Source: a virus
Lineage: Duplodnaviria > Heunggongvirae > Uroviricota > Caudoviricetes
Direction: 5' to 3' (one strand)
DNA: 31,172 bases
Virus record (IMG/VR): IMGVR_UViG_3300027365_000008
The notes beneath the pieces are model-generated. The model searched no databases and was not told the DNA's origin. It saw only the letters and a program-made list of their open reading frames with translations. The position numbers and the translations under genes were made by a program. Position 1 is the first letter of the stretch, and the number at the start of each line of letters is the position of its first letter. Shown piece by piece: positions 1 to 31,172 of the stretch.

Positions 1-438
1 ATGACGTTCGAGCCACTTGCCAAACGGTTCGTATGCGCCATTGTCGTGGCGATACCTAGCAGGAACCCAACCGGCAGCCGTAATCAATTCGGCGGCGGTT
101 TCTTCCCATTGGTCACCGCCGCCATATGACGACCCGACATACTTCCCATTTTGAATGTCACCATTCAAGAACACAAACACACTATGATACGTGTTCCCGT
201 ATGACTTTTGAAACCAACGGCGTGCCTCGACGTGTATGGTAGGCTTTGAACCATCCTTGACTTTGAACTTGCCAGTGTTGAAAGCAGATTCAATGACACT
301 CGCCTTGTAATGATGGCGAGACTTAAATTCGTCATCGCTTACCAAGATGGCATCGCCGCGACCGCTGACGGATTCGACCGTCAGGATACCTTTAGCGGTT
401 TCAATTTGCATACCAGAAATAAGAATCGGCGTAGTCAT
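1..438 (-). CDS. Hypothetical phage protein, 3' end runs off the window (146 codons visible: MTTPILISGMQIETAKG...HVEARRWFQKSYGNTYHSV...)
   Basis: Manual translation from ATG at 438 is open to base 1. It has the RBS TTCAAAGGGGTAACATC-ATG. It is absent from the ORF track because no stop lies in the window. Confidence 0.8.
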   Translation of the reverse strand, partial: MTTPILISGMQIETAKGILTVESVSGRGDAILVSDDEFKSRHHYKASVIESAFNTGKFKVKDGSKPTIHVEARRWFQKSYGNTYHSVFVFLNGDIQNGKYVGSSYGGGDQWEETAAELITAAGWVPARYRHDNGAYEPFGKWLERH

Positions 439-473
439 GATGTTACCCCTTTGAATTGCGTTATAGGTCAAAC

Positions 474-514
474 CAACAATGCCCACTCATTAGAATGGGC
501 ATGAGTAAAGTTCA
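474..514 (-). repeat. 41-bp intercistronic hairpin element, copy 1
   Basis: Identical to 1266-1306. On the minus strand it forms ATGCCCATTC-TAAT-GAGTGGGCAT, a 10-bp stem with one G-U pair. Confidence 0.85.
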
Positions 515-515
515 C

Positions 516-608
516 TTAGTTTGTTGCCTGAATGAAAGCCATATAGAACAGCCCGAAAATGATAAGTCCGGGAATCAGTTCTCGGCCATACAACCACACT
601 TTACGCAT
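516..608 (-). CDS. Small 30-aa putative membrane protein MRKVWLYGRELIPGLIIFGLFYMAFIQATN
   Basis: ATG sits 1 nt after the TGA of the upstream gene and the ORF fills the gap to the 41-bp element. It has a hydrophobic core and is below the ORF-track length cutoff. Confidence 0.55.
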   Translation of the reverse strand: MRKVWLYGRELIPGLIIFGLFYMAFIQATN

Positions 609-609
609 A

Positions 610-867
610 TCACGCCACCAATGTTACAGGAACAATTGTTTGATTGCGAGTGAACGACTCACCACGATGAATTGAGTATCCAGAATAGTTACGTTTCTTA
701 CACTCTTCGACTGCCAGTATTTCTTGGCTTGTCTGAGACTCACGACCGTCGATGATACATACAGCCCGGTCGCCACATGCTTCAATAAGATTACGTTTGT
801 AACCATTCCATTCATTCGGAACAGAACGAGTATAGAATTGGATAAAGTACATATCAACTACTCTCAC
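610..867 (-). CDS. Hypothetical protein, 85 aa
   Basis: GTGA start/stop overlap with the upstream gene, and co-oriented in a compact run of small genes. Confidence 0.7.
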   Translation of the reverse strand: MRVVDMYFIQFYTRSVPNEWNGYKRNLIEACGDRAVCIIDGRESQTSQEILAVEECKKRNYSGYSIHRGESFTRNQTIVPVTLVA

Positions 868-1226
868 TCTTCAATGAACACAAAGAAAGCGTATACACTT
901 TCATAATAGTCTTCGTCACTTTCTTCCAAGTCAAGGAAAAGGCGACGTGTTCCTTTGACAGCGGGCCTGATACGATTGACGGCCGCATGGGCTTTCTTAT
1001 ACCACCGGTCGCCCGCTTCACCGGAATCGTCTTGGACGATGGGATTCGACCCGGCAACCGCACCCTGATCCAATTCAGAATGCAATTCTTCCTTGAGCGC
1101 TTTGACTGTCATGCCCCGGTATACGGGTATTTGAATATGCGGCAGATGATGCCCTGACCAAAAGGATGACAGGCACGTATCGACATGGACACATTCGAGT
1201 TTACGCGGAACTTGATACTCAGACAT
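864..1226 (-). CDS. Hypothetical protein, 120 aa (start moved to MSEYQ at 1226)
   Basis: The RBS TTCAAAGGGGTAACATC-ATG at 1226 is identical to the one before the 438 start. The longer 1307 start runs through the 41-bp element. Confidence 0.75.
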   Translation of the reverse strand: MSEYQVPRKLECVHVDTCLSSFWSGHHLPHIQIPVYRGMTVKALKEELHSELDQGAVAGSNPIVQDDSGEAGDRWYKKAHAAVNRIRPAVKGTRRLFLDLEESDEDYYESVYAFFVFIEE

Positions 1227-1265
1227 GATGTTACCCCTTTGAACTACATGGATGGACTGACACTT

Positions 1266-1306
1266 CAACAATGCCCACTCATTAGAATGGGCATGAGTAA
1301 AGTTCA
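1266..1306 (-). repeat. 41-bp intercistronic hairpin element, copy 2
   Basis: Exact copy of 474-514. It overlaps the TGA stop of the upstream gene. Confidence 0.85.
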
Positions 1307-1591
1307 TTTAACCGTCATTGCCAGTAGCGACAGGATACGAATACCAGTGAATGTCAGCGGCGCAATGAATGCCGGTTTGCCGTCTTTGGGATATACAGTG
1401 ACGAAGTGACCAACAAGATTGGTTCCTTCACACTGCAAGTCCATACCGCGTTCATGCAGCATGTCTAACCAAGTTTGTGGCAGCGCAAAATCGACCGAAT
1501 ACTCGTTTTCGGGATACAATTCCCTTGCCAACTCGCCTTTAGTCGGGCGGCGATTCAGCAAATCTTGTTCTTCCATAAACATCTTGAACAT
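1304..1591 (-). CDS. Hypothetical protein, 95 aa
   Basis: RBS CAATTCAAAGGAGAATCGTT-ATG. Confidence 0.75.
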   Translation of the reverse strand: MFKMFMEEQDLLNRRPTKGELARELYPENEYSVDFALPQTWLDMLHERGMDLQCEGTNLVGHFVTVYPKDGKPAFIAPLTFTGIRILSLLAMTVK

Positions 1592-1618
1592 AACGATTCT
1601 CCTTTGAATTGATAGGGA

Positions 1619-1834
1619 TTAACCACACCGCATATCAGATTCTTCGATGCCTACAACTTCGCAGTAAAACGATACTTTGTCGTTAAAATACTTAATGGCA
1701 TCTTTCTCGGAGTATCCAGAAAGAATTGTATGTTCGTTTGTTGTCCCCGCATCAACTCGACGAAAGATGAACGAAGTATTCACGTCGGACCAATACAATT
1801 GGAAATGCGTGACGCCATAGCGACGATTTTTCAT
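1619..1834 (-). CDS. Hypothetical protein, 71 aa, first gene after the long leader
   Basis: RBS CAATTCAAAGGGGTAATGAC-ATG. Confidence 0.75.
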   Translation of the reverse strand: MKNRRYGVTHFQLYWSDVNTSFIFRRVDAGTTNEHTILSGYSEKDAIKYFNDKVSFYCEVVGIEESDMRCG

Positions 1835-1849
1835 GTCATTACCCCTTTG

Positions 1850-2705
1850 AATTGCTTAGGAATGTTACGTAAAGCCGTAACGGCGAGCTAGACTTTCCAA
1901 AGAATGGAAAGCCCAGCCCGTTACCGCTTCATTTCCGTTTTGTGGCTACTGAGTCGCAAAGGGAGCGCCAATCCCACCGAATCCGTTTCAAATTCACCTA
2001 CAATCCCCGAGGGGTACCGCATTGCAGGTTACAGCGGCAGACGCAACGGCACGTCGATAATTGTCTGCCTGTAAGCGCCCATCCTTGGGCAAACTTCATC
2101 CTAATCGGGCAAAGCGTGGCCATACTTCGTGAACCGCGCCGCATTTGCCCATTATCTAATGAGTAACGCGGTTCACTGACCCGACAATTGCACCACCGGC
2201 ATACTCACTTTCTCCGAGGGAGTGAATATTATGGAAACCAATTATGGTCATGATGCAATCATCCGAGAAGGCCCATGCGTCGATCGGTTGGATGTTTTCG
2301 TTTCTGGTATAAAACATCCAAAAGTACCGGCTTGCTTATTTTAATTCGCGCCACACGAATACATAAGATAGTACTGCTACCAATCTAAGCATGTTTCTCG
2401 GGCAAACTATTCAGTACCGTGTTCGCACATAGACGAACAACTATTAGCCTGAAAATCCGGCACCCGCACGATGTTTACGTGCTGGCAGAAAGCACATTTG
2501 CCGATGCTTTCACTTGACACATTAATCCCTTGGGCGGTGGTCGCCTGCACCAAAAAGTATCAGCATACTTCGCACGGTCGCAGTAATACTGGTCATCCCG
2601 TTAAGATACACTTCCAGCGCACGCACCCTATCTGCGAGGGAGAGTGTGGCACCCGTTCTAAAGATGCGACAATCCTTTCCCGTTGGGCCTAATGCTTTGC
2701 CATCC
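1850..2705 (-). ncRNA. Candidate long structured leader or ncRNA (~850 nt)
   Basis: No minus-strand ORF of 60 aa or more. Dense hairpins at 1872-1929, 2029-2074, 2077-2090, 2129-2176, 2201-2229, 2288-2321, 2466-2482, 2489-2510 and 2555-2570. It lies directly downstream of the promoter array. Confidence 0.45.
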
Positions 2706-2709
2706 GATT

Positions 2710-2721
2710 TGTTAAAGAGCG
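2710..2721 (-). promoter_or_regulatory. boxA antitermination element (CGCTCTTTAACA)
   Basis: Differs from the rrn boxA TGCTCTTTAACA only at the first base, which is C as in lambdoid boxA. A hairpin TTGCTA-GACT-TAGCAA lies just before it. Confidence 0.75.
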
Positions 2722-2729
2722 TGTTGCTA

Positions 2730-2757
2730 AGTCTAGCAAATCAGATTGTGTTGTCAA
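2730..2757 (-). promoter_or_regulatory. sigma70 promoter, unit 1 downstream
   Basis: TTGACA-N16-TAGACT with TGc extended -10. Confidence 0.7.
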
Positions 2758-2800
2758 GCCAATCTTGCGCTTGTTTTCAAATCCGTTTTGCTTGATTCCA

Positions 2801-2828
2801 AGTCTATCAGGCTTTCGTGTTCTGTCAA
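2801..2828 (-). promoter_or_regulatory. sigma70 promoter, unit 1 upstream
   Basis: TTGACA-N16-TAGACT with TGa extended -10 and an A-rich UP-like tract CAAAATAAAAC. Confidence 0.7.
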
Positions 2829-2958
2829 GTTTTATTTTGAATCCCGTTTCATCTTTTGTTATGCAATGCGACCCGTTGGGCGATGCTTTCCAGATGAAAC
2901 CGATTCTCAACTTTCAGGCGCACTTGTCCCGTCGAATCAGAATCTTACTTAGCAGCGA

Positions 2959-2970
2959 TTTTAAAGAGCG
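2959..2970 (-). promoter_or_regulatory. boxA element (CGCTCTTTAAAA)
   Basis: 11/12 match to CGCTCTTTAACA, in register with 2710-2721. Confidence 0.65.
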
Positions 2971-2978
2971 TGTTGCCT

Positions 2979-3006
2979 AGTCTAGCAAATCAGATTGTGT
3001 TGTCAA
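2979..3006 (-). promoter_or_regulatory. sigma70 promoter, unit 2 downstream
   Basis: TTGACA-N16-TAGACT with TGc extended -10. Confidence 0.7.
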
Positions 3007-3049
3007 GCCAATCTTGCGCTTGTTTTCAAATCCGTTTTGCTTGTCCATC

Positions 3050-3077
3050 ATTCTAGCAGGCTTTCGTGTTCTGTCAA
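3050..3077 (-). promoter_or_regulatory. sigma70 promoter, unit 2 upstream
   Basis: TTGACA-N16-TAGAAT with TGc extended -10 and an UP-like A tract. Confidence 0.75.
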
Positions 3078-3206
3078 GTTTTATTTTGAATCCCGTTTCA
3101 TCTTTTGTTATGCAATGCGACCCGTTGGGCGATGCTTTCCAGATGAAACCGATTCTCAACTTTCAGGCGCACTTGTCCCGTGGTCGAGCGATGGGGCTGG
3201 CAACAA

Positions 3207-3218
3207 TTTTAAAGAGCG
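3207..3218 (-). promoter_or_regulatory. boxA element (CGCTCTTTAAAA)
   Basis: Retained even though the flanking sequence is not part of the duplication. A hairpin GCGCCA-CGGAT-TGGCGC lies just before it. Confidence 0.65.
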
Positions 3219-3285
3219 CGCGCCAATCCGTGGCGCTGGGACTTGCTTCCTGTCCCGCTTGCTTCGTCCTAAGCAAGTGATTTGA

Positions 3286-3313
3286 ATTATAGACTAGAAG
3301 CGGCAATGGTCAA
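3286..3313 (-). promoter_or_regulatory. sigma70 promoter
   Basis: TTGACC-N16-TATAAT with A/T tracts upstream. Confidence 0.7.
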
Positions 3314-3356
3314 GTATTCAAATTCAATTTTCCGAAAAAATTTTCAAAATAGACTG

Positions 3357-3369
3357 TAATGCATTGATT
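3357..3369 (-). promoter_or_regulatory. IHF consensus site
   Basis: AATCAA-TGCA-TTA matches WATCAANNNNTTR. Confidence 0.5.
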
Positions 3370-3493
3370 CTATTTTGATTTTCCGATTTCGTTAGGCTGC
3401 GAACCTAGCGCCTTCATTATATCCCATCCCGCACCCGCGAATATCATATCTGATTTGAAGAATCAAGAATTTTTCTTCAAATCCATGAAAAAC

Positions 3494-3522
3494 ATTCTAA
3501 ACGATTGATTTTAAAATGTAAA
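3494..3522 (-). promoter_or_regulatory. Possible sigma70 promoter with an IHF consensus (3498-3510) in its spacer
   Basis: TTTACA-N17-TAGAAT, and AATCAA-TCGT-TTA matches WATCAANNNNTTR. The AT-rich context raises the chance of a random match. Confidence 0.45.
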
Positions 3523-3528
3523 TAGTTT

Positions 3529-3583
3529 AAATGAAAATGATTCTCATTTGCTTAAATTATTTTTGATAATGATTCTCATTTAA
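3529..3583. promoter_or_regulatory. Two Fur-box-like sites
   Basis: GAAAATGATTCTCATTTGC (3533-3551) and GATAATGATTCTCATTTAA (3565-3583) each match GATAATGATAATCATTATC at 14/19. 3529-3549 is a near-perfect 10-1-10 palindrome. Confidence 0.55.
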
Positions 3584-3632
3584 AGGATATTTGGTTAATT
3601 TTTGATCAATTAGGATGCTAATTATTGCATTT

Positions 3633-3716
3633 GTCCGGGATTTTACCGTATATCCCGGACGTTTGACAGGACAAGATGACGGACAAGATACCGGACAAGA
3701 TGACGGACGGATGTAC
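3633..3716. repeat. 9-bp inverted repeat followed by 12-bp tandem repeats
   Basis: GTCCGGGAT...ATCCCGGAC at 3633-3660. In-register 12-mers GGACGTTTGACA, GGACAAGATGAC, GGACAAGATACC, GGACAAGATGAC and GGACGGATGTAC run from 3657. Confidence 0.8.
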
Positions 3717-3747
3717 AAACAAATCGGGCCACTTCAAGAGTGGCCCG
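3716..3747 (-). terminator. Intrinsic terminator after gp68
   Basis: CGGGCCACT-CTTGA-AGTGGCCCG followed by ATTTGTTT. Confidence 0.65.
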
Positions 3748-3755
3748 TGTTCATT

Positions 3756-4139
3756 TCAGATATGCATCGCTCTACGGCGTTTCATCGCTTTCTGTCGTTT
3801 TCGAATTGCTTTCTTCAAAGAGGCGGGATTCTTACGGCGGGTCCGTGCGGCTTTCTTTGCCCGACGCCTAAGTTCTGATTTACTCATACCCGTGGTACGG
3901 GTCGCTGACCGGGAACGCTGTTTTCTACTACGGGTCCGAGTCACTTTCCCTTTAGACGAAACATGCTTGGTCATGGCTTCATCCAAATGTTGCTTGAACT
4001 CTTCATCAGTCAAACCAAGTTCTTCTTTGAGTTCATCCAATTCGCTTTCATCACAACTAGCTAGGTAGAACTCATACAGATAGTCTTCTAGGGTTCCGAG
4101 TTCTTCCTGTTCGCTTTCAATCAGTTCATCAAATGTCAT
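3756..4139 (-). CDS. gp68: Prohead core protein, T4 gp68-like
   Basis: The C-terminal KHVSSKGKVTRT...TTGMSK...RRRAKKAART...NP...RKRQKAMKRRR aligns by eye with T4 gp68 as recalled (KHVSARGEITRT...TTGLSK...RKRKKALKRRK). A late promoter lies upstream. Confidence 0.8.
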   Translation of the reverse strand: MTFDELIESEQEELGTLEDYLYEFYLASCDESELDELKEELGLTDEEFKQHLDEAMTKHVSSKGKVTRTRSRKQRSRSATRTTGMSKSELRRRAKKAARTRRKNPASLKKAIRKRQKAMKRRRAMHI

Positions 4140-4163
4140 AACAGACTCCCGTTATCTTTGTTG

Positions 4164-4171
4164 TATTTATA
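4164..4171 (-). promoter_or_regulatory. T4-type late promoter TATAAATA
   Basis: Exact gp55 consensus 25 nt upstream of gp68. Confidence 0.75.
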
Positions 4172-4195
4172 AGAAAGCCCCACTTAGTGGGGCTT
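4171..4195 (-). terminator. Intrinsic terminator after dUTPase
   Basis: AAGCCCCAC-TAA-GTGGGGCTT followed by TCTTAT. Confidence 0.6.
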
Positions 4196-4201
4196 ATCGA
4201 G

Positions 4202-4966
4202 TCAGACTGTCACAACATCATAGAACTCATCAAACACATTCTGCCGCAATGTCTCAAGTGTCATGGTCGGGTCGGCAAGGAAGGCATCGACCAGCGGCTG
4301 AAGTCGCTGATTGTCTTCAACCCCGTTATCCACTTTGACATACGTTCCGTCTTTGTAACCGGACGAAGCGCGAATCTCATTCAGTTTTGATTTAGCCGCG
4401 AAGATGGCGCTCATTTCTTCACTGGTCAGACCCACAGTGCTTACCAGCCCATCGAGGATTCGAATCATCTTGTACACGTCTGTCTGGTTGGTGAGCAGGG
4501 AACGGACGTGACCGACGAACGTACAGTGGTCAAGAACATTTTCACCGCTGATCACCGGACCCGCTGAGTAGGTCGGGCCTTCGTCGGTACCAATGTAAAC
4601 AGAACTGAATTGATCGAATGAACTGGTTCCGAAGATATCAGCATCATTTGAACAGGCTTCACGCTGGGTATCCATTCCCATTTCCCAAAGAATCATACAA
4701 GACAGATAGAAGTGCATGATATCGATCACTTCGATCTTCAGGTTCCATTGGTCAAACGTCGCCGGGTCGGTGTACTTCCACCACTTATGGGATACGCCAG
4801 ACCCAAGGAACTCAGAGGCTTCGTCAATGATTTCAGTTTGGAAGTGGCAGTCAGTAAGAACACCCTTCCAGCCCTTGATGATGTATTCGTTGAGTTCGTC
4901 CTGTTTGGAAGTGAGTTGAAAGATGGAGTAGTTGCGAGATTTGAAAATAGAATCTTTAGTAGCCAT
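4202..4966 (-). CDS. dut: Dimeric all-alpha dUTPase/dCTPase (dUTPase_2 family)
   Basis: Motifs EIIDEASE, HKWWK and KIEVIDIMHF. Confidence 0.8.
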   Translation of the reverse strand: MATKDSIFKSRNYSIFQLTSKQDELNEYIIKGWKGVLTDCHFQTEIIDEASEFLGSGVSHKWWKYTDPATFDQWNLKIEVIDIMHFYLSCMILWEMGMDTQREACSNDADIFGTSSFDQFSSVYIGTDEGPTYSAGPVISGENVLDHCTFVGHVRSLLTNQTDVYKMIRILDGLVSTVGLTSEEMSAIFAAKSKLNEIRASSGYKDGTYVKVDNGVEDNQRLQPLVDAFLADPTMTLETLRQNVFDEFYDVVTV

Positions 4967-5030
4967 TGAATCCTCTTCTGAGTCTGGTGATTAAGTTGAA
5001 AGCCCTCCCATCGAGGGCTTTTGCAAAGAT

Positions 5031-5984
5031 TTAGTCAGCGACGTTGGACAGCACGTTAGCCCGCTGTTCCTTTGTCTTCAGATTAGCACGGGTCCGAGAG
5101 TATTTGCCACAATCCTGACACTGATACGTCTCGAATGCACTCACAGAAGTGTACGCGAGTTTGTCAGTCATTTCAATGTTTTTCGATGCACAGCAAGGGC
5201 ACCGCATCACACCGTTCGGGTAGTACAGAGACAGGTTCGGATGCTGTTTGTCCCACGGACGAAGTTTCATATAGACTTCTTCCAGAAGGTTTACATCCTG
5301 AATGTTATAGGAAGTCATGGTGTCCCATGCTTCGCTGTCATTCGCCATACACCGCTTCCAGAGATCGAATCCAGTGTGTTGTAGTTTCTGACCGCAACCA
5401 AGATACTGCCCCAGCGCATCGAGTGAATTGGAAGGGAAACGGAAGTTCTTCTTTGCAATCAGAAGAGTGTCCACTACCTTCATCGGGGGAAGCGGTTCCA
5501 TGCCCTGACGTACCATATAGGCTTGCACAGTGGGAAGATCGAACCGCTTGTTGTTGTGGGCCACAATGATGTCTGCCTCTTTCATCATCTCGACCAGACT
5601 CATGAGAATCTTAGAATCGTCTTCATGGTCTTTACCCGGATTCTGTTGGATCGAATCGAAAGCAACATTGTCATCACCAAGCCACTTGGCAGACCAGCAC
5701 AGCATGTATCCTTCGCGGATGACTTGGGACTGACCGATGTTTTCCTTCCAGCGCCGCCAATGGTAGGACATGGACGGGGCGGTTTCGATGTCGTAAATCA
5801 GAATCTTGGGCCGATAAACAGCATCGATGGAAGTTACATCATCAGACTTGCCTTCTCGCAGCCGGGTCAGAAAATCATTGATACCACTCTTACTAATACC
5901 AAGCACCTTGGCGATAGCACGACTGGACATGCCCTTTGATTGCATTTCAACGATAGTCTTCTTGATGGTGTCAGTGTAAATCAT
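5031..5984 (-). CDS. DnaQ/RNase_H_2-like 3'-5' exonuclease with N-terminal HTH and C-terminal Zn ribbon
   Basis: ILIYDIET (ExoI), AHN-KRFD (ExoII), YNIQDV (ExoIII), GMSSRAIAKVLGISKSGI (HTH), and CPCC...CQDC. Confidence 0.8.
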   Translation of the reverse strand: MIYTDTIKKTIVEMQSKGMSSRAIAKVLGISKSGINDFLTRLREGKSDDVTSIDAVYRPKILIYDIETAPSMSYHWRRWKENIGQSQVIREGYMLCWSAKWLGDDNVAFDSIQQNPGKDHEDDSKILMSLVEMMKEADIIVAHNNKRFDLPTVQAYMVRQGMEPLPPMKVVDTLLIAKKNFRFPSNSLDALGQYLGCGQKLQHTGFDLWKRCMANDSEAWDTMTSYNIQDVNLLEEVYMKLRPWDKQHPNLSLYYPNGVMRCPCCASKNIEMTDKLAYTSVSAFETYQCQDCGKYSRTRANLKTKEQRANVLSNVAD

Positions 5985-6096
5985 TGTGGCCTCCTTACGG
6001 CGTTCGTTTGGGTATATTTACCCGCCGCTCGGACCCTCTTTCATCGCCGATCCTTCCTGACACACGCACCGACCCATGCTTGATCTTCCAATGCTC

Positions 6097-7479
6097 TCAT
6101 TTGATGTCCTTCTCCGAATCCGCTTCATCCTTATCATCACGAATAGCAACGATGCGGGGGCAGAACAGTTTGTAACCATCCGAATCCTTACGTTTGATTT
6201 TGGTGTTGTACGTTACTTTGACGATACGCCCCGTATACTGCTCTAGGTCGAACGCTGGATCGAAGACGTAGTTACCATCGTCGTCCTTGACATAGCCCCT
6301 CTGGGCGGCGCTCAGACCGCTATAGACGGATACTGTGAGATTGCCACAAGAAGACGCACATTGTAGTGTTCCGATGCCTTCATGAAAGCCTTTGTTCTCG
6401 TCCCCATGAGTGAATCCCGTCACCAGAAGATCACAATCGTGTTCTTCTTTAAACTTGAGCATCTTCGGTGTTCGTTTGTCTTCCCACTTCAGATCGTATG
6501 ACTTGACGACGACCCCTTCTTCACCCGCAGAGATATACTGCTGACCCAATTCGAGAACTTCATCCAGCGTTTCGACATAATGGGTGGGTGACACCTCGAC
6601 GTGGCTTCCGCCGTCGATTGACGCATCCGCCCCCACACACGTTATCAACTGGTAATGGCGGGCGTGATACGGAACCGAATACGTCTTCGCCTCGAACGCT
6701 TCCATGGGTACGCAATCCCAAACGTAGAAGCGAAGGTGGTCACATTCCTCTTTCGAGATGGTACCGCCAATGGCTTTGTTTACGATCCCATTGCTTTTTT
6801 GGCGATCACAAATGCCGTCATCATCGATCAATACCATCTCGCCATCGATCATCACACTTCCGGTTTGAGAAGAGACAGACAACATGATCTCATCGATCTC
6901 AGGCACATCGATCAGATACTTGTTTCCTTCACGGGTATGATACGTCACCTTGCCGCTACTGGCGTCCACCAACGCACAACAACGAGAACCGTCCGATTTC
7001 AGTTGCACGACATAGGGCGGTGTCAGCTTGTCCAGTGCTTCCGGGGAGAACGGTTTGGCCAACATACACGCGAATGTTGCAATCTGGTGAGTGTCACAAA
7101 CCTTATTGAACAAGGATGTGGATACGCCGCATTTCAGATTGCGAAGGATGACACGTTTGACCACCTCGGCATCTTCCTCGGTGCATTGCATAAGAACCGA
7201 TTTGACGAACGCCTTTGCGTGATTGCCGGTGAGTTCTCGTGTTGCGATTGTGTTGTTGATCTCATCGAGGGCTTCATTGAGTGTCATCGCCCCCACGTTT
7301 GAATCAGGAAGATCGACCTTGCGCATGAAGAAGTTCGTATACGGATCATACGCCATGTCGAACACCTTAGACAGCAGTTGTCCGGTATCACGATCCGCCA
7401 AGGCATCCTTTAGAATACGTTCCTTTTCGAGACGAGAACGTGTTGCGGCAAGTTCATTCAAGACAGAAAGAATGGTCAC
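6097..7479 (-). CDS. lig: ATP-dependent DNA ligase
   Basis: KSDG adenylation motif, IDGE, WD, EGVVVK, LKFK, and an OB-fold C-terminus. Confidence 0.93.
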   Translation of the reverse strand: MTILSVLNELAATRSRLEKERILKDALADRDTGQLLSKVFDMAYDPYTNFFMRKVDLPDSNVGAMTLNEALDEINNTIATRELTGNHAKAFVKSVLMQCTEEDAEVVKRVILRNLKCGVSTSLFNKVCDTHQIATFACMLAKPFSPEALDKLTPPYVVQLKSDGSRCCALVDASSGKVTYHTREGNKYLIDVPEIDEIMLSVSSQTGSVMIDGEMVLIDDDGICDRQKSNGIVNKAIGGTISKEECDHLRFYVWDCVPMEAFEAKTYSVPYHARHYQLITCVGADASIDGGSHVEVSPTHYVETLDEVLELGQQYISAGEEGVVVKSYDLKWEDKRTPKMLKFKEEHDCDLLVTGFTHGDENKGFHEGIGTLQCASSCGNLTVSVYSGLSAAQRGYVKDDDGNYVFDPAFDLEQYTGRIVKVTYNTKIKRKDSDGYKLFCPRIVAIRDDKDEADSEKDIK

Positions 7480-7480
7480 A

Positions 7481-9829
7481 TTAGGCTCCTACAGTAAGTT
7501 TGTTTGACGCACGGGAACAGGCAGTGTAACGGAACTTCTGTTGATCGAGGAAGAAGGATACGTCCTCATCGATAAACAACACGTCCGTGAAACTTGAACC
7601 TTGGCAATTACTATGGGGGAAGCCGTTTTGTAAGAAGTTCCCCCCATCAGGAACGGTAACGCACATGCTACTCTCCACTGATTCTTCAATACTCTCCACC
7701 CGCACATAATGCCAATTGAGCATCTCGGAGAGAGTAGAATCCCCAGTAGAACGAGCCATTTCTCTCGAAATGTATCCTTTCTTGTACATAGAAACCTTTT
7801 GGTGTTGTTGTACAAGTCCTTCATCATACAAGCCAGATGCCATCTCACGAGTAATGGGAATACGATACCTTTTTTCTGTTTCTCGGTAGTGATTCAACCG
7901 CGAGTTCTTTAATTTTGATACAAAACCAATCCTTTCCTTAAACGTTGAACATCCATTTCCGTAAATGTAAATGTTCCAAAGGGATGATGTTTCCCGTTGG
8001 ACCTTTTGGCTGATTATGCCAGCCCGAAGAAGGGAGACTTGAACGTAATCAGCAATAGATTTGTATTCAGTAGTAAACTGAATATGATCACACACACCAT
8101 CTTTAATATTCGCACATCCATCTTCAAACAAACCACGGAAGAATGACATTTGAACTGAGTATGGTGATCGCATGATGCACTCTGGAATGCCCTTTTCGTG
8201 GGGGGTCATGCCACCTACAGCAATCAGCCACGACCTAATATGCGTAGAGTTCACTTCGGATACCCAACCGTTACCGATGCTACAAACATTAGAAGGTTTA
8301 ACCTCGCAACGATAACCGAATAGGGTATATACCAATTCAGAAAATCTTTCAACAACATCTCTATGTCTCTTGAGTAAACGAAAGCCTGTTTTAAACATAC
8401 ATCCATCGGCTACCATCAACCCAAGAAATTCCGCTACAGTTTCATCACATTCTTTAGGCAAATCCCACTTCACCGCCCTAACATCAGATTCGATGTTTTC
8501 TGGTAGACATGCGTATCGATTCGGCTGTGCCGTGACACCCAATTTCATTCGCATCCATTCTCCTTCCTTTAACTCTTTCGCTTCCTTCATAATGAAAGAA
8601 CCAGAATCGTCATCATAATACTCGACCTTGTGATCATCCGTGACTGTCACTTCATACCCACCCTCACCAATAATCCGTAGTGACCGCATAGGTGGGTTGA
8701 TGATTTTGTTATGATATCCCATCACCCCGTCACGGGTAGCAATCATACCTGTATCAGTGATTTCACGGATCGGCAGTAATCCTTCATCGGTTTCAACGAT
8801 GGTGTCTGGGTGAACGCACTTGTGCGCTGTAAGTGCATATCCGAAAGTCATGATCGGTAGATCGGGTTCTTCCCAATGGGGTTTCTCGGTCTTCCAAGTC
8901 GTGTTGTGAACCCGAACCGTCACTTTCTTACCGGGGGAATCCATTGAACTCAGATTGAATTGGCATACGTCCAGCGAGTTCATGCGCCCTTCTACCTTGA
9001 AACGCTCACCATTGTAAATCTTGGTGTTGTTTACGACTGTGTTCTGAAGACACATGACAGTTTCACCCGCTTCAGGCACGATGTCATTGAACCCTTTGGC
9101 CACCCTCACGTTTTCATTGATCTTCTTACGAGTCTTGTTCATACCGCAAATGATGGCGTCATAATCATTGTCCTTGAAGTGCTTGACAGTCATGACGCTT
9201 CGTTTTGCACGCACTACCACATCATTACGTTTCCAACGAGGAATTGAATTGTTTTCACGGAGATGCTGGCACAGTTCTAGGATACCCGACCCTTCACTCT
9301 GACGACGAATCTGTTTCAGTTCGATGGATTGGCCCGGAAGATCAGTCAGGGTGCAGAACGGTGTTTCCTCACGCGGCGAAATAGACGGCAACTGGGCTTG
9401 ATCACCCGCCAGTACGATAGGGACACCGAGTTCCGCCAAGTCATTCCAGATACCACGCGGGACCATTGATGCCTCATCAATGATCAGCCCGTGGATAAGT
9501 ACAGAAGCAACGTCGTCCTTGTTTCGTTTCTCCCATCGAACCAGATTCCCATCAGCATCGAGAACAGGTTTGTAAAGAATGCTATGTAGGGTAGATGCGT
9601 TAAGACCATCCTTCGCCATCTGTGCTGCTGCACGCCCCACATAGGATGCCGCCACGGGTTGGATATTGTGTTTGGCCAGAAACGCAGTCAATGCCCTTAC
9701 GGTATAGGTCTTCCCGCAACCCGCGTGCGAGAGAAACCGAAGAGGATTGGAAATATCCTTACGATTAACAAGATAATCCGCCGTGGTAACGAATGCCCGG
9801 TACTGTTCATCTGCAAGTGTTTCAATCAT
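7481..9829 (-). CDS. dda: Dda/RecD-like SF1B helicase containing an intein (start moved to MIETL at 9829)
   Basis: AGCGKT Walker A, IIDEASM, GDQAQLPSI, LKQIRRQ, YALTAHK/CQGS and YTACSRA. The RBS AAAGGA lies upstream of 9829. Confidence 0.9.
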   Translation of the reverse strand: MIETLADEQYRAFVTTADYLVNRKDISNPLRFLSHAGCGKTYTVRALTAFLAKHNIQPVAASYVGRAAAQMAKDGLNASTLHSILYKPVLDADGNLVRWEKRNKDDVASVLIHGLIIDEASMVPRGIWNDLAELGVPIVLAGDQAQLPSISPREETPFCTLTDLPGQSIELKQIRRQSEGSGILELCQHLRENNSIPRWKRNDVVVRAKRSVMTVKHFKDNDYDAIICGMNKTRKKINENVRVAKGFNDIVPEAGETVMCLQNTVVNNTKIYNGERFKVEGRMNSLDVCQFNLSSMDSPGKKVTVRVHNTTWKTEKPHWEEPDLPIMTFGYALTAHKCVHPDTIVETDEGLLPIREITDTGMIATRDGVMGYHNKIINPPMRSLRIIGEGGYEVTVTDDHKVEYYDDDSGSFIMKEAKELKEGEWMRMKLGVTAQPNRYACLPENIESDVRAVKWDLPKECDETVAEFLGLMVADGCMFKTGFRLLKRHRDVVERFSELVYTLFGYRCEVKPSNVCSIGNGWVSEVNSTHIRSWLIAVGGMTPHEKGIPECIMRSPYSVQMSFFRGLFEDGCANIKDGVCDHIQFTTEYKSIADYVQVSLLRAGIISQKVQRETSSLWNIYIYGNGCSTFKERIGFVSKLKNSRLNHYRETEKRYRIPITREMASGLYDEGLVQQHQKVSMYKKGYISREMARSTGDSTLSEMLNWHYVRVESIEESVESSMCVTVPDGGNFLQNGFPHSNCQGSSFTDVLFIDEDVSFFLDQQKFRYTACSRASNKLTVGA
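7607..8818 (-). mobile_element. Intein with LAGLIDADG homing endonuclease (404 aa) in the helicase
   Basis: It starts CVHPDT after AHK and ends NGFPHSN before CQG. It contains FLGLMVADG and FFRGLFEDG, and its DNA looks more AT-rich than the flanks. Confidence 0.92.
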
Positions 9830-9907
9830 GTATCGTGGTCCTTTAATGAAAAACGCCACACAGATGATAACCCGTGTGGCGCTTCGCTGCAAGGAGGATT
9901 TACGAAA

Positions 9908-10330
9908 TTACTGAGCGGTTTCGGACTTCCGAGGACGACCGGGGCCGCGACGACCACGCTTCTTCGGTTCTTCGGCGGTTTCCTCTTTCTTTTCAGCCTG
10001 TTGGGGCTTCTCTTCAGAGGTCTTTGCCGGTTCGGACTGGGGAGCCGCTTCGCCAAACATTGCTTCATCCGGCTTGGGCAGACGATGATTGCCCTTGGTC
10101 AGATCGAGTACCTGAATGATGTCATCGTAAAGTTCCAATGCATTGCGACCATTGTCCAGCTTGGTCTTCTGCATGACCTTCAGTAGATCACCATCCTGCT
10201 TCTCAAGTTGACACAGGCGGTCATAGTCGGTGCGATGCAGTGATTTCACCGGGATATAAACGATTCGCTTGTCACTCTTGGTGAGAACGAAAACACGATG
10301 GGTACGACCGTCAATACGAATGTCTTGCAT
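9908..10330 (-). CDS. Hypothetical protein with a C-terminal AT-hook-like tail
   Basis: Good RBS (AAAGGAG). It ends KKRGRRGPGRPRK. Confidence 0.75.
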   Translation of the reverse strand: MQDIRIDGRTHRVFVLTKSDKRIVYIPVKSLHRTDYDRLCQLEKQDGDLLKVMQKTKLDNGRNALELYDDIIQVLDLTKGNHRLPKPDEAMFGEAAPQSEPAKTSEEKPQQAEKKEETAEEPKKRGRRGPGRPRKSETAQ

Positions 10331-10348
10331 GGCTAATTCTATCTCCTT

Positions 10349-10582
10349 TTACTCGTTTTCGGTTTCTGTTTCTGTTTCTTCTGACTCTTCTTCGGATTCC
10401 TCTTCAGCCTCGGTTTCACCTTCTTCGGCTTCAGTGGTTTCTTCCTCAGATTCAGTCAGAGACTCTTCAATCTCTTTACGTTTTGCTTCCACACGTTCCT
10501 CGATCATCGCGGGGACAGCGGTAGAAATATGCTCACGAACAGACTCACGAAGCTGTTCCTTTTTCTCGTCAAAAGTTGCCAT
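10349..10582 (-). CDS. Small very acidic protein, candidate gp67-like prohead core protein
   Basis: 77 aa, with a helical N-half and a Glu-rich tail like T4 gp67 (~80 aa). It has a late-promoter variant AATAAATA at 10609-10616 and RBS AGGAGAG. Confidence 0.5.
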   Translation of the reverse strand: MATFDEKKEQLRESVREHISTAVPAMIEERVEAKRKEIEESLTESEEETTEAEEGETEAEEESEEESEETETETENE

Positions 10583-10611
10583 AGTAACTCTCCTATGATG
10601 TTGTCGTGTAT

Positions 10612-11490
10612 TTATTTAGCCTTGAAGACGAAGTGGCCTTTCAAGGGACGTTCTTTGTACGCCAAGATATCGGCGTGATCCTTCAAGTTGTGTTCGGCGA
10701 AGTATCGCATGATCCTAAGTTCTCCAAACCGATTGCCTCTGGCGGATTGAATAGCATTCAGAATCGAAGTACGGATATCTTCAGGTTGTGAATCTAGGCA
10801 GATCAGCTTACGGTTGAACTCAAGCACATCCCCGACCTTCTGATTGTCCTTCCTGACGGTTTCCAACAGATTAACCATCTCCAATTCGTCATCCCATGCT
10901 TTGCGGAGTCGGGTTTCCCTTACACGCGGGAACGCACTCTTAATGTTGTCGTTCGTGTCACCCCGTACGCACTTCAGGAACAGATCGTATGCAACATCCT
11001 CACTCTCACGAAACACGTTCTGGGGAGGACTAAACAGTTGGGTCCGTTCATCGAGTAGCTGAACAAAATCCTTGTCCGATGAAAGGATTACATTCTCAAC
11101 ACCTTCTGATTCCTGACAGAACACGGCAATGACATCATCCGCTTCCGCCCGAGGGGCTTCAACCACTGCGACGTTGGTGCAGGTCTTGAAGAAATCCGTG
11201 CAAAGTTCAGCCGCATCGATGGTTTCCTGATAATAGACATCGTTGTGTTCACGATTTCCTTTGTAATCAGGATGGATATCCTTGCGCCAAACATTGGGGG
11301 AATCGCGTGCCACCACAATTGCATCGGCCTTGAGTTCCAATGCCTTGTTCACGATAGCGGTGATAGCTTCCTTGAAGATCAGTTCGGTGACGTACTGTTC
11401 CTTGCGCTGACGACCGGATGGTGTCTTGACCTTGGCAAATCGAGTAGTGAAGATGATGTTATTGAGATCGACAATCATATTGCGATGCAT
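10612..11490 (-). CDS. rnh: RNase H / 5'-3' exonuclease (T4 rnh, FEN family)
   Basis: IVDLNN, ARDS-NVWRK-I-PDYKGNR, EADDVIA, SSDKDFVQL and GDTNDNI. Confidence 0.9.
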   Translation of the reverse strand: MHRNMIVDLNNIIFTTRFAKVKTPSGRQRKEQYVTELIFKEAITAIVNKALELKADAIVVARDSPNVWRKDIHPDYKGNREHNDVYYQETIDAAELCTDFFKTCTNVAVVEAPRAEADDVIAVFCQESEGVENVILSSDKDFVQLLDERTQLFSPPQNVFRESEDVAYDLFLKCVRGDTNDNIKSAFPRVRETRLRKAWDDELEMVNLLETVRKDNQKVGDVLEFNRKLICLDSQPEDIRTSILNAIQSARGNRFGELRIMRYFAEHNLKDHADILAYKERPLKGHFVFKAK

Positions 11491-11936
11491 TATGCGTCCT
11501 CCACAGGTTTTTCAAAAGATTCAAGGATTTGATCAGCCGCATCACGAGCGATGACCATGAGAGCCAGTTGGATGGCATGGCTAGACGCATTTGCATCGTC
11601 GATGTAATGGAGTTCAATCATCTTTTCGGTGATGCGAGGGTTATACCGAATGATAGGACTCACAGACAACAGATTGTCTTGGATTTCGAATGTCACCGTG
11701 TTGTGATCAGAATAGACCGAGGCTTCTTCCAATTCTTGGATACGTTCTTGAAGTTGCTTATTCTCTTCAACAACCTTCAGATAGTCTTCGAGTCGATCTG
11801 AGGCGAGCGATTCCATCTCACCACTGCGCTGACGAAGGGTTTCCAAAGAATTATGGAGATCGGTGACCTTCTGTTGCAGATTGCTGACCTCATTCGAGAG
11901 GCCAGCCAATCGATTCTTCTTAACGATTGTAAACAT
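11490..11936 (-). CDS. Hypothetical coiled-coil protein (start likely MFTIV at 11936)
   Basis: RBS AAAGGAG before 11936, heptad-rich N-half, and a stop overlapping the rnh start. Confidence 0.7.
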   Translation of the reverse strand: MFTIVKKNRLAGLSNEVSNLQQKVTDLHNSLETLRQRSGEMESLASDRLEDYLKVVEENKQLQERIQELEEASVYSDHNTVTFEIQDNLLSVSPIIRYNPRITEKMIELHYIDDANASSHAIQLALMVIARDAADQILESFEKPVEDA

Positions 11937-12003
11937 ATTATGTCTCCTTTGAGCGACCCATGATACGGGATATCGCAATGCGTTTCAAGGAGTATTTACA
12001 CCG

Positions 12004-14073
12004 TCAAATGGCCATGGAGAATTTCATCAGCCCGCAATCGAAAATACGGTAGTACCCATGATCGTTCATGTTCCGAATCTCAGACTTGGCAGGATCGAAG
12101 TTCTTCAGGATCGAAGGCAACCTATTTCTACGGAACTTCTGTTTGCGTTCTCGGCGCTGTCCTACCACATATTGATAATCGGGTGCGGTATCGTACTCGT
12201 GAACGAAGCCACAATTGTGGTACACGTCGCCTACACTCCACCGCTTGTCAGCGAATGAAACGATGCGGCTGATACCTTGATCCTTCAGAACACGAATAGA
12301 ATGTTTCAGTAGCTTGCTGAATCCTCCCACTACCGACTTAGACGTTGCGTAACGAATCAATTCTACTTCACCAGCCTTACCGGTCTTACGAAAGGACATC
12401 GCGGCAACGATTGTATCATTGTGGGTCAATGTCAGTGCAGTAGAACCGGGACCATGACCCTGAATATGGTTGTTATCATAGAAATTCTTCAAATCCGAAT
12501 GTTTCACCTGTTGAACATGACACTTCCTAGCATATACTCTTTCGGTTCGAATCCCCAGCATGAACCTCAGTTTCTCTTTAACGACTTCTTTACGATCATG
12601 CCACTCGTCCTCGAAAAGCTGAATGAGACGTATCCCTTGAGAAGCCGCTGTTTTGGTTTTCTCCAAATGATACTGGGCATCACGATACAACTCACAGTGC
12701 CAGTAGACGCCGTTGTATTCTATTCCGATCTGATGGTTTGGAAGATAGATATCAATCTCTTTTCCGTCCATCCCATCCCTGTACTTGGTCACCACTTCGA
12801 TCCCAAGGGATCGTATATACTCAATCAGTTCTCGTTCCCCGAAAGAGGTTCCAACCGTTTCATCGACGGCGATGCCATGCTTTCTCATGTAGGCGTAGAA
12901 GGTTTTGTCATCCACTCCTATCATATCGGAAGCACGAAGACCCCCATACGTCGAATAGTATTCTTGCAACTTATCGGCATTGTTGAGAACATCAATTGCT
13001 TCCGGGCTAAGTGTCGATGTCATGTAATGAGGATGCCCGTAACGATCCAACGAAGTCTGGACCTTTTTCTGTTTCACCTCACCACTTTGGCTAGGATTAT
13101 CAACCCCATACCTATGCCGAAATGCTTCTTTTATCCGATACTTAACCGTCTCGGATTTGGCGGGATTGTCAACCCCATACCGTTCTGTCGATGTAATACG
13201 CCTCAGTGATACAATTTCATCGCCGCGTTCGGCAATCGTGTCCAAAATAGATTGCCTAACCCGGTCCCGAATAGGAGGACTTTTCATGGGATGATCCACC
13301 CCGTACTTCTCACGGTTTGTCAACTTCGACTTGGCCTTTACATCGGGAGAAGCCGATGGATGACCACCATACCGCTCGATATTGGTTTGTGTGGTCTTCT
13401 CTTTAACGCCCGGAATGTGGTAGGGACAATCCACGCCATACCGAGAACGCATTGTTCTCTTCGTGTTCTCTACAATCGGCTTCCTGTCCTTGCCGTATTT
13501 GGCATCCAGTGTAGCCTGTTGACGCTTTCGTATCTCATCATTCTGGGTAACGTACTCAACCCCATAGCGTTCGACATTCGTGGCTTTGATCTTGGCTTTC
13601 ACCTCTTCAGAAGCAGCAGGACTAGACCCACCATAGCGTTCGACATTGGTTCTCTTTCGCTTCTCTAAGAACGCTTCATTTCGGAGAGGGTGACCACCGT
13701 AGCGTTCGTCCCATGCCTTCCGTGTGCGTTCGACCTTCACCTGTTTAACGCATTTGCGTTCATAACATGTTTCTTCGAAGTCTAGGGTTCCACGAGCAAA
13801 CTTTGCCTTGCGCTCGCCACAAACACGACATGTCGGAAGTTGGTTAGCGTCAAGAATGCCATCCACAATCATCTTCACACGGACGGAAAACGTAATCTTG
13901 TTTTGGGGATAGTGGTCCTCAAGAAAACTCGTTTTTCTGATTATGTTCCCTTTCATGTGTTTGAAATAATTCGAGATGTACCCAACATTAGACACCCCTT
14001 TAAGGAACTCCCTAAGCTGTTCGGTTGACCAGTTAGCATGTTCCTCGCTATCACTCATCTTTCTTTTGCTCAT
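12004..14073 (-). CDS. hef: Hef-like homing endonuclease: Zn finger, ~10 [RK]YG repeats, nuclease domain and GNAT/Mom-like C-terminus
   Basis: CRVCG...CYERKC, TNVERYG-type repeats, EIDIYLP-IGIEYNGVYWH, then ELIRY and SFADKRWS-GDVY. Confidence 0.75.
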   Translation of the reverse strand: MSKRKMSDSEEHANWSTEQLREFLKGVSNVGYISNYFKHMKGNIIRKTSFLEDHYPQNKITFSVRVKMIVDGILDANQLPTCRVCGERKAKFARGTLDFEETCYERKCVKQVKVERTRKAWDERYGGHPLRNEAFLEKRKRTNVERYGGSSPAASEEVKAKIKATNVERYGVEYVTQNDEIRKRQQATLDAKYGKDRKPIVENTKRTMRSRYGVDCPYHIPGVKEKTTQTNIERYGGHPSASPDVKAKSKLTNREKYGVDHPMKSPPIRDRVRQSILDTIAERGDEIVSLRRITSTERYGVDNPAKSETVKYRIKEAFRHRYGVDNPSQSGEVKQKKVQTSLDRYGHPHYMTSTLSPEAIDVLNNADKLQEYYSTYGGLRASDMIGVDDKTFYAYMRKHGIAVDETVGTSFGERELIEYIRSLGIEVVTKYRDGMDGKEIDIYLPNHQIGIEYNGVYWHCELYRDAQYHLEKTKTAASQGIRLIQLFEDEWHDRKEVVKEKLRFMLGIRTERVYARKCHVQQVKHSDLKNFYDNNHIQGHGPGSTALTLTHNDTIVAAMSFRKTGKAGEVELIRYATSKSVVGGFSKLLKHSIRVLKDQGISRIVSFADKRWSVGDVYHNCGFVHEYDTAPDYQYVVGQRRERKQKFRRNRLPSILKNFDPAKSEIRNMNDHGYYRIFDCGLMKFSMAI

Positions 14074-14097
14074 ACCTTACTCCTAGACAATGTTAAG

Positions 14098-14126
14098 ACG
14101 GTACCTTCCCTTTCTACGCATGTCAA
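14098..14126 (-). promoter_or_regulatory. Possible sigma70 promoter for the 689-aa Hef gene
   Basis: TTGACA-N17-TACCGT in the gap between the two paralogs. Confidence 0.5.
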
Positions 14127-14130
14127 ATAT

Positions 14131-15903
14131 TTACGGAGTCATCTCGTACCGAATAGAACCTGCATCATATAGTTTGTAGAAGCCATGGTTGAGCATGTTG
14201 GCATGTTCGGATATATCAGGATCGAAATTCTCCAACACCTCTTTCAGTTTGCTTTTCATGAACCGTTGACGTTGGAGACGTACACTTCCCTTGGTATACC
14301 ACATTCCCGGTTCAGTGATCTTGATCTTCTCAAATCCTGTCTTCTCGTACACCCCACCGTGTGAGTAATCGAGGTGGGCGAACGTCACGATCTTGTTCCA
14401 CTCTGTAGTTTTCTTGAAGTGTGACAATAGCTTACTGAATCCTCCCACCACCGTCATTGAAGTCGCAAAGCGGTTCAAATCCCAAACACCTTCTTCACGC
14501 ATGGGATGGAATGAAGCACAGGCAACCAGTTCACCTTCATATTCGAGTCCGATATGTTTAGATGCACGAACGAACCCCTGAAGGTGATTTGAATTGTAAA
14601 ATGATCTCACCTGAGAGGCAGACGGGATCACGATGGATGTCTTGCGGGCATACACCTTCTGACTGACAGGGAACCCCAGCTTACTGCGCAGCTTATTTTT
14701 CACTATCTCACGTTTCACGGGATTCGTCCAATCGTCTTCCCATACGTGAACCAATTGGATTCCGTGACCCATACAAGAAAGTGACTTCTCTTGGTGATAC
14801 TTACGGTCCCGGTACTTCTCACAATGCCAATAGATGCCATTGTATTCGATAGCCACATTGCGTTCTGGGATATAGATATCCAGTTCCATACCACTCAACA
14901 CAGTTCGATTAGATGATTCAAACTCAACACCTAACTCATCGGTGAGGAATGCATGTAGGTCACGCTCCCCTTGAGACACCTTAGATGCACCATGAATCGT
15001 TTCCTCTACCCCCAGAGCAACCAGTTTGTTCCACACAGTAGACGGATAAACACCTACCTCTTCAGCAATAGAAACGATGGTGCGTGTTTGGTACTGCTCC
15101 ATCAGCCAATCATGATCATCGAGATATTTCATCGAGGTTGGGTTCTGAAAGTGATGCTCAACCCCATACCGCTCCATGTTGTTGGCCTTCACACGCTCCT
15201 TAAACTCATCCGTGCTGAAGTAGTTGGCGGCACCGAACGCGGCCACGCGGGCTTCTTTCGCAGCAGATGACGATAGAAAATGTCCTCCAAAGTGCTTCTT
15301 GTGGCTTTCGGAGATACGTTGCTTAATCGTGTCCACCTGACCTACGTTCTCGACCCCATAACGCTCCTTGACCGTGTTTAGGCGCTTCTCGACTATCTCT
15401 TCCCCTCGCTCGGCAATGGCTACCTGCCACGACTCTCGCATCTTTTGTTTTGTGTTTTCGGTGTGTTTTCTTCCTTTCGTTTTCTGTTTGTATTCTTCAG
15501 TCTGTGCATAGTTACCTGACCCATAGCGTTCGAGATTCGTTTGTTTGCGCTTGTCCTTGACACGCTGAGAATGGGCAGGATTCTCAACACCGTAGCGTTC
15601 CATAGAGGTCTTGCGTAGGGCGTTCTTCCTACTGGCTTTATCACACGATGCATCGCCGCATGTCTTGCGCCAGCGATTGCCTTCCTTTTCCACGTCACAC
15701 ACGGTCCCGCAGACCGGGCAGTATTGGGTATCCATCTGACCCAAAATGATCTTGACTCGCATCCCAACCTTCGTATGGGAAGGAAGCATAGAAGTCATTT
15801 CGATGATGAGATCATAGATAGGTTTGTATTTCTCGTTTCTGGATAGGTGGGTGTAACCTTTGAGTTCTTTCAAATACGCTTTCAATTCTGTTTCTGTCAT
15901 CAT
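14131..15903 (-). CDS. hef: Second Hef-like homing endonuclease paralog
   Basis: CPVCG...CGDASC, ERYG repeats, NUMOD3-like KGRKHTENTKQKMRES, ELDIYIP-VAIEYNGIYWH, and the same C-terminal domain. Confidence 0.75.
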   Translation of the reverse strand: MMTETELKAYLKELKGYTHLSRNEKYKPIYDLIIEMTSMLPSHTKVGMRVKIILGQMDTQYCPVCGTVCDVEKEGNRWRKTCGDASCDKASRKNALRKTSMERYGVENPAHSQRVKDKRKQTNLERYGSGNYAQTEEYKQKTKGRKHTENTKQKMRESWQVAIAERGEEIVEKRLNTVKERYGVENVGQVDTIKQRISESHKKHFGGHFLSSSAAKEARVAAFGAANYFSTDEFKERVKANNMERYGVEHHFQNPTSMKYLDDHDWLMEQYQTRTIVSIAEEVGVYPSTVWNKLVALGVEETIHGASKVSQGERDLHAFLTDELGVEFESSNRTVLSGMELDIYIPERNVAIEYNGIYWHCEKYRDRKYHQEKSLSCMGHGIQLVHVWEDDWTNPVKREIVKNKLRSKLGFPVSQKVYARKTSIVIPSASQVRSFYNSNHLQGFVRASKHIGLEYEGELVACASFHPMREEGVWDLNRFATSMTVVGGFSKLLSHFKKTTEWNKIVTFAHLDYSHGGVYEKTGFEKIKITEPGMWYTKGSVRLQRQRFMKSKLKEVLENFDPDISEHANMLNHGFYKLYDAGSIRYEMTP

Positions 15904-15941
15904 CGCCTCCCATTAAACCGATGCATCCTATCATCAGACCA

Positions 15942-15974
15942 TAAAAAAGAAAACCCCTCCGAAGAGGGGTTTCT
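15942..15974 (-). terminator. Intrinsic terminator after the major capsid gene
   Basis: AAACCCCTC-TTCG-GAGGGGTTT followed by TCTTTTTT. Confidence 0.88.
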
Positions 15975-16000
15975 GGTCTACTAATTTATATATCAATAAA

Positions 16001-17254
16001 TTAGTTAGTAAAGCCAAGACCAATATTAGCAACGGACGCCCGAGCATAGTAGTCCGCACTATCACCAAGAGAAGTCGATGTATCGGTAAACTTATGCAGA
16101 GCGTAACGGGTACGCAGCATAATCCGATTGTCACCAGTCTCGGGGTTACGAACCACGCCAGAGGACTGAAGCGGAATGTACGGGCAGTAGACGAAGCCGG
16201 TATCCAGATTGGACTTCTTGTAGCCCATCAGAATAGTATCGGTTTCAGCATACGGATCGACATAGACGCGGACGCCAGCGCCGAAAGTACCCACATACAG
16301 GCTGTTGTTCAGTTGCAGTTCACCGCCGTTAGCCGGAATGAAGGTGCTGTTAGCAGCATTCTTCATGCCAGTGAAGACACGCTGAGAGACGACCATCCAA
16401 GTGGCACCGCCCTTCTTGGTCTTCATTGCAATCTGAGCGCTCAGGTTGTCAATGGCGATGTTCATTGCAGCCAGCTTCTCACCAGCATAACGACCATCAA
16501 CATTCAGGAAGTCGAAAGAACGCACGGTACCAGCCAGAGCATTCAGTTCGCCCAGCAGTTCACGATCCATTTCACGCTGGATTTCGTCACCCACGGACTG
16601 AGTGATTTCGGATTCGATATCCAGACCATCCAGTGCGCTCAGATCGTCATCAGCTTCCAGAGTCCAGCTTGCAGACAGCTTACGAGAACCCGGTTCGACG
16701 CGCTGAGTAACAACGTCGAGGTTCATCGGCTTACCACGGTTACCTTCCAGATACACGGTTTGTGCAAACGGGTCCAGATTATCAACTTCGTCGTAAGCGC
16801 CGCCCAGAACAAGACGAGAATACTTGTCATAGACGTTTTCGCCAGAGGCTTCGTCACCAGCGGTAACAGCATTCACACCAGAAGCCGCAGTGGTTTCAGT
16901 GCTTTCGGAATACCGGAAACGCAGGGTACGAACGATGCCAGACGGGCCGGGAAGCGGCTGGACGCCAACGAGGTCCATTGCCAGCAGAGCGGGCATGGTG
17001 CGACGGATGAGCGGCATGAACATCATGTCGTAACGAGAGATGTTAGAAGTGGTGGTAGCACCAGCATCGGCGGCTTCGTTAATGACCACATCGTTAAATT
17101 CGTCATAGCCGGTAGAGCCACGAACGGTACGCATGTTTTCTTTGTGGGAGGCTTCCATCATGGTGCCGACCATCTTAGCCTGCTTGTCGTCCAGACCCTC
17201 AAGCATGGAGGCTTTGAAGTCTTCCCAGTTCTTGATATCTTTAAGTTCAACCAT
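16001..17254 (-). CDS. gp23: Major capsid protein, T4 gp23-like
   Basis: PLIRR-MP-L-A-DLVGVQP--GPSG, SRKL-A-WT-E, FVYCPYIP and RYAL. It has a late-promoter variant AATAAATA at 17288-17295 and a likely maturation site INE|A at residue 60. Confidence 0.95.
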   Translation of the reverse strand: MVELKDIKNWEDFKASMLEGLDDKQAKMVGTMMEASHKENMRTVRGSTGYDEFNDVVINEAADAGATTTSNISRYDMMFMPLIRRTMPALLAMDLVGVQPLPGPSGIVRTLRFRYSESTETTAASGVNAVTAGDEASGENVYDKYSRLVLGGAYDEVDNLDPFAQTVYLEGNRGKPMNLDVVTQRVEPGSRKLSASWTLEADDDLSALDGLDIESEITQSVGDEIQREMDRELLGELNALAGTVRSFDFLNVDGRYAGEKLAAMNIAIDNLSAQIAMKTKKGGATWMVVSQRVFTGMKNAANSTFIPANGGELQLNNSLYVGTFGAGVRVYVDPYAETDTILMGYKKSNLDTGFVYCPYIPLQSSGVVRNPETGDNRIMLRTRYALHKFTDTSTSLGDSADYYARASVANIGLGFTN

Positions 17255-17315
17255 CTTAAAAACTCCTAGTTAATTGTTTCGTATCTTTATTTATTCGATA
17301 CGAATATTTTCTCAA

Positions 17316-18146
17316 TTACTTGAGAACACCGGCACGACGCAGTGCTTTCTCAATTCGTTGGGCGTAGGCATCAGAGCCAGTAGACTTGGCACCTTCCTCA
17401 ACAACATCACCCTCTTCGATCACAACAGTACCAGACGGTTGTTCTTTGCCATCTTCCGCACCTTCGGTGACCACAGTCCCTTCAGTCTCTTTACTCTCAG
17501 CCATCAGAATCGGCTTGAGTGCTTCGAAACGAGTTTCCAGACGCTCGGTAGGAGTGCTTTCCAGAAGAGTCATTGCCACTTCACGCTTGGAGCCAGAGAC
17601 ACCTTCCAGAAGTTCGGCAATCTTACGATCACGCTTAATCTGGGACAGTTCATCGGTGGCTTCCTTGAGTTGGTTGCGAAGGCTTTCTTCATCAACTTCA
17701 CCCACGAAGTTAGCTTCATAAGCCTGACGGAATGCTTCGAACATTTCGGAGACAAACTGATGCTTCTTAGCAACTTCGATGTCTTCCTTGAGTTCGTCCA
17801 TTTCCTCAGCGACCTTTTCAGCCACCATGACTTGAACGCTCTCTTCCATCTTCTCAGCGTACTTCTCTTTAAACTCATTCAGTTGCTTGGCATACCGAAC
17901 GTCGAGAGTACGGGCTTCAGCAATCTCTTCAGCCAGTTCTTCGAGAGTTTCATCCAGAGCGGATTCGATCAGTTGGAAGGCTTCACCGGTAATCTCGGTC
18001 TTAGCTTCATCCAGTTTGGCAACGTAAGACTCTTCGAGTTCTACGCGCTTGGCTTCGACTGCCTGTTCAAATGCTTCAGAGATAACGGCTTTGGTTTCCT
18101 CGTTAAGCATTTGGGAGTCAAAAAGTTCTTTGAAGTTCATGTTCAT
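17316..18146 (-). CDS. gp22: Prohead scaffolding/core protein, gp22-like
   Basis: Acidic coiled-coil protein between protease and capsid genes, with TATAAATA at 18172-18179. Confidence 0.85.
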   Translation of the reverse strand: MNMNFKELFDSQMLNEETKAVISEAFEQAVEAKRVELEESYVAKLDEAKTEITGEAFQLIESALDETLEELAEEIAEARTLDVRYAKQLNEFKEKYAEKMEESVQVMVAEKVAEEMDELKEDIEVAKKHQFVSEMFEAFRQAYEANFVGEVDEESLRNQLKEATDELSQIKRDRKIAELLEGVSGSKREVAMTLLESTPTERLETRFEALKPILMAESKETEGTVVTEGAEDGKEQPSGTVVIEEGDVVEEGAKSTGSDAYAQRIEKALRRAGVLK

Positions 18147-18192
18147 CTCCTAAAAGAATGTTTGCTTGAATTATTTATACACCTAAAAATTT

Positions 18193-18810
18193 TTACTTCT
18201 GGTACAACGTCTCGATGAACTTCTTCATCTCCATCCGAAAGTACCGTTGGGCAATCGGATCATGAACAATCGATTCAGACAGATCGGTGATGATCTCCCC
18301 GCGCTTGTACATGCTCAATTGTTCCTCAATCGTCTCCGGGTAAGCCGAACGACAGGACGGGGTTGCCACTGCGTCCACAGTGATCAGATTGAAATTGCTA
18401 ACTTTCCCGGTGGATTCGTTCATACTCCCAGCACCGCGAGATGACACGCCGACTTGAATACCGGAATCGACCAGAGAACGAAGGATCGCACCTTTCGGAT
18501 GCTTGTCGAGGATTTCAGCTTTTCCGTAAACCTGATTGCCTTCGATGCGCAGTTCCACGATCTTATGGGACACGTTTTCCAGTTTGATGGTCAGGTTGTT
18601 AGGATGATCGAGTTCACCAAGGACAAAACGACCTTGTTTGGCTTGATCATTGATCTTCTCGACCTGAGCCTTCATCTCTTCAAGATCATAGATGCGCCCG
18701 TTGCGGTTGCGGTTGTTCGCTTCCATAAACACCCCGGAGAGGTAGGCTTTCTTCCCCTCCCCGGATGCTTCAACCAGCACATCATTAAAATTCTCTTCAA
18801 TTAGAATCAT
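18193..18810 (-). CDS. gp21: Prohead protease, gp21-like
   Basis: GVFMEA---NRNGRIY, GELDHP, SHKI, GVSSRGAG and DAVATPS. Confidence 0.93.
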   Translation of the reverse strand: MILIEENFNDVLVEASGEGKKAYLSGVFMEANNRNRNGRIYDLEEMKAQVEKINDQAKQGRFVLGELDHPNNLTIKLENVSHKIVELRIEGNQVYGKAEILDKHPKGAILRSLVDSGIQVGVSSRGAGSMNESTGKVSNFNLITVDAVATPSCRSAYPETIEEQLSMYKRGEIITDLSESIVHDPIAQRYFRMEMKKFIETLYQK

Positions 18811-18822
18811 AGATTCTCTCCA

Positions 18823-19107
18823 TCACTCACCAAGCGTATCGAGGATGGTGGACAGATCATCAGCAGATTCACTTTCAATCAGTTTGGTGATGTCTTGTTC
18901 TGCACCTTCCTTGATCACTTTGGTATTACCTTGGGCATCGATGCTGACACTGTGCTTGCCATCAGAACAGACAACCGCGTTATCAGTGCGTTTTTCGATA
19001 TCCCAACCAGCCTTCTTCAGATCAGATACCACGTTGCGTTGTGCGAGCGGCATTGCGGATTCTTCAAGGGCGGCATATTCCTGTTGAACGAGTTCGTCAA
19101 AATTCAT
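18823..19107 (-). CDS. Hypothetical head-module protein, 94 aa
   Basis: Located in the head operon with RBS GGAGA. Confidence 0.7.
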   Translation of the reverse strand: MNFDELVQQEYAALEESAMPLAQRNVVSDLKKAGWDIEKRTDNAVVCSDGKHSVSIDAQGNTKVIKEGAEQDITKLIESESADDLSTILDTLGE

Positions 19108-19119
19108 AGGGTTCTCCGT

Positions 19120-19713
19120 TTAGTAGACCTTGCCTGCAAGCTGAATGTCATTTGTCAGAAGACCGTTTTCACCAACGCTGATCATCTTCTTCACATAGTT
19201 GAACTCACTCTGCGAAAGAGTAGAGAGGTACTTGCTGTTAGAAGAGTCATTGACGAACTTGCGAAGACTAGCCGCCGCTTTCTTCTGCTTCTCAGTCGCT
19301 TTCTTCAGATCACGCTTGTGCTGTTTAAGGAAATCCACTTTTTGTTGTTGATCTCCACGCATATCAGCGGCTTGTTTGATAATCATGTCACGTTCCGCAA
19401 TTGCGTTCTGAAGGGCATCGAACTTGCTACGGAATTGACTATCATTGATCTTGTCGCGGAGAACGCTTCCCGCAGCCGCGCCAGCCAGACCCACCGGAAG
19501 GGCAGCAAAAGCCACAAGGGGATTTGCAGAAGCCACAGCAGCCGCGCCAGCAACAGCCACACCGCCTACAAGACCGATGATACTTGCACCAATACCGACG
19601 AGTTCAGCGGTAAGACTTTCTTCCACTGGTTCCGAAGTTTTCAACTTCACAGATTTACTGATTTCAGCACTTACCATGCTGTCAATCATATCCTTGAGTT
19701 CTTCCTGATTCAT
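19120..19713 (-). CDS. Hypothetical head-module protein with a 48-aa uncharged Gly/Ala-rich segment
   Basis: Residues 38-85 contain no charged residue, followed by a basic coiled coil. Confidence 0.75.
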   Translation of the reverse strand: MNQEELKDMIDSMVSAEISKSVKLKTSEPVEESLTAELVGIGASIIGLVGGVAVAGAAAVASANPLVAFAALPVGLAGAAAGSVLRDKINDSQFRSKFDALQNAIAERDMIIKQAADMRGDQQQKVDFLKQHKRDLKKATEKQKKAAASLRKFVNDSSNSKYLSTLSQSEFNYVKKMISVGENGLLTNDIQLAGKVY

Positions 19714-19719
19714 ATTTCC

Positions 19720-20496
19720 TCACATAATCGCTTTGATCTTTGAAGGGTCGTCTTCGATAATAGCGTTGCCAAGAACTTTCATAGCGACCACATATTCCTC
19801 TGACTTGATTAGCCCACGACGATAATCTCGGGTAAAGTCTCTGATCAGAGAAGTCATTTGCTCGTATCGTTCGTATTTAGTCTCTTCACCGGTTTTGAGG
19901 GTGAACAACTTCTTCAGCTTTCTTGTAGTCAATGTATCGTCACGCAGTTTTCGACCAAGACGAATCGCAAGTACAATAGGTGCAAGAACCTCATCGAGTT
20001 GTTCAATCTCAGTTGACTCGATGAGCGCCGTTCTCGACATAGCTTTGTTCATCTTACGTTTCGTCTCTTTGAGTTCTGATACTTTCCCTTCGTCAGATTG
20101 ACTCTTGATCTCAGAATCGATGATAGACACAACACGATTTCCATACTTTTGGATGTCGGTACTAATAGCCTTGAGTTCCAACATGGTATGCTGTCGATAC
20201 ACATTCTCCAGTGAAGATGGGGCTTTCTTTACCGCCCGCTGGATGACTTCACGACGCTCAATGTTGTGCATTGCATTATCATAGTTGTGGGCGAAATTCT
20301 TATTCCGATACAGATCAATCAATGCTCCGAGGGCATGTCCACCAACGAAAATACCCGCGCCCAATGCCGTTGGAATGGGGAGGCCAAACAACGACGCTAC
20401 CGTAAGACCAGCGCCAGCCACCCCGCCAGCAAGCAAACTTCCCTCGATGTTGTTCTTAACATTGCCAAATGATTTGCTTACATCTTTAAGTTTCAT
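19720..20496 (-). CDS. Hypothetical head-module protein with a 42-aa Gly-rich hydrophobic segment
   Basis: Residues 19-60 contain no D/E/K/R. Its start overlaps the portal stop. Confidence 0.75.
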   Translation of the reverse strand: MKLKDVSKSFGNVKNNIEGSLLAGGVAGAGLTVASLFGLPIPTALGAGIFVGGHALGALIDLYRNKNFAHNYDNAMHNIERREVIQRAVKKAPSSLENVYRQHTMLELKAISTDIQKYGNRVVSIIDSEIKSQSDEGKVSELKETKRKMNKAMSRTALIESTEIEQLDEVLAPIVLAIRLGRKLRDDTLTTRKLKKLFTLKTGEETKYERYEQMTSLIRDFTRDYRRGLIKSEEYVVAMKVLGNAIIEDDPSKIKAIM

Positions 20497-22031
20497 CAGA
20501 ATCCATAGCCCCCACCGGCATTCGGATCAGCCGCTGCGAGTCCATATTTTTCGCCCAAACGCCCATCCCCGTACACGATGTTGTCAATGGCACTTTGATC
20601 CATGGCCTTAATCTCTTCTTCAGTAAGCCCCTTCTCTTTTAGTTTCTCGATCTCGTTATAAGCGATATCTTCCTGGTCCAAGTCCAGATACTTTTGAAGC
20701 GCAAACTTCTTGGACAGAGAACCGATTTGAAGTGTGCTGTTAAACACATTCAATGTCGCTTGATTCACTTCAATATCTTTGTACTTGGCAAAGGAGGTCG
20801 GAGGATTGATCTCAAGATTCACATCAAAAGGAACCGTGATTTCCCTAGACCGACAGAACTCATAGTAATCGTTATGAAGTGCCTCAGCGATCAGACGTTG
20901 AATACGACGAATGTACCCCACATAACGCATTTCTACTTGGTACACCTGACCCACTCGCATATCAGAAAACGTCTGTTGCTGGTTCTGTTCACCGAATGTA
21001 TCCAACATAGAAAACGGAATCCGAAGACCGGCAGCCACTTTCTTAGCAAACCATTGAAGGTCACTCAATTCACCAAGGTTCTGACCGGCAGGAAGCGTTT
21101 CGATACGCGATCCTTTGCCCATCGAGTTGGTCGGAATGAAAATGTCTTCACTGGTCGAATGCGGGTCGTAATCGGTTGACATCTGATTGTTCTTGTTCAG
21201 ATTGCGTTGCATCAACCGGAGACGTTGTTTCTCGATTGCCTGTTCCCGTTTCGGTCCTTGCAGGTTGCCGACATCGATGTAATAGACTCGACGTTCCGGG
21301 GCACGAACCACACGGTAGATAATCACCGCGTCTTCCACCAACGACATCTGACGCCATACCTTGTAAACCTGTTCCAGAACAGACTTACCATAGGGTCCGT
21401 CGCCGACCTTCAAGACGATCATCTCATCGACAGGAATAGGAATGAAATCTTCAGAGGACTTTCGATTGCCGGTGACAACTGTCTTTTGTTGCCCAGAATC
21501 GAGAGATGCCCCATTCGGATCATAGATGTAATGGGTGACAACCTCTTCATCGTCTTTGGCGCGAATATGCCCAACGATGCGCTCGGGACGAAGTTTCTTG
21601 TGGGTTCCATCTTTCTGACGATGCCAGAACGTAGCACCGAACTTCAGGGTATCACGAACGCGATTAAATAGTTCGTGATCAAGACGAGTTCGAGACGCCC
21701 ATGTGTCTTTGGCCGTTTCGAGTAGTTTGATGTGAGACTTGAGAATCTTGGAGTCGTCTGGAATGTCCAGATTGAAGATATCCTGATCGTCTGCGTTACA
21801 CGAGGATACGTCTTCCGCCATAATGTCAAGCGCACGAGAGATTTCTACGCTTTCCTTGTCCATCTCTTCATAACGACGGAGTTTGGTACGGCGGCTACCC
21901 CGCGAATCAACGTAACGATTGTACCAACCAGAAGACACCGAATGCGTATCGATGTTATACCCACCGGATTGAGCGGTGCGGCCTCCTAGCTGAACAGGAT
22001 TCCATTTGCTTTCTGTGAGTTGATTTGCCAT
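20496..22031 (-). CDS. gp20: Portal vertex protein, gp20-like
   Basis: EDAVIIYRVVRAPERRVYYIDVGNL, EDIFIP, IETLPAGQNLGELSD--WF-KK, and LRIPFS. Confidence 0.95.
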   Translation of the reverse strand: MANQLTESKWNPVQLGGRTAQSGGYNIDTHSVSSGWYNRYVDSRGSRRTKLRRYEEMDKESVEISRALDIMAEDVSSCNADDQDIFNLDIPDDSKILKSHIKLLETAKDTWASRTRLDHELFNRVRDTLKFGATFWHRQKDGTHKKLRPERIVGHIRAKDDEEVVTHYIYDPNGASLDSGQQKTVVTGNRKSSEDFIPIPVDEMIVLKVGDGPYGKSVLEQVYKVWRQMSLVEDAVIIYRVVRAPERRVYYIDVGNLQGPKREQAIEKQRLRLMQRNLNKNNQMSTDYDPHSTSEDIFIPTNSMGKGSRIETLPAGQNLGELSDLQWFAKKVAAGLRIPFSMLDTFGEQNQQQTFSDMRVGQVYQVEMRYVGYIRRIQRLIAEALHNDYYEFCRSREITVPFDVNLEINPPTSFAKYKDIEVNQATLNVFNSTLQIGSLSKKFALQKYLDLDQEDIAYNEIEKLKEKGLTEEEIKAMDQSAIDNIVYGDGRLGEKYGLAAADPNAGGGYGF

Positions 22032-22048
22032 TGTAATAGCCCTTTCAC

Positions 22049-22075
22049 TATAAATAGTTTCAAAACGTATTTATA
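22049..22075. promoter_or_regulatory. Pair of opposed late promoters
   Basis: TATAAATA on + at 22049-22056 (toward gp2) and on - at 22068-22075 (toward portal). Confidence 0.8.
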
Positions 22076-22086
22076 GGAACACGACC

Positions 22087-22599
22087 ATGGCAACGATCAA
22101 CTCTGGTGGTGGACCTGATTATCTGAAAGCCTATCACGGCGCAGACCTTCAGGACATCGGGCTTGGGCTTATCAACCCGAACATCTATCACTCAAAAGAC
22201 TATCAACAGAAGAAGATTAGAACACTTGGAATCGGCTTGCTTTCAAGCGTTGTGTATGCGGGATTCGAGCATGACACTCAACCGATGATTCTTCCGATCA
22301 TGCAGGAACCACGGTATGCGACGATCTTGGCTTACAACCTGCATTACGTCCCGTTGGACTATAGAAAAGCAATCATGAAGATGGTGCTTGAATCCAATAG
22401 AGCGAGGATCAAAAGCAATCTGCCCATCATTGTCGATTACGTCGCTATCAAGAATGCGATTCCGGTATCGCAATATATCGTTCGTCGCTACAAGCAAGTA
22501 GGCATCGGTGTCATTGAAACCTATCCGCTTTCTGAGATTCCGAAAGTCATCACAGAACAAAGCCGTTGGGAGAATCACTACAAGATTTATAGCAAGTAA
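22087..22599 (+). CDS. gp2: DNA end protector protein, T4 gp2-like
   Basis: HDTQPMILP...AYNLHYVP--YR resembles gp2 D-FPL...GLNLHY-P--R. It has its own late promoter. Confidence 0.65.
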   Translation: MATINSGGGPDYLKAYHGADLQDIGLGLINPNIYHSKDYQQKKIRTLGIGLLSSVVYAGFEHDTQPMILPIMQEPRYATILAYNLHYVPLDYRKAIMKMVLESNRARIKSNLPIIVDYVAIKNAIPVSQYIVRRYKQVGIGVIETYPLSEIPKVITEQSRWENHYKIYSK

Positions 22600-22637
22600 G
22601 GGGTGGGAGGAATCCCCTTACTTGCCCATCTCAGTGG

Positions 22638-24941
22638 TTACTCGTCAATCGGCTCCTGCCCATCAATGAACATCACCGCTTGTGGTTCCTGCATGTGTCG
22701 GATGAACATATTCGTGAAGCTAGGTCCACCCTTAACATACTCGTTGAATTTCAGTGTCAGATAACTCAAATCCAATGCGTTGGCTTCCTCGGGTGATAGC
22801 TGATTGGCAATCACAAACCAGAAGTTATCCTCCTGAATCAAGTTCTCATGCTTCTCATTGACCTGATCAAGTAGCTTAGATAGAGGGTTGGAGTTGAAGT
22901 ACCCAACCACCATATAATCAAACCCATCTGCCGCCGATGGTTGGACATCGAGTGTCACATCACCCACCGTGTAGGTCAGCATGTTCTTCGGTGACGGGAT
23001 AGGCACTTCATCATACTTATCACCAATGAGAATAGGAACAAACATGTTCTGTTTGTCAGGTGCCTCATTCAGATCAAAATCTTCACAAAAGTTCTTGATC
23101 TTCTCATGATCGGCTTCATCAATAGTGATGCCGACGATAGTCTTCATGTCGAGGTAATCCCCGCCTTCAACTTCTTCCTTATCCACGATTGATACTCCGT
23201 TGTTGCCCCGACGATACATACCTTTCGGGCCGAGGTTTGCAGACCCAGCACCGACATTACTGACGCCAGTGGCAGCAGCGGTAGTTGCTTCGTCAAACTG
23301 ATCCATTTCGTTTGCCTCTTCGTTGGTTTGGTTAGTAGTTACTTCTTGTTCGACTTCTTTGGTTTCAGTCTCGTCTTCATCATAGAAGTTGTCTTCGGTG
23401 ATGACACTGAAAAGACGGGTGTTGAAGAATCCGTCATCACGCTTCTCAACGCAGTTGTACTCACCCTCATACTTCAGGAAATGACGCTCCTGCATCTTGG
23501 TCTTTGCCCGATTACAAGTGGAAAGTGACACTCCACACCACCGAGCGGCAAACTTGTCAGAGAATGCAGTGATACCAAGATAGCCGTTGTACAGGCTCCG
23601 AATCGCGTCCAGATACAAGAAACCTTCGGCAACCTTCTTATTCTGTTTCGAAAGATCGTTGACATCACAAGCGTATTCCTTCATGTACGGAGTGATGTCG
23701 ATCATGCCCGCATCGCACAGCATACGAGTGAACCACACCACGAACTCAACAGAACTGAGACGCGGGATGTTGGTCTTGTAAGCCGTGGTTGCGTACATGC
23801 GGACCACGTTGTAATCGACCTGATTGTACTGGTCCGCATAGAAGTTGGAGAAGTCACGGAAGATTACATGACTCTTATCGCGTGACCAACGAATCCCCAT
23901 CGACTTGTTTTCATCGATATGATTGGGGAACAGGGAATGAATGGACTTGGTATCACCGGGCGTCGGCGGGGTGACACCCAGCAGTTCCACCAGCTTCATT
24001 TGGATTTGCTGGTTATGGAATGTCCGGTTGATGAAATCACTGTCCATGCCGTCTTCGGGAATGGTTAGTTTACCGTTCTCATCCAGCAGTTTTTCAGTCG
24101 GGTTGGCACGCTCATATTCGTTTTCAGAGATAGCATAGATGCCATCCTTGATCTTGAACGTGATTGTATCGGTATCGTAATCGACGTGAGAAACATTGGC
24201 ATCGTCACCGACTTCGACATTGACCTGTTCTACCATATCGGAAATACGACGCTTCGCTGCATTGACTTCACGACGATGCTCATGCTTGGCAGACGGGGCT
24301 TTAGCTTTGCCCTTGGTAGACACCTTGACGGACGCAGCTTCGCCTTTGTGGGCGTTGCGATAACGCTTCACGGCGGCACTGACCGACTTGGTGACATCCT
24401 TATGCTTCTCACACAGACTCTCGAACAGTTCAACATCAAGAGTCGGGAGATTGTTCATCATCTCCCACGGATTCTCATAATTGGAATGATAGTTGGTATT
24501 GTCTGGGAGGATGACATACCCACCATTTCCAAGTAGATCAATCTGCGGGAGTGATTTGATGTGCCGGGTCAACTCGGAGTCACCACGGAAATACACATGA
24601 GTGCCACCAGACATGGTGGTGACATGCGGGAAGTCCTTTTGTACAAGACCGCACTCGTACAGTTCTTTCTTGACAGACTTTACAATGAATTTGGAACCCG
24701 GATCAAGATTATAATCATCGATGTCCATGACCACGAAGGACGGGTCAGGTGAACCGATGAGAGCATGGGGGTGTTTCTTCCACCACTCAGATACCGTTTT
24801 CGAATCCGATGTGGCTGCTTTGAAGCCCCCTTTCACAAGCGGTGACTTGTTTTTGGGGTTACACGGGAATACGGCAATGCCTGCTTCAGCATACGCTTCA
24901 GCGATCTGACGCTGATTCATCTTGAACTGGGGTTCCGCCAT
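22638..24941 (-). CDS. Protein with N-terminal bifunctional primase-polymerase (Prim-Pol) domain, central HTH and unknown acidic C-terminus
   Basis: AYAEAGIAVFPC-PKNK-P, ATSD----EWW, VVMDID, TMSGGTHVYF, IDLLGNGGYVILP, and HTH-like AARWCGVSLSTCNRAK. Confidence 0.8.
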   Translation of the reverse strand: MAEPQFKMNQRQIAEAYAEAGIAVFPCNPKNKSPLVKGGFKAATSDSKTVSEWWKKHPHALIGSPDPSFVVMDIDDYNLDPGSKFIVKSVKKELYECGLVQKDFPHVTTMSGGTHVYFRGDSELTRHIKSLPQIDLLGNGGYVILPDNTNYHSNYENPWEMMNNLPTLDVELFESLCEKHKDVTKSVSAAVKRYRNAHKGEAASVKVSTKGKAKAPSAKHEHRREVNAAKRRISDMVEQVNVEVGDDANVSHVDYDTDTITFKIKDGIYAISENEYERANPTEKLLDENGKLTIPEDGMDSDFINRTFHNQQIQMKLVELLGVTPPTPGDTKSIHSLFPNHIDENKSMGIRWSRDKSHVIFRDFSNFYADQYNQVDYNVVRMYATTAYKTNIPRLSSVEFVVWFTRMLCDAGMIDITPYMKEYACDVNDLSKQNKKVAEGFLYLDAIRSLYNGYLGITAFSDKFAARWCGVSLSTCNRAKTKMQERHFLKYEGEYNCVEKRDDGFFNTRLFSVITEDNFYDEDETETKEVEQEVTTNQTNEEANEMDQFDEATTAAATGVSNVGAGSANLGPKGMYRRGNNGVSIVDKEEVEGGDYLDMKTIVGITIDEADHEKIKNFCEDFDLNEAPDKQNMFVPILIGDKYDEVPIPSPKNMLTYTVGDVTLDVQPSAADGFDYMVVGYFNSNPLSKLLDQVNEKHENLIQEDNFWFVIANQLSPEEANALDLSYLTLKFNEYVKGGPSFTNMFIRHMQEPQAVMFIDGQEPIDE

Positions 24942-25032
24942 GTCTGTCTCCTTTAAAACGTTACGGTATTTACAAAGTATTCACCTCAATCGGTGGATAG
25001 GGATTCATCTTACCATCACGGTAGGATGGCTG

Positions 25033-25521
25033 TCAACCCCTATTGAATGTCGAAAGAAAGTATGCATCGGTAAGGTCAAATCGACCCTTCGACTTCGCAT
25101 AGCAACCAATCTCACCACGCTCATAGTCCGGCAGTGCGTTGAACATATCGTCCTTTGACGCTTTGCCATTGCCGGTGGCGAACTTCTTCAGGGACGTGGG
25201 AGCGATCAACTCAATCGAATCCGTATCAAAACCCGCATCCAGAAGGCTACTGATGATGATGAATTGGAGTCCCGAGAGATCACGAGTCGCGTTCCCTTTT
25301 GCGTTGAAGCCCAGACCCTCGATTTGCACACGGGTCACATCGTGCATCGTGCATAGGTCTACAATCCTATCGGCAATCTCACGAGAACGCTTAATCTTTT
25401 GCAGGTTGTCTTCTTTGTCGGCCTTCGTGGACACAACTTCGAAGTACACACGGTTGAACAGCTTAATGGCAATGCCAGTGGAAGTTAGGGATTGATCGAT
25501 CCCCATTACAATCTCGCTCAT
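25033..25521 (-). CDS. ruvC: RuvC-like Holliday junction resolvase
   Basis: MGIDQSLTSTG, VQIEG, PTSLKKFATGNGKASK and DLTDA. Confidence 0.85.
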   Translation of the reverse strand: MSEIVMGIDQSLTSTGIAIKLFNRVYFEVVSTKADKEDNLQKIKRSREIADRIVDLCTMHDVTRVQIEGLGFNAKGNATRDLSGLQFIIISSLLDAGFDTDSIELIAPTSLKKFATGNGKASKDDMFNALPDYERGEIGCYAKSKGRFDLTDAYFLSTFNRG

Positions 25522-25563
25522 CCTTTTGACCTCTCATAAATAGGGGAAATCGAGAGTTAACCT

Positions 25564-25791
25564 ATGATGCCTTCAAAGCGTAAACATCAAACGGATAGTG
25601 ATTTCCTTTCTTCTATGAACTATTTAGACAAGAAGTTAGATGCGCTGATTGAGATGGTGGATCAGTATAAGGCGAGAGTCGATAAGTTCGAATCGAAACT
25701 CGATCATATAAAACAAGTCTGCCCCGAGGAAAGCCCCGAGGCAGAAGACGATGAGGATGAATTTCCGGTTAAACGATGTCGATCCTGCTGA
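25564..25791 (+). CDS. Hypothetical 75-aa protein (coiled coil, acidic patch, CxxC)
   Basis: Late-promoter variant CATAAATA at 25535-25542. Its 3' end overlaps gp46 convergently by 23 nt. Confidence 0.5.
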   Translation: MMPSKRKHQTDSDFLSSMNYLDKKLDALIEMVDQYKARVDKFESKLDHIKQVCPEESPEAEDDEDEFPVKRCRSC

Positions 25792-28700
25792 AACCATTCT
25801 CCTTCGTTACGATCATCTTTGAATCCATGAACCCTTCAAACTCTTCACGGTGGCTGATCATCAGCAGGTTATCGGCGCGACCCCCGATGAACTTGATCAT
25901 GTCGTGGCACCCACTGGTGTCCAACGCACTATCGAACATCTCGTCAACCATGAGAAGATTGCAATTCCGCCCGAGAAGACCCATCAGGTCGCGGAATGCC
26001 ATGGTCGTCGCCGTGTTGAGACGCATCCGCTCACCCTGACTCATGAGGTGATAGGAAACTGCTTTCTGCATGTAGAACAGGTCAACTGTCATATCAGAGT
26101 TAATTTCAACCACATGACCCAGACCCAAACGGCTTGCATATTCGTTGATCTTCTTATTCAGGAACGGCACATACTGATCAACGATGTTACGACGAATGAA
26201 CGACTTGGAATCATTCAGTAGCTTAACGAGATAGTCGATATGTTTCAGACGCTTTTCGAGATCGGTTTTGGCACTGTTCAATTCTGAAACATCAACATAC
26301 CCTTCCCTTGCTGATTCGATCTCTTCCAGCCACGGGTTCACTTTCCCCTTGAGTTCATCAAGGCGGTCTTTAGCGCGTGTCACATCACCCATGAAGTCCT
26401 TGAGGACATTGATATCACTGGTGCCGTACTTGTCCTCACACTCGCTTACGAGTTGCTTACGCCGGGTATGAAACTCACCAATAGCCTTGGTCACTGATTC
26501 GAGTTCAGACTTGAGTGTTTTCCGTTCTGTATCGAGTTCGGCGATATTGACGGTGATAGACTCCAATGTCCCATAGGTTTGGGTCATTTCGATAACTTGC
26601 TCATGGTACGGATTGTCTTCACCGGACACACGATCAATGCGTTCAAGAAGGTTCTCTCGGGCACGGAGTTCCTTTTCCGGGTCACCATCATCAATATGCG
26701 CGTCCAGATTCTCGATCTCATCTTCGAGACGGGCACGTTTCTCATTGAGAACAGTCAATTCGGAATCGAGTTCATCGATGCGCTGTGTGATTTCTTCCGC
26801 CTTGGTCCTACGCTCTTCGATCATCTTTTTCAGCTTAGGACCATGGTCCTCAGTGCCACAGGTAGGGCACACGCCACCTTCCAGCTTCTCGATTTCATCG
26901 ATTAGTTTAGAACCAGAATCTTCAAGCCTGTCCAGTTCAGAATCAGACTTTTCAATCAGACTCACTACACGATCAAGTTGCTTCCGTTTAGCAGAGGCTT
27001 CTTCACGACGAGCGATCTGATTTTTGTAGTAAGTACAGTCATGGTACCGATCAAGTTCATCTTCCAATTCCGTCAGACGCGATTTCTTAGAATCAGAAAA
27101 TCCGTCATCCTTGCGAGTAATACCAACAAGTTGGTCCGCAATCTTGGTCTTTGTTGCTACCTCACCGTCAATGGTCTTGATACGAGTTTCAATAGAATCC
27201 TTTTTAGCATTGAGATCATCGATATCCCGTGCGTCTGGAATCGAAGCAATCCTATTCATGGCTTCATCGAAGTCAAGTCCAGAGGCAAGGTCTAGGGTTT
27301 CCAGACATTCCTCCTGCTCCTTCTTGATATCCCTATCAAACCTCGATGCATTGCCTTGAAGACGCTCGATGGTCGAATTGACCAGTGTATTGGTCGATTC
27401 GGCGTTCTCAATGTCCTTCTGAATCAGCTTCAGATCAACCTTGACCTGATCCTTTGCAATCTTCTTTAGGGATTCTGAACGCTTCACAAGCGTATCCAGA
27501 TCAAGCACATCCTCGATGAACTTGCGCTGATTCGGTCCACTCATGGCCATGAACGATTCACGATGGGGACTCAGGAAGAATACTCCCATGAACACGTCAT
27601 AAGACACACCCAGAATCTCTTCCAGTGTCTTATCGGTGTTCGCCATGGAGTCCTGTGTCAAATCAACCTCACCTTCAGTTTCAAGGAGATGAAGTGACAG
27701 CGATGACGGCTTACGGCGGCGAACCACACGATACCTTACGTTATTGGCACGAAAGACCACCTCAACCAACAATTTCTTCTCGTTTTTGAGGTTGATGAAC
27801 TCATCAGCCTTGATCTTTCCATCGATGCCTTTGCCATACAGTCCAAACATAACAGCCTGTTGTATAGTTGTGTTATGCGTTACAGTAAAGTCACCAAGGC
27901 AGAAAAGTCGATCTCCATCAATCTCAAAGCCATAATAGTCACCTTCTCCCAAAGATTCCAATTGGATTCCAGTGACGCCATGGTTACGCGGCTTCGCTGT
28001 GTCAGGCTTCTTTGAAGCCTTTTTCCTAGAAAGTCGATTAGGAATCTTTTCTATTTCACCAGTTATCGTGATTCGTTTGTACACATCACCATCAAAATTC
28101 TGGCATTTACAAAACTTATCATTCACCGATACGCGCAACCCGACACTTCTTGCTAAGAAAACAAGATCATCGACAAGTTTATTATCTTTAAGAATGATAT
28201 CGAATAAATGCCGATCTCCGGGGTAATATCCATCACCATCAAGAATCCCAGCAAGGAGATCAAGCCGGTTTTGATAAGAAGACCTTAGATACTCTTCTGG
28301 AATATGTTTATTATTCAGAACACCGAGTTCTCGAAGTTTAGTTAGGAATCCACCTGAATAGTTGACAATCTTACATCCCGGTCTGTAACCAGACGGATAT
28401 AAACTGATTTTGTATCCGTAATTAGAAACGATTCTTTCAACTTCATCGTAAATTTCAACATCATCGTTATTGATAGTTATTTGCGATTTTGATGAAGTAC
28501 CATCAGCAAGCCAAATACCAAGCAGCCAAGGGTCGAACAAATCATCATGCCCGTCATCGAGGTTTACCAAATCTGCAACATATCCACATACACCACGCTG
28601 TACATGACGGGGGTACGAAAGATATGTTTCAACAGGAATGTTGATAACGTCCCCTTTGAAATGCCCATACGTTGGACGTGTTGTTCCTACCTTCAAGGAG

Positions 28701-29053
28701 AGAATGTGTGAGCGGTTTACGATGTAATCATCGCCTAAATTCTGTTTCACTCGAAACAGTTCTTCTCTTCCAGAAGCTACAGACAGAACATTACGTTTAG
28801 TTCCATCTGGACCCATCAAAACATCACCAACCTTAATGTCTTGAACCATCTTTATGGTTCCGTCATACATCAAAATAGGCGTATCTCTTCCCAGACACTT
28901 ACCTGCGCCGTTGCGACTCTCTCCCGGCGATCCGATGTCACGATTATCACCGACAATAAGACAATTCTGTTGAACATCCATCAACACCGAGGTCGGTTTC
29001 TTGCCGAAGGACATAAAGTTGGACATGGCTACGGTTTCAATGACGATGTTCAT
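25769..29053 (-). CDS. gp46: Recombination ATPase gp46/SbcC/Rad50 containing an intein
   Basis: SNFMSFG, NGAGK/TT Walker A, CPTC zinc hook, MSQGE signature, LLMVDE, SALD and ISH. Confidence 0.93.
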   Translation of the reverse strand: MNIVIETVAMSNFMSFGKKPTSVLMDVQQNCLIVGDNRDIGSPGESRNGAGKCLGRDTPILMYDGTIKMVQDIKVGDVLMGPDGTKRNVLSVASGREELFRVKQNLGDDYIVNRSHILSLKVGTTRPTYGHFKGDVINIPVETYLSYPRHVQRGVCGYVADLVNLDDGHDDLFDPWLLGIWLADGTSSKSQITINNDDVEIYDEVERIVSNYGYKISLYPSGYRPGCKIVNYSGGFLTKLRELGVLNNKHIPEEYLRSSYQNRLDLLAGILDGDGYYPGDRHLFDIILKDNKLVDDLVFLARSVGLRVSVNDKFCKCQNFDGDVYKRITITGEIEKIPNRLSRKKASKKPDTAKPRNHGVTGIQLESLGEGDYYGFEIDGDRLFCLGDFTVTHNTTIQQAVMFGLYGKGIDGKIKADEFINLKNEKKLLVEVVFRANNVRYRVVRRRKPSSLSLHLLETEGEVDLTQDSMANTDKTLEEILGVSYDVFMGVFFLSPHRESFMAMSGPNQRKFIEDVLDLDTLVKRSESLKKIAKDQVKVDLKLIQKDIENAESTNTLVNSTIERLQGNASRFDRDIKKEQEECLETLDLASGLDFDEAMNRIASIPDARDIDDLNAKKDSIETRIKTIDGEVATKTKIADQLVGITRKDDGFSDSKKSRLTELEDELDRYHDCTYYKNQIARREEASAKRKQLDRVVSLIEKSDSELDRLEDSGSKLIDEIEKLEGGVCPTCGTEDHGPKLKKMIEERRTKAEEITQRIDELDSELTVLNEKRARLEDEIENLDAHIDDGDPEKELRARENLLERIDRVSGEDNPYHEQVIEMTQTYGTLESITVNIAELDTERKTLKSELESVTKAIGEFHTRRKQLVSECEDKYGTSDINVLKDFMGDVTRAKDRLDELKGKVNPWLEEIESAREGYVDVSELNSAKTDLEKRLKHIDYLVKLLNDSKSFIRRNIVDQYVPFLNKKINEYASRLGLGHVVEINSDMTVDLFYMQKAVSYHLMSQGERMRLNTATTMAFRDLMGLLGRNCNLLMVDEMFDSALDTSGCHDMIKFIGGRADNLLMISHREEFEGFMDSKMIVTKENGFSRIDIV
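27872..28897 (-). mobile_element. Intein with LAGLIDADG homing endonuclease (342 aa) in the gp46 P-loop
   Basis: It starts CLGRDT after GAGK and ends FTVTHN before T. It contains LLGIWLADG and LLAGILDGDG, and its DNA looks AT-rich. Confidence 0.95.
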
Positions 29054-30084
29054 TATTCGTCCTCCTGCGCTTTAGCTTCACGATACAGTTCTTTCAATAG
29101 GGACTTATCCACCCCATCTACCTCGATACTACTGTCAAGAAACTTCAGAACGACTTCATCGATGTTCTGGACCTCGGACACTTCGCTGACATCAGCCTCT
29201 AGCAGTTCCCTGACCTTCTTGGCGGTGTACTTGATCTTGGATTCCTGAAAGTTCTTCTCCTTCAATAGATTCTGAACATCAGTGATAACCGTTTCATCTT
29301 CAAGATCATCAGGAAACTCGACCCGGATGCTAGTGTTCTCGGGATCATAGTCCTCGATGGTATCTATTTCGGTGTAAGGGATCGATACAACCCGGATACC
29401 GGTGTACTCAACAAACTCCAATTCGCCAGTCTCGGTGTCCAGAATGTAGACTCCATGGGCTTCGTTGGCTTCGTTCATGGTGATGGGATACGGGGTACCA
29501 ACGTAGGTGATGTTGTCCTTGGTCTGGCGCGAATGGTAATGCCCGGTCAGAACACGATTGTAACCACGAAGTTCACGGTGGGAGAAGCCGTGTTCCATGG
29601 TGTACTGATCGTTGACTTGGAAACCATTCAGTTCCAGATGCGAGAACAGGTAATCATACTCATCGCCCATATCCACGACACGATCCCACATCTCACCATC
29701 GGTGATCCATGGGATGACGATGCCCGTTCCATCCGGCGTTTCGGTTGGCGAATCGATGACGGTGACGAAGGATTGAATCGTCTTCAGGCTGTGAACGTCA
29801 AGACGATTCAGGTAGTAGAGGTCGTGGTTGCCAAGGAGAACCCAGACATTTTCCTTGCCGAAGGTGTCACCCAGTAGCTTTGCCCCCTGTATGGAGGCAT
29901 TGACGGTCGCTACGTCGAGTTTGTTGCGATGGTGGTACCAGTCCCCCAGTTGGATGCAGCGCTCGATGTGGCGGCTCTCTGCCAGTTCTCGCACCCATTT
30001 CAAAAAGTCCATGACCTGCCCATGAAATTTGGGCGAGTTGTTCTTCTCGCCCCAGTGCAGATCACCAATCAAAAGTTCCTTCAT
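29053..30084 (-). CDS. gp47: Recombination nuclease gp47/SbcD/Mre11
   Basis: GDLHWG, GDWYH, GNHD and GHYH phosphoesterase motifs, adjacent to gp46. Confidence 0.93.
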   Translation of the reverse strand: MKELLIGDLHWGEKNNSPKFHGQVMDFLKWVRELAESRHIERCIQLGDWYHHRNKLDVATVNASIQGAKLLGDTFGKENVWVLLGNHDLYYLNRLDVHSLKTIQSFVTVIDSPTETPDGTGIVIPWITDGEMWDRVVDMGDEYDYLFSHLELNGFQVNDQYTMEHGFSHRELRGYNRVLTGHYHSRQTKDNITYVGTPYPITMNEANEAHGVYILDTETGELEFVEYTGIRVVSIPYTEIDTIEDYDPENTSIRVEFPDDLEDETVITDVQNLLKEKNFQESKIKYTAKKVRELLEADVSEVSEVQNIDEVVLKFLDSSIEVDGVDKSLLKELYREAKAQEDE

Positions 30085-30719
30085 TCATCGTCTCCTAACG
30101 ATTGATCGTTGGTATCGGATGCTACCACGGTTTCGACGTATCGGTCATCGGGGATCAGGCTATCATCAACCCCATCATCACCCTCGCCATAGTCGTCCCA
30201 CACGGACATCCCATGCAGCGGACTCGAATTTACGTCAAAGTTATCCTCTTCGTCAACCACCATGTGCTGGCGTTCTTCCTCAGCCGCGATCATGTCGTTG
30301 TACCCGTAGGTGGTTTCCAATCCCATCGTGGATCGAATCTTATTCTGCACATTGCTGTACCCGTATTCCTTCTTGATGAATTGGAGGAACCCGTTGTGGA
30401 TGACGGTAGTAAAGAACGCGAACGGGTTGTTACACACACGATAATCATACTCGATAGTGGATCCATCCCATTCCGAATCGCCCTTGAGAGGGGCAAAGCG
30501 TTCAAAGCCACGGCAACAGGCCACTAGACCCACACTGATAAGATCGGATCGGATATGCTTGTAACGGACAAAATAACGATGGTGGGTATACTTCTCAGAA
30601 ATCAGATAGAACATCCTCCCCAGTTCATCTGACATCTTTCCATCCTGACGGCACTTGATAAGTTCTGCGAAGAAATCGGCGGGCTTGAGATAATGCTTAC
30701 GCTGTTCGTTTTGGCTCAT
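30081..30719 (-). CDS. gp55: Late transcription sigma factor gp55
   Basis: HYL---DF, DLIS-G---C-R--ERF and NPFAFFTT-IHNGFLQFIKKE. It sits next to gp47, and TATAAATA promoters occur in the window. Confidence 0.85.
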   Translation of the reverse strand: MSQNEQRKHYLKPADFFAELIKCRQDGKMSDELGRMFYLISEKYTHHRYFVRYKHIRSDLISVGLVACCRGFERFAPLKGDSEWDGSTIEYDYRVCNNPFAFFTTVIHNGFLQFIKKEYGYSNVQNKIRSTMGLETTYGYNDMIAAEEERQHMVVDEEDNFDVNSSPLHGMSVWDDYGEGDDGVDDSLIPDDRYVETVVASDTNDQSLGDDE

Positions 30720-30752
30720 GTTTGCTGTCTCCTGTGTTCGACTTTAAAAAGA

Positions 30753-30782
30753 ATTATACAGGCGCGTAGCAAACGATGTCAA
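30753..30782 (-). promoter_or_regulatory. sigma70 promoter for gp55-47-46
   Basis: TTGACA-N18-TATAAT, with perfect hexamers and a long spacer. Confidence 0.7.
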
Positions 30783-30833
30783 TAACTGTCAACGTCTAAT
30801 GGATCGTGGATATACGATTGATATCATCCAGAC

Positions 30834-30868
30834 AAAAAGAAGGCTCCAGTCCCGAAGGAGTGAAGCCT
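30834..30868 (-). terminator. Intrinsic terminator with UUCG loop
   Basis: AGGCTTCACTCC-TTCG-GGACTGGAGCCT followed by TCTTTTT. Confidence 0.75.
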
Positions 30869-30889
30869 CAATCCCAGTTAAGATGTGTA

Positions 30890-30897
30890 TATTTATA
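30890..30897 (-). promoter_or_regulatory. Late promoter TATAAATA
   Basis: Exact consensus about 22 nt upstream of the terminator hairpin. Confidence 0.55.
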
Positions 30898-31172
30898 CGC
30901 TCATCCATCACCCTCGTCAACACCCTATCGAAAATATTTTCAATGTGTCTTATGACTATGCTCTGACGATGGATCATGTGTCCTGAATATGGTGCCTTGA
31001 ATTGGCTGAATATGGGATTTGACATCAAGATATATCTATATTCATCCCCCCCCCCCCGAGCTTCGCTGCGCTCGCTCCCCAGCGGGGGCTTGTTAGATTT
31101 TATTAGTAGAAATGGGATTGGATTTTGCCCCAGCAAATAGAATTAGATCAATACTATGGCGATAGCCTAAGA

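Follow-up and report, generated by a model that had tools for sequence, protein, structure and literature searches.

The antitermination signals of the E. coli rrn operons are arranged as boxB-boxA-boxC and act with NusA, NusB, NusE, NusG, SuhB and S4. In rrnB, promoter P1 has a 16-bp spacer, and P2 is followed by 37 nt that include a hairpin and then by the boxA, TGCTCTTTAACAA. The gammaproteobacterial boxA consensus is GYTCTTTAANA (PMC5725501). Termination or translational repression can likewise result from a boxA, with suhB and hisG as examples (PMC12360218). Several phage groups carry related signals close to their early promoters. Lambdoid phages use the host Nus factors at their nut sites, which combine a CGCTCTT(T)A-type boxA with a boxB and the N protein. 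Among virulent phages, T7 offers genetic evidence of boxA-dependent antitermination by host polymerase (Savalia 2010, as cited in PMC3709561): an anti-termination boxA lies downstream of its early promoters, and mutations in it make Gp2 dispensable. In the T7 sequence, the strong tandem sigma-70 promoters A1, A2 and A3 head the early region and are followed by a single rrn-type boxA (CGCTCTTTAACAATCTGG) and at once by gene 0.3. In T5-like phages, promoter-boxA units are stacked inside terminal repeats, before the first-expressed genes (the pre-early A2-A1 operon). Proteus phage PM135 has four such units in tandem and a fifth, divergent one ahead of A2-A1, each terminal repeat of Providencia phage PR1 holds three, and T5 carries a hairpin and CGCTCTTTAAAAAT at 4978-4988 of its first-step-transfer DNA; our literature search found no description of these units as boxA. 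In phiEco32 (Kuravirus), a member of a podovirus lineage, four clustered boxAs lie behind early promoters and precede about 820 nt without an annotated gene. The PeSL cassettes of the T4-type phages RB49 and phi1 are repeated units of a strong sigma-70-like early promoter and a stem-loop, and are prone to recombination and duplication (PMC2839356).

The window, which is the whole 31,172-bp stretch of phage DNA analysed here, contains a locus that resembles each of these systems in part. All of its long ORFs lie on the minus strand. They encode, among other proteins, a gp23-type major head protein, a prohead protease and a gp68-like core protein, as well as a ligase, a helicase and an exonuclease. 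Among cultured phages, vB_AspM_Slicko01 and Slickus01 of Alishewanella (141 kb) are the closest, their major capsid protein (MCP) being 70% identical. For all phages other than these two, the MCP identity is about 36%, so that the term T4-like is valid for the head module only. The first-pass annotation described a lytic T4-like phage; the replication genes are of the lytic type, and the head gene set is T4-like. The region 3755-1835 (about 1.9 kb) has no convincing genes and is also left empty by an independent gene caller. Positions 2000-4200 have no DNA match among 50,697 phage records, and this stretch is listed with no RNA data, its sole listing being a subsurface metagenome DNA run. The elements of the region are as follows, in the order in which they are read on the minus strand.

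4139-3756, minus strand: T4 gp68-like gene
3725-3747, minus strand: intrinsic-terminator-like hairpin with a T-run that closes the upstream operon, directly after the gp68-like gene and before the early leader
Between the terminator (3747-3725) and the operator-like sites, minus-strand reading: short GTCC-type repeats
3532-3549 and 3564-3581: two palindromic operator-like sites in the upstream flank of P0
3494-3522, minus strand: predicted promoter P0 (TTTACA-N17-TAGAAT), a sixth, upstream promoter
3286-3313, minus strand: predicted promoter P1 (TTGACC-N16-TATAAT), with AT-rich DNA upstream and a start predicted near 3279
3220-3277, minus strand: a run of three predicted RNA hairpins in the transcript from P1; the third (3236-3220) ends 2 nt before boxA-3
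3206-3218, minus strand: boxA-3 (CGCTCTTTAAAAT), not part of the 221-nt repeat; resemblance to the boxA-2 region is confined to 19 nt
2961-3181, minus strand: repeat copy 2, with a degenerate operator-like site (3161-3144), an A-rich upstream stretch, P2, P3 and the boxA-2 core (2969-2961)
3077-3050, minus strand: predicted promoter P2 (TGn), in repeat copy 2
3006-2979, minus strand: predicted promoter P3 (TGn), in repeat copy 2
2958-2970, minus strand: boxA-2 (CGCTCTTTAAAAT), at about +2 from P3 and about +74 from P2
2712-2932, minus strand: repeat copy 1, with P4, P5 and the boxA-1 core (2720-2712)
2828-2801, minus strand: predicted promoter P4 (TGn), in repeat copy 1
2757-2730, minus strand: predicted promoter P5 (TGn), in repeat copy 1
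2709-2721, minus strand: boxA-1 (CGCTCTTTAACAA), of which 12 of 13 nt agree with the boxA of the E. coli rrnB leader
1835-2708, minus strand: ORF-free RNA (about 874-878 nt) with a strong predicted fold, from the last boxA to the ATG at 1834
ATG at 1834, minus strand: first gene with the usual ribosome-binding context of this phage

The pattern TTGAC-N15-17-TANANT has exactly five matches in the window, all on the minus strand and all with a 16-bp spacer, whereas shuffled sequences yield 0.87 on average and none of 100 reaches five. Four of the five carry TGn before the -10 element. These are the five leftward N16 promoters, four with TGn, that the first-pass annotation had listed. The region of the additional promoter P0 is 71% conserved over 131 nt in the relative L007. 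The exact promoter 28-mer has no match in IMG/VR. The window has tandem promoters with UP-like A/T tracts and a 16-bp spacer; related phages have mostly N17 spacers (L007 has one N16 promoter, TTGACG-N16-TATAGT), which indicates that N16 is specific to this phage and does not characterize the lineage. No GC-rich discriminator is found at the window promoters, at which the discriminators are AT-rich or mixed.

The 9-mer GCTCTTTAA occurs only three times in the window, at 3217-3209, 2969-2961 and 2720-2712, always on the minus strand, compared with 0.18 expected occurrences and no shuffle out of 100 that reaches three. All three boxAs fit GYTCTTTAANA exactly and no further exact match exists on either strand of the 31 kb, so that the three elements reported previously are the sole exact matches in the window. 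They lie on the transcribed strand, co-oriented with all genes and with the predicted promoters, downstream of which they stand, and they are unpaired in the predicted RNA folds. The sequence supports their assignment as rrn-type elements behind what are predicted to be strong, host-type early promoters. On the best explanation, the whole array would be the principal cluster of early promoters in a large phage of virulent type. boxA-2 and boxA-3 deviate from other boxAs: they read AAAAT where the rrnB leader boxA has AACAA, and they carry T where 88% of the phage boxAs carry A among the matches listed in the database scan described below. From the proximal promoter of each pair, the boxA lies at about +2. 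This position within a transcript is unusual, and a boxA placed there may work poorly.

Alignment of the array with itself reveals two direct repeats (2712-2932 and 2961-3181) of 221 nt with 95% identity and a spacing of 249 bp, which bears out the proposed duplication with a 249-bp period. The duplication yielded two of the three boxAs and four of the five N16 promoters; the independent elements are therefore only three promoters and two boxAs. Locally, the design is varied by a recent duplication, through which boxAs and promoters are interleaved. The array shares with the PeSL cassettes the repetition of small units, the combination of a strong early promoter with a stem-loop, and the duplication. 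In contrast to the PeSL stem-loops, which are terminators, the window array has no T-run terminator, and its RNA signal is a putative anti-terminator. A further assembly of this phage (L246) shows no difference, and is consequently uninformative on copy-number variation.

The strongest evidence that the boxA is more than a resemblance comes from related phages. A leader at the syntenic site is present in four of them (Slickus01, Slicko01, G001 and G002), in which tandem TTGACA promoters are followed by one to three boxAs. G001 and G002, which were found by an MCP-based search, are complete IMG/VR genomes with terminal repeats. In Slickus01, the leader is located after the ligase and two small genes; behind each of its three TTGACA promoters stands CGCTCTTTAACAATCTGG or a variant that differs at one base, and no other boxA match is present in the 141.6 kb. 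At the syntenic site, G001 (MCP identity 73%) carries a tandem series of five TTGACA promoters with a single boxA, and G002 (MCP identity 62%) carries six or more promoters together with three boxA-type elements, two of them GCTCCTTAACAATTTGG. Promoter and boxA copy numbers thus vary among these phages, a point that the first-pass annotation had proposed to check. A database search detected no similarity between the Slickus01 leader and the window DNA, and in a sensitive pairwise search the top matches between them are the boxAs themselves. The sequence common to all the leaders compared is limited to the boxA and one operator-like palindrome (AATGAGAATCATTYTCATT); the P0 region is additionally common to the window and L007 only. 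Loss of the boxA in related phages had been set beforehand as grounds for abandoning the proposal; instead, the boxA is kept at the syntenic site in Slickus01, Slicko01, G001 and G002, without similarity of the flanks. The boxAs of Slicko01 and Slickus01 show no changes relative to each other against about 1.7 expected, which is not significant alone. The contigs of the closest relative (L007 and L008) end inside the promoter array, probably due to an assembly break at the repeats, so that its boxAs are not visible. Searches for relatives with the gp68-like protein, the exonuclease subunit and the ligase returned nothing or distant loci without the leader, and the leader is absent from the P0003 and P0007 contexts. 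On these sequence comparisons, the boxA is a real and conserved element that is probably functional.

It is extremely improbable that the 9-mer is a DNA-level part of the promoters or operators, or a chance motif that hitch-hiked with the duplication. Two of the three copies do stem from one duplication, and the motif abuts the -10 region in two units. However, its distance from the -10 element is not fixed (8-67 nt in the window, 3-30 nt elsewhere), it is always on the transcribed strand, three copies never arise in shuffled sequences, and it is kept across leaders that otherwise share almost nothing.

The arrangement extends well beyond this lineage. Scanning IMG/VR with the pattern TTGACA-N15-18-TANNNT-N1-30-CGCTCTTTAA identified at least 115 loci. 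The three bases that follow, which are free in the pattern, are CAA in 73 and AAA in 21 of the 123 matches listed, where chance predicts 1/64 for each, and the free positions rebuild CAAT(C/T)TGG in 108 distinct units among the matches listed. Among these matches, a hairpin ends at most 4 nt from the boxA in 53 of 95 units, compared with 25 ± 4 in shuffles. About 10 units among the matches listed have a tRNA gene that starts 26-39 nt after the boxA. Only this spacing is clearly non-random, since a crude enrichment of tRNA genes within 1.5 kb is not above a loose upper bound. T7 apart, our literature search found no description of the generality of a promoter-proximal boxA in phages.

In the window, the short hairpin that the first-pass annotation placed directly before each boxA is found at boxA-3, where the gap is 2 nt. 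At boxA-1 and boxA-2, the hairpin is a long, irregular one that stops 14 nt upstream and forms only in the predicted RNAs from the distal promoter of each pair. Downstream of the three boxAs no convincing hairpin is present, the folds there being no better than those of shuffles. The order of hairpin and then boxA is that of rrn and not of lambda. These observations bear on a lambdoid-type reading, in which the boxA, a neighbouring hairpin and an N-like phage protein would form a nut-like site, instead of the boxA acting through the host rrn factors alone. The hairpins that adjoin boxA-3 and many phage boxAs agree with such a site, and the loops before the phage boxAs are often of the GNRA type among the matches listed. 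The lambda order of boxA and then boxB is nevertheless not seen, a non-exhaustive search identified no N-like gene or protein in the window phage, and the replication genes are of the lytic type. Because the boxAs precede all early genes, no phage protein would be present at first transcription. We regard a nut-like site as quite unlikely, although the window phage, like the lambdoid phages, may employ host Nus factors through a boxA near its early promoters.

Beyond the last boxA, the ORF-free RNA (2708-1835) is predicted to fold strongly, with a z-score of -11.3 for the sense strand and -3.7 for the antisense strand, based on 20 shuffles only. No intrinsic terminator is found on the minus strand between 3313 and 1835. 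The gene-free region 3755-1835, the strong fold and the terminator-free leader make up an untranslated context that would need antitermination. The leader shows no Rho-loading signature (C-rich, G-poor), with a C/G ratio of 0.6-1.3 per 100 nt; a need for protection from Rho is thus not evident from its composition. A role of the leader RNA as a CsrA sponge was considered and rejected, as GGA is not enriched (19.4 versus 17.7 per kb).

The strong fold raises the possibility of a mini-rrn operon, in which the boxA/Nus complex would serve mainly as chaperone and antiterminator in the production of a stable, functional non-coding RNA (2708-1835). The difference between the sense and antisense z-scores favors such an RNA, as do the analogous layout of phiEco32 and the phage tRNA genes that often lie directly behind a boxA among the matches listed. 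On the other hand, the z-scores come from 20 shuffles only, the sequence of the ORF-free stretch is conserved in no relative and its length ranges from about 280 to 880 nt. It has no homology to the phiEco32 region or to Slickus01, and the window RNA matches no Rfam family at gathering thresholds, with only noise at E<=10. Neither rRNA nor tRNA is found in the window. Due to the lack of sequence conservation and the variable length, a functional stable RNA is a doubtful, minor possibility. The stronger form of the proposal, that the array and the 0.88-kb RNA constitute a phage 'mini-rRNA operon' to which the antitermination and chaperone complex of host rrn would be recruited in order to make and fold a stable, functional viral RNA of a new class, analogous but not homologous to that of phiEco32-like phages, appears unlikely.

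The reading we prefer is antitermination of the early transcripts. From the elements, their orientation, rarity and conservation, and the ORF-free structured leader, we infer promoter activity, Nus binding and antitermination in the following sequence. Host sigma-70 RNA polymerase would initiate at the six tandem promoters, and each transcript would gain an rrn-type boxA within its first 2-75 nt, or about 290 nt in the case of P0. By analogy with the rrn operons and T7, the boxA RNA would recruit host NusB-NusE (S10); NusA, NusG and SuhB would then join, which would render the polymerase termination-resistant and processive. The modified polymerase would cross about 0.9-1.7 kb of untranslated structured RNA into the block of small early genes. 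With no ribosome on the untranslated leader, the transcript would be unshielded from Rho. The 249-bp duplication, which doubled one unit of a promoter pair plus boxA, would provide a higher promoter dosage. We consider it likely that host polymerase loads NusB/NusE at the boxA and thereby becomes resistant to termination, including that by Rho, across the untranslated early RNA and into the early genes.

The same RNAs could instead act as a sink, in which boxA-bearing early transcripts titrate NusB/NusE and depress host rRNA synthesis, with antitermination of phage transcripts being secondary. Three boxAs behind six promoters that are predicted to be strong are in line with titration, as is the position at +2, which would give very short, decoy-like 5´ ends. 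Yet G001 manages with a single boxA, and the T7 genetics described in PMC3709561 point to antitermination of phage transcription itself. We therefore judge a primary role as a Nus-factor sink to be very unlikely.

How far the locus imitates the host can be delimited. The boxA core of the window (boxA-1, CGCTCTTTAACAA) is common to rrnB (TGCTCTTTAACAA), and the locus also resembles the E. coli rrn operons in the hairpin before the boxA, the tandem promoters, the untranslated structured RNA downstream and the 16-bp spacer of rrnB P1. The extended boxA of the relatives is the same as that of T7 and as that of the 16S-23S spacer of many Gammaproteobacteria, in which 88 of 121 genomic matches lie. 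Unlike the rrn operons, the phage-borne element has no GC-rich discriminator, no rRNA or tRNA and a 16-bp spacer that is not kept in relatives; no GT-rich boxC is visible after the window boxAs. The earlier proposal that the phage mimics the host rrn leader is hence to be narrowed: an rrn-type boxA behind strong predicted promoters remains, and the mimicry concerns the boxA step and not whole rrn promoters. The fit to the gammaproteobacterial consensus, together with a relative that infects Alishewanella, makes a gammaproteobacterial host plausible. A search with boxA-1 plus flank (17-mer) was uninformative on the host, with 64 matches in many phyla compared with about 70 estimated by chance.

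Among the known phage systems, T7 is the closest in design. Both are virulent or virulent-type phages in which tandem sigma-70 promoters, strong in T7 and predicted to be so in the window, head the early region and an rrn-type boxA follows; the T7 boxA is identical to that of Slickus01 and has a 13-nt core in common with boxA-1. In contrast to T7, with its one boxA after all three promoters and gene 0.3 at once, the window has three boxAs interleaved with promoters, two of them by recent duplication, and then 0.88 kb of ORF-free RNA. The two lineages are unrelated and share no homology beyond the boxA, so the likeness is one of design. The stacking of promoter-boxA units before the first-expressed genes is shared with T5-like phages, which belong to a different family and keep these units in their terminal repeats. 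A cluster of boxAs followed by a long gene-free stretch is shared with phiEco32, a podovirus, although the ORF-free RNAs of the two have no sequence similarity. The first-pass annotation knew of no such cassette in T4-like phages, and indeed no cluster is found in T4, KVP40, Aeh1 or RB49; the arrangement is nevertheless familiar from other virulent phages (T7, T5-like). Given the T7 precedent, the design is known in principle. The array is a further example of a virulent-phage early promoter cluster with rrn-type boxA, of which T7 is the prototype, and not a new system.

The generality of the design is more valuable than the single array. Testing it is easy, as cultures of the Alishewanella phages exist. 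In annotation, the boxA offers a cheap marker of early transcription units of host polymerase and a hint of the host phylum. Large phages with T4-like heads, in a lineage that comprises the phage of the window, the Alishewanella phages and two complete metagenomic genomes, join the phages whose first transcripts apparently borrow the anti-termination signal of host rRNA. Considered alongside T7, phiEco32-like and T5-like phages and over 100 IMG/VR contigs, this suggests a common solution among phages of Proteobacteria, in which a promoter-proximal rrn-type boxA, often after a hairpin and sometimes directly before tRNA genes, would enable the host polymerase to traverse untranslated RNA.

Besides boxA, a palindromic operator-like motif, AATGAGAATCATT(C/T)TCATT, is the main sequence common to the early leaders of three lineages. 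It occurs in the window, in the contig of the closest relative (L007) and in a complete IMG/VR relative (L343, G002):

Window 3532-3549 and 3564-3581: operator-like palindromes
Window 2895-2912 and 3144-3161: degenerate copies of the palindrome
L007 11350-11440: operator-like palindrome
L343 about 1908-1889, minus strand: operator-like palindrome

The palindrome is similar to the Fur box but differs from it by symmetric G/C changes in both half-sites. It is a candidate binding site for a regulator, from the host or the phage, that acts on early transcription. Short GTCC or TTGTCC-type repeats, which have a period of 12 nt in the window, are located directly ahead of the promoter array in every relative, once the last upstream gene has ended. 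These repeats may act as an origin or a packaging site, or form an array that binds protein.

Window 3666-3708: GTCC-type repeats
L007 11250-11300: GTCC-type repeats
L001 7815-7860: GTCC-type repeats
L344 2150-2070, minus strand: GTCC-type repeats

The ORF-free leader RNA has a folding z of -11.3 in the sense orientation versus -3.7 in the antisense orientation, and its AACGG density is 6.8 per kb compared with 1.4 per kb for the whole window. No sequence conservation of this RNA was found in the relatives or in phiEco32. Between the early genes, a repeat of ~36 nt with a terminator-like hairpin (ATGCCCATTCTAATGAGTGGGCAT) appears more than once, and each copy is followed by a conserved ribosome-binding context, CAATTCAAAGGGGTAAC.

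Window 1835-2712, minus strand: ORF-free RNA (878 nt)
Window about 1297-1262 and 512-476, minus strand: ~36-nt hairpin repeat

The Dda/PIF1-type helicase gene contains a LAGLIDADG-domain intein. The stretch that separates the head gene from the replication genes holds two large paralogs in tandem (590 and 689 aa), which hit PHROG homing/HNH endonuclease families.

Window 7481-9892, minus strand: Dda/PIF1-type helicase gene
Window 12004-15903, minus strand: 590-aa and 689-aa paralogs

The first-step-transfer DNA of phage T5 (L251) carries a hairpin followed by CGCTCTTTAAAAAT, both of which fall within the annotated 35-codon ORF T5.009; rather than a coding sequence, T5.009 may be a boxA leader that is not translated.

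L251 4978-5022, minus strand: hairpin, then CGCTCTTTAAAAAT

In nine IMG/VR loci (L142, L144, L154, L185, L192, L205, L223, L227 and L234), a tRNA gene lies 26-39 nt past the promoter-hairpin-boxA units. Based on this arrangement, phage tRNA operons appear to bear rrn-style antitermination leaders.

Follow-up and report, generated by a model that had tools for sequence, protein, structure and literature searches.

The early regions of phage genomes are usually read as promoters followed by small genes for host takeover. In the T7 early region, promoters A1, A2 and A3 are followed by a leader and the RNase III site R0.3 ahead of gene 0.3; in lambda, the order is pL, nutL, RNase III site and N. 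The leader of a gammaproteobacterial rrn operon combines tandem promoters P1 and P2 with boxB, boxA and boxC elements, a Nus/SuhB antitermination complex and an RNase III leader–trailer helix, although neither a boxB-type hairpin nor boxC is required for NusB/E binding. The put element of HK022, with ∼ 70 nt and two hairpins, acts in cis on the polymerase just after the promoter and has no Nus requirement. Longer untranslated RNAs are found in phiEco32-like coliphages (Kuravirus, Suseptimavirus), where an RNA at about 72,790–73,625 of NC_010324 is unannotated and absent from Rfam, and in Vibrio phage ICP1, in which an RNA of ∼ 800 nt without ORFs, from the gp139/gp140 gap, is the most abundant transcript (Barth et al., 2020; PMC7567579).

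The locus described here lies in a window of 31,172 nucleotides, the whole stretch of DNA that was analysed, from an uncultured T4-like phage (IMG/VR record IMGVR_UViG_3300027365_000008). The minus strand of positions 1850–2705 is most likely the long, untranslated and structure-rich 5′ leader of the main early operon of this phage, with ∼ 850 hairpin-rich bases between an rrn-style promoter/antitermination array and the first early gene (Table 1). It is a real, lineage-specific structured leader, for which a trans-acting role is unproven. The most likely reading is a leader RNA that undergoes processing, of a kind that other phages have as well.

Table 1. Features of the early control region and of the leader, in the order of transcription; positions are those of the window
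Feature	Position	Strand	Basis
T4-type late promoter TATAAATA of the gp68-like gene	4171–4164	−	
Late gene, gp68-like (PF26830 Phage_T4_gp68)	4139–3756	−	Family match
Intrinsic terminator closing the upstream late gene	3725–3747	−	Terminator scan
AT-rich (32% GC) spacer, upstream boundary of the early control region	3320–3724	.	Composition and repeats
Promoter P1, TTGACC-16-TATAAT	3286–3313	−	Promoter scan
boxA core 1, GCTCTTTAA	3209–3217	−	Motif scan
Promoter P2, TTGACA-16-TAGAAT, TG extended	3050–3077	−	Promoter scan
Promoter P3, TTGACA-16-TAGACT, TG extended	2979–3006	−	Promoter scan
boxA core 2, GCTCTTTAA	2961–2969	−	Motif scan
Promoter P4, duplicate of P2	2801–2828	−	Promoter scan and repeat analysis
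Promoter P5, duplicate of P3, last one ahead of the leader	2730–2757	−	Promoter scan and repeat analysis
boxA 3, full rrn-type form GCTCTTTAACAA	2709–2722	−	Motif scan
Untranslated structured leader RNA	1850–2705	−	ORF scan, folding, codon usage, strand comparison
5′ domain, closed by a perfect 8-bp long-range helix 2701–2694/2115–2108 (P 0.84)	2108–2701	−	Predicted fold
Branched hairpin, 5 G-U pairs in the closing stem; −21.4 (minus) versus −10.4 kcal/mol (plus)	2546–2621	−	Predicted fold
Perfect 11-bp hairpin 2321–2311/2298–2288, 12-nt loop, pair probability 0.94	2288–2321	−	Predicted fold
Three-way domain, closing stem of 13 bp with 3 G-U (P 0.98), holding hairpins 2249–2236 and 2229–2201	2183–2263	−	Predicted fold
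12-bp stem 2176–2165/2140–2129 (10 Watson-Crick) with inner hairpin, P 0.96	2129–2176	−	Predicted fold
Anti-RBS segment (UACCCCU ... GGAUUGU), predicted pairing with the RBS block at 1855–1840, P ∼ 0.84	2000–2016	−	Predicted fold
Rod of ∼ 26 bp with a 3-nt UCG bulge, one mismatch and a 5-nt loop, P 0.95–1.0	1870–1931	−	Predicted fold
Conserved RBS block 1855–1835 (repeat D2) and first early gene 1834–1619 (71 aa, orphan)	1619–1855	−	
Terminator-type hairpin inside the early operon (repeat D4)	1271–1294; second copy 502–479	−	

Promoters and boxA elements ahead of the leader

The sequence-only reading had placed five promoters and boxA elements directly upstream of the stretch, and the scans bear this out: five σ70-type promoters and three exact boxA cores are found there, on the strand of the leader (minus) and on no other. 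The promoter pairs P2/P3 and P4/P5 are carried by the two copies of a 249-bp duplication (2712–2932 and 2961–3181) that are 95% identical. Every promoter has a boxA within ∼ 100 nt downstream. In boxA 3, the third exact core is part of the full 12-mer, and this boxA occupies roughly positions +3 to +15 of transcripts from P5. In transcripts from P1–P4, boxA 3 is predicted to fall inside a 10-bp hairpin (2746–2702) that encloses rather than precedes it. Inspection by eye of the 60 nt after boxA found no boxC-like GU-rich element of the UGUGUGGG kind. The spacer upstream of the promoters holds 12-nt iterons (3666–3708) and two Fur-box-like words (3532–3581). Downstream, the two terminator-type hairpins of the early operon would be obstacles for polymerases started at P1–P5.

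The closest cultured relatives of this phage are the Alishewanella phages vB_AspM_Slicko01 and Slickus01 (portal 54% identical). They carry a gp68-like late gene, a terminator, CTTGTC-type iterons and an AT-rich block in the same order, and σ70 promoters in the syntenic place, each with a hairpin and then the boxA GCTCTTTAACAA; the 14-nt boxA 3 stretch is identical to that of Slicko01. The layout of the early control region is syntenic and probably homologous in the three phages. However, the relatives have just a 265-nt folded leader past the last boxA, and a real 71-aa gene follows their second boxA. Segment 1850–2705 has no similarity to either genome beyond the 14-nt boxA, and the idea that the first early protein is a homologue of the 71-aa protein of Slicko01 was rejected (P 0.6). 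The 265-nt leaders of Slicko01 and Slickus01 differ at 3 positions, too few for covariation. As the 850 nt are missing from the nearest cultured relatives, a 265-nt leader is evidently enough for antitermination and translation control.

Coding capacity and predicted fold

The stretch had been described as free of ORFs, and its longest minus-strand ORFs encode 53, 48 and 48 aa, none reaching 60 aa (translation table 11). With TGA or TAG taken as sense codons, only fragments of 68–81 aa appear; alternative codes thus open no frame and a recoded gene can be dismissed. Codon-usage log-likelihood is negative across the stretch, with values like those of the promoter array, except for a small bump of +2.8 over 2310–2160, and the small ORFs have no matches in Pfam or PHROG. 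With no family match and no coding signal, a pseudogene or a set of small genes was rejected as well. We found no terminator-like or promoter-like sites on the minus strand inside 1850–2705. The earlier view that this RNA is something other than a plain UTR is not supported in this respect: no terminator or promoter separates it from the first early gene and the stretch is therefore, physically, the 5′ leader of that operon.

The GC content of the leader is 49.5%, compared with 45.9% for the early genes next to it and 32–45% for other non-coding segments, and G exceeds C in all of its 78-nt windows but one. Comparison with the rest of the window and with the promoter unit revealed no similarity, and the absence of significant self-similarity argues against internal repeats and degenerate copies of the 249-bp unit.

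The leader folds better than its shuffled controls, a comparison that the sequence-only reading had called for. On the minus strand, the minimum free energy (MFE) of the 856 nt is −309.4 kcal/mol versus −275.3 ± 5.0 kcal/mol for shuffles (z −6.83), and the plus strand of the same 856 nt has a z of −5.94. The minus-strand value is the best among 14 windows of equal length, the 13 same-strand controls ranging from +0.14 to −3.71; the excess over shuffles is 34 kcal/mol in the leader and at most 28 kcal/mol in the controls. The excess structure is located in 1801–2400, whereas window 2401–2700, the 5′ 300 nt of the leader, has a z of −0.55 at the 300-nt scale. Ensemble diversity and the confidently paired fraction show no advantage over coding controls. 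Thus, the structure is real and top-ranked, yet not categorically unlike the rest of the genome.

All of the stems named at the outset are present, and at least 12 helices have a mean pair probability of at least 0.9. The main ones are favoured by the minus strand, the direction of transcription, by 9–13 kcal/mol: the rod (−38.5 versus −25.3 kcal/mol on the plus strand), the three-way domain (−27.7 versus −18.5 kcal/mol) and the branched hairpin at 2621–2546. Hairpin 2229–2201, already noted as an exception, fits the plus strand slightly better (−7.5 kcal/mol on minus, −8.8 on plus).

In the predicted fold, the last 180 nt of the leader appear to pair with the RBS of the first early gene. The anti-RBS duplex has a predicted energy of −19.3 kcal/mol against −15.4 ± 2.0 kcal/mol in shuffled leaders, a marginal difference (P = 0.05), and its helix brackets the rod, which ends 15 nt short of the RBS block. 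As an irregular double-stranded rod of at least about two helical turns at the junction of leader and first cistron, the rod has the features of an RNase III site and would be a substrate of that type, with cleavage predicted from the model.

Comparison with described leaders and large RNAs

The array resembles the leader of a gammaproteobacterial rrn operon in its tandem strong promoters with A/T-rich upstream regions, in the exact GCUCUUUAACAA boxA (the rrn consensus) shortly downstream of the start site, and in the long, ribosome-free, structured transcript with a long RNase III-type stem at the product boundary. It differs in that the product is not rRNA (it has no Rfam match), no boxC is seen, the hairpin encloses boxA instead of preceding it, and the transcript runs on into protein-coding genes. 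With T7 and lambda it shares tandem early promoters of the host type and an untranslated leader in which an irregular rod of 20 bp or more comes just ahead of the first early cistron and whose structure is able to influence translation of that cistron. The present leader is, however, 2–4 times longer, and RNase III cleavage is in this case predicted. Antitermination would also be host-only, by a boxA with no phage N-type protein and no boxB/nut hairpin, unlike that of lambda. A put-like role, suggested earlier, is unlikely, since a canonical boxA would already supply antitermination and make a put-type mechanism unnecessary.

The phiEco32-like coliphages have a layout of the same kind. Their four tandem σ70 promoters, each followed by a GCTCTTTAA-type boxA (here five promoters and three exact cores), stand at the start of the early transcription unit, immediately past a terminator, and ∼ 0.8 kb without ORFs runs directly into an early gene whose RBS is predicted to pair with the leader. 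The present leader likewise continues without a terminator into the first early gene. Nevertheless, the phiEco32-like phages are podoviruses with a different host, the present phage being a T4-like myovirus, and their RNA is conserved in 98 records with many compensatory changes, whereas no relatives of the present leader were found. An nhmmer profile of eight phiEco32-family genomes (--max) had no match in the window, and covariance models R1 and R2, built on two covariation-rich domains that cover ∼ 30% of the RNA, had none in 1850–2705 at E up to 10 with filters off. With blastn, profile and covariance-model tests all negative, homology was rejected. Here and, independently, in the phiEco32-like phages, nearly 1 kb of folded untranslated RNA would be transcribed first and at the highest rate, guarded by the host's own ribosomal-RNA antitermination signal.

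The ICP1 RNA is similar in length, comes from an ORF-less gap of a lytic phage behind a σ70-type promoter and is also absent from Rfam. Its promoter lies at L088 11135–11106. It differs in having an intrinsic terminator of its own (L088 10244–10219) and no boxA, whereas no terminator lies between 2705 and the first gene of the present operon. Homology was rejected here too, with a single 26-nt local match (P = 0.017). The GOLLD, ROOL, OLE and raiA RNAs are large and structured, and GOLLD and ROOL are phage-associated; the leader differs from them in having no covariance-model match at E up to 10 and no neighbouring tRNA genes.

The suggestion of a new kind of RNA is consistent with the Rfam 15 search, which had no match at gathering thresholds in the whole window; its models cover GOLLD, ROOL, OLE, group I/II introns, tmRNA, RNase P, 6S, riboswitches and ribozymes. 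At E up to 10, segment 1700–3400 gave only two chance-level matches (snoR29 and mir-2574), far under the cut-offs, and ARAGORN reported no tRNA or tmRNA. No homologue of the leader was found in any collection searched. Comparison of 1600–3700 with 50,697 phage records by blastn yielded no phage match. IMG/VR scans with the 71-aa protein, the gp68-like protein and the gp68 alignment produced no leader homologue, three DNA pattern scans of IMG/VR gave chance matches only, and a word-index protein search with the 71-aa and 95-aa early proteins returned self-matches only. With the 179-aa early protein as query, JGI metagenomes yielded 80 loci that share its C-terminal domain only and in which nhmmer detected nothing similar to the leader. 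Other copies of the phage are all 100% identical (ERZ27245760, SRR5818261), and the contig of a 98%-identical variant (run DRR873017) ends at 3680, before the leader. Unrelated metagenomic loci, scanned crudely for an ORF-free gap with a boxA, were uninformative.

Possible roles of the leader

As a whole, the locus is best explained as a boxA-protected, RNase III-processed regulatory leader of the early operon, a reading to which we assign a probability of roughly 0.55. We infer the use of the promoters, the ends of the RNA and its cleavage by RNase III from the sequence and the predicted fold. In this model, boxA would recruit the host NusB/NusE–NusA–NusG(–SuhB) complex, as in rrn operons, and RNA polymerase would then cross 0.9–1.5 kb of ribosome-free RNA and the downstream terminator-type hairpins without Rho-dependent termination, the compact G-rich fold also depriving Rho of a loading site. 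The 3′ domain would hide the RBS of the first gene through the anti-RBS helix around the rod. Cleavage of the rod by host RNase III, comparable with that at T7 R0.3 or in the leader of lambda N, would split the leader from the mRNA and free the RBS. The abundant folded leader fragment that remained would be a by-product or might be put to further use. If the leader is only regulatory, lytic phages outside the lambdoids would start infection with host-only boxA/Nus antitermination, a point of relevance to the long-standing problem of Rho escape by T4-type delayed-early transcription. Since a 265-nt leader evidently suffices in the relatives, the length of ∼ 850 nt is left unexplained by the leader model.

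The segment could be a neutral spacer, a lineage-specific filler (such as the remains of lost early genes or of an inserted element) that boxA antitermination makes tolerable and whose hairpins are incidental. The segment is missing from the nearest relatives, the early region is made up of fast-turnover orphan genes, the 5′ third of the leader is without excess structure, and the ensemble is defined as in coding RNA, with coding controls reaching a z of −3.7. We nevertheless regard this as doubtful: a GC content above that of the flanking early genes and well above that of other non-coding DNA is the opposite of decay, there is no residual frame, protein similarity or likeness to the window or promoter unit, strand-specific helices that depend on G-U pairs and are worth 9–13 kcal/mol are unlikely by chance, and phage genomes rarely retain 850 useless bases. 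It is much less probable that the segment acts as DNA, as part of a replication origin beside the iterons and AT-rich block, for example as an R-loop primer zone. The T4 origins oriF and oriG do use transcript R-loops as primers, the iterons and AT-rich block lie directly upstream in a layout conserved in Slicko01, the transcript is G-rich and the plus strand folds too (z −5.9). But the AT-rich unwinding region is upstream of the promoters, so that transcripts head in the other direction, no part of the locus is richer in GC than the leader, and main helices that need G-U pairs point to an RNA of one strand. Equally improbable are one or more short translated ORFs, such as 2317–2156 (53 aa). 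Tiny genes are common in phage early regions and the codon-usage bump coincides with this ORF; however, its start codon is buried in the perfect 11-bp stem, the strong conserved RBS block of the real early genes stands before none of the ORFs, family matches are absent and the remainder of the stretch scores as non-coding.

An unlikely but more substantial rival is a stand-alone large ncRNA that would be released at the rod, reach very high levels early in infection and serve as a trans-acting decoy, sponge or scaffold directed at a host RNA-binding factor or a defence system. This rival does not conflict with the leader model, to which it adds a trans function, and the RNA would be convergent with the 0.8-kb RNA of the phiEco32 family and the ∼ 800-nt RNA of ICP1. 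The 856 nt are far beyond the 265 nt that Slicko01 needs, the folding z is the top one in the window, GC is high for non-coding DNA, GGAU words are enriched, and both precedents exist, the Kuravirus RNA standing behind the same array with many compensatory changes. On the other hand, no homologue was found that would lend support from covariation or conservation, the leader lacks a 3′ terminator of its own and its ensemble definition is unexceptional. We would therefore put forward only tentatively that the leader, cut at the rod, accumulates as a very abundant folded RNA of ∼ 0.85–1.4 kb with an early job in trans. If trans-acting, it would represent a new class of abundant viral lncRNA; together with the unrelated phiEco32 and ICP1 RNAs it would form a class of early phage lncRNAs, 'rRNA-operon-mimicking' and arisen by convergence, for whose mass production the promoters of rrn operons, antitermination at boxA and processing by RNase III are borrowed from the host. 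Having neither relatives nor a culture, the present leader adds breadth, not proof; the phiEco32 family offers a tractable system for experiments.

Possible trans jobs are those of a defence decoy and the titration of a host RNA-binding protein or nuclease by twelve strand-specific GGAU words. The decoy/sponge proposal of the sequence-only reading gained no positive support, as most of the GGA triplets, despite the enrichment of GGAU, are predicted to be paired, unlike those of CsrB/RsmZ. A CsrA-type sponge, which would display many GGA motifs in hairpin loops, was rejected on the same grounds. GGA occurs 17 times in the leader, with 13.6 expected (P 0.15). The analogous RNAs, that of ICP1 included, do not share the GGAU enrichment. 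In the present leader, GGAU is the top 4-mer (12 versus 3.9 expected; family-wise P about 0.03), its complement AUCC occurs once, and ∼ 3/17 of the GGA triplets are predicted to be unpaired, including the one in an AAGGAU hexaloop at 2084.

Phage and locus

The PHROG and Pfam matches in the window (a ligase, a Dda-like helicase, an SbcC-like nuclease, a portal and a gp68-like prohead core protein), along with the T4-type late promoter word TATAAATA (five copies vs 0.5 expected), assign its source to an uncultured T4-like phage, whose closest cultured relatives are the Alishewanella phages Slicko01 and Slickus01 (54% portal identity). All long ORFs lie on the minus strand. The Dda-like helicase gene (7481-9892, minus; L001 311-2659) has weak matches to intein and LAGLIDADG domains (PF14890, PF14528), going by which it would hold an intein.

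Features of the early control region, in order of transcription
Feature	Coordinates	Strand	Remarks
gp68-like late gene	4139-3756	minus	own late promoter
Terminator	3747-3725	minus	after gp68-like gene
AT-rich block with iterons	3724-3320		between terminator and promoters
Five sigma70-type promoters, P1-P5	3286-3313, 3050-3077, 2979-3006, 2801-2828, 2730-2757	minus	array partly created by 249-bp duplication
Three exact boxA cores, boxA 1-3	3209-3217, 2961-2969, 2709-2722	minus	same array
Leader	2705-1850	minus	856 nt
Strong conserved RBS block, then series of small orphan early genes		minus	downstream of leader
Terminator-type hairpin, two copies		minus	interrupting early genes

Immediately after the late-gene terminator there are three 12-nt iterons of the GGACAAGAT type (3666-3708), and the syntenic spot in Slicko01 (L215 2245-2295) carries CTTGTC-type iterons; the iterons make up a conserved array for protein binding, which may be an origin or regulator site. 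Upstream of the early promoters, the AT-rich block also holds AATGATTCTCATT, a Fur-box-like word, in two copies (3532-3549 and 3564-3581). Its core recurs over the gp139 promoter of Vibrio phage ICP1 (L088 ~10170-10185, minus), right behind the terminator of the ICP1 lncRNA, and these words may denote iron- or Fur-linked control or mere AT-rich coincidence. Within the early operon, a 45-nt repeat carrying the terminator-type hairpin occurs twice (474-518 and 1266-1310) and four of the genes are preceded by a conserved 23-nt RBS block with AAAGGGGTAA (436-458, 1224-1246, 1589-1611 and 1832-1854); as modular elements, both punctuate the early transcript.

Coding capacity and structure of the leader

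The sequence-only reading had described the leader as free of minus-strand ORFs of at least 60 aa, and the longest that we found there were indeed of 53, 48 and 48 aa. The codon-usage log-likelihood, trained on the long genes of the window, is negative along the leader, as it is along the promoter array, with one small bump over the 53-aa ORF. Reading TGA or TAG as sense opened no gene. Decayed genes are disfavoured by the GC content of the leader (49.5%), which is above that of the neighbouring early genes (45.9%) and far above that of other non-coding DNA (32-45%).

A search of the window with Rfam 15 gave no match at gathering scores and, at E-values up to 10, only two hits, both at chance level; no tRNA or tmRNA genes were found in the window. 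Homologues of the leader were absent from phage GenBank records, from IMG/VR (via neighbouring proteins or DNA words), from a 5.8-billion-protein index (via the adjacent early proteins) and from JGI metagenomes. Further assemblies of the same phage were 100% identical, and a 98% variant contig ends 975 nt short of the leader. Judged by these searches, the leader is outside every known RNA family.

All of the stems named from sequence (perfect 11-bp, 10-12-bp and the rod) were recovered with ensemble pair probabilities of 0.94-1.0. The suggested gain of G-U pairs on the minus strand was borne out, several stems being far more stable there because they depend on such pairs: the rod (1870-1931) folds with -38.5 kcal/mol (-25.3 on plus), the domain 2263-2183 with -27.7 (-18.5) and the hairpin 2621-2546 with -21.4 (-10.4). 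Stem 2201-2229 does fit the plus strand better, by a marginal difference. Compared with dinucleotide shuffles, the leader has a folding energy of -309.4 vs -275.3 ± 5.0 kcal/mol (z -6.83; plus strand, z -5.94). It ranks first of 14 when set against 13 control windows of equal length on the same strand (z +0.14 to -3.71), although the gap is moderate (an excess of 34 vs at most 28 kcal/mol). At the 300-nt scale, z is -4.3 for 1801-2100, -5.3 for 2101-2400 and an unremarkable -0.55 for 2401-2700, and in ensemble diversity and share of confidently paired bases the leader is no better than coding controls. From these predictions, we take the leader to be truly rich in structure, with the structure on the transcribed strand; on thermodynamic grounds alone, it does not stand out as an 'ornate' RNA.

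When the beginning of the first early gene is folded along with the leader, a perfect 8-bp long-range helix (2701-2694/2115-2108) is predicted to close a 5' domain. The fold also has confident hairpins in series and a 3' domain, where the RBS block at 1855-1840 is paired with 2016-2000 (probability ~0.84) and this pairing encloses the 26-bp rod. Since the anti-RBS duplex barely stands out from those of shuffled leaders (-19.3 vs -15.4 ± 2.0 kcal/mol, P = 0.05), we grade this predicted pairing as plausible.

Early regions of other phages

The phiEco32-like coliphages (Kuravirus and Suseptimavirus) have the same architecture, tandem promoters and boxA followed by an ORF-free ~0.8 kb into an early gene, but no homology to the leader. 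In phiEco32, gene 124 is preceded by an ORF-free stretch of ~0.8 kb, upstream of which lie four sigma70 promoters, every one with a GCTCTTTAA-type boxA behind it. This stretch occurs in 98 records (74-100% identity), mostly unannotated, and the RNAalifold consensus of eight genomes has many pairs in which both partners have changed, with few broken cells. An nhmmer profile of this RNA found nothing in the window, and covariance models of two covariation-rich domains (R1 and R2, modelling about 30% of the RNA) found nothing in 1850-2705. R1 matched the ICP1 ORF127 coding region (L088 2603-2677, minus; 26.6 bits, rough E-value 3e-5), which may be a calibration artefact. In phiEco32 (L203 22790-23625, minus), a helix is predicted between the 6 nt immediately 5' of the last boxA and GGUGAA in the downstream RBS; this leader-trailer-like helix spans the whole Kuravirus RNA and is invariant in eight genomes.

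The most abundant transcript of ICP1, about 800 nt long, contains no ORF (PMC7567579). Unlike the leader, it carries a terminator of its own and lacks boxA; homology between the two was rejected, the single 26-nt match being at chance level.

Slicko01 and Slickus01 share the order of gp68-like gene, terminator, CTTGTC-type iterons, AT-rich block and three promoters, every one of which has a hairpin and a boxA; this control region, syntenic with that of the window, is probably homologous to it. Their last boxA is followed by a folded leader of only 265 nt, and nothing beyond the 14-nt boxA resembles the 856 nt. The comparison suggests that boxA-based early antitermination is a trait shared by this entire T4-like group. 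In Slicko01 (L215 2540-3300, record 8040-8800) and Slickus01 (L216) the boxA are of the rrn type, two exact and one with a single mismatch, and the array is unannotated in GenBank. A more distant, metagenomic relative (L004) also has at least five near-consensus sigma70 promoters (7263-7981) directly behind its gp68-like gene (protein 45% identical), and boxA is absent from its assembled part. This contig and two Logan contigs of the window's phage end inside the array; thus, the repeats break assemblies.

Function of the leader

We found no promoter-like or terminator-like sites on the minus strand of 1850-2705, from which it follows that the stretch and the early genes share one transcript, with the stretch as their 5' leader; the earlier preference for something other than a plain UTR gains no support. 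In rrn operons, boxA-bound NusB/NusE, together with NusA, NusG and SuhB, make the polymerase Rho-resistant on untranslated RNA. BoxA 3 is the full rrn 12-mer, at ~+3 to +15 in transcripts from the last promoter, and the boxA array would protect the 0.9-1.5-kb ribosome-free transcript from Rho; because a transcript of this kind needs such protection, the array and the long leader account for one another. G exceeds C in all 78-nt windows of the leader RNA but one, which makes it a poor Rho substrate. A two-turn irregular rod before the first early cistron is the RNase III site layout of T7 (R0.3) and of the lambda N leader, where cleavage alters translation of that cistron; by this likeness, RNase III would cleave the rod.

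The best-supported reading, to which we give a probability of roughly 0.55, is a long, structured, boxA-antiterminated early-operon leader with an RNase III-type rod at its end, probably gating translation of the first early gene (1834-1619, 71 aa). In design, it is a version of the rrn-mimicking early leader that is new and specific to this lineage. An additional trans-acting role as an abundant lncRNA is unlikely; it would make the interesting case, because leader function leaves the length unexplained and two unrelated phage groups have reached similar designs. Neutral filler is somewhat more doubtful again, and a DNA-level origin element would be quite surprising. We give equally little credence to hidden small genes: the start codon of the 53-aa ORF falls within the 11-bp stem, no RBS block of the phage's type precedes it, and the ten longest leader ORFs on either strand have no match in Pfam or PHROGs.

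GGAU is the top 4-mer of the leader (minus; 12 copies vs 3.9 expected, family-wise P about 0.03), its complement AUCC occurring once. A CsrB-like display was ruled out because most copies are predicted to be paired, and the enrichment was not found in the analogous RNAs. AACGG has six copies in the leader (minus; 1.2 expected), and the word AAACGG(G)AUU recurs immediately upstream of the -35 elements of P2-P5.
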